From positions 1 through 50,341 of IMG/VR virus record IMGVR_UViG_3300030419_000543: a stretch of DNA of 50,341 bases, one strand, 5' to 3'. The DNA comes from a virus (Duplodnaviria > Caudoviricetes). Position numbers and translations under genes: made by a program. The notes beneath the pieces are model-generated. The model saw only the letters and a list, made by a program, of their open reading frames with translations, ran no database searches and was not told the origin of the DNA. Shown piece after piece: positions 1 to 50,341 of this stretch. Each line of letters opens with the position of its first letter. Position 1 is the stretch's first letter.

Positions 1-1
1 T

Positions 2-2122
2 AGTGCGTGGTTTCATATTGTCTGGACGGTAAGCACAAACGGCGAGGCAGTCAACAAACTTTGGATAAACGGATCAGAAGTAACTGAGTTCACAAAGACT
101 ACAGATAACCTAGCTGATGGTGATGTATTTCGATTTGGGAATAGTTCTCATCATCACTCTAATTTTGCTGATCCGAATGGCAGTGCTAATAACAAATCGA
201 TTTACGCATCTCAAATGTTCTATCAGGACGGTCAGAAGGTTACGGACATTACAGATTATGGTGAATTTAATGATGATGGTATTTGGGTTCCAAAAGATAT
301 TTCGGGCCTGACTTTTGGAACAAATGGCTATCTACTTGATTTTGCTGATGAAGATAGTCTCGGCAATGATGTAAGCGGAAATAATAACGATTTAACGGTA
401 AATGGCAGTATGACTTCTGCTAACTCGACTAACGACCGTCCAGTGAATGATGCAACTAATAATATTGGGAATTATTGTACTTGGAACTCTGTGATGACAA
501 CTGTAGGTGCGGATGCTACTGCTTGCGCCTACTCAAACGGCAACAAAACAATAGCACTGACAAACTATGGTGCAGGGTTTGGAACACAATTAATAGATGT
601 TACTGATTCCGACGGGTATTATTTTGAAGTTCATTATGACAGTACGTCTACGTATGGAGAAGTTGGAGTTACGTTTTTAGAAAACTTATATACAGTTATA
701 CCAAATTCATGGAATGCTGCTTCTGGATCAGGAACGGGTGGCTATGTCATAGTTTTAAGCGACGGTGATAAGAGGAGTGGTGGTAGTAACTCATCTTACG
801 GTGCGGCGGTTTCAGCTAACAGTTATATTCAAATTGTTGTTAAATCAGGAGCAGTCTATTTTGGTGTGGACAACCAATGGGCAAATGGTTCTGGTTCGTG
901 GAATCAGTCGTGGAGTAGTGCCACTGCTGCCTTCACAAGTTTAACAGGATCTTGCACACCTAGCGTTCACTACTCCGCTGGTAGTGGATCAAACGGTTCT
1001 TTTACTATACGCACTGATCCCTCCGACTTTGAAGGAACGCAACCTAGTGGAACGAAAACAATAGCCACACATAATATGACTGAGCCTACCATCACAAAAC
1101 CTTCAGACCATTTCCAAGTCATCGCTTACGAAGGAACGGATGCGTCCACATTAACAGTGGACACTAATTTTCAAGCGGATTGGGTATGGATCAAAGAACG
1201 AACAAATTCCAGAAGTTGGCATATGTACGATAGCGTTAGAGGGGAAGGAAAAGCTTTATATACAAATGGTGCATATGTTGAAGACGAGGACGAAGTAAAC
1301 GGGTATTTAGATCAATTCAATGCAACAAACGTTAGGCTAACAGATGGTACTACATCAGGAGTGAATGTTAAAGGCTCATCTGACTCAAACACATATGTAA
1401 TGTATGCCATGAAAGCTGGTGGTGCTGCATCCTCAAATTCTGACGGCACTATTACATCGAATGTATCGGCTAATACTGATGCTGGATTTTCCATTGTTAG
1501 TTATACAGGAAATTCTACTGCTGACGCTACAGTAGGTCATGGTCTTTCAAGCACTCCTGAACTTATAATTGTAAAAAGCAGAGAAGGCGCAGAATCATGG
1601 GCTGTCTGGCACAAAGCTCTAGCCGCTGGAAAGAGATTAGATTTAAATCTAGCAGCAGCAGAATTTACTACATCTAATTATATTGAGGGCGTTACCTCAG
1701 ATGTATTCCAGTTAAGTTCGTCTGGAGCCGTTATCAACAACGGAGATGATTTCATTGCGTACTGCTGGCACTCTGTAGAAGGCTTCTCAAAAATTGGGTC
1801 TTATGAAGGAAATGGTAATGCTAACGGGCCGTTTATCTATTTAGGCTTCAAGCCAGCATTCATTATGACTAAAAATATAGATGCTTCTGCGGCGTGGGCT
1901 ATCCATTCGGTTGCACAGTCAGATCAATATAACGATCAGTATTACGAGTTATATGCAAATGCAAGTGACGATCAAGGAAGTTTAGGGGCAAGACGAGATT
2001 TCTTATCTAATGGAACGAAAATACGTAATGGCAGTAGCAGTGCCTACAATACGCTTAGTAAAACGTATATCTATATGGCATTTGCAGAAACACCATTTGC
2101 ATCTAACAATAGAGCGAGATGA
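2..2122 (+). CDS. Tail fibre/receptor-binding-type protein with LamG/ConA-like and SPRY-like domains (5'-truncated)
   Basis: Frame is open from position 2 (SAWFHIVWTV..KLWING, LamG-like), upstream of the ORF-track start at 215. Also contains GIWVPK..FGTNGYLLDF, YYFEV (SPRY-like) and C-terminal GFSIVSYTGN/HGL..PELIIVKSR/YCWHSVEGFSKIGSY repeats typical of marine phage tail proteins. Confidence 0.75.
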   Translation, partial: SAWFHIVWTVSTNGEAVNKLWINGSEVTEFTKTTDNLADGDVFRFGNSSHHHSNFADPNGSANNKSIYASQMFYQDGQKVTDITDYGEFNDDGIWVPKDISGLTFGTNGYLLDFADEDSLGNDVSGNNNDLTVNGSMTSANSTNDRPVNDATNNIGNYCTWNSVMTTVGADATACAYSNGNKTIALTNYGAGFGTQLIDVTDSDGYYFEVHYDSTSTYGEVGVTFLENLYTVIPNSWNAASGSGTGGYVIVLSDGDKRSGGSNSSYGAAVSANSYIQIVVKSGAVYFGVDNQWANGSGSWNQSWSSATAAFTSLTGSCTPSVHYSAGSGSNGSFTIRTDPSDFEGTQPSGTKTIATHNMTEPTITKPSDHFQVIAYEGTDASTLTVDTNFQADWVWIKERTNSRSWHMYDSVRGEGKALYTNGAYVEDEDEVNGYLDQFNATNVRLTDGTTSGVNVKGSSDSNTYVMYAMKAGGAASSNSDGTITSNVSANTDAGFSIVSYTGNSTADATVGHGLSSTPELIIVKSREGAESWAVWHKALAAGKRLDLNLAAAEFTTSNYIEGVTSDVFQLSSSGAVINNGDDFIAYCWHSVEGFSKIGSYEGNGNANGPFIYLGFKPAFIMTKNIDASAAWAIHSVAQSDQYNDQYYELYANASDDQGSLGARRDFLSNGTKIRNGSSSAYNTLSKTYIYMAFAETPFASNNRAR

Positions 2123-2233
2123 TTAAGATTGGGAGTGTATGGTATCCTAAATCGCAGAAGAACCTAGCATTACAAATTGCAAGATGGATACATAAGGCAG
2201 TAATAACAGAAATGAGAAAAAAGAAGAGGCGGT

Positions 2234-2767
2234 ATGGAACCTATAGGCGCAACAATAGCAGCTATCGCATTGGCAAAAAAAGCCGTTGATGCAGCACGAG
2301 ATGTAAAGGATATAGGACATTCTTTAGAGGCATTATTTTCAGATCACGAAGAACAAGAGAAACAACCTAAGAAAAAGAAAAAAAAGAAACCTAAGACACG
2401 TATGCAACAAGTTCTTCGTATACGTTCTGGAGATGAAGGATACGATGACGATACCTCAATTTCTGCAGTAGCTAATAAGGTTTTAGAGGAGAAACAGAAA
2501 GCTAGAGCTTTAGAAGGATTAGCTAGAGAAATTGATCGTAAATGGGGAAGAGGTACGTGGAACGAGATAAAGAGTCAACGTAGGAAGTTAATAGCAGAAA
2601 GAGATGCTGCTCAACAATTAGCTAAAGAGAATGCCTTAAAGAAAGCTAAAGCTGATAAGGTATTTTGGGATAAGGTGTTATTAGAAGGACGTAACGTATT
2701 AATCATAATAGCGATGATAACGAGTCTATATTTCTTCCTAAGTTGGGCATGTAAAGGGTGTGTGTAA
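2234..2767 (+). CDS. Hypothetical protein with C-terminal transmembrane helix
   Basis: 177-aa ORF with GAGG RBS, Lys-rich middle and hydrophobic C-terminus. Confidence 0.6.
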   Translation: MEPIGATIAAIALAKKAVDAARDVKDIGHSLEALFSDHEEQEKQPKKKKKKKPKTRMQQVLRIRSGDEGYDDDTSISAVANKVLEEKQKARALEGLAREIDRKWGRGTWNEIKSQRRKLIAERDAAQQLAKENALKKAKADKVFWDKVLLEGRNVLIIIAMITSLYFFLSWACKGCV

Positions 2768-2771
2768 ATAG

Positions 2772-3170
2772 ATGTCACAGGAAGTAAGCTCCGATACTTC
2801 AGTTGCGATGCCAATACGCAACTTACTGTCCATCGTAGCTGCAGTGGCGATAGGAACGTGGGCTTACTTCGGTGTAGTAGAAAGACTTAATAAGCTTGAG
2901 ACACAACAACAATTGATGCAGTCAGACTTAGAGAAGAATAGTGAGTTTAGGATTAATACTCCACAATCTGCTACAGAGAAAGAAGCTTTTATGTTAATAG
3001 AGCATATGAGCAGTCAAATGGAATCTTTAACGTCTAAAGTAAATAATATGCTTCACAATAAAGTTAATATTACCCGGCTTCAAAAAGACACTGAAAAAAT
3101 GCAAGCTGATATAGAAAAGTTAAAAGATCAAGCTAGAAACTTAGAAGTGCATAACGGGAATGGAAAATGA
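2772..3170 (+). CDS. Membrane-anchored coiled-coil protein
   Basis: N-terminal TM segment (LLSIVAAVAIGTWAYFGVV) followed by heptad-rich sequence. Confidence 0.6.
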   Translation: MSQEVSSDTSVAMPIRNLLSIVAAVAIGTWAYFGVVERLNKLETQQQLMQSDLEKNSEFRINTPQSATEKEAFMLIEHMSSQMESLTSKVNNMLHNKVNITRLQKDTEKMQADIEKLKDQARNLEVHNGNGK

Positions 3171-3395
3171 ATGGAAACTTTTATCGGATTTGTGTTATAC
3201 CTTTATACTACAGCAGGGCAGTTACTTGAATTTACACCAAGAGATAGTTTATCAGACTGTTTGAAGACTAAGAGAAAGATAGAGAGGACTGATCCTCCGA
3301 TACGAGGTAAAGAACGTTGGGTGTGTAAACAAGGTAAATTAAAATTAAAGACAATTGACGGTAAGAAGTACCCTGTAGAGGTTATAGATCATTAA
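3171..3395 (+). CDS. Hypothetical protein
   Basis: 74-aa ORF tightly packed between neighbours; S..DC..KR..R...WVC pattern. Confidence 0.55.
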   Translation: METFIGFVLYLYTTAGQLLEFTPRDSLSDCLKTKRKIERTDPPIRGKERWVCKQGKLKLKTIDGKKYPVEVIDH

Positions 3396-3817
3396 TGCTT
3401 ATATTAAATAAAATATTACAAAAAAGTATCTTTTTACTTGCTTTAATAGCTGTAATAGTCTATAATAATCCAGTAACTGCACAAGAAAAGAAAGAAGAAG
3501 AAGCAAAAATAACAACTTTCGGTGTTGTAGTATCTACGTGTAAAAGTATAGAAGCTATTAAAGGCTTGGCAGAGATGGATAAAAAATCTGATCAAGATGC
3601 TAGGAATCTCTTCAGGTATTTAATGTATCAAGGTAAATGTGGTAGATTGCCTCAACCTACTTTACTACCATTATCTGAACTTCTAGAAGAGTACATAGAT
3701 ACTGAGGGTGAAATCGTACAGATATGGAAGTTATATAAGATTGAACACTGGAGCTTAGTCCGTAAGAAGTTTATTACTGATAAAAAAGGGAATAAAACTA
3801 ATGCAATTACGATATAG
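3395..3817 (+). CDS. Hypothetical secreted/periplasmic protein
   Basis: TAATG overlap with upstream gene; signal-peptide-like N-terminus ending VTA-Q. Confidence 0.55.
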   Translation: MLILNKILQKSIFLLALIAVIVYNNPVTAQEKKEEEAKITTFGVVVSTCKSIEAIKGLAEMDKKSDQDARNLFRYLMYQGKCGRLPQPTLLPLSELLEEYIDTEGEIVQIWKLYKIEHWSLVRKKFITDKKGNKTNAITI

Positions 3818-3840
3818 ACAAGATGATAAGGTAGACTGAT

Positions 3841-5460
3841 ATGGCTGAAGAGACTACTACGACAACACAGACACCACGTTCCTTATCAGTAGAAGAGGCT
3901 AATAAACCTATTCTGGATATTACAAGTGAGCAAGCCTTAATGGGTGCAGACACTACGGACCCTGCAACTGGAGAGACTATTCCCGGTGCTACTACTAGTC
4001 AGCTTGTGGGAAAAGCAGAGTATAAACCTACTGACAAGACTGTAGAAACAGATGAGTTATTAACTACTGCAGGGAAAACATTAGGAGTATCTACTTCTTC
4101 ACCTACAGGTACTTCAGCCGATACCGTAGCAGCAGTAGCTACACCTACTGAAAGCGATGCAGCGCAGATAGATACTGTTGAACGTACTAATTCAAGTGTA
4201 GGTACTGCTACAGCCGCGCAGGGCGCAGTAAGCACTGGTGTAGTAATTGATCCTAATCAAATAGTAGATACTCAAACTAAACAAGATATGTTTGAGCGTG
4301 GTAGTTTAGCTGATGCTAAGACACAGACTCTAGCTGCAGAGGCTTCTACTAAGTATCAAGTAGAACAGTTGATGGCAGCACTAGATGCTGGAGCAGAACT
4401 ACCACCTTGGGCTGCACCTGCTGCACGTAAGGTACGTAGTATGATGAACCAAAGAGGACTTAGCTCCTCTTCGATGGCTGCAGCCGCTATGGTACAGGCT
4501 TTAATGGAAAGTTCTATTCCTATAGCACAATCCGATGCACAGACACACGCAAGATTACAACTACAGAATTTAAGTAACGAACAACAGACCGCCCTAGCCA
4601 ATGCAGCCACTATAGCTGCTATGGACCGTGCTAATCTAGACGTACGTATGAAATCAGCACAGATTAATGCACAATCTTTATTACAGATGGATTTAGCTAA
4701 TTTAAGTAACAGGCAAGCTTCTTCAACATTAACGTACCAAATTAAAGCACAATCTTTATTTAATGATCAATCTGCTGCTAACGCTGCGAAACAGTTCAAT
4801 GCTACTTCACAGAATCAAGTTAATCAGTTCTATGATACTTTAGGTACTACAGTAGCTAATAACAATGCTAATCGTGAAGTAGCTCTTAATGAGTTTAATA
4901 CTGATCAAGCTAACTCTATGGCAAAGTACACAGCTTCTCTTGAAGATGCACGAGAGAAGTTTAATGCTAATGTACAAAATCTTGTAGATCAATCGAATGC
5001 TATATGGCGGCGTAATGTAAACACTATAAACAATGCTGCACAGAATGCAGCGAACAAGTACAATGCAGAAGTTGTGTTAGGTTTAGGTGTAGATTCTATG
5101 AATAATCTCTGGCAGAAGTATCGTGATGAAGCTTCACAAGCTTATACTGCAGGAGAGAATGCGAAGCAACGTGCACATGCTTTAGCGGTTACTGCTATTG
5201 CTAATCAGTTTTCTATGGACTTATTCAGAGCAGGTGTGGATCAGGATCAGTCAGAGAAGACATCTAGATTTTTCGGAGGTTTACTTGATAAGGTTATAAG
5301 TGCAGGACTTAAAGCTTTCACGTTTGATGGTAGTGGCGGTAGTGATACTGATTTGGAGTCTTGGTATAATTATGATGAAGCGGCTGATGCAGATACTGAT
5401 CTATTCGACATAGGTTTAATACCTGAAGATGAAGATTGGTGGGTAACAGGTGATGAATAA
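3841..5460 (+). CDS. Putative internal virion / DNA-ejection protein
   Basis: 539 aa; Thr-rich N-terminus then a long Gln/Asn/Ala-rich helical region (QFNA, NQFY, KFNAN repeats); lies after the tail genes. Confidence 0.6.
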   Translation: MAEETTTTTQTPRSLSVEEANKPILDITSEQALMGADTTDPATGETIPGATTSQLVGKAEYKPTDKTVETDELLTTAGKTLGVSTSSPTGTSADTVAAVATPTESDAAQIDTVERTNSSVGTATAAQGAVSTGVVIDPNQIVDTQTKQDMFERGSLADAKTQTLAAEASTKYQVEQLMAALDAGAELPPWAAPAARKVRSMMNQRGLSSSSMAAAAMVQALMESSIPIAQSDAQTHARLQLQNLSNEQQTALANAATIAAMDRANLDVRMKSAQINAQSLLQMDLANLSNRQASSTLTYQIKAQSLFNDQSAANAAKQFNATSQNQVNQFYDTLGTTVANNNANREVALNEFNTDQANSMAKYTASLEDAREKFNANVQNLVDQSNAIWRRNVNTINNAAQNAANKYNAEVVLGLGVDSMNNLWQKYRDEASQAYTAGENAKQRAHALAVTAIANQFSMDLFRAGVDQDQSEKTSRFFGGLLDKVISAGLKAFTFDGSGGSDTDLESWYNYDEAADADTDLFDIGLIPEDEDWWVTGDE

Positions 5461-5473
5461 AGGAACAATGTAA

Positions 5474-5935
5474 ATGAGCATATTAAGCACAGCGACTAAC
5501 TGGTTAGTCAAGACAGGTCTAGAAGCAGCCTTCGGTGGTGGTGGCGGTGGAGGCGGTGGTGTCAGTGGTCAAGGATTGGCTGAAGCAACACGACAGACAC
5601 AGCAACAATTGTCTAGTATTCAAGGTAGACAAGTACTACAGCAATATGGAGCGCATAAAAAGAATATACAGAGTGCAGGAATGGGTGCATCTAGACCACC
5701 AGACGCTGCACCTAGACACGAGAAAGGTAGGCTAGGCTTACAATTACTACAAAGAGCTAGGCAGGGCGAAGTGTCTGATCCACTTATGATGCAATTAGTT
5801 ACTAAACAGGCTGCAAGAACAGGAAACATCACAGACGATGTTGTAGCAACCATTCAAGGTTCATATAAAACTACTTCACTGGATACGGGTACACGAACAC
5901 GTAAAACAGCTAGAGGTAGTTTTCTAGATAAATAG
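5474..5935 (+). CDS. Putative small internal virion protein with poly-Gly tract
   Basis: AAGGA RBS; amphipathic N-terminus followed by G9. Confidence 0.55.
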   Translation: MSILSTATNWLVKTGLEAAFGGGGGGGGGVSGQGLAEATRQTQQQLSSIQGRQVLQQYGAHKKNIQSAGMGASRPPDAAPRHEKGRLGLQLLQRARQGEVSDPLMMQLVTKQAARTGNITDDVVATIQGSYKTTSLDTGTRTRKTARGSFLDK

Positions 5936-5946
5936 GATAAAAAATT

Positions 5947-6489
5947 ATGGCGCAATCTCCATTTCTTAAAGATGCTTCACCGATGAATACGATGGCAATA
6001 CCGGGGCAATCTCTAACCGATACACCTAAACAATACCCTTGGGAAAAACCAGCTAAGTTCTCACAACCAGAGAAAGCTTTCGCTGCTATAGCGTCTAATT
6101 GTAAGAAGCCTTCAGCACGTAAGGATATAGCTAGACTTTTAGACGTAGGTTTGACAGCAGAGACTTTAGCATCAGGAATGGTTATGAACGCATTTACTGA
6201 AGGATACTGCACACCTGATGTCGGAGAGATAATAAAAGAGCCGCTTGTGCGTGTAATAACTAGAATAGGTCTTGATGAAGGTGTAGAAGAAATTGACATT
6301 GTTAATGAATTACCAGAACCTGCTATGACACATGACGATTCCTATTCGTTAATGGCTAAAATGAATCCTGAGAAATATGAGAGAGAGATGGAAAAGATAC
6401 CTGAATATAACTTTGAAGATGAAGAAGAAATGATAGAACCTGAACAAGAAATGTCAGAAGGTTTTATTAATCGTGAGGGGAGTGTTTAA
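5947..6489 (+). CDS. Conserved phage virion-associated protein
   Basis: IPGQSLT..PKQYPWEKP and F.EG...PDV motifs, recognised from marine podovirus internal-protein clusters. Confidence 0.6.
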   Translation: MAQSPFLKDASPMNTMAIPGQSLTDTPKQYPWEKPAKFSQPEKAFAAIASNCKKPSARKDIARLLDVGLTAETLASGMVMNAFTEGYCTPDVGEIIKEPLVRVITRIGLDEGVEEIDIVNELPEPAMTHDDSYSLMAKMNPEKYEREMEKIPEYNFEDEEEMIEPEQEMSEGFINREGSV

Positions 6490-6490
6490 G

Positions 6491-9400
6491 ATGGCTATGC
6501 AATGGGGCAGCTTTTTAGAAGGTTATCAAGAGAGTAAAGATAAGCGTGAATCTGCTGAAGCAGCGCAACGTGCCGCACAAGAAGAAAGAGATTACGAAGA
6601 GAAAAAGTGGATATTCCAACAAGATTATCAAGCAGCACTTACTCGTGATGAAGCAATGAGGAAAGAAAGAATCGAAAAACAACGCCGCCTTCAGGATAGA
6701 GATTGGTCAAAAGAGGATACGCGAAATAATAAAATATTTGAATTATTTAAAGCAGATAAAGAATATATGATGAAAACTGTCGAGGCATTAGCTAAGACAC
6801 CGGGAGGCGTTCCTCCAAGTCTGGCAGAAAGAATGATTGCTAATAAATATCTTTCTAGACAACAAATTAATATGATGAATACTGCTGGACAGGCTGAACT
6901 GAAAGGTACAAAACTTAAAGGAACTGTAGACGGTCTTAATGCAACTTTAACATCACACAGTAAAGGAGCAATTATATACTTTCCGGGCGGTGAACGTGGT
7001 TTCGTAAATATGTACAAACCAATTTGGAATCAAACAATATACAAAGATGAAGATATAAATGCTTTCGCACGAGAGTTTATAGGTCAAGTAGCAAAATCAA
7101 AAGAAAAATTTTTACGTAAAAATGATCCTAAAGCTACATCTTTACGTGCAGGTAAAGGTGAAGAAGAATTTTCAACTAGCGTTGGAAAAGCAAAAATTAC
7201 AGCATCGTTTACAACTAATGACCCATCAGATTTAGTTAAGTCTCTAAAAGCACATAAACTTCATATGAATACATTGCTGTATTCTTTAAGAACTAATCTT
7301 CAACTTGGTAAAAACAAACCTAATGGTGGGATAGGTCTTAACGCAATAAATGATAAAGACTTTATAAGGGATAGATTAGAAAGTGAGATGTACAAAAGAA
7401 ATGAATTTATAGGCAAAACAAAAATACCTTATAAAGACTTAAAGACATTTATAAGAAGTCATCAAGGTGGTGACGAATTTATAAAGAATTATATGGAACC
7501 ACAATCAGGTAATGAACTACTTATAGGTAGAGATGAACCTGCTGTTAGTACACAAACAAAACCACAAGTGTCAGCAGCAGAACCGCCAGTAGAATCTCAA
7601 ACAAATGCTATAGCTAGTGAAACTTCACAACAGCCATCTACTCTACCTTCTGTTAAACCTGAAGCAGCACCGAGTATGTCTAATGCAGATATTATTTCCA
7701 AACCTTATGAAACAGGGGATAACAATGTCTTTTTACCTTCTGGACTAGATTCATCTAAGGAAGGAATATATCATATAGGCTTTGAACATAAACCTGAACA
7801 TGATTATGGTGTTATGAAAGCAAATCATATAATTATAGGAAATGCTTTAACAGAAGCTACTGGCAGAACTGACTTAGATTCAAATGAAACTGAGAATTAT
7901 TTTATGCAGTTAAATACAAAAGATAATCTTGTCAATAGAGAACGTAAGAAAGCGTATTTAACCTATAGAATATCTAAAAGATTTCAAGAATTCGCACAGA
8001 ATCCTCTTGATAGTAGAATGAGAACGCAGATTAGTAAAGATAATACTTTTCATAAACATCTTATAGAACTACAGAACGAAGACCCTAACTTCGATGCTAG
8101 ATCAGCTTTTGCTGAAGCATATTTTAGGACTATAGCAAGATATGAGGTTGATCCTTCTAAACAAGGAGATGGCTCTTCAAGGGATATAAGTACAGGTTCT
8201 TCTATGTATTACAAACAAGATGGAACGCCTCTACCGACATATAGTAGAGCAGTTGCTATTAGAAATAAAACACAAGATATGTTAAATGATTTAGATCATG
8301 TAGTTGAGTTAGCTCAAAAAGGTGCAGGAGGTGTGCCTCTAGTTGGTGCAGCATCTGACGCTACAGTTTTTCTACAAAGAATGACCCGTACTATAGGTGA
8401 TTTTAAAACTCTATTTCAACAATTTGTAAAGAATCCTAATACCTCTAGAGAAGGTTATGAAACTTCTACAGACGTAAATAGAGGGCTTATGAATGACTTT
8501 ATGGAAAAAGCAGAAGGAGAAAGAATAAGACTAAAAGGAGATGAAGGAGAATATTCAGCTAAAGAGTATATCTACAGATCAAGATTATTATCTGCTAAAA
8601 TTCAATTAGCGTATACACTGTCATCTGCTTTACAAGGAGATGGAACAGGAGGTGGACGAACTATCTCTGACGCTGATTTTAAATACGCTATGCTTGCAAT
8701 ATGGGGTACAGAGCCTGAACAAATAATTGGTAGATTAACTGCTTTAAGATCATCTACTAATAGTAAACTTAATCGTCTGAAAGCAGATTTTAAATATGAT
8801 AAATTAGGTCAAGCTGAAAAAGTACGGACCTTTATGAATGAATTTGATAAATATCAAAGAATGGATATGGATGAAAGATGGGCAAGCTTACTAGCTGAAG
8901 GAGCTAATAACGAAGGATCAGTACCTTCAGCTACCGATACAAAAGCTATGTACCCTGCACTTGAAAAGAGACTTACTAGCAATGAAGCATTATTAACTTT
9001 CGGACAAGATACTGAAGGAAGGATGTTCTCAAATAGTAAGAAAAAAAGAAAAAATCAACTACTAAAAATAGGGAATGTAACAAGTCATCTTTTAAATCAT
9101 ACTCTAATGCCTGATTTAGTAACAGCATATACTACCGCTAAATCAGGAAATGAAGACTTAGACGCTAATACATTTGTCAGAAATTTTCTTAAAGTAGGAA
9201 CACCTAATCACAAAAATTTTTCTTCTTTAAGAAATACTGTTACTAATTCACTTTTTAGTCGAATAGAAATGATAAATAATACACCTGTTAGTGTACCTAA
9301 TCCAGATAGTATTTTAAGAAGTAAAGACGGAAAGTTAGTAGTTAGCTCAGATAAGAGTTTAAAACCTGTAAGTGTATTTGATAGGCCTAGCCAATACTAT

Positions 9401-9499
9401 GAAGATAAAGGTAATACAGCAGGTCCAGCTAGTTTGTATTTTTCTATACTGAGTTTCGCCATTGAGTCTTTATACAAATCTAAATCAATTCCTGCATAA
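6491..9499 (+). CDS. Large putative internal virion (ejection) protein
   Basis: About 1000 aa. Likely start is ATG 6491 (MAMQWGSFLEGY) after GAGGGAG. N-terminal charged coiled coil; context analogous to T7 gp15. Confidence 0.55.
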   Translation: MAMQWGSFLEGYQESKDKRESAEAAQRAAQEERDYEEKKWIFQQDYQAALTRDEAMRKERIEKQRRLQDRDWSKEDTRNNKIFELFKADKEYMMKTVEALAKTPGGVPPSLAERMIANKYLSRQQINMMNTAGQAELKGTKLKGTVDGLNATLTSHSKGAIIYFPGGERGFVNMYKPIWNQTIYKDEDINAFAREFIGQVAKSKEKFLRKNDPKATSLRAGKGEEEFSTSVGKAKITASFTTNDPSDLVKSLKAHKLHMNTLLYSLRTNLQLGKNKPNGGIGLNAINDKDFIRDRLESEMYKRNEFIGKTKIPYKDLKTFIRSHQGGDEFIKNYMEPQSGNELLIGRDEPAVSTQTKPQVSAAEPPVESQTNAIASETSQQPSTLPSVKPEAAPSMSNADIISKPYETGDNNVFLPSGLDSSKEGIYHIGFEHKPEHDYGVMKANHIIIGNALTEATGRTDLDSNETENYFMQLNTKDNLVNRERKKAYLTYRISKRFQEFAQNPLDSRMRTQISKDNTFHKHLIELQNEDPNFDARSAFAEAYFRTIARYEVDPSKQGDGSSRDISTGSSMYYKQDGTPLPTYSRAVAIRNKTQDMLNDLDHVVELAQKGAGGVPLVGAASDATVFLQRMTRTIGDFKTLFQQFVKNPNTSREGYETSTDVNRGLMNDFMEKAEGERIRLKGDEGEYSAKEYIYRSRLLSAKIQLAYTLSSALQGDGTGGGRTISDADFKYAMLAIWGTEPEQIIGRLTALRSSTNSKLNRLKADFKYDKLGQAEKVRTFMNEFDKYQRMDMDERWASLLAEGANNEGSVPSATDTKAMYPALEKRLTSNEALLTFGQDTEGRMFSNSKKKRKNQLLKIGNVTSHLLNHTLMPDLVTAYTTAKSGNEDLDANTFVRNFLKVGTPNHKNFSSLRNTVTNSLFSRIEMINNTPVSVPNPDSILRSKDGKLVVSSDKSLKPVSVFDRPSQYYEDKGNTAGPASLYFSILSFAIESLYKSKSIPA

Positions 9500-9517
9500 G
9501 ATAGAAAGAAAAATAGA

Positions 9518-12500
9518 ATGGTTATGAATTTATCTACTCCTTCTCTACAAGATCAAATGCAAAATTTGAATATAGTAGAAAATAATGAAGACGATATAGA
9601 TAACACAACAATAGAAGAACCTTCTTTTATAACAGGAGAAGAAGAATCTGAAGTGTTACTAGGACAAGCTGGTACAGACACTATAAAGATGGATGTTCCT
9701 GAACTGTCTGTTGACGAGGAGGACGATGAAGGTAAAGGTGATGAAGGTTTTGTGTCAACTGTTATAGGGGAAACTGGTCAAGCAGTAGGACAAGTAGGTA
9801 TTGGTTTTACAAAAGGGGCTAAAACTGCCATAGAAGTTATGACAGAGCAATCTGAATCTAATCTAGGACTACTATATAATGTTCAAGAATGGGCTGCAGA
9901 TCATTTAGGTAATATAGGAACTTCAATTTCTAATTTCTTTAATGAAGCTGTTAATGATGATTTTATAGCTGATCCACTTTCTGTTGTGCAAACTCTGTCT
10001 GAAAGAGTAAATGTTCACGGTGCTGCTAATGAAATAATGAATAACACATCTTATAAAAAAGCAATGCGTGATTTAGAAGCAGTTTGGTTAAGAGATTTTC
10101 AAGCATGGCTGGAAGTAGAAGGGCGTGATAAAGGATGGGTAGACGCTTTAGCGTACAATACAGGAACTTGGATAGGTGAATTATCTGTCATGCCAACAGG
10201 TGTCGGAGCTTTAAAGAAGGGCATGGCTTTTACTCGTCCTAAATCCTCTATAGTAAGTGAAGCTTTTAAAGTGGCGCAAAAAGAAGGTGGAATGAAAGAA
10301 GTCTTAAAAAAGTATGATTCTGATACAGCTTCTGTAGTAAAGAAAATGCTAATGAATCAACCAAGCGAATTAACTGGTAGCTGGAGAGAGTTATCGTATA
10401 CTTTATCCAGAGGAGCAGGATACCATACAGGCGCATCAGTTTATTATGGTTGGGGTGGCGGTATAGCTCAGACTGCAGGATATTACGGTATGAAATCTTT
10501 TGGAGATTTTACGGACGAAGAAGCTAAAGGGTACTCTTTAGGATTTGGCTTAATAGGTATGATGATAGGATCAAGACCTTTTACATCTGTTCCTAAAATA
10601 TTTATAAAGAAAACTATCGGAATGATACCTGCAGGATTTAAAGTGCATGGTAGAAAACAAAATTTAGCAGATGTTACACGTATGGGTTTAAAAGTACGTC
10701 ATTTACTTTATGCTGAGTATTATAAAAATCAAGGTAATTCAGCTAAATTTAATGAACATTTATTAAGATACTCAGGTGCTGATAAGAAAACAGCTAAAGA
10801 ATTAGTTTATGATAATGAAGGCAAGGATACAGGATTCTATCTTAATAAAATGGTTGATCATCAAGTTCTAGACGATGCAGTTTCCTTCTTTAGAATGATG
10901 CAGGTAATGGCTAGAGAACATCCAGAATACTATGATTACGTAGTAAAAGGCCAAGCAAGAGTCACTAAAAATCAAGAGAGATTTAATAAAGCATTTAAAG
11001 ATGATCCTGTTATGCTCCAACGTATGCGAGATAATTTTGAAAAAGACTTACGATTAAAAAATAAACATACGGAAGTACATAGCGAAGAGGAGTTAAAAGC
11101 TATTATAGATGATTTTGATATAGAAAACCTTACGATGATGCTTGATCAAGTATTTATGTTAGATTTTATGTCTGCCATTAGAAATAAAGCTGTAAGTGAA
11201 GCTACTCTTAAAACATTAAGTACTAAAGAAGCTATTGATCTTTTTACAGAAGGATATGATTATAATCAAGCGATGATAGGACAGTTAAATATCATTGAAT
11301 CTGCTGTAAAAGCTATGAAAAGTGAAGTAGGTGAGACAACTGATACAGCTAAATTCTTAAATGAAGTTGGAAAAACTTATACTAGAGTAAAAAAAGATAT
11401 AGATGAATCAGATAGTGTTATAAGAAATCTTATAGAAGATGCTGAGATTTCTGCTGAAGGATTATCAGATAGAAATTATATAGAAACTATGCAAGAAATG
11501 ACAGGGTTTAGAAGATTTCTTGGAAAAACTGATGTATCACGAGTACAATCTGAAAAAGAAATGGTGGAAAATGTTAGAACTAGATTTCACCAAAATAGAG
11601 AACAAAAATTAAACCACTATGTAGGTGAATACGCGAAATATGATAATGTAGAAATAGATGCTACACACGTACTTGATAGTCTTGAGGATACATTACAAAA
11701 AGACAAAGTAGTACACGCACTTGGCTCTATCGGAAAAGGAACGGCACAAAGAACTTTAGAACGTACATTACCTCAATTTAAAGCACGTATACGATTAACA
11801 GGTATAAGGAATAAATTTCAATTAGATGATCTTGAAGAAATACCTGAAGGAATGTCTGAAAATGACTACATCGAAGTTATAGTAGAAAGCGCACAAGAGT
11901 TATCTGAACATACAGTTGGTTTGCATACTAGTATAAAAAATATTGATATGGGACATTTTGATATAAACAATATGCGAACTTATTCAAATGATTCTTCACC
12001 TATACAAGATGTTTTTAAAGCACATAAAGAAAATCCCTTAAAAGGTCCAGAATTAGCTACAGAACTAATAGCAGCGATGAGAAGAGAAGCAGATGAGATT
12101 AGTAAAATACCCTCAGAATCCGCAGATATAGATGCGCTTCTTAATACTTTCGCAGAACCTATTATGACAGTAGGCGATGCTCGTCAAATAGCTAAAGCCT
12201 TATTTGAAAGAGCAAGTAAATTATCACCTAGTCGAGAATCATCACAGCGAAGAGATTTGTTCGCATTAGGAAACGATATTATGAACGGTATCGACAAAGG
12301 ATCACCAGAGGATTACGCTTCTGGTGAAATAATAGAAGGTATAAGAGATGTGTCTTCTAATTATAAGAAGGACATTGCAGAAGTCTACTATCAAGGATGG
12401 GGTAAAGATTTTTTAAACTTTCGTCATAGAATAAAAGAATCTGATCCTGCAAGTCTTCCAGACGTTTATGCTGGTATTTTGTTAAAAGGCGATCCTGATT

Positions 12501-14065
12501 TAGCTGCTACTCAATTCAATGATGCCTTTCCTATAGGTAGTGAAGGTAGAGAAGAAGCTGTAGAAGCACTTATGTATTCTATGGGTAGACTTCTCACTCG
12601 TGGATATAGTTTAAATGATTTAGGTAAAAATTTCGATGATTTTGCTGAAAGTTTTGGAGATATAATAGGAACTGATAATATTACTAAATTAAAACAATAT
12701 CATACTTATATTGGGGGTAAATATAAAATAGCTCCTCCTGAGATTGTTGATGATATAAAAACAGTTAAAAGAGCTATTACAACTATGCGTAAAGACACTC
12801 TAGAAGAGTTAGGACTTTCTAGTATCGCACTCTATGCTAAAAGTCCAGAAATTGATCCTGAAAAGTTAGTAAATATGATTTTACATAACACTGCAGGTAG
12901 GAGAGCAGCTAGAAAACAAACTCCAGCAGATATAGTAGAAGAAGGACAAGTACGAGACACAGTAAAAGATGTTGCTGAAGTAACTGAAACAGGCGCAGAT
13001 GTAGATATTGACGCTACATTGAAAAAATCTCAACTACCTGTATTAAGGGGTGGAGAAGAGATTACAGGCGATACTATGTCTATTCTCATAGAAGCTAATC
13101 CTGAATTACGTAAACCATTACAAAACATTTATATACAATATCTATTGGATAAAGCTATAGTGCCTACACAAACTAAGAAGCTTGATAGGTTGTCTGGTTC
13201 ATTAGACTTACAAAAAGAATTGAAAATAGACGAATTTTCTTCAGTTTTTTCAAAAAATAGAAAAGTGTTATCAAAACTATTTGATGAAAAACAAATGAGA
13301 AACATGCAAATTTTATTTGAAACTGGTGTTGCTTCTGCAGGAAAGAACATGGCTCTCAGAGTTTTAAATATGGCAGCAGAGCCTACAACATCAAGCAGAG
13401 CTTCTAGATTATTCGCACTACAAAGAAAAGTAGTAGGTATGCCTTATCTAGCTACTGAGCAAATGGTTATGAAATATCAACGAGAGAAGGCAGCATTTCT
13501 TAAACGTATAATATTCGATCCTGAATTTGCTGAAATGTTAAAAGTAATGAGTACGTCTAAAGTACCCGGAGAAAAACATCTTGGTAAATTTATAGCAAGT
13601 ATTCGCGCAACGTATGGAGAAGATTCTGTTCATAGACAAGATATCCGCTTTATTAGAGAAGATTTAGCTAGAGGATGGCAAGCCTTTGAAGATTTCAAAA
13701 ACTTCAAAATTGATATAGGACATTTAGAAAGACTATATGGTGGTAAATTAAATCAAGAACAACTTCGACAAATTGTGTCTGGATTACGTGAAATGAAGAC
13801 AAAGTATACTTTGCCTGAAAGAAGTAAAGACATGTTTGAAGACGTATTTATGGGTTTACCAGCAGGGACACCATTTTTATCTCCTAGAAGTATGGTAGCT
13901 GGTAAGATGTGGACGAAAGCTCTTCAACATTTACCTGAAAGTGGTAAAAAACGGTTAGCTGAAGCAGAAGAGAAGTCTCTAGGAGAAACAGCGAAAAAAA
14001 TAAGAGAGTATGAAGAAAGACAAATATTACAAGGTCTTATTGGTAAAAATAAACCTAACTTTTAA
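9518..14065 (+). CDS. Very large putative internal virion (ejection) protein
   Basis: 1515 aa; acidic N-terminus, Gly-rich hydrophobic segments and helical body; position analogous to T7 gp16. Confidence 0.55.
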   Translation: MVMNLSTPSLQDQMQNLNIVENNEDDIDNTTIEEPSFITGEEESEVLLGQAGTDTIKMDVPELSVDEEDDEGKGDEGFVSTVIGETGQAVGQVGIGFTKGAKTAIEVMTEQSESNLGLLYNVQEWAADHLGNIGTSISNFFNEAVNDDFIADPLSVVQTLSERVNVHGAANEIMNNTSYKKAMRDLEAVWLRDFQAWLEVEGRDKGWVDALAYNTGTWIGELSVMPTGVGALKKGMAFTRPKSSIVSEAFKVAQKEGGMKEVLKKYDSDTASVVKKMLMNQPSELTGSWRELSYTLSRGAGYHTGASVYYGWGGGIAQTAGYYGMKSFGDFTDEEAKGYSLGFGLIGMMIGSRPFTSVPKIFIKKTIGMIPAGFKVHGRKQNLADVTRMGLKVRHLLYAEYYKNQGNSAKFNEHLLRYSGADKKTAKELVYDNEGKDTGFYLNKMVDHQVLDDAVSFFRMMQVMAREHPEYYDYVVKGQARVTKNQERFNKAFKDDPVMLQRMRDNFEKDLRLKNKHTEVHSEEELKAIIDDFDIENLTMMLDQVFMLDFMSAIRNKAVSEATLKTLSTKEAIDLFTEGYDYNQAMIGQLNIIESAVKAMKSEVGETTDTAKFLNEVGKTYTRVKKDIDESDSVIRNLIEDAEISAEGLSDRNYIETMQEMTGFRRFLGKTDVSRVQSEKEMVENVRTRFHQNREQKLNHYVGEYAKYDNVEIDATHVLDSLEDTLQKDKVVHALGSIGKGTAQRTLERTLPQFKARIRLTGIRNKFQLDDLEEIPEGMSENDYIEVIVESAQELSEHTVGLHTSIKNIDMGHFDINNMRTYSNDSSPIQDVFKAHKENPLKGPELATELIAAMRREADEISKIPSESADIDALLNTFAEPIMTVGDARQIAKALFERASKLSPSRESSQRRDLFALGNDIMNGIDKGSPEDYASGEIIEGIRDVSSNYKKDIAEVYYQGWGKDFLNFRHRIKESDPASLPDVYAGILLKGDPDLAATQFNDAFPIGSEGREEAVEALMYSMGRLLTRGYSLNDLGKNFDDFAESFGDIIGTDNITKLKQYHTYIGGKYKIAPPEIVDDIKTVKRAITTMRKDTLEELGLSSIALYAKSPEIDPEKLVNMILHNTAGRRAARKQTPADIVEEGQVRDTVKDVAEVTETGADVDIDATLKKSQLPVLRGGEEITGDTMSILIEANPELRKPLQNIYIQYLLDKAIVPTQTKKLDRLSGSLDLQKELKIDEFSSVFSKNRKVLSKLFDEKQMRNMQILFETGVASAGKNMALRVLNMAAEPTTSSRASRLFALQRKVVGMPYLATEQMVMKYQREKAAFLKRIIFDPEFAEMLKVMSTSKVPGEKHLGKFIASIRATYGEDSVHRQDIRFIREDLARGWQAFEDFKNFKIDIGHLERLYGGKLNQEQLRQIVSGLREMKTKYTLPERSKDMFEDVFMGLPAGTPFLSPRSMVAGKMWTKALQHLPESGKKRLAEAEEKSLGETAKKIREYEERQILQGLIGKNKPNF

Positions 14066-14076
14066 GGACAATTAAC

Positions 14077-14466
14077 ATGATACCTTTAATCGGTCCTATT
14101 ATCAGTGCAGTAAGCAGCATAGGCGGCTCTTGGATGGAGAATAAGCTCCAAGAGACTAAGGCTAAATCGCAGGTAAAGATTGCTAAAGCTGAAGCTGAAG
14201 CAGAGGTACACAAGAAAGTTGCTACTGGTGAGGTTGAATGGGAAAAAGCTATGGCGAAGGCTAGTGGCGATAGCTGGAAAGACGAGTACCTAGTAGTTGT
14301 ATTGACCGTACCAGCCATTCTAGTCTTTATACCGGGCATGGAAGATATAATACAGAGAGGATTTATGGTGTTAGATACGCTACCTGATTGGTATCAGAAT
14401 GCCTTGATGATAGCTATATCAGCTTCCTTCGGTATCAAAGGGTTTACTAAATTCCTACGTAAGTAA
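14077..14466 (+). CDS. Holin-like membrane protein (3TM holin type)
   Basis: AAGGA RBS; SWKDEY followed by a TM, then LPDWYQ..L..AISASFGIK. Confidence 0.7.
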   Translation: MIPLIGPIISAVSSIGGSWMENKLQETKAKSQVKIAKAEAEAEVHKKVATGEVEWEKAMAKASGDSWKDEYLVVVLTVPAILVFIPGMEDIIQRGFMVLDTLPDWYQNALMIAISASFGIKGFTKFLRK

Positions 14467-14676
14467 CTTATTAATATCCTCGTAATACGTAGTACTGAGC
14501 TTCTTCAAGCGTTTAATAAACTCTGCTATCAAATAAGTATTCTCATACTCAGGTAGCTTAACTTCCATCACATCATAGAAATCTTCTACGGGAACATCAG
14601 AGTATTCAACCTCTATGTTCCCTTTCGTATTTAAGAATACTTTAACTTCTGATAATACAGTCTCTGCTTCCCTCAT
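14455..14676 (-). CDS. Hypothetical protein
   Basis: ATGA-coupled to the nrdJ stop; last gene of the leftward operon. Confidence 0.6.
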   Translation of the reverse strand: MREAETVLSEVKVFLNTKGNIEVEYSDVPVEDFYDVMEVKLPEYENTYLIAEFIKRLKKLSTTYYEDINKLLT

Positions 14677-16637
14677 ATATCCACTACTTCACACACTCCA
14701 GCAGTACAGGCTAGTTCCTGAGATGCCTTCGTGTTATCCTCTGTTTCAAATTCGTTGAGTTTATCCCAATCTATTTTCTTAGGAGTTTTCTTAAATAACT
14801 CCTCGTATTCTTCTTTAGTACACTCTTGATAAGGTGCTTGTCTATATGAATGATCAGAGTACGGTAAGAAGCTTATACCACTCAACCTATCAAAATGTTT
14901 ATAGCACCACGCACCTACTTCCATCCATTCTTCTTCCTTAACACTTATAGTAATAGATGGTTTGTGTTCACACCAGTTTTCGCTGTACGTGAGCCATAGC
15001 TCCATATGATCTATTGCAGATAGGTCTTTCCTGAATACTGCCTTATTAGAACATTTAATAGGAAAGGAGAAGACAGTATTGTGTTCAGGTGACATTACAT
15101 CAGGTTCATTATAGACTTCTGCATCTTTAAGGAACTTAGTCAAAGGGTCTTTGTTATCAGCCCTGACAGTTCTAATATAATACTGAGAATGTCGAGGATG
15201 AATACCGCTTGCAGAGTCGGTTAACTGACTTACAGTACCAGACGGTTTGACGCACGTAATAGCCGCTGAAGGTTCGATGCCTAATAGATCAGACCAGACC
15301 TTATTAGTCTCTACTGCATGTTCACGTAGCATACGTAAGCGTTTCTCTAAGTACGGTCCATTCTTATTAAGTAGTGGACAGTCCATTATACCCGTCAAGG
15401 ATACGCCTAATAGACGCTCCTTCTCTGTAATATCTTTCCAACGTTTACGTAGATAATTAAAGTCTGTAAGAGTAGCTTGGAAGGTTCCTAATATCGTAGC
15501 ATACTCCACCTTCTTCATCAGGGTTTCTTCTGTGTCATCATAGCGGCATACAGCTTCTGTGAGATTACAGAATTGATGAGGATGTAGAATAATCTCACTA
15601 CAGGGATTAGTACCGTAGTGAGCATCATTAGGTCTACGCTCGAAACGTGAGGCTTGCCACTGTGCAGCTTCTCTATTGAATAGACCACGCTCTCCTGACT
15701 TACTCATTACTAAGGCAAGCCACTCCTGCATGAAACTCTCCATGCTAGGACGGTGCGTGTAGGCTACGGAGTTATTCGCCAATGCTCTCTGAGGATCAGT
15801 CTTCCACCATTCACCTGCTTTGGCATGGCGCATACGATCATCATATAGATCACTGAGAGATAACAACGCAGACCTACGCACCCCACCAGAGACTACTACT
15901 TCACCTATCTTACAGACGATATCATGGCACTCAATAGAGGAGAGTTGCCGCCCGTAAGCATTCTTAAATACATTTATTGTAAAATTAAATAAATCCTCTA
16001 AAGGTTCTGGACCTGATGCTCTACCACCGAATGTCTTTAACCTAGCTCCAGCAGGTCTAATTTTACTATAATCTATCTTAGGTATTCTATTAGTATATAA
16101 ATAACTAATAAGATCACGTAAGCTTCTCGCCCATCCTTCTTTACTATCTGCTACGGAGATAGTGTCATCTGTGTTCTCGAAAGGTTTGTTAGGAATAGAA
16201 GGCAAGCAGTTTACGAACTTACGTTCCACTGAGAAACCAACACCTGTACCGTTCATAAGTATATAGAGTATTTCATCGAAGCAACGTGTATGATCTATAT
16301 GAACGTAAGAGCAATTATATCCTGCTATATTCTCTCTTAACAGAGCAGGTCCAGCCGTCATAAAAGCTCTCATAGACGGCATGACTTTCTGATCCCATAT
16401 CATATCATATAGTTCAGATAGAGTATCGTCTAGTGTATCCTTATTGATCTTATGATCTAAGGTGTTAATGTGTTCAAGCATAAAAGAGAGATAACGATCT
16501 ATAGTATCGTCCCAATCTTCTCGTCTACTAGACTCATCTATCCAACGAGCATATCTACTCTTATAGATAAAAGACTGATAACTGTCGAAGTTATCTCTAA
16601 TGTCTAAAGCATCATTCAGTTTCATTGGCATGATCAA
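14673..16637 (-). CDS. nrdJ: Class II (adenosylcobalamin-dependent) ribonucleotide reductase, monomeric RTPR type
   Basis: MPSMRA, YNCSY, GTGVGFSVE, GGVRRSAL, TNPCSEI (thiyl Cys), VKPSGTVSQL and C-terminal CTAGVC redox pair; no beta subunit nearby. Confidence 0.93.
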   Translation of the reverse strand: MIMPMKLNDALDIRDNFDSYQSFIYKSRYARWIDESSRREDWDDTIDRYLSFMLEHINTLDHKINKDTLDDTLSELYDMIWDQKVMPSMRAFMTAGPALLRENIAGYNCSYVHIDHTRCFDEILYILMNGTGVGFSVERKFVNCLPSIPNKPFENTDDTISVADSKEGWARSLRDLISYLYTNRIPKIDYSKIRPAGARLKTFGGRASGPEPLEDLFNFTINVFKNAYGRQLSSIECHDIVCKIGEVVVSGGVRRSALLSLSDLYDDRMRHAKAGEWWKTDPQRALANNSVAYTHRPSMESFMQEWLALVMSKSGERGLFNREAAQWQASRFERRPNDAHYGTNPCSEIILHPHQFCNLTEAVCRYDDTEETLMKKVEYATILGTFQATLTDFNYLRKRWKDITEKERLLGVSLTGIMDCPLLNKNGPYLEKRLRMLREHAVETNKVWSDLLGIEPSAAITCVKPSGTVSQLTDSASGIHPRHSQYYIRTVRADNKDPLTKFLKDAEVYNEPDVMSPEHNTVFSFPIKCSNKAVFRKDLSAIDHMELWLTYSENWCEHKPSITISVKEEEWMEVGAWCYKHFDRLSGISFLPYSDHSYRQAPYQECTKEEYEELFKKTPKKIDWDKLNEFETEDNTKASQELACTAGVCEVVDI

Positions 16638-16920
16638 ACAAAGTAAAGGTTGTTTCGTTACTTGCTTCTATCTTCTCAACTTCTTTAATGAGCTTAGTAA
16701 GATACCACTGAGCTTTGCGTAAGTCTTTCAGCTTATCACCTTTATAATTACACCGCCAGAGATATTTCAATACAGTACCACGTACATACTCACAAAAAGC
16801 ATTAGGTTCCATAGTAGCATGAATAGCATCTATACACTCTATGCCATCGTGGTTAAGTTTATAATGTTCTGGACTATTAACATCATCCGTAACTTTTACA
16901 CCAAATTCAACTTGCGTCAT
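16612..16920 (-). CDS. DUF3310 / T7 gp1.7-like nucleotide kinase family protein
   Basis: DDVNSPEHY..GIECIDAI...KYLWR..YKG...DLRKAQWYL signature; ATG 16920 is the likelier start. Confidence 0.8.
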   Translation of the reverse strand: MTQVEFGVKVTDDVNSPEHYKLNHDGIECIDAIHATMEPNAFCEYVRGTVLKYLWRCNYKGDKLKDLRKAQWYLTKLIKEVEKIEASNETTFTLFDHANETE

Positions 16921-17365
16921 CTTCTCCGTTACCCTTCTTTTCTTTATCCTTAAACACATAATTTGCACTTACAGGTAACGTAACCTCGTCACCTTCAGCC
17001 ATCTTCTTATAGTCTGAAAAAGATACTACATCACCTTCACTAACTATGTCAAGTCTTCTATCTTGAACTTTCTCAATAAAATCGAAACCTTTAGCCGCTA
17101 CTCTGTCACAATCTTCATCTAATATGGATAATAACCCGTAAGCAATAACAGTTGCGATGGTAGGCTCTTTTTCTTTAGTAGCTGTAAAGTCAAATATAGA
17201 TAAATTAAAATTACTCTTATCGTCTTTAAAAGTCTCTAACATCAGGAGAACGCCGGGGTTTGTGTTATCATTACTTTTAAGAGAACTGCTTTTTAAACTA
17301 CCACTGTGCATTATATGGTCTAAGTTCTTTAAACGTTCTAGGGCTTCGTCTTCACCTTCATCCAT
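16907..17365 (-). CDS. Hypothetical protein
   Basis: 152-aa ORF overlapping both neighbours in the operon. Confidence 0.6.
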   Translation of the reverse strand: MDEGEDEALERLKNLDHIMHSGSLKSSSLKSNDNTNPGVLLMLETFKDDKSNFNLSIFDFTATKEKEPTIATVIAYGLLSILDEDCDRVAAKGFDFIEKVQDRRLDIVSEGDVVSFSDYKKMAEGDEVTLPVSANYVFKDKEKKGNGEDDAS

Positions 17366-17715
17366 TCTTCGGGCATCCTTTTATCTGCATGTAAAAAGCC
17401 ATTCTTCTCACACCACTGAGCATACGTTGTCCTAGAACGTTTGTCAAGCTTATTCCTTGAATTTAAAAATACGAAACGTATATCAACATCAGGATATTGC
17501 TCTTTAATAAGTAGATGTTTAGTTCTATCAGCGGCAAAGAAACGTCCTTTAGTTTCTACGTAAAAATTACCCTCACATATATAGAAGTCAGGTGTGTACG
17601 TTCTAGGTTTAGGTATGTATTGTATAACATCTTGTTCGTATAAAGAAGCTATCTCTCTTTCACGTAAATCTCTAGCGAAATTAGCTTCGAATTGAGAACG
17701 ATAACGCCTAGACAT
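17338..17715 (-). CDS. T7 endonuclease I-like Holliday junction resolvase
   Basis: YRSQFE, YTPDF, VETKGRF...DRTKHLLIKEQYP..DIRFVF, YAQWCEKNGF. Confidence 0.92.
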   Translation of the reverse strand: MSRRYRSQFEANFARDLREREIASLYEQDVIQYIPKPRTYTPDFYICEGNFYVETKGRFFAADRTKHLLIKEQYPDVDIRFVFLNSRNKLDKRSRTTYAQWCEKNGFLHADKRMPEEWMKVKTKP

Positions 17716-17947
17716 TTAACTCAAGTTTCTCAGGTACACATGAAATAGACTTTATTGCACCTTTATATTCAAATTCAGCGATAGCAAATTGTTTAATCTC
17801 TTCCAGATTATTTTTAACATGTTCGACACATTCATCTACATCATGAAACAATAAAGGTTTACCGTCTTTTAAATCAATAGTAATGGCATCATTACCTACG
17901 TGTAAAGGATCGAACATAAACATTATTACGAATATAACCCATTTCAT
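17708..17947 (-). CDS. Hypothetical protein
   Basis: 79-aa ORF with hydrophobic N-terminus, coupled to its neighbours. Confidence 0.55.
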   Translation of the reverse strand: MKWVIFVIMFMFDPLHVGNDAITIDLKDGKPLLFHDVDECVEHVKNNLEEIKQFAIAEFEYKGAIKSISCVPEKLELNV

Positions 17948-17948
17948 A

Positions 17949-19547
17949 TTATAACTCTTCCACTTTATTGTAAAGCAATTCAGCTTCAGTGATACGCCCT
18001 GTCACATAGTCATAGTACAACTTAGTACATTGACCTGTCAAACCACTAAATCTATTCTTTATTACACGTACGTATGTCGTATGTCGTTCTATTATACAGT
18101 CTGCTTGACCATTACGTTCTAACCCGATTACAAGGTCACTTAGTTGTCCTATGGAATGTGATCCTCTAAGGTCACTCAAGCTCACGTTAGTCGAGTTAGT
18201 CTCGTGTGATCCATTAGACGGTCTGCGTAGATGTGATACCATGAACAGAGTGATACCTAGCTCCTGTACGAGTGTACGTAATTTAGTAACGCAAGCGTCT
18301 ATCGTCTTACGCTCGTCTAACGTACCTTCTTGCGAACTCACTAGAATAGAGATGTGATCCAGCACAACGTACCTGCAACCTAACGCTCTGACTAAATAAC
18401 GTATACGGGCTATAACATTCTCTATGGTATTAGAGCCAAAGTGATCGAAGAAGTAAAATCTATCAGAGGCTAAGACTTCATTGAAGGCTTTCTTATATTC
18501 ATCATTAGTGTATTCCGTATCAGGAAGATGTAATGGCTTATTTATATGTAAACTCATTAAGCTTTCAGCCGTAGTACGTACGTTCTCTTCCATGAACATA
18601 AGACCTATGTTCTCTTTAGTATTTCGAAAGATATGATAGACTATCTCACGTATGAAACTACTCTTACCTATGCCCGTACCAGCGCAGATAGTGACTAACT
18701 CGCCTTCACGAATACCATAGGCCATATTATTTAAGCCTTCAAAGGGATAATCTACTTTAGCCTTAACTGGCCCTTCTATCAACGTATCCCATAAATCCTT
18801 ACCAGCTACTATACCATCAGGAGTGTAGCATTCAGCATTCCACCAATCAGCTACGAATTCAGTTTCCTTACCACCCATCAAGTAATCAGAAGCATCTTTA
18901 TAGCGAAGCTTCATTATCTTAGCTTTAGGAGATAATAATTCTGCTACTTTCTTAGCATTCTCAATACCGACTTTATCATTGTCGAAACATATAACTATAT
19001 TGTCGAAGCTCATCAAGTACTCGTAGTTCTCTTCTACGTCTTTAGCGGCTCCTGCGGCTCCTGTCTTTAGACTTAGGCAAGGCCACTTATTATCGAACAT
19101 CTGGTGTGCCGATAACGCATCTAGTTCACCTTCACAAAGTGTGACAAATTTGCCACCCTTCTTAAAAACTTGTTGACCGAATAAACCAGAAGAACTTATG
19201 TCACCTTCTGATATGAAACGTTTATCCTTTCCACGTATCTTATTGGCTATGTGTTCATTCCAACTGTTAAAATAGGGATAGTAATGATGACCATCATCTC
19301 CTATAGTAACTGAATATCGCAAGCAAGTTTCAGACGTTATATTCCTACGTGGCATTGACTTGGTTGTACCTACGTGAAGATTATCATTAGTCTTACTCTT
19401 AGGTGCTTTCTCTTCCACGACAATTTCTCCATCATTGGCTCTAGTGGTTTTACAAGAGAAGCAGTACGTCCCGTCTACGTAAATAGATAGAGCGTCACTG
19501 CTTCCACAATCGGAGCAAGGTAAATGTGCTTGTAAAGCGTTACCCAT
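17949..19547 (-). CDS. T7 gp4-like primase-helicase
   Basis: Zn finger CSDCGSSDA..YCFSC; TOPRIM EGELDA and FDND; Walker A AGTGIGKS; LDHISI; LRGS.SIGQLSD; KNRFSG. Confidence 0.95.
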   Translation of the reverse strand: MGNALQAHLPCSDCGSSDALSIYVDGTYCFSCKTTRANDGEIVVEEKAPKSKTNDNLHVGTTKSMPRRNITSETCLRYSVTIGDDGHHYYPYFNSWNEHIANKIRGKDKRFISEGDISSSGLFGQQVFKKGGKFVTLCEGELDALSAHQMFDNKWPCLSLKTGAAGAAKDVEENYEYLMSFDNIVICFDNDKVGIENAKKVAELLSPKAKIMKLRYKDASDYLMGGKETEFVADWWNAECYTPDGIVAGKDLWDTLIEGPVKAKVDYPFEGLNNMAYGIREGELVTICAGTGIGKSSFIREIVYHIFRNTKENIGLMFMEENVRTTAESLMSLHINKPLHLPDTEYTNDEYKKAFNEVLASDRFYFFDHFGSNTIENVIARIRYLVRALGCRYVVLDHISILVSSQEGTLDERKTIDACVTKLRTLVQELGITLFMVSHLRRPSNGSHETNSTNVSLSDLRGSHSIGQLSDLVIGLERNGQADCIIERHTTYVRVIKNRFSGLTGQCTKLYYDYVTGRITEAELLYNKVEEL

Positions 19548-20406
19548 TATAGTTCAGTACTTCATCTACGTTAGGTAGTTTAGTTACTTTAGTAAAGTAT
19601 TTATATCCATTAGCATATTGAAACACTCTTAGACCTTTACCGTTATTACTGTCTTTCCAACAGATATCCTTATAGTTACAGAATACGCAGCCCTTATCAA
19701 GAATACGATTACCAGACGTACCAATAGGAATATCAGGATGACATAGTTCGGGCATCTCTTTAGAGGCTACTATCTTCTTTAACTCTTTCACTCTCTTAGA
19801 GGCGTTTATTGTAGTAAGCTCGTCTATGGTCATCAGAGTTATCTCACCGTTATTCTTATTAATGGCGAAGAACGCACCCTCATCTAAATTCATAGCTTCC
19901 ATATAAGAACTTATCTGACCTATGTAACCGAAAGGATCAGAGTTAATTAAATCACCTTCTTTAAATTTTTTAAATCCATAATCAGAAGCAGACTTTACAT
20001 CTACTAGAACCCCATCAATAACAGCATCTATGTGTCCTGTGATACCTTCCAAGGTAACTTCTTTCTGTTGATCCTTGACATCGTGACCTGCTTCTTTAGC
20101 GAGGAATAGTAACATAGCCTCTAAGATATGTCCGTAGAAGAAACGCATACGTTGTTGTGGTATCTCTTTACGCTGTACAGGATCGTTAATTTCGAACCAT
20201 AGTTTACGGTTCTCACGACCTACGGCAGACAGACGTAAACGTTTCCTTTCGCCCTCATAAGGTGCAAGGAACTTAATAACTTCATCTTTCATAGTAGCTA
20301 AGAAGTCATTAAGGTTATCCTCATTAACTTCTTTCTCGCCAGTATCTATTAAATTCAAGATATCTTCTACGAGAGTAGTTATATTCTTTTTTTTCTTTCT
20401 TGGCAT
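19540..20406 (-). CDS. PD-(D/E)XK (Cas4-like) exonuclease
   Basis: LRLSAVG, YGHILE, GHIDAVIDGVLVDVKSAS, DPFGYIGQ..Y and C-terminal CVFC..K..CW. Confidence 0.85.
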   Translation of the reverse strand: MPRKKKKNITTLVEDILNLIDTGEKEVNEDNLNDFLATMKDEVIKFLAPYEGERKRLRLSAVGRENRKLWFEINDPVQRKEIPQQRMRFFYGHILEAMLLFLAKEAGHDVKDQQKEVTLEGITGHIDAVIDGVLVDVKSASDYGFKKFKEGDLINSDPFGYIGQISSYMEAMNLDEGAFFAINKNNGEITLMTIDELTTINASKRVKELKKIVASKEMPELCHPDIPIGTSGNRILDKGCVFCNYKDICWKDSNNGKGLRVFQYANGYKYFTKVTKLPNVDEVLNYNG

Positions 20407-20602
20407 GTTATTCCTTTATAATAAAATGAGGATTTCTTGTGAAGGCATCCTCTGACCCAATGATATTTTTTTACCGGAATAGAATAGACGCTATCATCTT
20501 AACCGCTTTCGCTACGTCTATATTCGATAGTACCATCCCTCTCTATCGAATATGCCTTCCCAATCAGAAAGCCCCCTACTATTACACTAGCTAGTAACTA
20601 CC

Positions 20603-21076
20603 TTATAGATCGTCACCAGCCTCGAAAGGTATGTCTTCACCTTCCAAGTCACCAAGAACGAAACCATCATCTTCAGCCTCAAGATCACCAGTTCCATTCA
20701 TATCAGCAGCTTTAAAGTCTATCACCATTAAAGAGTTTAACGATGCGCTGATACCAGACTTCTTCTTAAACGTCCAATCGAAAGGAGTAACTGAACATTT
20801 AACTGTGCTACCGTTACCTATCAGTAAATTGGAAGGCCAGATGTTCTTGGCAGCATCCATTACTTTAGGACGGCGTTTAGTCTTAGCAACGATAAAGGAA
20901 CCTTTATGTTCTTTATCGCCTTCGCCTTGACGTACTTCAATGCCAACGCCTTCCAGCTTCTTTACAGTAGCCTTATCTAGTTGACATATATCGACCTGAA
21001 ATTTTCCCGACAGGTCATTCGGTTCGTGAACACACGCCCATTGCGCTGTGCCTTTTATCACCATACTCTGATACAT
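20603..21076 (-). CDS. Single-stranded DNA-binding protein (T7 gp2.5-like)
   Basis: G.A.WA....P, IGNGS.V, L..L.VID and an acidic tail with aromatic residue (EDIPF); lies between polymerase and exonuclease. Confidence 0.8.
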   Translation of the reverse strand: MYQSMVIKGTAQWACVHEPNDLSGKFQVDICQLDKATVKKLEGVGIEVRQGEGDKEHKGSFIVAKTKRRPKVMDAAKNIWPSNLLIGNGSTVKCSVTPFDWTFKKKSGISASLNSLMVIDFKAADMNGTGDLEAEDDGFVLGDLEGEDIPFEAGDDL

Positions 21077-21095
21077 ATTTCTATGTCCTTTCTCT

Positions 21096-22814
21096 TTAGT
21101 GAGTTTCAGCCCAATTCAAACCTGACTTCGCGTCAGCATTCAAGGGCAACCTTACACGCAGTATACGACCTGCTTCTTGCATTGTCAAGTCTGCCGCATA
21201 CATTATTTTGTCAACATCATCAACGTGGACTTCGAACTGCATCTCATCGTGGATTGTGTTCACTAAATGTGCGCGTAAGCCGTGTTTTCGTATGTAATCA
21301 TCCATACATATTGACCACTGTTTGCAAGCTATCGCTCCCGCTCCTTGCAGCAATGTGTTCAAAGATGCGTGTTGATGACGTACGAAAATTCTTCTACCAT
21401 CTAATCCTTGTAAGGAACCTCTCTCTGCCATCTTCTGCACTCTGTCAATGAGAGAGTCAAGAGAGGGCATATTAGCTAGGAAATCACGTTTTAACCTAGC
21501 ACCATCTCTTAACGTTCCACCTACGACATGTCCTAATTTCTCTACGCCAGCACCATATAAGAATGCGTAGATGAAACGCTTTGATTGCGCTCTGGTATCT
21601 AAGCCAGCGGCTATTCTATTTACCTCGTGAGGATCACCGTTTAATACTACGTCTATATACTCTTGATCCTTCATGTAATGAGCTAACATCCTTAACTCTA
21701 AGCCTTTAGCATCCATACCTACTATCTTGTAATTACCGTTAGGAATAGTGAAACAAGCTCTACATTCCGTACCGTATGGTTTGTCAACTGAGACAATGTT
21801 CGCCATATTAGGATTAGAATGGGTCATACGTCCCGTTACAGCCCCCATAGTGTACACAGTCCCATGTATTCTATCATTTGCGTCCATATTTTCTAACCAC
21901 GCCTCTACGGTCTTCCAGCGTGTCTCTAGCATCTTCCACTCTGCTAGCTTTTTAGCAGCTTCGGGCGCATTATCGTGTACAGTATTAAGATTTTCCTCAC
22001 AAATCTTCGGTGATCCTTTAGGTGTAAACACTTTAGGACTCCACCCGTACTCGTTAAGTCTCTCTACTATCTGTTTAGGGCTGGCTAGATTAAACTCTTT
22101 GAATGTAATAAGTGAGAAAGGTCCACCTACTCCTTCTATGTTACGTAAGCTGACTTTAGACATTGAGCCATCTTTCTTATATTTAGGAGTAACTTCCTGT
22201 AGAAATTTCGCCTTCGGTAAGAAGTCTTCCTTGACCTTCTTCTCAATGCTCTTCGCTTTCTTCTTAGTTTCTATGTATAACTCTACGGCCTTTCTTTTAT
22301 CAAGAAAGAAACCATGTAGCTTCTGCTTATTTATTATATTAGCTATCTGATGTTCTAGCTCTAAACTCTTAGTAGAGAACTCAAGACCTTCGACTACTAA
22401 CATATTATAGACTTTCTCTGTCAAGAGGACATCACGAACACAATACTCAAGCATCTCTTCAGTATATTTAGAGAAGTCATTAAATTCTATTTTATCATAA
22501 TTTAACAATCTGCCCCAATTCTCTAAGGAATGACCACCTTCTCTCTCAGGATTATAAAGCCTAGACATGATTAACGTATCTTTAGCGTTAATGAGTTTAA
22601 TATGTGTACCCCACAATTTATTTAGTATAGGGAAATCAAACTCAATGCCATTATGTGCAATAAAGATATCATCAGGCTTTAAGAACTCCTGCAAAGAAGT
22701 CTTATCTAAGAATTGAACAGGTTCACCCTTATTAACTTCTTTACACACAACACACCAAATAGTCTTAGCGTCTAGTGCGTCAGTTTCAATGTCTATTATA
22801 ATCTTTCTAGGCAT
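21096..22814 (-). CDS. polA: Family A DNA polymerase with 3'-5' exonuclease
   Basis: Exo DIET, HNG..FD and YC..DV; motif A DAKGLELR; motif B R..SKRFIYAFLYG; motif C IHDE. Confidence 0.96.
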   Translation of the reverse strand: MPRKIIIDIETDALDAKTIWCVVCKEVNKGEPVQFLDKTSLQEFLKPDDIFIAHNGIEFDFPILNKLWGTHIKLINAKDTLIMSRLYNPEREGGHSLENWGRLLNYDKIEFNDFSKYTEEMLEYCVRDVLLTEKVYNMLVVEGLEFSTKSLELEHQIANIINKQKLHGFFLDKRKAVELYIETKKKAKSIEKKVKEDFLPKAKFLQEVTPKYKKDGSMSKVSLRNIEGVGGPFSLITFKEFNLASPKQIVERLNEYGWSPKVFTPKGSPKICEENLNTVHDNAPEAAKKLAEWKMLETRWKTVEAWLENMDANDRIHGTVYTMGAVTGRMTHSNPNMANIVSVDKPYGTECRACFTIPNGNYKIVGMDAKGLELRMLAHYMKDQEYIDVVLNGDPHEVNRIAAGLDTRAQSKRFIYAFLYGAGVEKLGHVVGGTLRDGARLKRDFLANMPSLDSLIDRVQKMAERGSLQGLDGRRIFVRHQHASLNTLLQGAGAIACKQWSICMDDYIRKHGLRAHLVNTIHDEMQFEVHVDDVDKIMYAADLTMQEAGRILRVRLPLNADAKSGLNWAETH

Positions 22815-22815
22815 C

Positions 22816-23052
22816 TCACTGTAAAGTAGGTTTCTTAAACCCTTCTATATCATCTACACTATCTAAAATCATTTTCATAGTTTCTTTAAAATCTTCCTCT
22901 GACAACATAACCTTATACAATCGCACTGTATTACACATGAGAACACCAGCAACTAACATACCGTTATAATGTGCCACTAACTCAGATATGTTTTCTATCA
23001 CAATATCCGATACCTCGTCAATCATTTTTTTAGCTTCTTTATCATCAATCAT
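22816..23052 (-). CDS. Hypothetical protein
   Basis: 78-aa ORF coupled in the operon. Confidence 0.55.
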   Translation of the reverse strand: MIDDKEAKKMIDEVSDIVIENISELVAHYNGMLVAGVLMCNTVRLYKVMLSEEDFKETMKMILDSVDDIEGFKKPTLQ

Positions 23053-23530
23053 TATCTTTTTCCCATCTATAAAATATGTGATCCTCTATCTCTATGGTCA
23101 TAGTTTTAGAAGCCGCCCAAGAAGGTAGTATATAGTCAGCGTGGTAGTGTGTCGCACCTTCCGTAATATCTAGGTACGGTGTAATTTGAAATAACACATT
23201 GAAAGCAAGTTTATGTATTTTAGAGTACGTTTCTTTCTCTTCTGGTTCATCTAGTTTACCATCACAATACCAACTAAATTGGCATTTATTAAGAATAGGT
23301 ATTAGTTCTCCTGTATTCTTCCAAGATAGTCTAGTCGGCCCTTGTTTAACTACTTCACAGATAGTGTTAGGGTATCTATCATCTGCTACTCTATTCATCA
23401 CTACGTTGGTTACAGCTAATTGACCAGCGAAACCTTGATTACGTGCTTCAAAATATATATTATCTGCCAAGCACGTAACCTCTTCGGGTGTAACACCCAT
23501 TAACCACCCTACTATTAATATTGATTTCAT
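23045..23530 (-). CDS. SleB-like cell wall hydrolase (Hydrolase_2)
   Basis: CLA.NIYFEAR.Q...GQLAV..VVMNRV...YPNTICEVV.Q, CQFSWYCDG, GATHYHA, HIFY. Confidence 0.92.
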   Translation of the reverse strand: MKSILIVGWLMGVTPEEVTCLADNIYFEARNQGFAGQLAVTNVVMNRVADDRYPNTICEVVKQGPTRLSWKNTGELIPILNKCQFSWYCDGKLDEPEEKETYSKIHKLAFNVLFQITPYLDITEGATHYHADYILPSWAASKTMTIEIEDHIFYRWEKDND

Positions 23531-23531
23531 T

Positions 23532-23717
23532 TTAATCTCTAACTTTAATACTTAAATTAGAGACTTTACGCATCTTCTTCATAACTTTCTTATAGATATC
23601 TTCTTCGTTCTTATTAACTAATATATTAATTGGCATAGTACCTTGAGAGAAGTTACGTAGATAACTAATATGCTCTTTAGCTTCTTTCTCTGTTTTTTTA
23701 TTACTCTTCGTAATCAT
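23532..23717 (-). CDS. Hypothetical protein
   Basis: Likely start ATG 23717 (MITKSNKK), internal to the longer ORF-track call. Confidence 0.5.
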   Translation of the reverse strand: MITKSNKKTEKEAKEHISYLRNFSQGTMPINILVNKNEEDIYKKVMKKMRKVSNLSIKVRD

Positions 23718-23886
23718 AATAATCCTTAGAGTTATTAGTGCGTGAATACTTAGTTTTATCTCTAAATACTCTTTGAGAATATTTAGGACTGTGTAGCTCT
23801 TTAGCAACAGGGTTTCGTTGCTTGAAAAACTTTTTGTTTTTCTTTGCCATTCGTTCTATGTCGATTTGTCTACGTTTGTAACTCAT
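23701..23886 (-). CDS. Small basic ArfA-like peptide
   Basis: RNPVAKELHSPKYSQRV..DK.KYSR resembles the ArfA core N..[13 protein letters not shown]..K...Y.R. Confidence 0.55.
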   Translation of the reverse strand: MSYKRRQIDIERMAKKNKKFFKQRNPVAKELHSPKYSQRVFRDKTKYSRTNNSKDYYDYEE

Positions 23887-23909
23887 TGAATTTACTTAAA
23901 AATTTAGTG

Positions 23910-23938
23910 TTGACATGCGTTGACGTTAGGAGTAGTAT
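23910..23938 (+). promoter_or_regulatory. Sigma70-type promoter for the rightward accessory block
   Basis: TTGACA-17 nt-TAGTAT in the divergent intergenic gap. Confidence 0.65.
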
Positions 23939-23974
23939 ACACATTAATCAAATTAATGCAAGGTGTATTTCACG

Positions 23975-24475
23975 ATGAATATTTTTTATTTAGATACCTC
24001 TCCAGCGGTTTGCGCTCATTATCATTGTAATAAACACGTTGTCAAAATGATACTTGAATATTCTCAATTATTATCTACTGCACATCATGAATGCGATGGG
24101 GTTCCTTCGATAGAGTGTTACAAAGCTACGCACAAAAATCATCCTTCTGCTCTGTGGGCAAGAGAGAATACATTTAATTATAAGTGGCTGTATAAACTTT
24201 TATATTATACTGCATCAGAGTATACTACACGTTACGGAAAAGTACATCTAACAGAACGTAAAGGTATAATAGATAATCTTTATACTTTACCTAAAAATTT
24301 ACCTGTCGGTGAAAAGATGACAACAATTCCACAATGTATGCCTGATAAGTATAAAGTCAAAGATGATCCTATCAGTGCTTATCGTAATTATTACATAGGT
24401 GATAAATCACGTTTTGCTAAATGGCAAGATGATAGTCAAACGCCCACATGGTTCTTACATGGTTGTGTTGCCTAA
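23975..24475 (+). CDS. Pyrimidine-dimer DNA glycosylase (DenV/endonuclease V-like) family protein
   Basis: MNIFYLD..P..CA..HC.KHVVKMILE..QLLSTAH, YKATH.NHPS..WAR, EYT.RYGK.H, PQCMPD.YK, AYRNYY. Confidence 0.8.
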   Translation: MNIFYLDTSPAVCAHYHCNKHVVKMILEYSQLLSTAHHECDGVPSIECYKATHKNHPSALWARENTFNYKWLYKLLYYTASEYTTRYGKVHLTERKGIIDNLYTLPKNLPVGEKMTTIPQCMPDKYKVKDDPISAYRNYYIGDKSRFAKWQDDSQTPTWFLHGCVA

Positions 24476-24891
24476 TGCCGATTATAAAACAATATAATTT
24501 AGTCACTAATGATGTTCGTGACAATGAAAATGTTTTCTTCATGTTCCTTGAGAACAAAAAACGTATAGGTGGTGGGCATATTGCTATGTTATTACGTGAT
24601 AGTAGTAACGCTATTCCACTTACTGTGAAGAAATCTAATGGGCAAGGTATCGCACATTATTTTCATCGTGAAGACTTAGTATACGCAACTGATGATCTAA
24701 TCTTTCAATTAAATATTGCCAAAGATGTATTGAATAAGGGTTGTATTGTTGTGTTACCTATGGAGTGTTTTGTAGATAATGAATTTGTCGAAGAAATATT
24801 CAGAGAAGCTTGTGAACCTTTCGCTAATAATTTCTATAATCAATTAGATTATCTGTTTGAGAATTATAAGGCTAAGAAATATGTCGCTTAA
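24475..24891 (+). CDS. Hypothetical protein, possibly a degenerate macro-like phage domain
   Basis: TAATG coupling. FLEN..RIGGGHIA..R..SNAI.L.VKK resembles the VFGDN..G.GGQA..R..NA.GI.TKK phage family. Confidence 0.5.
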   Translation: MPIIKQYNLVTNDVRDNENVFFMFLENKKRIGGGHIAMLLRDSSNAIPLTVKKSNGQGIAHYFHREDLVYATDDLIFQLNIAKDVLNKGCIVVLPMECFVDNEFVEEIFREACEPFANNFYNQLDYLFENYKAKKYVA

Positions 24892-25013
24892 ACTATTATA
24901 TTATACATTACTGAGGAACGTGTTCTTTCAAGCCTTTAAATTATTCAGTAGCATAGAAGCTTCATTATACAGGAACCATGTAAAATATCATAAGATTGTT
25001 CAAGGTATGCAAT

Positions 25014-25268
25014 ATGGAGCGTGAAAGACATAAGATTGATTGGTGGATTAAATGGGTATCAAGTATTATTTTATTATGCGGAATGATCTTGACATCCCAA
25101 AATATATACCCTATTAATCTAATGATTCACGCAACAGGGGTATTAGGTTGGTTGATTGTGTCTATAATGTGGAATGATAGAAGTTTGATTGTTGTCAATG
25201 CTTGTGCGCTTACATTACTTGTCAATGGTCTAATAGCCTATTTAATAGAAGGGCTGCAACATGGCTAG
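25014..25268 (+). CDS. Small multi-TM membrane protein
   Basis: WWIKWVSS...YPINL...GW..V...WNDRSLIVVN; three hydrophobic segments. Confidence 0.7.
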   Translation: MERERHKIDWWIKWVSSIILLCGMILTSQNIYPINLMIHATGVLGWLIVSIMWNDRSLIVVNACALTLLVNGLIAYLIEGLQHG

Positions 25269-25704
25269 ACAACTGTACGAAACCAAAGAGGATATCTCTA
25301 GGGAGAAGGTCACTCTAGATTTTGTCAAAGATAAACTTGGCATGGGTGATCTTGTCAAGTTACCTATCAAATATAAGATAGACTATATTGAACTAGGTAG
25401 ATTTAGTGACGGTGGAAAGTCTATAGTAAATTTCGTAGAGATAAAGAATAGAACAGTTGCTAAAGACAAGTACGATACGTATATGATATCTGCTGATAAG
25501 TTCACAACAGCATCACAATATGTAAAACGTTTTAACGTAGGCTTTAAACTCATAGTACGTTGGAAAGACGTAGTAGGGTGTTACACTCTTAAAGATGGTG
25601 ACAAGTTCAGTCTTGGTTTCAACGGTAGATATGATAGAGGCGATTGGCAAGATGTAGAGCCTGTCGTTTATATTCCTATGAGGGAGTTTAAAGATGTTAT
25701 CTAA
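25261..25704 (+). CDS. Putative PD-(D/E)XK nuclease-family protein
   Basis: KLP..YKIDY...FVEIKNR...Y..YMIS..K, GR.DRGDWQDVEP.V.IP. Confidence 0.65.
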   Translation: MARQLYETKEDISREKVTLDFVKDKLGMGDLVKLPIKYKIDYIELGRFSDGGKSIVNFVEIKNRTVAKDKYDTYMISADKFTTASQYVKRFNVGFKLIVRWKDVVGCYTLKDGDKFSLGFNGRYDRGDWQDVEPVVYIPMREFKDVI

Positions 25705-26200
25705 AAAACATACTGCTATATTAAATGCTACAGAGAAAGATATTAAGAGATTTTGGAGTAAAGTAGATAAAGGTGAAGGTACTTTAACAGAATGTTGGGA
25801 ATGGTTAGGTACTAAAATCGTTGAAGGGTATGGTACATTTTCAATAAAAAACATCGAAGTTAAATGCCATAGATTATCTTTCTTTTTACATACTAGTATT
25901 TTAGATGATAATTTATTAGTGTGTCATATATGTGATAATCCTAGTTGCGTTAATCCTGATCATCTTTGGTTAGGAACTTTACGAGCTAATAATTTTGATA
26001 AAACGTTAAAAGGAAGAAATGCTAAAGGTTCTATGTTTGTTAATAAAACTTTATTGAATGAAAAAGATGTAAAAGAGATATTAATTCGTTTACGTAATAA
26101 AGAGTCTTGTGTGTCTATTGCTAAAGATTACCCTGCCTCTGTTCAAGCTATCAGTCACATAAAAGCAGGAAGGTCTTGGAAACATGTCACGTTATCTTAA
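25694..26200 (+). CDS. HNH (homing) endonuclease
   Basis: RFWSKV, CWEW.G, GYG.F, HRLS, VCHICDNPSCVNPDHL.LGT..N..D and a C-terminal HTH. Confidence 0.9.
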   Translation: MLSKKHTAILNATEKDIKRFWSKVDKGEGTLTECWEWLGTKIVEGYGTFSIKNIEVKCHRLSFFLHTSILDDNLLVCHICDNPSCVNPDHLWLGTLRANNFDKTLKGRNAKGSMFVNKTLLNEKDVKEILIRLRNKESCVSIAKDYPASVQAISHIKAGRSWKHVTLS

Positions 26201-26384
26201 ACTTAAATACTGGATATTCGATGCCGTAGATAAGATGTTTAGATATTTACTTAAAGAGGGTGAATATAGAAAGAAACCTAAACATACTCCTAAGATAGAA
26301 CGTAAGAATACGCCTCATACTGCATACGAGGCTAGGATGCCTAGTCTTGAGCGTAGGGTAAAAGCAACTAGGGACCAACACTAG
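26184..26384 (+). CDS. Hypothetical protein
   Basis: 66-aa basic ORF with GGAAGG RBS. Confidence 0.45.
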   Translation: MSRYLKLKYWIFDAVDKMFRYLLKEGEYRKKPKHTPKIERKNTPHTAYEARMPSLERRVKATRDQH

Positions 26385-26401
26385 AGAAAGGTTAAATACA
26401 T

Positions 26402-26737
26402 ATGAACAGCTTACATATTAAGAAGGGAGAAAAGTCCTTGCAAAAAGAAAGCGAGTATGCTAAATACGATGTTGACGGTGATGGTATTGTGTCCGATGAG
26501 GAGATGGCTACTATTCACGCGATCAACGCAGAAGCTAAATCAGAAGCGCAAAAACAGATGGCTTGGGTTGCTATGATATCAATGTTGGTATTTACACTTA
26601 TGGTCTTCTTACCTATCTTTCCTGATGGTAGGATAAAGGCATTAGCTGATCTATTCGGTCTATTCTATATTGGACAGGCTGGTGTCGTAGGTGCTTATAT
26701 GGGTATGACTGCATACATGTCTAATGGAAAGAGGTAA
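26402..26737 (+). CDS. EF-hand-like two-TM membrane protein
   Basis: DVDGDGIVSDEE EF-hand loop followed by two TM helices. Confidence 0.7.
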   Translation: MNSLHIKKGEKSLQKESEYAKYDVDGDGIVSDEEMATIHAINAEAKSEAQKQMAWVAMISMLVFTLMVFLPIFPDGRIKALADLFGLFYIGQAGVVGAYMGMTAYMSNGKR

Positions 26738-26739
26738 GT

Positions 26740-26967
26740 ATGATTGTAATAGCTTTAATAGCTTTAATAATCTCTGTTGATTATTATCAAGATAATGAAT
26801 GGAGATATGTCGGTCAACATGAATGTAATCAAGTTGGCGTGGTAGAACAGACTAAAGCTAGGGTCTATCCTATAGAAGTAGATGGCTTCAAACCTTATAT
26901 TCTTTTTAAGCAGAAGAATAAAGATGGAAGCTATGTAGTTAGTTGTGTGTTGAATAAGGAGAAGTGA
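26740..26967 (+). CDS. Hypothetical protein with N-terminal TM/signal
   Basis: GAGG RBS; hydrophobic N-terminus. Confidence 0.55.
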   Translation: MIVIALIALIISVDYYQDNEWRYVGQHECNQVGVVEQTKARVYPIEVDGFKPYILFKQKNKDGSYVVSCVLNKEK

Positions 26968-26970
26968 GTA

Positions 26971-27201
26971 ATGAGCCTACCTAGTAGAGCGCAATCTGAC
27001 TTAGAGGATAGGGCTAACGAGGTACTAGATATCCTACAACTGGTTCTAGCTACTGAGGTGTGTGACGAAGTGCATAACATTCTTACAGATAAGATTAAAG
27101 AGGCTATGTCAGAAGCTGGTTTGGATGGAGATGATGGAGAGTTTCTTGATGAGGCTACAGAGATGTTGATTAAGATTTTGCAGAAAGAGGATAAGAAATG
27201 A
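26971..27201 (+). CDS. Small acidic hypothetical protein
   Basis: AAGGAG RBS; acidic helical sequence. Confidence 0.6.
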   Translation: MSLPSRAQSDLEDRANEVLDILQLVLATEVCDEVHNILTDKIKEAMSEAGLDGDDGEFLDEATEMLIKILQKEDKK

Positions 27202-27446
27202 TATTAATCTTAGCAATCTGTGAGACATGTAGGAATACACAAGAAGTACACCATCTTGATTTCTCTAAAGTCTCTTGTAGAAGTTGTGGCAGTGACATAG
27301 AGAATGATGTAGTAGATGTAAAGAATATAGAAGAACCTACTACGTTACAGAAATTGTCAATGATGAAAAAAAATGTCAGGGACTTGCAAGAATCCTTGAC
27401 AAATGCCAATAAGCGTATCAAATACTTGCTTGATATCTACAACTAA
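27198..27446 (+). CDS. Zn-ribbon plus coiled-coil protein
   Basis: CETC...CRSC; ATGA coupling. Confidence 0.6.
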   Translation: MILILAICETCRNTQEVHHLDFSKVSCRSCGSDIENDVVDVKNIEEPTTLQKLSMMKKNVRDLQESLTNANKRIKYLLDIYN

Positions 27447-27494
27447 TAATGATCTTGTCAAGCTCTAATTTTGTCAACATAGGATAATATTGTC

Positions 27495-27704
27495 ATGGGT
27501 AAGAAAAATAAATGGTGGAAGGATACACCACCTAAGTTTAAATATAAGATACCTAAATCTCGTATGGAGAAAGACGGTAGGGGATGGCGTGTTAAAAAGA
27601 GTGAAGAGGAATTAGATGATGAGCATACTGCTAATGAATTCCTTAGACGTAAGAGAGAGACAGAACTGTGGGCTAAATACTTAGACGGTAGGACGTTTAC
27701 GTAA
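27495..27704 (+). CDS. Hypothetical basic protein
   Basis: AGGA RBS; 69 aa. Confidence 0.55.
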   Translation: MGKKNKWWKDTPPKFKYKIPKSRMEKDGRGWRVKKSEEELDDEHTANEFLRRKRETELWAKYLDGRTFT

Positions 27705-27772
27705 ACTATTTTGTCAACTATTTTGTCAACTATTTTGTCAACTATTTTGTCAACCAATAAACTATTTTGTCA
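27705..27772. repeat. Array 1 of the 12-bp repeat ACTATTTTGTCA (5 copies)
   Basis: Exact copies at 27705, 27717, 27729, 27741 and 27761. Confidence 0.97.
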
Positions 27773-27792
27773 ACCTATAAAGGAAGAGTACA

Positions 27793-28113
27793 GTGCAGAG
27801 TGAAGCAGTAAAGGTCGAGATTAAAAAGCGCAACGATGGGAAGTACAACGTCTATCAGGAATTCACCATTAACTCAGCAGTACGTCAAGGGAAGGAAGCA
27901 CTATTCTATTGTGACGTAGCAGATGAAGAGAAAGACGGTAAAGAAGTATTTGATTCCATTAGGAACAATAAGTTTACTGTACATAAACGCATCGCCCGTT
28001 GGATAACAGTTGCGGTTCTACAAAACAAAAAGCTTGCTACAGAATACTGCAAGAAGACATGGGGCAGACAGTGCTTTAAAGAGAAAGAAGGTATGTCTGT
28101 AACGTACGTATGA
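27793..28113 (+). CDS. Hypothetical protein
   Basis: AAGGA RBS, GTG start, 106 aa. Confidence 0.55.
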   Translation: MQSEAVKVEIKKRNDGKYNVYQEFTINSAVRQGKEALFYCDVADEEKDGKEVFDSIRNNKFTVHKRIARWITVAVLQNKKLATEYCKKTWGRQCFKEKEGMSVTYV

Positions 28114-28209
28114 GCTATGTAGGTGTTACGTAATACGAATACCTGTAATATATTTACTATTAGATTTCCGTGTCACTCGTGTCATCGTGTCACCTTTTAA
28201 AAAAAGTTC

Positions 28210-28237
28210 TTGACAAGGGTTTTCGAATGTGGAGAAT
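28210..28237 (+). promoter_or_regulatory. Candidate sigma70 promoter
   Basis: A-tract then TTGACA-16 nt-GAGAAT in an intergenic gap. Confidence 0.45.
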
Positions 28238-28348
28238 GGGGTTTAATATGGTTAAAATTTTAAAATACATTCCGAAAAAGTTACATTATCCACTTGGATT
28301 TATAGTTGGTTTTATTGATCAATTATTGTTAAAAAGGAGATTTCGAAA

Positions 28349-28537
28349 ATGGTCAAGTTGACTCGTAAGCAGAAAGAAGCCCTTAAAGAAGTGTGGAATA
28401 GGGATTGGCTGAAACCTTCATCTTACTTAGCATTTCGGCGTACTGTAGAGGGTACAGTCTTTATGGACGATGCAATAGTAGTCCCATATTGCGGAATGTT
28501 CTTGGCTATCGAGACTGATGGCTACATCCACTCATAA
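28349..28537 (+). CDS. Conserved small early phage protein
   Basis: AAGGAG RBS; LT..Q..AL...W....SYL.FRR.V......V...GM.L.IE.DGY.HS pattern. Confidence 0.7.
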   Translation: MVKLTRKQKEALKEVWNRDWLKPSSYLAFRRTVEGTVFMDDAIVVPYCGMFLAIETDGYIHS

Positions 28538-28553
28538 ACAGGAGTAACGTAGC

Positions 28554-28790
28554 GTGTTGCCAATCACACAAATTCTGGAAGTCTTATATAATACACGTAA
28601 CGAGATGCGCTTACAGGAGCAAAAGAACCATCACGGTTGCATTGACGCATATTGTAAGCATTGTGATTATGAGACAGGTTTTAAATTTTCAACTTTAGAT
28701 AGTTTAATAGATGAACTAGAAGATGTTAAATATGGTGATGTTATTAAAGCTTTAAAGAATAGAGACAAGTACTGTAAAGGAGTAACGTAG
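28554..28790 (+). CDS. Hypothetical protein (CxxC)
   Basis: AGGAG RBS, GTG start. Confidence 0.5.
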   Translation: MLPITQILEVLYNTRNEMRLQEQKNHHGCIDAYCKHCDYETGFKFSTLDSLIDELEDVKYGDVIKALKNRDKYCKGVT

Positions 28791-28791
28791 T

Positions 28792-29043
28792 ATGGCATTT
28801 ACACGTAGACACTATGAAGCGGTAGGAGATATTATAGCACGTAGCGGAGATGAAGAGTTACGTTCTATGTTAGAAGAGTATTTCTCAGAAATGTTCGACA
28901 AAGATAATCCTCTATACAAGAGAGAGTTATTCCAACGCCGTTGTAATGTAGAAGTTACGAAGGAGAAAAGAGAAGGCAGTTATCTAAAAGATGGTGTGTA
29001 TTACTCTGCCGATGGAACAGCTTTGATGGATTGGAACCTCTAA
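28792..29043 (+). CDS. Conserved small phage protein
   Basis: AAGGAG RBS; TRRHYE.V..II....F..DNP.Y....F motif. Confidence 0.65.
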   Translation: MAFTRRHYEAVGDIIARSGDEELRSMLEEYFSEMFDKDNPLYKRELFQRRCNVEVTKEKREGSYLKDGVYYSADGTALMDWNL

Positions 29044-29381
29044 TGTCTAGTAGACACAAAGAACATGCACATATGTTAATAGCAGATAACTCTATTGATC
29101 ATATCCGCATACTTATACGTGAATTAGTAGTGTTCGATAATAGATTATGTGATCCTGTTACTGGTGAGGACATGTCTTTATCTAAGACTAAAACAGTCAT
29201 TCGAAAGATGATTGAGATAACTAGAAAGAAGCTATTAAATCCATTAACTCATAGGGGTTGGATAACTGACGGAGCAGTAAACGAGTTAGACCTATTGAGT
29301 GAAAGTCTTGATGATGTTAAGTATAAGGTTAGACTATCACCAAAAAAGCGAATACTTAAAAAAGATATTGCGTGGAATTAA
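29043..29381 (+). CDS. Hypothetical protein
   Basis: TAATG-coupled start (MSSRHKEH). Confidence 0.5.
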   Translation: MSSRHKEHAHMLIADNSIDHIRILIRELVVFDNRLCDPVTGEDMSLSKTKTVIRKMIEITRKKLLNPLTHRGWITDGAVNELDLLSESLDDVKYKVRLSPKKRILKKDIAWN

Positions 29382-29388
29382 TCAGGAA

Positions 29389-29456
29389 ACTATTTTGTCA
29401 ACTATGAAACTATTTTGTCAGCATAAAATGAAACTATTTTGTCAACTATTTTGTCA
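29389..29456. repeat. Array 2 of the 12-bp repeat ACTATTTTGTCA (4 copies)
   Basis: Exact copies at 29389, 29409, 29433 and 29445; the first three are preceded by GAA. Confidence 0.97.
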
Positions 29457-29527
29457 ACGCCTAACGCTTAAGAGTATATGAGGTTTCGTGGTTGGCCCTT
29501 ATATACTATCTAGCGAGGCGTTAACGA

Positions 29528-29593
29528 TGGCGGCGGCGAGAGAGGTTTTTTGTCTCCTTCCTCTTTTGCCGTCGTCGCTTCTTTTTACCTTTT
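29528..29593 (+). terminator. Long GC-rich hairpin with U-tract (intrinsic terminator or sRNA 3' end)
   Basis: TGGCGGCGGCGAGAGAGG pairs with CCTCTTTTGCCGTCGTCG using G-U wobbles, followed by CTTCTTTTT. Confidence 0.7.
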
Positions 29594-29633
29594 GCTAGCG
29601 TCTTCTTACGTAATAAAAGACTGCTAAAGACGC

Positions 29634-29662
29634 TTGCAAATTACCGCCGCCAAGTCTATATC
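29634..29662 (+). promoter_or_regulatory. Candidate sigma70 promoter for the DUF932-like gene
   Basis: TTGCAA-17 nt-TATATC upstream of an AAAGGA RBS. Confidence 0.45.
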
Positions 29663-29698
29663 TTGGCTTATCTGAAACGTGACTAGAAAGGATTTATA

Positions 29699-30880
29699 AT
29701 GTCACATGAAATTGAGACGATGGCTTATGCAGGTGAAGTGCCTTGGCATGGGCTAGGTAATCCCGTTACTAATGAGATGTCACCATCCGAAATGATGGTG
29801 GCAGCGGGTGTCGATTGGGAAGTACAATTGACAGCGAACCACTATCCACCAGACCACGCGCATTTTGCTGGTCAACCAGTACCAGACTCCCATTTTATTG
29901 AACGCTCTAGCGATGGTAAAATATTGGGCGAGTACGTTGCCGGGACACAATACAAGACATTTCAGAATAAAGACTTGTTTGAGTTCTTCGCCCCGTTCAT
30001 TGATGATGGTAGCATGTTCTTACATACTGCCGGGTCGTTATTCGGTGGTAGAAAGGTATGGTGCATGGCTACGACTAATGAGGGTTTTACACTCGGCAAG
30101 GATGACCAAGTGAATAATAACCTACTGTTCACGATTGCTCATACTGGCGTTAATGCTAACAGTGCTTTATTAACACCTATTAGAGTGGTGTGTAATAATA
30201 CGATGCGTCTCGCTCTACAGAGTAGTGACGATATTGTCACCCATAATCACAAGGTGCCTTTCGACGCTGACGCAATGAAGGTTGCCTTGGGTATATCGTC
30301 GGAGAACTTCGGAAAGTTTGAAGAGCTTGCTAAGGCTATGGCTAAGAAAGTTCTTCAAGGTGAAGAGGAAATAGAGTTCTTTAAATATGTCTTCGGTGGA
30401 AAAGAGCGTGTCGGTGATAACAATGTTGTCATTCAATCGGAAGGTGTCAGAAAAGCTATGTCATACTTTCGCGGTCAACCTTTCGCTGCTACTTCTAGCA
30501 AGGGTAAGAATGTCACCAAGAAAGAACTTGAAGAGCGCAACGCTTCACAAGCTGCTACGCTTCAAGATCTTATTGATAGCATCAAAGCTGGTAGGGATAT
30601 AGATGTCGATAGCTTGACCAGTGTCAATGCCGATACTGATGCCGTCGAGGTAGAGTCTGTCAACGATGATGCGACTATCAACCCCGGTTGGAATCTCAAA
30701 AGTTCTGAGGGTACGCTTTGGGGTGCTTACCAGACTGTCATGTATATGGCAGATCATAAACCTGTCAGAAACTACGGCGATGATATCAGGCTTGACCGTG
30801 CGCTCTATGGTGCGCCAAGTGGCGGTCGTGACGTTAAAGGTAAGGCCCATGAAAAAGCCCTTGAGCTTGTGGCGGCATAA
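29699..30880 (+). CDS. DUF932/DUF945-family (phage/plasmid-like TIGR03299) protein
   Basis: MSHEIETMAYAGEVPWHGLG, AAG.DWEV, TAGSL.GGRKVW, TPIRVVCNNT, GTLWGAYQ.V....DH. Confidence 0.88.
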   Translation: MSHEIETMAYAGEVPWHGLGNPVTNEMSPSEMMVAAGVDWEVQLTANHYPPDHAHFAGQPVPDSHFIERSSDGKILGEYVAGTQYKTFQNKDLFEFFAPFIDDGSMFLHTAGSLFGGRKVWCMATTNEGFTLGKDDQVNNNLLFTIAHTGVNANSALLTPIRVVCNNTMRLALQSSDDIVTHNHKVPFDADAMKVALGISSENFGKFEELAKAMAKKVLQGEEEIEFFKYVFGGKERVGDNNVVIQSEGVRKAMSYFRGQPFAATSSKGKNVTKKELEERNASQAATLQDLIDSIKAGRDIDVDSLTSVNADTDAVEVESVNDDATINPGWNLKSSEGTLWGAYQTVMYMADHKPVRNYGDDIRLDRALYGAPSGGRDVKGKAHEKALELVAA

Positions 30881-30998
30881 TCGATGGAATTGCTTCTTGT
30901 TCTCTATCGATTGGGTCTGGTTGCTGTTGCTGTTCTTGTTCTTATGATCTTGATGGGATAGCGACCATATAAACTAACTTTTAATATTTAAACTGTAC

Positions 30999-31044
30999 AA
31001 CGGTGAAGCATTCAAGTATAAGAGTGCTTCACCGTTTTCTTTTT
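30999..31044 (+). terminator. 15-bp inverted repeat with T-tract
   Basis: AACGGTGAAGCATTC-aagtataa-GAGTGCTTCACCGTT then TTCTTTTT. Confidence 0.65.
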
Positions 31045-31072
31045 AACTACACATACAAGGAAGGATGAACAA

Positions 31073-31288
31073 ATGCAGATTACAAGAGTTAGCAAGTATT
31101 CAAACACTACGAACACGCAAGAGATTGACGTTACACATGAGCAATTAGACGCTTGGCGGTCTGGGGTATTGATACAGGTTGCAATGCCACATCTCTCCGC
31201 TGACGAGCGCGAATTCATCATGACAGGCATTACCAGCGATGAATGGAATAAATTATTCCCGCCAGAAAGTGAGGATGTAACATGGTAG
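31073..31288 (+). CDS. Conserved small phage protein
   Basis: AAGGAAGGA RBS; W..G.LIQ.AMPHLS.DEREFIMTGIT..EW..LF motif. Confidence 0.75.
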   Translation: MQITRVSKYSNTTNTQEIDVTHEQLDAWRSGVLIQVAMPHLSADEREFIMTGITSDEWNKLFPPESEDVTW

Positions 31289-31500
31289 ATCCTAAAACAG
31301 TTAAAAACATGAAAACCCTTACTTGCTCTATCTGCGACAGTGAGTATACCGGATGGGGTAACAATGCTTGGCCTATTAATGAGGGTCGGTGCTGTGATGA
31401 TTGCAATGGTAATCACGTTTTGCTTGCACGACTCGCTAGAATGCATAAACTCGACACATTAGGTGATCAATCTGACTTAGAGGTGTTTGATGATGATTAA
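31282..31500 (+). CDS. Small Zn-finger protein
   Basis: CSIC...GWGNNAWP..EGRCCDDCN..V..AR. Confidence 0.7.
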   Translation: MVDPKTVKNMKTLTCSICDSEYTGWGNNAWPINEGRCCDDCNGNHVLLARLARMHKLDTLGDQSDLEVFDDD

Positions 31501-31642
31501 GAATATCCGCTTTAAACGTTTGAATGAACCGCACTATGATGATTACAAGTATCGCTCCGACATGCTCGACAACTTGAAAGCTATGCTTGCAATAGTCGGT
31601 GTATTATTGGCATTGTTCACAGTCTGGGTAATCACGCCCTAA
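31493..31642 (+). CDS. Small C-terminally anchored membrane protein (49 aa, not in ORF track)
   Basis: GAGG RBS; MIKNIRFK...LAIVGVLLALFTVWVITP. Confidence 0.5.
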   Translation: MIKNIRFKRLNEPHYDDYKYRSDMLDNLKAMLAIVGVLLALFTVWVITP

Positions 31643-31668
31643 AACATCATAAGGAAGGAGATTATAAA

Positions 31669-31998
31669 ATGAGTATTGAATTAAGACATGGTATTTTCGA
31701 GAACTTTGACGGTAAGCTCGAACACAGTTCCAAACTTTATGTCTTTGACGTTAACAAGATCTGGATAAATCAACGTTTTGAGAATGAAGATGGAACAGAA
31801 GTATTCACGCTCTATTTGAGTGAAAGTAACGGTACAGTTCACCAAGTAAAGCTATTCACTACCGACCAGAAAACAGAGATAACCTTGACACCAGATGCAG
31901 AACGTAGGTTTAACAGCATTCCACAAGCTGCGAGGGGTTCTATTGTGGATATGGTCGTGCCTAATGATGCGATAGACGAGCCAATTAAGCCTATCTGA
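31669..31998 (+). CDS. Hypothetical protein
   Basis: Strong AAGGAAGGAG RBS; 109 aa. Confidence 0.65.
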   Translation: MSIELRHGIFENFDGKLEHSSKLYVFDVNKIWINQRFENEDGTEVFTLYLSESNGTVHQVKLFTTDQKTEITLTPDAERRFNSIPQAARGSIVDMVVPNDAIDEPIKPI

Positions 31999-32023
31999 TA
32001 CAACTAATCCTCCCTAGAAACTT

Positions 32024-32057
32024 AGCCCCTTGCATGGTTTGCGAGGGGTTCTTTTTT
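32024..32057 (+). terminator. Intrinsic terminator ending the accessory block
   Basis: AGCCCCTTGCA-tggtt-TGCGAGGGGTT followed by CTTTTTT. Confidence 0.85.
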
Positions 32058-32161
32058 GCCTACGTGCCAGCATGACATATTTAAACATCTAATTGAATGT
32101 AAAGGGACACTGGCATTATGCAGGGTAGTCGGATTGTGCGCTATGCTGCGCTAGCTATCCA

Positions 32162-32173
32162 ACTATTTTGTCA
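32162..32173. repeat. Isolated copy of ACTATTTTGTCA
   Basis: Exact match to the array unit. Confidence 0.9.
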
Positions 32174-32391
32174 ATGCAGCTTGCACACATATGCGATAAG
32201 GAAAAATAAGCTCTATGGCTCTATAGAATGATTAGGACATATACACAGCTATATAGTTATTAAGTCATCACCGATTATTCGGGCGTGTGGAAGCTCTAGA
32301 CGGGCGCGATAGGGCCACTAGGGTCTACCCATACTCTTACTCCTAGCCCCTCTATTTTTTTATTTTTCTGAGGACTATAGGACTAGACAGC

Positions 32392-32426
32392 AAAAAGGCA
32401 CTGCTTTGATTATACAGTGCCTCTTT
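32392..32426 (-). terminator. Intrinsic (possibly bidirectional) terminator
   Basis: AGGCACTG/CAGTGCCT stem flanked by AAAAA and CTTT; downstream of the 32641-32471 ORF. Confidence 0.7.
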
Positions 32427-32470
32427 CTATCTATAAAAGGTTAAGAAATAGTATAGACTATTTAGCCTAC

Positions 32471-32641
32471 TCAGTCTCTACGCATTATAAGCTCCAAGGT
32501 AACTTCAGGGTTCTTACTGAATCCTTTGTCTATGAACTCACACGCTCCTGTTAAAAATATAATAGATATCATACAAAATATAATAACTATACACCCTAGA
32601 TACTTCATAACAGCCTCTTCGTCTACATTATCTCTAGGCAT
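32471..32641 (-). CDS. 56-aa membrane or lipoprotein-like peptide (not in ORF track)
   Basis: MPRDNVDEEAVMKYLGCIVIIFCMISIIFLTGACEFIDKGFSKNPEVTLELIMRRD; has its own promoter, AGGAAGGAG RBS and terminator. Confidence 0.7.
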   Translation of the reverse strand: MPRDNVDEEAVMKYLGCIVIIFCMISIIFLTGACEFIDKGFSKNPEVTLELIMRRD

Positions 32642-32674
32642 ATAGACTCCTTCCTATATTGGGTCTGTGTACCC

Positions 32675-32702
32675 ATTATACACCCCCACAGCAATCTGTC
32701 AA
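32675..32702 (-). promoter_or_regulatory. Consensus sigma70 promoter (leftward)
   Basis: Minus strand TTGACA-16 nt-TATAAT. Confidence 0.8.
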
Positions 32703-32742
32703 GAGAAAAGTGACATTTTTTTATATTTTTTTTATATTTTAC

Positions 32743-32771
32743 TTGACAGTGTTGCATTTTTGCACTATAAT
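32743..32771 (+). promoter_or_regulatory. Perfect sigma70 promoter (rightward, toward the packaging genes)
   Basis: TTGACA-17 nt-TATAAT with a T-rich UP-like element upstream. Confidence 0.88.
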
Positions 32772-33108
32772 AGAACATACAAGGAAGGGAATAATATGTG
32801 TTTGTTTATTACGTGCCATTACGCACTGCTGATGAGAACATAGAAGGAGAGGGTATATAGACTTATAGTAAAAGATGTAGTTCGTAAATCATCTTCCTGC
32901 AGTTAATAAGTACCATTGAGACTACTTCGATTACACAGTACTCTCAACAGATATATACCTTAAATAAGTAATAATAACGACACTCACAGCATCCGATGAA
33001 CATTCTGATCTATATTATTTCCTTCCTTTCTTTTATACTCGAAAGTTACCAGTTAAGATATCTCGACATGGTAGCGATGGGGTTTATATGTTAACGAGGG
33101 AGTGAATA

Positions 33109-33282
33109 ATGTCTATAATGGATTGGGTTATGAAACGTATCGTAGAACCTTCATCGTGGATAGCAGTAGGCGTAGGTGCTATTATCTTATCGATGATAAT
33201 GCCTAGTTGGGCGATGTGGTTCTTGTGTATCGCTGGTGCTACTACGGTGGCTGGTGTCATCATGAAAGAGAAGGCTGAATAG
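33109..33282 (+). CDS. 57-aa two-TM holin-like protein (not in ORF track)
   Basis: GAGGGAG RBS; MSIMDWVMKRIVEPSSWIAVGVG...AGVIMKEKAE. Confidence 0.65.
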   Translation: MSIMDWVMKRIVEPSSWIAVGVGAIILSMIMPSWAMWFLCIAGATTVAGVIMKEKAE

Positions 33283-33292
33283 TTCAAGTAAT

Positions 33293-33739
33293 ATGTTACC
33301 TCAGACAACTACAGTAAACAATAAGAAGAAGCGAGACTTAACGGATAAACAAGAGAAGTTCATCAATTGTTTACTATCTAATGGGGGCAAAGTATCGAAG
33401 GCTGTAGTAGCGGCTGGCTATAAAGAAGCTAGCCGTTCTTGGTTGATGAAGACGCTGAAGGATGAAATCCTAGAGCGCACCAAGTCCATGCTAGCCTCCT
33501 ATTCAGTTAAGGCGGCACACAGAATAACAGAGGGCTTAGACGCTGATGGCTCTACGCCGATGAACCAGATGGACATGCGCTTAAAGAGTGCAGAGGCTGT
33601 ATTGGATCGTGTAGGCATTGGCAAGAAGCAGATATCAGAGGTACAGGGCGAAGTGATACACGGTATTGTCATGTTACCTGCGAAGGATCAACCTAAAGAT
33701 GTGGAGATTACAATTAATGAGGATATGAGCTATGGCTAA
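33293..33739 (+). CDS. terS: Terminase small subunit
   Basis: LTDKQEKF....G.V..A...AGY HTH; A..VLDRVG; upstream of TerL. Confidence 0.8.
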   Translation: MLPQTTTVNNKKKRDLTDKQEKFINCLLSNGGKVSKAVVAAGYKEASRSWLMKTLKDEILERTKSMLASYSVKAAHRITEGLDADGSTPMNQMDMRLKSAEAVLDRVGIGKKQISEVQGEVIHGIVMLPAKDQPKDVEITINEDMSYG

Positions 33740-34166
33740 TAAAGACCCACGTAAAACAATGAAGAAGATATACAAAGGACTAGATTATGTCCATTCTGAA
33801 AAAAGAGGGATGAGACATAAAGAGTCTGTACCTGATTGGAGATGGGTTGATCCTCCGAAAGGGTCTTCTGTTAGTGAAATAGCTAAAGAAAACGGTGTTA
33901 GTGTTAAAAGTATACTGGCCTTAAATCCAAAATTAAAAAAAGACCCACATTTTGTAAGTAGATTTAAAAAGATAAAAGTGCCTACCACTGCAAAAGGAAA
34001 GAGAGTTTTTGAAGGTACGCCTAAAAAGGAACGTAAAAAACTAGATAGAACTTCTCCAAGATGGACAGGTGTAGAGGCTGTTACTGGAAGTGCTTATCCT
34101 AAAGAAAAAGCCTCTGGCGGTTCCGTAAAGGGCCGACCAGCTAAAAGATCAGCGGAGAATTCGTAG
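33732..34166 (+). CDS. Basic LysM-domain protein with C-terminal xASGGxV motif
   Basis: KGSSVSEIAKENGVSVKSILALNP...IKVP (LysM); ends KASGGSVKGRPAKRSAENS. Confidence 0.75.
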   Translation: MANKDPRKTMKKIYKGLDYVHSEKRGMRHKESVPDWRWVDPPKGSSVSEIAKENGVSVKSILALNPKLKKDPHFVSRFKKIKVPTTAKGKRVFEGTPKKERKKLDRTSPRWTGVEAVTGSAYPKEKASGGSVKGRPAKRSAENS

Positions 34167-34170
34167 TGTA

Positions 34171-34548
34171 ATGGGCAAGTCAGGATGGGAAAAGGTATTA
34201 ACAAGACGAGGTGAGACTTTCTCTGATATGAGTACGTTGTCATCTGAAGAAGTTGCTAAAGGTTTAGCAGAGGAAGATGCTTATGCTAATAGAGATTATA
34301 AATCTGTAACTGAAGGTGGAGATACCCTTTATATAAGAACTAATATCCCTAGAGTTAAAAGACGTATTGCGTTAGAAAAAGAATATACAAAAAGACGTAA
34401 TAGAAATCCACATTCAGGGCATATTCGAAAGTTATATTATAAAGAACGAAATAAAATACGTAGAGCTAACAATCTTAAACCTATTCCAACTCCTAAGAAA
34501 TATGCTTATGGTGGTCGTGTAGCTAAAAGGTCAGTGGAGAAGTCGTAG
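34171..34548 (+). CDS. Basic protein with C-terminal YAYGGRV motif
   Basis: Arg/Lys-rich; ends KKYAYGGRVAKRSVEKS. Confidence 0.7.
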   Translation: MGKSGWEKVLTRRGETFSDMSTLSSEEVAKGLAEEDAYANRDYKSVTEGGDTLYIRTNIPRVKRRIALEKEYTKRRNRNPHSGHIRKLYYKERNKIRRANNLKPIPTPKKYAYGGRVAKRSVEKS

Positions 34549-34589
34549 AGATGTCAGGGATACTATTCGTAAGAGCGATGGAGACAATG

Positions 34590-34724
34590 ATGCCGATTGA
34601 GAACGATAACGAGAAATGTCCTAAGTGTGGACGCGAAGGATGTACGTGTGATCCTGATACGTGTGATTGCGAACCTTCTGTGGTGGATCAACAGGAAGAT
34701 TTAATACAGGATTTCGAGGAATAG
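34590..34724 (+). CDS. 44-aa Cys-rich metallothionein-like peptide (not in ORF track)
   Basis: GGAG RBS; CPKCGREGCTCDPDTCDC followed by an acidic tail. Confidence 0.6.
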   Translation: MPIENDNEKCPKCGREGCTCDPDTCDCEPSVVDQQEDLIQDFEE

Positions 34725-34729
34725 CGTAA

Positions 34730-36403
34730 TTGCCCGATGAGCAGAATAAGCCAAAGAAGCGAGGAAGACCGAAGCTCGTAAGAGGCGAGAAAGGAAATTA
34801 TAACGTATCACGCATAGAGAAGAGAAAGCGTGAGATACGTAAAAGAGTTAAAGTCGCACAGAATGCGGAACGTAAAGCTAAGAAGCGGCTAGATAAACTC
34901 AACGACAAGCAAGCCAACATCAAACATGCAAATATATTATTAAAAAAAGGTGGGCTGGCAGTCGAAGAGAATGTTAAGAAGTTACCTAAAAGTGTACGGG
35001 CAGCGTTACACGATGATACACAAATCCTATTTAATCCGAATGCTGGCCCACAGACTGACTTCTTAGCAGCCCCGGAGAAAGAAGTACTCTACGGTGGTGC
35101 GGCAGGTGGCGGTAAGTCATTTGCTATGCTAATGGACCTTTTGAGATATGCACACAATCCTAATCATCGTGCGCTATTACTCAGAAGGACTTTAGCGGAA
35201 CTAACGGAACTTATAGACCAATCTAGGAAGATATATCCACAAGCTTTTCCCGGTGCTGTCTTTCGAGAATCTAAAAGTACATGGTCGTTCCCTAACGGTG
35301 CTACTGCTCTATTCTCCTACGTAGATAAGGACACGGACGTAACGAGATACCAAGGTCAAGCTTTCACTTGGATTGGTATAGATGAATTAGGTCATTACCC
35401 TACGCCTTACGTCTGGAACTATCTACGAAGTCGCTTACGTACGACAGATAGTACGATAGAGACATATATGAGGGCATCTGCTAACCCCGGTGGAAGCGGA
35501 GGATGGTGGATAAAGAAGATGTTCATAGACCCTTCACCGCCTAATGAACCTTTCTGGGCTACGGACATCGACAGTGGGAAAGTGTTATTACATGGTATTA
35601 ACCATCCTCAGAGGCCGGGACAACCTCTCTTCCAACGTAGGTTCATACCTGCTAGGCTGACAGATAACCCTCACCTAGCAGAGTCAGGCGAATACGAAGC
35701 GATGCTCTTATCGCTTCCTGAAGTAGAGAGAAGGCGTTTACTAGAAGGAGATTGGGATGTCGCAGATGGTGCAGCGTTTTATGAATTTGATAGAGCAGTC
35801 CACGTTGTCGAACCATTTGAGATACCATATAACTGGCCCAGAGTACGCTCTGCTGATTATGGCTATAGCAGTCCTAGTTGTGTTCTTTGGGGTGCAGTAG
35901 ATTGGGATAATAACTTCTGGATCTACAGGGAATTATATAAGAAAGGGTACACTGGAGAAACTCTGGCAGAGATGATAACTGCTTTAGAGTACGATGATCC
36001 ACCGATGAGTATCTCAGTCTTAGACGGAGCATGTTGGTCTAAACACGGTACTGGACCGAGTATTGCAGAGACACTAACAAGGAATGGTGTACGCTTCATA
36101 CCAGCCGATAAGAATAGGATGGCAGGTAAGATAGAACTACACAGGAGATTAGGCTTCAATGAACGTACGGGAGAACCAAGATTACGCATCGTTAGCACTT
36201 GTACTAACCTTATTCGTACCTTACCGACACTCCCCTTATCGAAAACCAATTCAGAAGACGTTGACACGAAAGCAGAAGATCACGCCTACGATGCGCTTAG
36301 ATATATGTGTATGACGAGACAGACAGGACTTCCACACGCAGGAATGCTTAATAAAGTAAAAGAACAGACCTATGAACCAATCAATCAAATATTCGGATAT
36401 TAA
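34730..36403 (+). CDS. terL: Terminase large subunit
   Basis: Walker A YGGAAGGGKS, Walker B IGIDEL, ASANPGG, nuclease DYG and DHAYDALRY; TTG start. Confidence 0.95.
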   Translation: MPDEQNKPKKRGRPKLVRGEKGNYNVSRIEKRKREIRKRVKVAQNAERKAKKRLDKLNDKQANIKHANILLKKGGLAVEENVKKLPKSVRAALHDDTQILFNPNAGPQTDFLAAPEKEVLYGGAAGGGKSFAMLMDLLRYAHNPNHRALLLRRTLAELTELIDQSRKIYPQAFPGAVFRESKSTWSFPNGATALFSYVDKDTDVTRYQGQAFTWIGIDELGHYPTPYVWNYLRSRLRTTDSTIETYMRASANPGGSGGWWIKKMFIDPSPPNEPFWATDIDSGKVLLHGINHPQRPGQPLFQRRFIPARLTDNPHLAESGEYEAMLLSLPEVERRRLLEGDWDVADGAAFYEFDRAVHVVEPFEIPYNWPRVRSADYGYSSPSCVLWGAVDWDNNFWIYRELYKKGYTGETLAEMITALEYDDPPMSISVLDGACWSKHGTGPSIAETLTRNGVRFIPADKNRMAGKIELHRRLGFNERTGEPRLRIVSTCTNLIRTLPTLPLSKTNSEDVDTKAEDHAYDALRYMCMTRQTGLPHAGMLNKVKEQTYEPINQIFGY

Positions 36404-36405
36404 AG

Positions 36406-38784
36406 ATGGCTGAACAAGACGAAGCACTGTTAAAATTCATGCAAAGAGGTTACACTCCAGACTCTTTCACTGTAGACGAGTATTCTGGTAGAAAAGTAAT
36501 CAATCCTTCAAAGTTTACACTTGGAGATGCAGAGATTCATTATAGTTATGATAGAGTAGGTAAAGGAGATGTTAGAGCAAAGTTAACAAGATTTGGCTCT
36601 TCTCAAAGATTACTTGGTTCGATGACAATAGAAGATATAGCAAAAGACCCTAAAAGATTTAGAGATGCAGTTCTTTTAGCTGTAACAGAAGATAAAAGAG
36701 CTAATACTCCTGAGAAAAAAGAAAAATTACGTGCTAAAATATTTGCCGAAACAAGAGTTATACTGGCTGAAATAAGAAAGGCTGTACCTCGTGAATACAT
36801 AGATACTGTAACTAAAGCTCTACCTCTTGAAGACCCTAATGCACCTGAAACGATTGCTTTCTATGGAGAAGAGAGAACTAAAGCAATTAAAGGTGAAGCG
36901 AATCTTCCTATAAGAGATACACCAGAAAATATAAGGACTTGGTTCAATGGTTTAGATAAACACGCAACAGACGTTCAATCAGATGCTGTATTAGTAGATG
37001 CTATTAAATATGGAGCTAATACAGGTGTACGTCCAAGTTTAATTACAAAATTAAAATTAAAAAATATACAGGTTCTAAAGAATGGTGAAGTCTGGTTACG
37101 TGTTCCACCAGAGACTACAGGAGCTAAACAGAAACATACTAGGGCTGGTGGTGGTGGTCAAGAAAAGAAAATAAGGTTGATACGTGTCCCTGTTAATTCA
37201 GAAGCTGCTGCTATCTTATTAGAAAGAAAAGCGGCAGTAGAAGAAAGGTACGCAGGATTATCCCGAAGAGAAATGATGAATAAAAATGTATTTTGGATGT
37301 CGGAAGTTGATGCTAAAGACCCGACAAAAATTAAAATGCGTGATATAAAAACCGATGATCTAGATCGTGTGTTATCTACAGTAGAAGTTCCTGATGGACT
37401 TGTAGAAAATTTAGATGAATTTGATTACGATGAATTAAAAGGAAAAACGTATTCTACGCTACATATAGATAATCCAGACAGAGCTAAGACCGGGACAGAA
37501 ATGTTGCGTAATATGCACACACACCTTGCCAAACAGGCAAACCTTGATCCACATGTGATAGATTATCTTCAAGCTAGAAAATCTCCAGAAAAAATAACAC
37601 ATATGGACTTAGGTTACTGGAAGCAAGCGAGTGACACTCCTGCACCTGAAGCACTTGTAAGAGAACTTTCTAAATTTGATGAATATTATAATAAAGTACA
37701 TGTTTCTTTAAGAAGTTATCCACCGGGAGAAGAAGGCAGAGCTTTAATACAACAAAAGTTAGATGCTGTTAGAGAAGGAATACTTTCTCAAGGATATGTA
37801 GAGCATCGTCAAGAATCAAGAGAAGCTAAAAAATCTATACAGGATGAACGTAAAAGAGTAGCCCAACTTGTTAGAGATAAATTAAAGATTACTGATCCTG
37901 AAAGAATAGATAGTATTACGGAAACTTTTAAAACAAGAAGTTCTCTTCAAGATGTAATTGATTATGTTAATGACCCTGAATCTCCACATAGAATAGAAAA
38001 ATATGATTTAACTACTGCTAGAGGATTACTTGCTGCAAAAGATGCAGAACGTAAAGCTTTCTCTAAAGCTTCTTTCCCCGGTGCTTTACGAGGCGATGCA
38101 GCAGCAGAAGCAGCAGCAGAGAAAGCAGAGAAAGGATATAAATATACAGGAGAAACTACTCCAGAGGGTACACCTCGTTTAACCGATACAGTCAGATCAA
38201 AAGTAGCTGCTTTTAGAGATAAGAGAAAGGCGGCGAATAAAGCTAAAAAAGAAAAAGATGCTGAAACAAGAGCATCTAGACGTATAGGAAAGACAATTTT
38301 AAGAACATCTCTTCCGTTTGTCGGCGCATACGCATTATTTGGAGAGGCTAAAGCAGAAGAAGCTTTTAGAGAAGAAGATGCAGGAGACTTATCCATCTCT
38401 GAATTAGATGAATCTATCGCTAGAGAAGAGAAATTTTACGCACAAGCACTAGAAGAAGCGTTCAGTCCTTCACCTTTTACTACGTATGATGCAGAGATGA
38501 TGGCAGAGGAAAAGGCAATTCAAAAACAACTTATGCAGACTCCTGAGTATCAGCAATTTGAACGTCAAGAAAGAGCAGAAGATGAGTCTAGAGCTTATGA
38601 TAGAGAATTAGGTTTATTAGACCCGTCTGGTGGATTTAGAAGCGTAGCACGTAGAGAAGAAGAACGACAAAGTGAGAAGCAAGAAGCTTTAGCTGCTAAG
38701 AAAGAAGATATTAGAGCAGCTAGATCATTACGAAGACCTAGAGATTTAGTAGAAGAATACTCAGGTTTTATTCCAACAACTTAA
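36406..38784 (+). CDS. Large protein with a tyrosine-recombinase-like domain and charged C-terminal extension
   Basis: NTGVRPS...LK..NI (R209), TGAK (K241), RVPV...A..IL, EMLR (R368), IDYLQAR (R391), MDLGY (Y404). Confidence 0.7.
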   Translation: MAEQDEALLKFMQRGYTPDSFTVDEYSGRKVINPSKFTLGDAEIHYSYDRVGKGDVRAKLTRFGSSQRLLGSMTIEDIAKDPKRFRDAVLLAVTEDKRANTPEKKEKLRAKIFAETRVILAEIRKAVPREYIDTVTKALPLEDPNAPETIAFYGEERTKAIKGEANLPIRDTPENIRTWFNGLDKHATDVQSDAVLVDAIKYGANTGVRPSLITKLKLKNIQVLKNGEVWLRVPPETTGAKQKHTRAGGGGQEKKIRLIRVPVNSEAAAILLERKAAVEERYAGLSRREMMNKNVFWMSEVDAKDPTKIKMRDIKTDDLDRVLSTVEVPDGLVENLDEFDYDELKGKTYSTLHIDNPDRAKTGTEMLRNMHTHLAKQANLDPHVIDYLQARKSPEKITHMDLGYWKQASDTPAPEALVRELSKFDEYYNKVHVSLRSYPPGEEGRALIQQKLDAVREGILSQGYVEHRQESREAKKSIQDERKRVAQLVRDKLKITDPERIDSITETFKTRSSLQDVIDYVNDPESPHRIEKYDLTTARGLLAAKDAERKAFSKASFPGALRGDAAAEAAAEKAEKGYKYTGETTPEGTPRLTDTVRSKVAAFRDKRKAANKAKKEKDAETRASRRIGKTILRTSLPFVGAYALFGEAKAEEAFREEDAGDLSISELDESIAREEKFYAQALEEAFSPSPFTTYDAEMMAEEKAIQKQLMQTPEYQQFERQERAEDESRAYDRELGLLDPSGGFRSVARREEERQSEKQEALAAKKEDIRAARSLRRPRDLVEEYSGFIPTT

Positions 38785-38817
38785 TAATCACAACAACCTT
38801 AGAGAAGGAGAAAGACT

Positions 38818-39045
38818 ATGCCAGCAGGTAATAAGCATATGTACGGAAAAGGTTACATCATGGGTCAGATGAGCAAGCAAGGCGAGTTCTCTGATGCGAA
38901 AGAAGCTAACCTCTACCGTGAGAAGAAAGAGTTTGGTGTCGGTACTAAGAACGGCGTACTTACTGAAGACTTCCCTTCGGAATCTGGTAATAAGCATATG
39001 GGCCAGAATTCGATGATAATGAATGCCTCTAAACAAGGAATCTAA
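38818..39045 (+). CDS. Small conserved putative virion protein
   Basis: AAGGAG RBS; YIMG...E..LYRE motif; GNKHM occurs twice. Confidence 0.65.
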   Translation: MPAGNKHMYGKGYIMGQMSKQGEFSDAKEANLYREKKEFGVGTKNGVLTEDFPSESGNKHMGQNSMIMNASKQGI

Positions 39046-39048
39046 ATC

Positions 39049-41169
39049 TTGGCCGATGATGACGTAATTGTAGATCAGGAGATGCAAGAAGTTCCTGAAG
39101 CCGAAGCTGCTACGGGAATTATAGGGACTATTATGGAACGGTTTCGCAATGCGGAATCGGGAAGACAACTAGAAGAAGCTCGTTGGTTAAAAGCCTATAA
39201 GAACTATCGTGGTGTCTACGACTCTACTACACAATACCGTAGCAATGAACGTAGTCAGGTCTTCATTAAGATTACGAAGACAAAAGTCCTAGCAGCTTAC
39301 GGACAGATCATAGACATCTTATTCGCTAACAATAAGTTCCCTATCGCAGTAGAGTCAACTCCGATGCCTTTCGGTATAGATGAATTCGCTCATCTTAGTA
39401 AGGTTCCGATAGAAGAAGATACTGATCCTTATGGTTTCGAAGGTGATGATAGAGAATTATTACCGGGAGCAATGGAGGCTACGCCTAAAGGTCCGAAGGC
39501 TGCAGAACTAGGTGGTCTAGCAGATATGTACGAAGGTGCTAATTTGGCTTCAGGACCAGCTAAGATGGCAGAGCCACAAATATCTCCTGCAGCAGAGGCT
39601 GCGCGTACGATGGAGAAGTGTATACAAGATCAACTTCTCGACACTAGCGCAGTTACCGTTCTACGACACGCCATATTCGAATGCGCCTTATTAGGTACAG
39701 GTGTTGTTAAAGGTCCGTTCAATTACAATAAAACAGTTCATAATTGGACGCAAGGTGAAGAAGGGTCTAAGGAATACGCTCCTATAGATCGTACCGTACC
39801 TAGAATGGAAGCAGTTAGTTGTTGGGATTTCTATCCTGATCCTAGTGCTACTAGCATTAACGATGCGGAATACGTCATACAACGTCATCGAATGAACAGG
39901 GAGCAATTACGTGATCTTATTAATCGTCCACACTTCGATGCTGAAGCTATCAGCAATGTTCTCGCAGGTGGCCCTAACTATATGGAACGCTACTTCGAAT
40001 CTTCGCTACACGCTAACGAGGATGATCCTTCTTACGCGACTAATCGCTATGAAGTTTACGAGTATTGGGGTAATCTTGATAGTGCTTTGGCAGAAGACTT
40101 CGGAATGGATATGGAAGGTATTTCAGATGATTTGGAATCCGTTCAGGTAAATGCTTGGATATGTGGTCAAGAGATACTACGCTTCGTAATCAATCCTTTT
40201 ATTCCTGCACGTATACCTTACCATTCTTTCCCTTACGAACTTAACCCTTACCAACTATTCGGTGTTGGTGTCGCAGAGAATATGGAAGATAGCCAGTTAT
40301 TGATGAATGGACACATTCGCATGGCAATAGATAACTTAGCTCTAGCAGGTCATCTAGTCTTCGATATTGACGAGACACAGTTAGTACCCGGTCAGTCTTA
40401 CGATGTCTATCCCGGTAAAGTATTCCGTAGGCAATCAGGTGTTACTGGCACTGCAGTCAATGCTATAAAGTTCCCTAGTACGGCTGGCGAGAATATGCAG
40501 ATGTACGATAAAGCTCGACAGTTATCTGACGAACAAACTGGTATACCTAGTATCATGCACGGACAAACTGGTGTTACTGGCACTGGTAGGACGGCTGCTG
40601 GTTTGAGTATGTTAATGTCGAGTGCGAGTTTAAGTGTTAAGACGGTAATAAAGAACATTGATGACTTTCTACTAAAACCACTAGGAGAGGCATTCTTCCA
40701 GTGGAATATGCAATTTAATGAGGAGACACCTGAGAAGATAGGTGACTTGGAGATTAAGCCTAAAGGAACTAGCGCAGTTATACAGAAGGAAGTCAGGACA
40801 CAACGCCTCACCACACTTCTACAGACTGTCTCTAATCCAATGTTAGCTCCATTCATCAAGATACCTAATCTAATAAGAGAATTGGCTATCAGTCAGGATA
40901 TTGATCCTGATGCGTTAGTAAATAATATTAATGACGCAGCCGTATTCGCAGAAGTATTGAGAGGGCTTAATGAACGAACTACAGGCGAAGATGCTACTGC
41001 CGCTGGTCAACAACCAACTGGCATGGGCGGCACTGGAGGAGTACCTAAAGGAACTGGTGGCGCACCACAGGCAACGGCTGGTGGTGGAGGAATCGGAGTC
41101 GGAAATGCGCCGACTGCAGGGGAAGCTGGCTTTACTGGAAACCTTGGTGGTTCTCAAGAAATCAACTAA
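39049..41169 (+). CDS. Portal protein
   Basis: RWLKAYKNYRG, FIKITKTKVLAAYGQI, LGTGVVKGP, WDFYPDP, YELNPY..FGVG, RTAAGLSMLM; TTG start. Confidence 0.93.
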   Translation: MADDDVIVDQEMQEVPEAEAATGIIGTIMERFRNAESGRQLEEARWLKAYKNYRGVYDSTTQYRSNERSQVFIKITKTKVLAAYGQIIDILFANNKFPIAVESTPMPFGIDEFAHLSKVPIEEDTDPYGFEGDDRELLPGAMEATPKGPKAAELGGLADMYEGANLASGPAKMAEPQISPAAEAARTMEKCIQDQLLDTSAVTVLRHAIFECALLGTGVVKGPFNYNKTVHNWTQGEEGSKEYAPIDRTVPRMEAVSCWDFYPDPSATSINDAEYVIQRHRMNREQLRDLINRPHFDAEAISNVLAGGPNYMERYFESSLHANEDDPSYATNRYEVYEYWGNLDSALAEDFGMDMEGISDDLESVQVNAWICGQEILRFVINPFIPARIPYHSFPYELNPYQLFGVGVAENMEDSQLLMNGHIRMAIDNLALAGHLVFDIDETQLVPGQSYDVYPGKVFRRQSGVTGTAVNAIKFPSTAGENMQMYDKARQLSDEQTGIPSIMHGQTGVTGTGRTAAGLSMLMSSASLSVKTVIKNIDDFLLKPLGEAFFQWNMQFNEETPEKIGDLEIKPKGTSAVIQKEVRTQRLTTLLQTVSNPMLAPFIKIPNLIRELAISQDIDPDALVNNINDAAVFAEVLRGLNERTTGEDATAAGQQPTGMGGTGGVPKGTGGAPQATAGGGGIGVGNAPTAGEAGFTGNLGGSQEIN

Positions 41170-41209
41170 TGATACGATAAAGGCACATAAGAAAATAAAA
41201 GATGGCTGA
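40970..41209 (+). CDS. Small helical protein overlapping the portal C-terminus
   Basis: GAGAGG RBS; LLPLVNN...W..L..Y...RLQGK..LL pattern typical of the gene following podovirus portals. Confidence 0.65.
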   Translation: MNELQAKMLLPLVNNQLAWAALEEYLKELVAHHRQRLVVEESESEMRRLQGKLALLETLVVLKKSTNDTIKAHKKIKDG

Positions 41210-43154
41210 GATACAGGAACAAACAGACCCCGGTTCGCCGGGAGACTATATGGAAGGGCCATTTCCTGAACCGGGAACAGGTGGCTATGAAGAACATTTT
41301 GATACTCCCTCTACGGGTCAACTAACCTCTGCTGACATCTTAGGTAAGATGCAAGCTGGACAGCCTTTATATCAAGGTGAGACATTACCTGATGTTCCGA
41401 TAGGTATGTCGGCTAAAGGATTCTACGGGCAATTTCCCGGTGGTGCTTCTGTATATTCACAAGCTCCTTTCCGAAGAGGTACGTACATGCCGATGTCGGC
41501 TCCTTCTACGTCTATCTTCGATCCTACAGGAGGTGGTGATGGAACGACAACTACACCACAAGAAGAAGCTCCTGTAGATACACAGATGGATTCTTTGATT
41601 CCTGATACGGATACAGAAGATGTGTTTCATGAAGATAGTGATATGGATATGGACTTATCTCTTTCTTCACCTACAATTGATGTAGATTTTGAATCTCCAG
41701 TAAATAATATAGATTTACCTGATAATCTGACAGAGTTATTAGAAGATGCAGCTAATTATCCTTACGTAGAGAATTTAAATAAAGTAATAACAACTGGAGT
41801 AAAAAATTTAAGTGATGGTATAGACAAAGGCGTAGATACATTTCACAAAGAGTTAAGTGATCTAGGAGATGAATTAGGTAGATTAATTGATGACCCGATA
41901 GGAGAAGTAGCAGCACATATTAAAGGAGAAATAGACGGTGTTCTAGAGTGGCTGAGTGATCCATTCTCTGCAGAAGGTCTGGATAAAGCAGCTTCTCAGA
42001 TTACAAAGGTCGTAGCGCAACAAATGATAAGTAATTTGTTCTCTCAAATGGGTCTTGGGATGGCTGCAGGGCCAGCAGCTTTCTTAGTTATAAACTTAAT
42101 TGGTGAGGGTACACAGATAGGAATGCCGGGAACAGTGTACGATGATGATGTTTATGATCCTAGTACGGCTAAGTCAACTACGATAGCAGGATATGATATG
42201 TTTGGTAGAGCAGTAAATGATCAAGGTAAACCTATACATGTAAATACTGGTCCTAATACTGGTTTACCAGCTTGGGGGTATGCGTTTAAATCTTTAGGTG
42301 CTATGATGTCATATCCACATTGGGATGGTTTAACAGATGACCAGAAACAAGATGCGATAGATAATTTTCAAGCAGAACAATATTCCCATGATTATGAGGG
42401 CGATTGGGACACATCTGGTTCTCACGATTTTGGTCTAACAATGGGACATTTAGAAGGTCTTCATGGTGAATACGATAGACCTGAAGCAGACAGTGGGGAT
42501 ATTGGCACTACACCTTCTACACCTTCTTCACAGATTCCTGATATGATAGAAATAGATACTTGGGAAAAACCACTCTACGTTACTCCTGTTTATGAAGGCA
42601 CAATAAAAGGAAAAGAAGGAGATGATCCTAAAGGTGGAGCAGGTGATGATAGACTTGGAGATGATCCATCTCCTTCTGACATAGATGTATCACAAGCACA
42701 AGTAGCAGATACACCTAGTGATGTTCACGTATATGGTGATCCTGATATGGGTGAAGATTCCGATGATCAATCTAGTGGCGAAGCAGGTGATGATAGCGGT
42801 AAGATAATCTGTACGATGATGAACCGTATGTACGGTCTAGGAGAATACCGTATCAAACAATGGCTCTTATATTCTAAACGCCATCTTAAAGATGAACATC
42901 AACTAGGATATCACAAACTATATTGCAACCTAGTAGCTAAGATGCCTACTAACAGAATACTAGCGAAGATACTATCCCACTTAGCAGATAAGCGCACAGA
43001 TGACATCGTAGCTGAGATGAAGGGTACTGAACGTAGTTGGCTAGGTAGATTCTATAGAGCTACCTTGATAGACGGACCTAGCTATATAGTAGGTACGATG
43101 ATAAAGAAGAATTGGCTTAAACCAGCAGATATTTCTGTATTACAAAAGATATAA
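41202..43154 (+). CDS. Acidic low-complexity putative virion protein with C-terminal KIICT domain
   Basis: Asp/Gly/Pro-rich body, central hydrophobic helix and basic C-terminal GKIICTMMN..YG..W..HQLGYH domain. Confidence 0.65.
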   Translation: MAEIQEQTDPGSPGDYMEGPFPEPGTGGYEEHFDTPSTGQLTSADILGKMQAGQPLYQGETLPDVPIGMSAKGFYGQFPGGASVYSQAPFRRGTYMPMSAPSTSIFDPTGGGDGTTTTPQEEAPVDTQMDSLIPDTDTEDVFHEDSDMDMDLSLSSPTIDVDFESPVNNIDLPDNLTELLEDAANYPYVENLNKVITTGVKNLSDGIDKGVDTFHKELSDLGDELGRLIDDPIGEVAAHIKGEIDGVLEWLSDPFSAEGLDKAASQITKVVAQQMISNLFSQMGLGMAAGPAAFLVINLIGEGTQIGMPGTVYDDDVYDPSTAKSTTIAGYDMFGRAVNDQGKPIHVNTGPNTGLPAWGYAFKSLGAMMSYPHWDGLTDDQKQDAIDNFQAEQYSHDYEGDWDTSGSHDFGLTMGHLEGLHGEYDRPEADSGDIGTTPSTPSSQIPDMIEIDTWEKPLYVTPVYEGTIKGKEGDDPKGGAGDDRLGDDPSPSDIDVSQAQVADTPSDVHVYGDPDMGEDSDDQSSGEAGDDSGKIICTMMNRMYGLGEYRIKQWLLYSKRHLKDEHQLGYHKLYCNLVAKMPTNRILAKILSHLADKRTDDIVAEMKGTERSWLGRFYRATLIDGPSYIVGTMIKKNWLKPADISVLQKI

Positions 43155-43167
43155 GGATGACATAAAG

Positions 43168-44103
43168 ATGGCACTAGCACCCGAAGAGATGCCAGCGGAA
43201 GGCTTCGCTGCACCAACTGCTCCCCCACCAATGGAAGGTGAAGGAGTGGATATAGGTATGATTAACGAGGCAGAAGCTATGCCCCCACAAGAAGGTGGAG
43301 AACAGTCAGTCGCTGATGATGTACCTATGGAAGCGGAAGAAGGGGATTATGTGTTACCCTACGAAACTGTCCTTTTACACGGCTTAAATCAACTTAACAG
43401 GTACGCTAAAGAGGCTATTAAGTTGGCTATGGAAAATAATGTCGATCTGACAGGCACTAATCTTGATCCTACTGATGACGTACCGATTAAGATCAGTAAT
43501 TACGAATACGTCATTCCTAAAGGCTTAGTACCTTTCTTCGGAGGTGGTAAGAAATACTTAGATAAGTTACGTAATGAAGGATTGGAGTTACGTAAACGTT
43601 TAGAAGAGGAAGGTCAAGGTGACGTAGCTGGTCAACAAGAAGCAGCCGCACCTGTAGGTGCTGCACCGCCAATGCCACAAGAACAAGGTTTCGCAGGAGG
43701 AGCTATGCCACCAATGGAAGGTGGAATGCCACCGCCACCGATGGAAGGAGCTATGCCACCACCACCACCTATGATGCAGAAAGGTGGGTTCGTGTTGTCA
43801 AAAGACAAGGAAGCTGAAATCTTAGAGAAAGATGAGCCACAAACTGCAGAACAACAACGTACTATGGCACAGCAACCTGCGATGATAACGCCAGATGGAA
43901 AAAGAGTTAAACAGGGCTTCTCCGCACCATCAGGCTACGCCCACGGTGGAGAGATACACGAGGGATTGGGTTTCGAATCTAAAGATATTACTCCTGCGAA
44001 TGTAGGACAGATGCGACAGAATGCAGAAGATGCTTTGAATATACTGAAAGGTTACGAGAAGTCCTTCGCAAGTAAGCAACGTACGGATGAGAGATTAGCG
44101 TAG
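43168..44103 (+). CDS. Pro/Met-rich putative virion protein with two DDVP..[DE]YV units and two xxGG motifs
   Basis: ADDVPMEAEEGDYVLP, TDDVPIKISNYEYVIP, MQKGGFV, YAHGGEI. Confidence 0.7.
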   Translation: MALAPEEMPAEGFAAPTAPPPMEGEGVDIGMINEAEAMPPQEGGEQSVADDVPMEAEEGDYVLPYETVLLHGLNQLNRYAKEAIKLAMENNVDLTGTNLDPTDDVPIKISNYEYVIPKGLVPFFGGGKKYLDKLRNEGLELRKRLEEEGQGDVAGQQEAAAPVGAAPPMPQEQGFAGGAMPPMEGGMPPPPMEGAMPPPPPMMQKGGFVLSKDKEAEILEKDEPQTAEQQRTMAQQPAMITPDGKRVKQGFSAPSGYAHGGEIHEGLGFESKDITPANVGQMRQNAEDALNILKGYEKSFASKQRTDERLA

Positions 44104-44105
44104 TT

Positions 44106-44597
44106 ATGATTTCTGATAGTTTTATAGACTACTTGAAGAAAGTAGAGAATGGTGGAAAAGTAGGTTGGAATGAAGATGATTCCTTATGGCTACCGCATCC
44201 TTCTCCTGAAGGCGGTAATGATACTATTGGCTACGGTCATAAACTATTAGATGTCGAAGTCGATCAAGCTAATAAAGGTCTTACGGACGAAGAGGTAGAA
44301 GAGCTTCTAGTAGAGGACTTGTATGAAGCTTCTAGAGATTCGGAACATATCTTAAAAGATTACTTCGATGCTGATTACGATGAATTAAGCACTAATTCAC
44401 AAGAGATGTTAATTGACTTCGCATTTAATTTAGGTGGACACGGTTTACGTAAGTTCCCTAAATTCGTCAATGCCATTATAGAAGATGATATAGACACGAT
44501 GCGTAAAGAATATAAGAGATACTACACTGCTGGAAGCGGTGAGAGAAAAGAATTAAAGCAACGTAATGACGAGTTCTATACGTTGTTTTTAGCGTAG
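44106..44597 (+). CDS. GH24 (T4-type) lysozyme
   Basis: KKVEN...SPEGGNDTIGYGHKL, L.ED, DFAFNLG...L.KFPKF, R. Confidence 0.85.
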   Translation: MISDSFIDYLKKVENGGKVGWNEDDSLWLPHPSPEGGNDTIGYGHKLLDVEVDQANKGLTDEEVEELLVEDLYEASRDSEHILKDYFDADYDELSTNSQEMLIDFAFNLGGHGLRKFPKFVNAIIEDDIDTMRKEYKRYYTAGSGERKELKQRNDEFYTLFLA

Positions 44598-44674
44598 GCG
44601 GCTACCTGTAGAGATACGGCCCCGTCTTTCAACACACCTACCGATGGCAACCTGTACATACGTGTACAGCCCCA
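44596..44674 (+). promoter_or_regulatory. Tandem RNA hairpins with matching internal loops in the scaffold leader
   Basis: GG-CTAC-CTGTA-gaga-TACGG-CC-CC and GG-CAAC-CTGTACA-tacg-TGTACAG-CC-CC directly before the RBS. Confidence 0.65.
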
Positions 44675-44693
44675 ATAGAAGGAGAGGTAAATT

Positions 44694-45623
44694 ATGGTCG
44701 ATAATAATACTAACGAGGAGATTGAACGAGAAGAAGAACTAGAGCCTACCCCATATCAGAATAGATATAGGTCTAACTTAGAAGAACCTAAATTCGGTGA
44801 TGACGATCACGAAGTTGAATATGATGACCCCGTAGAGGCTACTCGTCAACAACTGGAAAAGAATAAAGGACTAGCTTCTAAGAAAAGCAACGGGGAAGAA
44901 CAAAGTCACGATTTCAAGAAGCGTTATGATGACTTAAAGCGTCATTATGATACTAAGTTAAACGAATGGAAACAAGAGAAAGAACTGCTTAGTGCTAAAC
45001 TTTCCGTAGAGGCAAAAAAACATGATATACAAGAGTTGCCCAAGACTGAAGAAGAGTTAAGCCAGTTCAAGGAAAAGTATCCTGACGTTTATGATGTAGT
45101 CGAGACTATTTCAACCCTACAAGCTAATGAACGTGTTAAAGATATTGAGGAGAGACTACACGATTTGCGACTTAAAGAGCAAGAAGCCGTAGTGCAGACT
45201 GCAGAGAAGCAACTTTTAAATGTCCATCCTGATTTCGAACTTCTTAAAGAGAATGATGTGTTCTTAAGTTGGCTTGACGAACAACCTAGTAGTATATCTG
45301 ATGGCATCTATAAGAATAATACAGATGTTAAATGGGCCGCACGAGTGATTGATCTGTTCAAGGCAGATAATAATATTAAACCTGTCAAGAATCGGAAGAG
45401 ATCGACTAAAAAAGGACCGAAATCTAGTCCATCTAGAAATGATTTAGCAGCGCAAGCTGTTACGAAGACGAATACTAAGATGTCTTTAGATCAATTCCAA
45501 GATGACAAAAAGGTTTGGTCAGTACAAGAGATATCACGACTCAAACCTGCTGAATATGAAAAGCTCGAAAAAGAAATTGATAGAGCAGTCAAAGAAGGTA
45601 GAGTCGTAGACTCTGTAGAGTAA
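44694..45623 (+). CDS. Capsid scaffolding protein
   Basis: FKKRYDDLKRHY, F..KYPDV, HPDF, C-terminal I..A..EGR; immediately upstream of the major capsid gene. Confidence 0.8.
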   Translation: MVDNNTNEEIEREEELEPTPYQNRYRSNLEEPKFGDDDHEVEYDDPVEATRQQLEKNKGLASKKSNGEEQSHDFKKRYDDLKRHYDTKLNEWKQEKELLSAKLSVEAKKHDIQELPKTEEELSQFKEKYPDVYDVVETISTLQANERVKDIEERLHDLRLKEQEAVVQTAEKQLLNVHPDFELLKENDVFLSWLDEQPSSISDGIYKNNTDVKWAARVIDLFKADNNIKPVKNRKRSTKKGPKSSPSRNDLAAQAVTKTNTKMSLDQFQDDKKVWSVQEISRLKPAEYEKLEKEIDRAVKEGRVVDSVE

Positions 45624-45655
45624 AAACAGCATTAGATAAATAAAGGGGAAAACAA

Positions 45656-46606
45656 ATGGCCTTTACTACTGCTGCAGGTTATGGGAATCTACCGTCTGGT
45701 AATTTCGTACCTGTTATCTACTCCCAAAAAGTCCTCAAATTCTTTCGGCGTGCTTCGGTAGCTGAAGCGATTACGAATACCGACTACGCTGGAGAAATTG
45801 AGAACTTCGGGGATACTGTAAATATCATCAAAGAACCTACCATTACGGTTAATGCCTACCAACGTGGCAGCACCGTAAATACTGAAGCTCTGGCAGATGA
45901 CCAGATTCAGTTGGTGGTTGACCAAGGCAACTACTTCGCCTTTAAGGTCGATGATATTGAAGAGCGTCATAGTCACCTTAACTTCGAAGCACTTGCTACC
46001 TCTTCGGGCGCATATACTTTGAAGAAAGCGTATGACTATAACGTTCTAAAGAATATTGCTGATAACGCAGCAACTCCTTCAGGAACGCTAGCTACGCAAG
46101 CTACTTCTGCCAATACTGGTGACGAAGTTGCCAACTTGGTAGCACAAGCTGCAGCGGAACTAGATAAGAACGATGTTCCTGAAGAGAATCGCTGGCTAGT
46201 AGCGGCTCCCGGCTTCTACGAAGTATTGCGTCAAGCATCTTCGAAAGTCATGGACATGTCCGTTACTGGTGGTAGTGCTTCACCCTTGTTAAACGGTAAA
46301 GTTACGGAGCAGAAACTTCACGGTTTCGATCTGTATCAATCGAATGCAATCGGTGTTGGTACTACTGGTTCTGCAGCAACTTATGTCTTTAACGACTCCG
46401 CAACCTCTGGACACACTTTGATCCTCTTCGGTCATATGTCGGCTGTAGTAACGGCTTCGCATATTGCTAAGACGGAAGTCATTCGTGACCCGAATAGCTT
46501 TGCTGATATTGTACGTGGTCTTCACGTATTCGGACGTAAAGTTCTTCGTGGATCAGGAACTGGCTATAAAGGTGTATTCAAAGGGTTGATGGACCTAGAT
46601 AGTTAA
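45656..46606 (+). CDS. Major capsid protein
   Basis: NF.P.IYSQKVL.FFR, ITNTDYAGEI..GDTV.IIKEP, YFAFKVDDIE, VPEENRW.V, FADIVRGLHVFGRKVLR. Confidence 0.93.
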   Translation: MAFTTAAGYGNLPSGNFVPVIYSQKVLKFFRRASVAEAITNTDYAGEIENFGDTVNIIKEPTITVNAYQRGSTVNTEALADDQIQLVVDQGNYFAFKVDDIEERHSHLNFEALATSSGAYTLKKAYDYNVLKNIADNAATPSGTLATQATSANTGDEVANLVAQAAAELDKNDVPEENRWLVAAPGFYEVLRQASSKVMDMSVTGGSASPLLNGKVTEQKLHGFDLYQSNAIGVGTTGSAATYVFNDSATSGHTLILFGHMSAVVTASHIAKTEVIRDPNSFADIVRGLHVFGRKVLRGSGTGYKGVFKGLMDLDS

Positions 46607-46620
46607 GGGAGGACTGATAA

Positions 46621-47097
46621 ATGGCTACTTATAATCGTACTGTTACGGGCGGTGGCACAGTTGGACATCCTTCCAATGCTGCTGTACCCTATGTCGTCAC
46701 TTCTCCCGTATGGGATACTGCTGACGGCGGTACTGGTGATGATGTCATTCAATTGATTGATGTCCCTGCCGATACGATGATTGTCGCTGGTTGTCTAGAA
46801 GTTCTAGAAGCTCGTGGTAATGGTCAGATTACTTTGGATATTGGTTGGACAGGTGGTGATGTGGACTGTTTTGTTGACGGTTCCGCTTGTGCTGCTGGTT
46901 TCACTCCATTCCTAGAAGCTGCCGTAGGTGCAACCAACGCTAATGCGCGTATGGTTACAACCGCTGACACTATTGATGCTCTCATCCTTGATGCTGGCTC
47001 CACTGGTGAAAGCGCACTACGTTTCCGTATTCATGTTGTGTTGGCTGATGTTTCAGTCAATCCAGTTGAATCGGCTACGGTGTCTACTGGCACGTAA
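46621..47097 (+). CDS. Putative capsid decoration/minor capsid protein
   Basis: Strong GGAGG RBS directly after the major capsid gene; beta-rich, with D.IQ...VPA.T and ADTID. Confidence 0.65.
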   Translation: MATYNRTVTGGGTVGHPSNAAVPYVVTSPVWDTADGGTGDDVIQLIDVPADTMIVAGCLEVLEARGNGQITLDIGWTGGDVDCFVDGSACAAGFTPFLEAAVGATNANARMVTTADTIDALILDAGSTGESALRFRIHVVLADVSVNPVESATVSTGT

Positions 47098-47114
47098 TCT
47101 ATCTCTACAGTTTC

Positions 47115-47143
47115 GTGGGGTATCTGTAAAAACCCCACATTTT
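47115..47143 (+). terminator. Intrinsic terminator after the capsid genes
   Basis: GTGGGGT...ACCCCAC followed by ATTTT. Confidence 0.65.
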
Positions 47144-47190
47144 ATCTCCCTAATGTTTTTTGATATTGATTTGAAAAGGAGAAACATCAT

Positions 47191-47823
47191 ATGCGTTTCT
47201 TTAAACTATTGAGTGATGATGACATCAAGAGATGTCTAAAGAGCGTAAAAGCTCATAACTTCAAGGATGGTAAACAGACACAACCATCGAATGAAATGAA
47301 GAGTAATAAAGAGTCTATCAACATACCTGATGATATACGTAAACTAATAACAGATAGATTCTATGACACCCACTACGTAGATAGTGTATATTGTCCGACT
47401 AGAGTATCAGTTAACTTCTATAATAAATACGAGAAGGATGATTACTATAATATTCACGTAGACGAATTTAAAGCTAGACCTAAATCTAACAACGTGTTCT
47501 TCGACTATGGATTTAGTGTTAATTTGGACGATAGTTACGAAGGTGGAGAGTTTTTATTACATACTCCTATCGGTCCGATAGCAAGGAAGTTACAAGCTGG
47601 TGAGGCTGCAGTATTCCCTATAATCTATCCTCACGGTGTAGCTAAGATAACGGAAGGCATAAGGAAGAACATAATAGGATGGCTCTCCTCTAACATTTCA
47701 TACGAGCAATCTTATATATTACATAACCTTTTTGAAGTCGGTCAGTCGATATCCTCTGATAGCAATATGTTCACTAAGGTCAATCTAATCCAGAATTACC
47801 TGAAGAAAGAATGGAGTAAATAA
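47191..47823 (+). CDS. 2OG-Fe(II) oxygenase (PKHD/PiuC-YbiX-like)
   Basis: F.DGK.T, NKY....Y..HVD, YEGGE, HGV..IT.G.R....GW and C-terminal NL....W. Confidence 0.88.
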   Translation: MRFFKLLSDDDIKRCLKSVKAHNFKDGKQTQPSNEMKSNKESINIPDDIRKLITDRFYDTHYVDSVYCPTRVSVNFYNKYEKDDYYNIHVDEFKARPKSNNVFFDYGFSVNLDDSYEGGEFLLHTPIGPIARKLQAGEAAVFPIIYPHGVAKITEGIRKNIIGWLSSNISYEQSYILHNLFEVGQSISSDSNMFTKVNLIQNYLKKEWSK

Positions 47824-47826
47824 AAG

Positions 47827-48318
47827 ATGGCTACCCTCAGTTTAACTACCCACTTCACAGTGGACATTGATGACGATGACTCCCACACTATCACGGGTGG
47901 AAGTACTACGGCGACAGACTCTATAACGATTACACATTACTTCGATAAGCGGTACAGTATTACAAACAGTACACTTACTGAAATATGGAATGATACGATG
48001 CTAGGTGATTTTGATTTCCTATGGGTAGAAGCTGATCAGACTGTAGAGTTACAACTCGTCTGTAATGAAGATGGCGCACTAGCAGACAGTGAAATTCAGA
48101 ATGGTTTCTGTGTTAAATTAATCGCTGGCGTACCTTTCATCTTGGGTAGTGATGATAGCCGCCATATGGGTGATATGGCAGGTACGTTCAATGAGAGTAA
48201 CCACGGTAATGAAATAGATCAGTGGGAAACACATTGGGGTGCAGACGTAATAGACCGTATAGAATGTTACAACTCATCTGGCAGCACGGCTAATGTACGT
48301 GTCTTTGCTGCTACGTAA
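47827..48318 (+). CDS. Hypothetical acidic structural-module protein
   Basis: 163-aa beta-rich ORF. Confidence 0.6.
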   Translation: MATLSLTTHFTVDIDDDDSHTITGGSTTATDSITITHYFDKRYSITNSTLTEIWNDTMLGDFDFLWVEADQTVELQLVCNEDGALADSEIQNGFCVKLIAGVPFILGSDDSRHMGDMAGTFNESNHGNEIDQWETHWGADVIDRIECYNSSGSTANVRVFAAT

Positions 48319-48338
48319 TTGAAAAAAGGAGAATAGAA

Positions 48339-49127
48339 ATGTCTAAAGAAGATGATCTACGGAAAAGATTATTAGAATATATTGAAACACAGAAACCGGG
48401 GTATGCTGAAAAGAAACGTGCTGCTAGAGAAGAAGCTCGTAGGAAAAAACCTGCTAAAAGGAAAAAGAAAACACCTTCACAACCAGAACCTATAGATAAG
48501 GCTAAAGATGCTCGTGCAAATATCAGAGAAGAAGCTCGTAGGAAAAAACCTGCTAAGAAAAAACCTCAAGTTGATACGTTTAAAGTTGCAGGTGAAAAGG
48601 TAAAAGCTAAAAAAGCTTCCAAGAAAGTAGATGCTTTTGAATCTATTCCTACACCTGATGTTGAAGATTTTAAAGGACCATCTACTCATAAGGTTAAGAA
48701 GGGTGACACACTCTCAGCAATTGCTAAAAGAATGGGTACAACCATAAAAGCGTTAATGGCTGCTAATCCTTCTATTAAAAATGCTAATATGATACGTATC
48801 GGGCAAACTATAAAAGGTCCGATTGGTTCTGCAGCTAGTCCATATAAAGGGATGAAAAAAGGTGAATTAGCTAAAAGTAAGAAAAAAGCAGAACAAGATA
48901 AAAGGGCAAGATTAGAGAAACGTTTAAGTAACACAATTGTAGTTGATCCTAATTATAGCCCCTTTCAAAGCGGCGGCATGATAGGCCAATCCGACATGTC
49001 AGCCAAGAAAGTCGCTGCACCTAAGAAGAATAAGAAAAAGATTCCACAGTACTACAAGGGTGGTGGGATGATTAAGGCTGGTAAGAAGTATGCTTATGGT
49101 GGTCGAGTAGCGAAGTACAAGGAGTGA
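48339..49127 (+). CDS. Basic LysM-domain protein with three C-terminal xxGG motifs
   Basis: HKVKKGDTLSAIAKRMGTTIKALMAANPSIKNANMIRIGQTI; FQSGGMI, YKGGGMI, YAYGGRV. Confidence 0.85.
   Translation: MSKEDDLRKRLLEYIETQKPGYAEKKRAAREEARRKKPAKRKKKTPSQPEPIDKAKDARANIREEARRKKPAKKKPQVDTFKVAGEKVKAKKASKKVDAFESIPTPDVEDFKGPSTHKVKKGDTLSAIAKRMGTTIKALMAANPSIKNANMIRIGQTIKGPIGSAASPYKGMKKGELAKSKKKAEQDKRARLEKRLSNTIVVDPNYSPFQSGGMIGQSDMSAKKVAAPKKNKKKIPQYYKGGGMIKAGKKYAYGGRVAKYKE
48426..48556 (+). repeat. 32-bp intragenic direct repeat (REEARRKKPAK x2)
   Basis: AGAGAAGAAGCTCGTAGGAAAAAACCTGCTAA at 48426 and 48525. Confidence 0.9.
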
Positions 49128-49135
49128 GCTTTTAG

Positions 49136-50272
49136 ATGCGACCAGTATATCGTCCCGGAATGTCTGCTGCGGAAAAGAAGTATGTAACAGATAGAACTAA
49201 TAGAGCTTGGAGAAATTTAAATAGTCCTCGTCACCACTGGAATGACCCTGTTGTAAAAGCAGTAGGAGAAAGACTTCGTAATACACTTGGAAATGAAATT
49301 AAAGAAGATACTGAGAGGAGAGGACGTATACAATCTTTTCAAAGACAATTTTCGAATGATTGGGTATCTAAATCTCCTTTAAAGGATTTATATGAAAAAA
49401 AGAAACGTCAACGATTAACACCTACAGAACTATCAAAATTACGCCAAGATCAATTTACTCTTAATGCGCGAATGAATACTGCAATAAGAAAAAATTTTAA
49501 AGATGATTTAAAAGCAATGGATGCTTTTCAAAACCGTAGGAATAAATATCAAAGAGCTATAGAAGATGATCTAATATCTAAAGGTACTCTTTGGCTAGGA
49601 AAAGATGCTAAAGGCTTTCGTCAGGGTGTAGGTACGCAACATTTTGCTAATATTATACAACAACAAAGGAAACGACATGAAGACACTGTAAATCGTCGGA
49701 AACGTGAGTACAACGAATGGGCTAAATGGGCTAAACAACATGATCCAAAAACGTACAAGCGAATCAGTGCAAAGGAAAAAGAAGGAGGGTATTTCTCTAC
49801 TTTAGACCGACCTTCATCATCTCGCTTTCAAAATCTAAGAGATTATTATAAAGCATTAGAAGATTCTAGACAAAAACACTATAGATGGAAATGGGGAAAA
49901 ACTGGTTCTACTTGGGATGATCCTCGTCCTAAACAGCCTGAAGGTATGAAAAGGCTACGTGAACTGGTAATACGAGGTGGTGTACCTAGTATATCCCCTA
50001 AAGCTGCTGTACAAAAACAATTTGATGATGCAGCTAGAAAGAATGCAGAAAAGCAACTTAAAGCTCAAACAGATAAACAGCTTAAATCATATTATAATCA
50101 ACTAAGCACACCCGCTCCACGTAAAAAACCAAGATACAACCAAGCTGCCTACCTCGCAGGACTTCAAAGCGCACCTATGATGACAATGGGACAGAAGATG
50201 AATCAAGGTATAGCTAAACCCTACGCTAACGGTGGCGGCGTACGTAAACCTAAATATAATAAGAAGGGTTAA
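49136..50272 (+). CDS. Basic protein with C-terminal YANGGGV motif
   Basis: 378 aa, Arg/Lys-rich; ends KPYANGGGVRKPKYNKKG. Confidence 0.7.
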   Translation: MRPVYRPGMSAAEKKYVTDRTNRAWRNLNSPRHHWNDPVVKAVGERLRNTLGNEIKEDTERRGRIQSFQRQFSNDWVSKSPLKDLYEKKKRQRLTPTELSKLRQDQFTLNARMNTAIRKNFKDDLKAMDAFQNRRNKYQRAIEDDLISKGTLWLGKDAKGFRQGVGTQHFANIIQQQRKRHEDTVNRRKREYNEWAKWAKQHDPKTYKRISAKEKEGGYFSTLDRPSSSRFQNLRDYYKALEDSRQKHYRWKWGKTGSTWDDPRPKQPEGMKRLRELVIRGGVPSISPKAAVQKQFDDAARKNAEKQLKAQTDKQLKSYYNQLSTPAPRKKPRYNQAAYLAGLQSAPMMTMGQKMNQGIAKPYANGGGVRKPKYNKKG

Positions 50273-50277
50273 TTAGA

Positions 50278-50341
50278 ATGGCGAACTATCTCCAACTAAC
50301 TAACAGAGTACTCAACGAACTTAACGAAGTAGAGCTAACGT
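50278..50341 (+). CDS. Putative head-tail adaptor/tail tubular protein (3'-truncated)
   Basis: MANYLQLTNRVLNELNEVELT matches the YL.L.N.VL..LNEV.L start of podovirus adaptor proteins. Confidence 0.6.
   Translation, partial: MANYLQLTNRVLNELNEVELT

Follow-up and report, generated by a model that had tools for sequence, protein, structure and literature searches.

The C-terminal region of siphophage tape measure proteins has been described for several phages. In phage lambda, a fragment of ~14 kDa designated gpHC is cut off from gpH; the part of the lambda report available to us gives both the cut site and the catalyst as unknown (PMC12617516). In the same account, gpHC residues 818-849 are seen on gpI and residues ~690-817 are unresolved. 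T5 pb2 is cleaved after R1127, and the resulting pb2C is thought to digest the cell wall. The new C-termini of pb2* enter between the hub subunits via strand addition after opening, as stated in the available sections of PMC10038345. For JBD30, the accessible text reports that the resolved part comprises the last 33 residues only (PMC11445458). An AlphaFold model of JBD30 gp46 predicts a 'hook' at residues 1022-1066, composed of a short hairpin and two helices; that this hook fixes the tape measure protein within the baseplate is a speculation of the authors (same excerpt). In Douge gp16, only residues 1658-1699 are resolved according to the available portion of PMC13033339. Podoviruses, too, couple internal virion proteins with wall-cutting enzymes: phiKMV-type IVP-C with lysozyme and proteins of the T7 gp16 type host exchangeable tail-lysozyme domains (PMC4819975, accessible part), a feature that recurs in the family described here.

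The window analysed in this study, i.e. the whole stretch of DNA, is an IMG/VR record of 50,341 bases with a completeness estimate of 94%. Kin of its capsid gene are found in HMO-2011, the CRP roseophages and the pelagiphage HTVC033P, and its structural module is podovirus-type (HMO-2011/SU10-like). The order of genes is portal, 650 aa ORF, 311 aa ORF, Phage_lysozyme gene, scaffold-like gene (phrog_13678) and major capsid protein gene. The 311 aa ORF was verified at the position given in the table below. Neither the 311 aa nor the 650 aa protein has a family match in Pfam, PHROGs or NCBIfam, and the 311 aa protein has no Pfam match at E<=0.1. A domain of the Phage_Mu_F type, as in the SPP1 gp7/Mu F-like post-portal minor head proteins, is absent in searches of Pfam, NCBIfam and PHROGs. 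The 311 aa protein carries no hydrolase, hydrophobic segment or C-terminal tag of its own. In contrast to the known podoviral internal virion families, it matches none of their PHROG or Pfam models, and its gene lies after the portal and not after tubular tail genes.

Table. Positions of the domain protein, its elements and the neighbouring and tagged genes in the window
Feature	Residues	Position (nt)	Strand	Remarks
144 aa protein		33732..34166	+	weak LysM; tag-like end ..ASGGSVKGRPAKRSAENS
125 aa protein		34171..34548	+	tagged end ..KKYAYGGRVAKRSVEKS
Portal		39049..41169	+	SU10_portal
650 aa post-portal ORF		41202..43154	+	N-terminal part resembles N-terminal part of ~1000 aa fused relatives
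Domain protein, 311 aa		43168..44103	+	middle piece of post-portal set
Acidic duplicated domain	36-150	43273..43617	+	net charge -11; hairpin/strand plus helices, present twice
GG element in cis, EGGEQSV	42-48	43291..43311	+	just upstream of unit 1
Unit 1, SVADDVPMEAEEGDYVLP	47-64	43306..43359	+	
Unit 2, TDDVPIKISNYEYVIP	102-117	43471..43518	+	part aligning with tape-measure SDSIPAxLSNGEFV motif
Variable Pro/Met/Gly-rich linker	~151-201	43618..43770	+	predicted disordered
MMQKGGFVLSK element	202-212	43771..43803	+	P201, M203, G206, G207, F208, V209 invariant
GFSAPSGYAHGGEIHEG element	250-266	43915..43965	+	conserved; contains the only literal aromatic-A-x-GG of the ORF
C-terminal helix	279-310	44002..44097	+	present in short forms followed by a separate lysozyme gene
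Phage_lysozyme gene, 163 aa		44106..44597	+	2 nt downstream of 311 aa ORF; fused in some relatives
LysM protein		48339..49127	+	tagged end ..GGGMIKAGKKYAYGGRVAKYKE
378 aa protein		49136..50272	+	tagged end ..KPYANGGGVRKPKYNKKG

The 311 aa ORF encodes a real, conserved and unannotated domain protein. The initial annotation had drawn attention to two tandem DD-EYV units, and both are indeed present where it placed them (nt 43306 and nt 43471) and conserved in homologues. Across 20 aligned homologues, D50, D51, G59, D60, L63 and P64 of unit 1 are nearly invariant, and D103, V105, P106, S110, N111, Y112, E113 and P117 of unit 2 are invariant. Both units are kept across 122 metagenomic homologues. 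The profile of unit 1 matches that of unit 2 over 38 columns (hhalign 94.6%, E 6.5e-8), which demonstrates a true internal duplication and not a chance resemblance. AlphaFold2 (AF2) predicts a compact domain with the element order strand, helix, helix, short paired strands, helix, helix. The pLDDT values are 62-88 for the domain of the window protein and 83-95 across residues 51-130 of a 222 aa relative. In unit 2, the model pairs short strands located just before and at EY(V/R)I (109-110 with 113-116 in the window protein, 96-97 with 100-103 in the relative). Since these strands pair with each other, unit 2 looks in the models like a self-contained hairpin and not like a half-strand awaiting a partner. 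Foldseek comparison of both AF2 models with PDB and BFVD yielded nothing significant (best E 2.1, 0.12 and 3.1), and hmmsearch with the full-length family profile returned only a chance match among the PDB sequences (E 0.58).

The relationship to tape measure proteins was approached via a motif, FAxGGxVxGPG..SDSIPAxLSNGEFV, which the initial annotation had attributed to siphophage tape measure proteins. This motif is real: a back-translated pattern search on IMG/VR found it in at least 114 stretches, 80 loci of which were read. The 86 motif instances in these 80 loci lie in open frames with a median length of 1073 aa, at a median of 0.88 of the frame. All eight motif-bearing ORFs tested are tape measure proteins according to Pfam, with the motif located outside the stretches that the Pfam domains cover. 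A [hydrophobic][AS]xGG strand is located within 30 aa upstream of the motif in 63/86 instances and within 80 aa downstream in 56/86. The profile comparison that the initial annotation had proposed was performed with a motif profile built from 38 regions. It matches the domain over unit 2 (hhalign 88.6%, E 2.7e-6), spanning ~40 aligned columns. Unit 2, comprising DDVPIKISNYEYVIP and a helix, fits the hairpin D-[DS]-[IV]-P-x-x-[LI]-S-N-G-E-[FY]-V, and unit 1 is its paralogue. With the domain HMM, an i-E<1e-3 is reached in only 10 of the 86 instances. As judged from these profiles, the homology between the domain and the near-C-terminal module of tape measure proteins is real but distant.

When the motif profile was run on PDB sequences, it matched JBD30 gp46 at 1006-1093, a region overlapping the predicted hook, and Douge gp16, which has two module copies, at 956-1028 and 1409-1472. 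In lambda gpH, the match to residues 724-804, which include RGYATGGYVG, is weak (two-sequence search, i-E 7e-5). T5 pb2 gives no score with the HMM. The T5 sequence following R1127, AEGGMM...GEHGTEVV, resembles the module by eye only. As far as the available parts of the three structural reports go, the module itself is absent from the solved structures of JBD30, lambda and Douge because only other C-terminal residues are resolved there.

The window domain shares with the C-terminal region of lambda gpH, JBD30 gp46 and Douge gp16 the hairpin and a helix ending in ..L..(I/M)N, and probably also the GGxV element in front of them. In tape measure proteins the module lies just before the released, often muralytic, C-terminal part, as it does here. 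GG-plus-hydrophobic C-terminal ends are found in both groups: GG with a hydrophobic residue occurs in the last 15 aa of 18/63 tape measure proteins with a complete 3' end, compared with 356/4577 control windows, and GG[FL]V with basic residues ends most members of the 311 aa protein family, the window copy being devoid of it. In contrast to the tape measure module, the window element occurs twice, the two units forming one compact domain, and has no GPGTGTS loop. The 311 aa protein itself is no tape measure protein: it is short, contains none of the Pfam tape-measure domains (TMP_2, TMP_3, PhageMin_Tail, Tape_meas_lam_C) and belongs to a podovirus module. Its gene is situated between portal and scaffold in a podovirus that has neither a tail tube nor a tape measure Pfam domain nor tail chaperone genes.

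GG elements are present within the 311 aa protein both upstream of unit 1 and beyond the linker. The initial annotation had stated that no GG strand directly precedes either unit. This applies to the literal aromatic-A-x-GG pattern only, as a conserved PPQEGGEQSV is located 3 residues upstream of unit 1 and corresponds in the alignment to [FYM]QEGGxV of relatives. G43, G44, S47 and V48 are conserved at 90% or more among the 20 aligned homologues. The same arrangement prevails in the family: 94 of the 105 representative relatives with at least 60 residues ahead of the domain have a GGx[VILM] in the 60 aa next to it, compared with 103/629 control windows from the same proteins. Downstream of the poly-Pro linker, two aromatic strands had been announced. 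One of them exists, YAHGG (residues 257-261) in the conserved surroundings GYAHGGEI (256-263); a second literal strand is absent, and MMQKGGFV is found instead. FAGG (175-178) lacks the x, lies within the variable Pro-rich linker, and its GG is not conserved. Compared with the aromatic-A GG strand of tape measure proteins, the upstream EGGEQSV is devoid of the aromatic-A, and the downstream GGs (206, 257) are situated beyond a linker of ~50 aa. The view that the two motif halves are split within the protein was not supported: since unit 1 has its own GG element in cis, nothing is 'missing' from the window protein.

Longer relatives of 590-1285 aa contain the same module with 75-80% identity, and PF07486 was found in 34/53 of them. 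One of them, P0123, has 1033 aa. Its residues 43-99 align with the N-terminus of the window 650 aa ORF (E 2e-8) and its residues 583-828 with the 311 aa ORF (54% identity, E 2e-75). A SleB-like hydrolase (Hydrolase_2) and the C-terminal end KGGFVKRVVDKAA, a GGFV tail, follow downstream. On the basis of these alignments, it is shown that one ancestral post-portal protein of ~1000 aa is represented in the window by three genes, the 650 aa ORF, the 311 aa ORF and the lysozyme gene. The 650 aa ORF has an extra C-terminal domain, 'ICT', that matches the C-terminus of HMO-2011 gp49 (E 7e-7). In HMO-2011 and CRP-1, the same post-portal slot is occupied by a protein with the module at its N-terminus. 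The arrangement of P0123 is also that of T5 pb2: a long N-terminal part with a hydrophobic segment is followed by an anchor or cut region, a muralytic part and a C-terminal end, which in pb2 is docked in the hub (PMC10038345, available sections). In contrast to this common order, there is no HMM-level similarity to pb2, and cleavage and anchoring would be assumed for the window family by analogy.

The association with wall hydrolases was surveyed in 80 related IMG/VR loci, with 6 loci devoid of room downstream left out. Among the remaining 74 loci, the domain protein continues into a Hydrolase_2-like part in 13 and is fused to a lysozyme in another 13, and a lysozyme gene follows within 700 nt in 31. 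Thus, a hydrolase is fused or next in 57/74 loci. The other 17 all belong to one divergent lineage; in L070, the one member examined, the next gene encodes a Peptidase_M15_3. A muralytic domain is therefore encoded either within the protein itself or by a gene split off from it, as in a podoviral ejection protein with a lysin. That the enzyme family is swapped while the linkage is retained argues for a working partnership between the domain protein and a wall-cutting enzyme.

The domain is widespread but unnamed in Pfam, NCBIfam and PHROGs. A profile of 118 positions retrieved 400 representative clusters at E<=1e-3 and 114 at 1e-10 among 1.84 billion proteins. It is matched almost always as a whole unit, which may be N-terminal, central or C-terminal in proteins of 110-1160 aa. 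Annotation of 69 of the 150 distant members listed revealed the Pfam families SLT (2), GH108 (2), Phage_lysozyme2 (1), Hydrolase_2 (1) and PG_binding (2), and no Pfam model covering the domain itself. In PHROGs, nine of these 69 proteins match phrog_3547 'tail length tape measure protein' weakly, eight match phrog_3108, and many endolysin families are represented; one distant member matches phrog_342 'internal virion protein with endolysin domain'. The look-alikes retrieved from a protein atlas are viral clusters without a name, and Hydrolase_2 or Phage_lysozyme is frequent in two of them. A lead to a crAss cargo protein from the same atlas (0.85) was treated as chance. With tblastn, neither the 311 aa protein nor the two distant members P0211 and P0303 matched any of 50,697 phage records. 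A scan of bacterial and archaeal genomes yielded 88 pattern stretches, none of which was confirmed, and no link to prophages. In the literature, no paper was found that describes the module in HMO-2011-type phages, and a full-text search for the tape-measure motif strings found no relevant paper. The literature searches likewise turned up neither a proteomic nor a structural study of HMO-2011-type virions.

Basic GGxV tails form the C-terminus of four further window ORFs, and three of these tails are strict tags. That C-terminal YA[YN]GGxV tags on other window proteins are real and conserved is borne out by the related loci: at least one strict [FYW]AxGG tail occurs in 31/80, the pattern Y-A-x-G-G-x-V-x-K-Y is invariant in 16 aligned tails, and many tails contain two or three GGx[VIM] repeats. 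The tails carry a charge of +6 to +12 per 45 aa. Two YAYGGRVAK tags are alike at the DNA level. An origin of the tags as DNA repeats was set aside, as the motif is kept at the protein level across lineages. The C-terminal end of lambda gpH, MRDGGLFSGGGR, lies within or beside the piece seen on gpI. Considering this end and the GG ends of tape measure proteins counted above, the tails seem to correspond to the C-terminal ends of tape measure proteins, for which the tail hub is the known partner.

Taken together, it is somewhat more likely than not that the 311 aa ORF encodes the central part of a portal-proximal, modular ejection (pilot) protein in a marine podovirus of the HMO-2011 type, with a docking or release module like that of gpHC and pb2C. 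Most likely, by analogy, the domain protein helps to hold or release injected proteins. Synteny and fusions only are the grounds on which we infer an internal virion location; docking partner and mechanism are deduced by analogy as well. The acidic domain of ~100 aa would act as the docking or release element, as the tape-measure module may do. Inside the virion, it would retain the pilot and muralytic proteins within the portal-tail channel, and at ejection it would either go on tethering them or set them free beside the cell wall. The GGFV and YAxGGxV elements would correspond to the GG strands flanking the module and to the hub-seated C-terminal ends of tape measure proteins.

The initial annotation had proposed a different function, namely that the DD-EYV domain is a hub that binds YAxGG strands in trans. 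In that case, the YAxGGxV tags of the LysM, 378 aa, 125 aa and 144 aa proteins would be received by strand addition and the tagged proteins loaded at the portal. The tags are real, conserved and portable, the charges of domain (-11) and tails are opposite, and GG elements are tightly linked to the domain in cis, with many domain proteins ending in GG[FL]V. Against a receptor, the window protein already possesses its own GG element. Furthermore, in two natural proteins that carry both the domain and GG motifs, all GG segments were predicted by AF2 with a pLDDT <50, i.e. undocked, an indirect readout with a negative tendency. Tag and domain do co-occur: the domain is present in all eight contigs that bear a tag and extend 6 kb or more upstream of it, and in HMO-2011, CRP-1 and HTVC115P, which together with the window are the four complete domain-bearing genomes examined, the domain or its first unit is accompanied by GGxV elements in a basic context. 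However, the eight contigs represent one lineage, for which co-occurrence is expected from shared descent and does not amount to independent evidence, the six complete genomes are too small a number, and the relaxed tail pattern is estimated to arise by chance a few times per genome. The complete genomes of HTVC033P and CHOED have neither the domain nor convincing tags. HTVC033P gp70, which ends with ..IGGRVS, was considered as a case of a tag without the domain and dismissed, as it is not a homologue of the tagged 378 aa protein. A complex prediction for the domain and the 45-residue tagged tail of the LysM protein gave 'no answer' (score 0.01, mark 0.32) and counts neither way. In lambda, the tag-like gpH C-terminus is held by the hub protein gpI and not by the module, to judge from the available part of PMC12617516, which suggests by analogy that tag-like tails dock in the tail hub instead. 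A receptor function in trans is therefore considered unsupported and improbable.

A role in maturation is slightly less doubtful. Here, the module would mark or cause a cut beside the GG element, as in the processing of lambda gpH to gpH* and gpHC or of T5 pb2 to pb2* and pb2C; the separate genes of the window would be the genetic equivalent, and processing could strip the tags off or uncover them, both of which we regard as conceivable but rather unlikely. The lambda module lies a short way behind the estimated first residue (~690) of gpHC, whose cutting catalyst is the one left unknown in the accessible lambda text (PMC12617516), the T5 cut after R1127 directly precedes the GG-containing stretch mentioned above (PMC10038345, available sections), and gene fission in the family falls at the module borders. 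That the likeness in T5 is by eye and is not scored by the HMM weakens this argument. Moreover, the domain has no protease fold and no conserved catalytic residues, its invariant columns being G, E, P and G, and no prohead or tail protease gene was detected among the 16 window ORFs scanned. In addition, V, K and Y following the GG of the tags are invariant, unlike in a simple site cut after GG. Least probable, and in our opinion very unlikely, is that the domain serves as an accessory of the hydrolase that targets the wall or modulates its activity and not as a docking element in the virion. Its hydrolase partners come from no fewer than six families, a variety that wall-binding modules show too, and the equivalent T5 region has been reported to be muralytic (cited in the available sections of PMC10038345). 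On the other hand, the domain also occurs hydrolase-free in tape measure proteins and in gp49 of HMO-2011 and of CRP-1, where it is N-terminal; it is always found in the portal-adjacent structural module, and it is strongly acidic.

As a putative segment of an ejection protein, the 311 aa protein joins two subjects that have been separate. One is the part cleaved from the C-terminus of tape measure proteins, as in lambda gpHC and T5 pb2C, which still lacks an explanation. The other comprises the little-known post-portal proteins of HMO-2011-type podoviruses, which rank among the most abundant podovirus groups of the sea. An unannotated module common to both and accompanied by interchangeable wall hydrolases would aid in annotating ejection proteins in metagenomic phages. 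A soluble domain of ~100 aa and peptides of 12 residues are a concrete object for studying how proteins are held and released in the virion channel. It is an unlikely prospect that the domain and the YAxGGxV/GGFV peptides constitute a portable address system common to podoviruses and siphoviruses. If this were true, a basic tail of ~12 residues would dock whatever protein bears it, such as LysM proteins, hydrolases and small terminase-adjacent proteins, on the acidic two-hairpin domain or, alternatively, at the tail-channel site that the domain occupies. Tagged proteins would then be loaded into the virion and injected, and the tails would be the phage equivalent of encapsulin cargo-loading peptides.

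Four ORFs of the window, mutually unrelated, carry basic C-terminal tails that contain one to three GGx[VIM] repeats and the core YA[YN]GGxV. The core YAxGGxVxKY is invariant in all 16 aligned tails from related contigs. LysM domains are present in two of the four tagged proteins, one of them weak. A 2OG-Fe(II) oxygenase gene is flanked by the gene for the capsid protein on one side and by that for the tagged LysM protein on the other. The 148-aa ORF contains ..LLSNGGKVSKAVVAAGYK.., which resembles the helix-turn-helix found at the N-terminus of small terminase subunits. The portal protein ends in a long Gly-rich tail (window 40990-41169) that contains ..GMGGTGGVPKGTGGAPQATAGGGGIGVGN...

Features in the window and in compared phages
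Feature	Location	Remark
Four ORFs with basic GG-repeat tails	window 33732-34166, 34171-34548, 48339-49127, 49136-50272	mutually unrelated
148-aa ORF	window 33293-33739	upstream of two small tagged ORFs
2OG-Fe(II) oxygenase gene	window 47191-47823	within structural module
Cys-led 'ICT...' C-terminal domain (~120 aa) of ORF 41202-43154	window 42780-43154	shared with HMO-2011 gp49 and HTVC033P gp76
Homologue of the post-portal ORF in a divergent-lineage relative	L070 7625-9955	
HTVC033P gp70	L082 11828-12928	structural-module protein, ends in GGRV[SN]
CHOED ORF	9032-10072	structural-module protein, ends in GGRV[SN]

Similar endings occur in phages that lack the acidic DDVP...EYV domain: HTVC033P and CHOED each have one structural-module protein that terminates exactly in GGRV[SN]. 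HTVC033P gp70 and the tagged 378-aa protein of the window are not homologous. These endings may be due to chance, or the same ending may serve another use there.

In tape measure proteins, the homologous module can be present several times. Three copies were found in one IMG/VR tape measure ORF (L156) and two copies each in two others (L140, L182), and in all three ORFs each copy is flanked by FAxGG strands. In the tape measure protein pb2 of phage T5 (L249; region compared, residues 1120-1150), a cut has been mapped after R1127, as reported in PMC10038345. The sequence directly following this cut is AEGGMMYPGVSYQMGEHGTEVV. By eye, the pb2 region of the published 'metallopeptidase motif' looks like a GG...GExV hairpin module; this GG...GExV-like region received no score when the HMM of tape measure FAxGG...SDSIPAxLSNGEFV regions was run on pb2.

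The 650-aa post-portal protein shares its Cys-led 'ICT...' C-terminal domain with HMO-2011 gp49 (E 7e-7) and with HTVC033P gp76. In the L070 homologue, residues 601-629 yield a sub-threshold match to Pfam Hom_end_hint (E 5.7e-5, 23.6 bits; cut-off 32.1). The post-portal protein may terminate in a self-cutting, Hint-like element, represented by this 'ICT...' domain.
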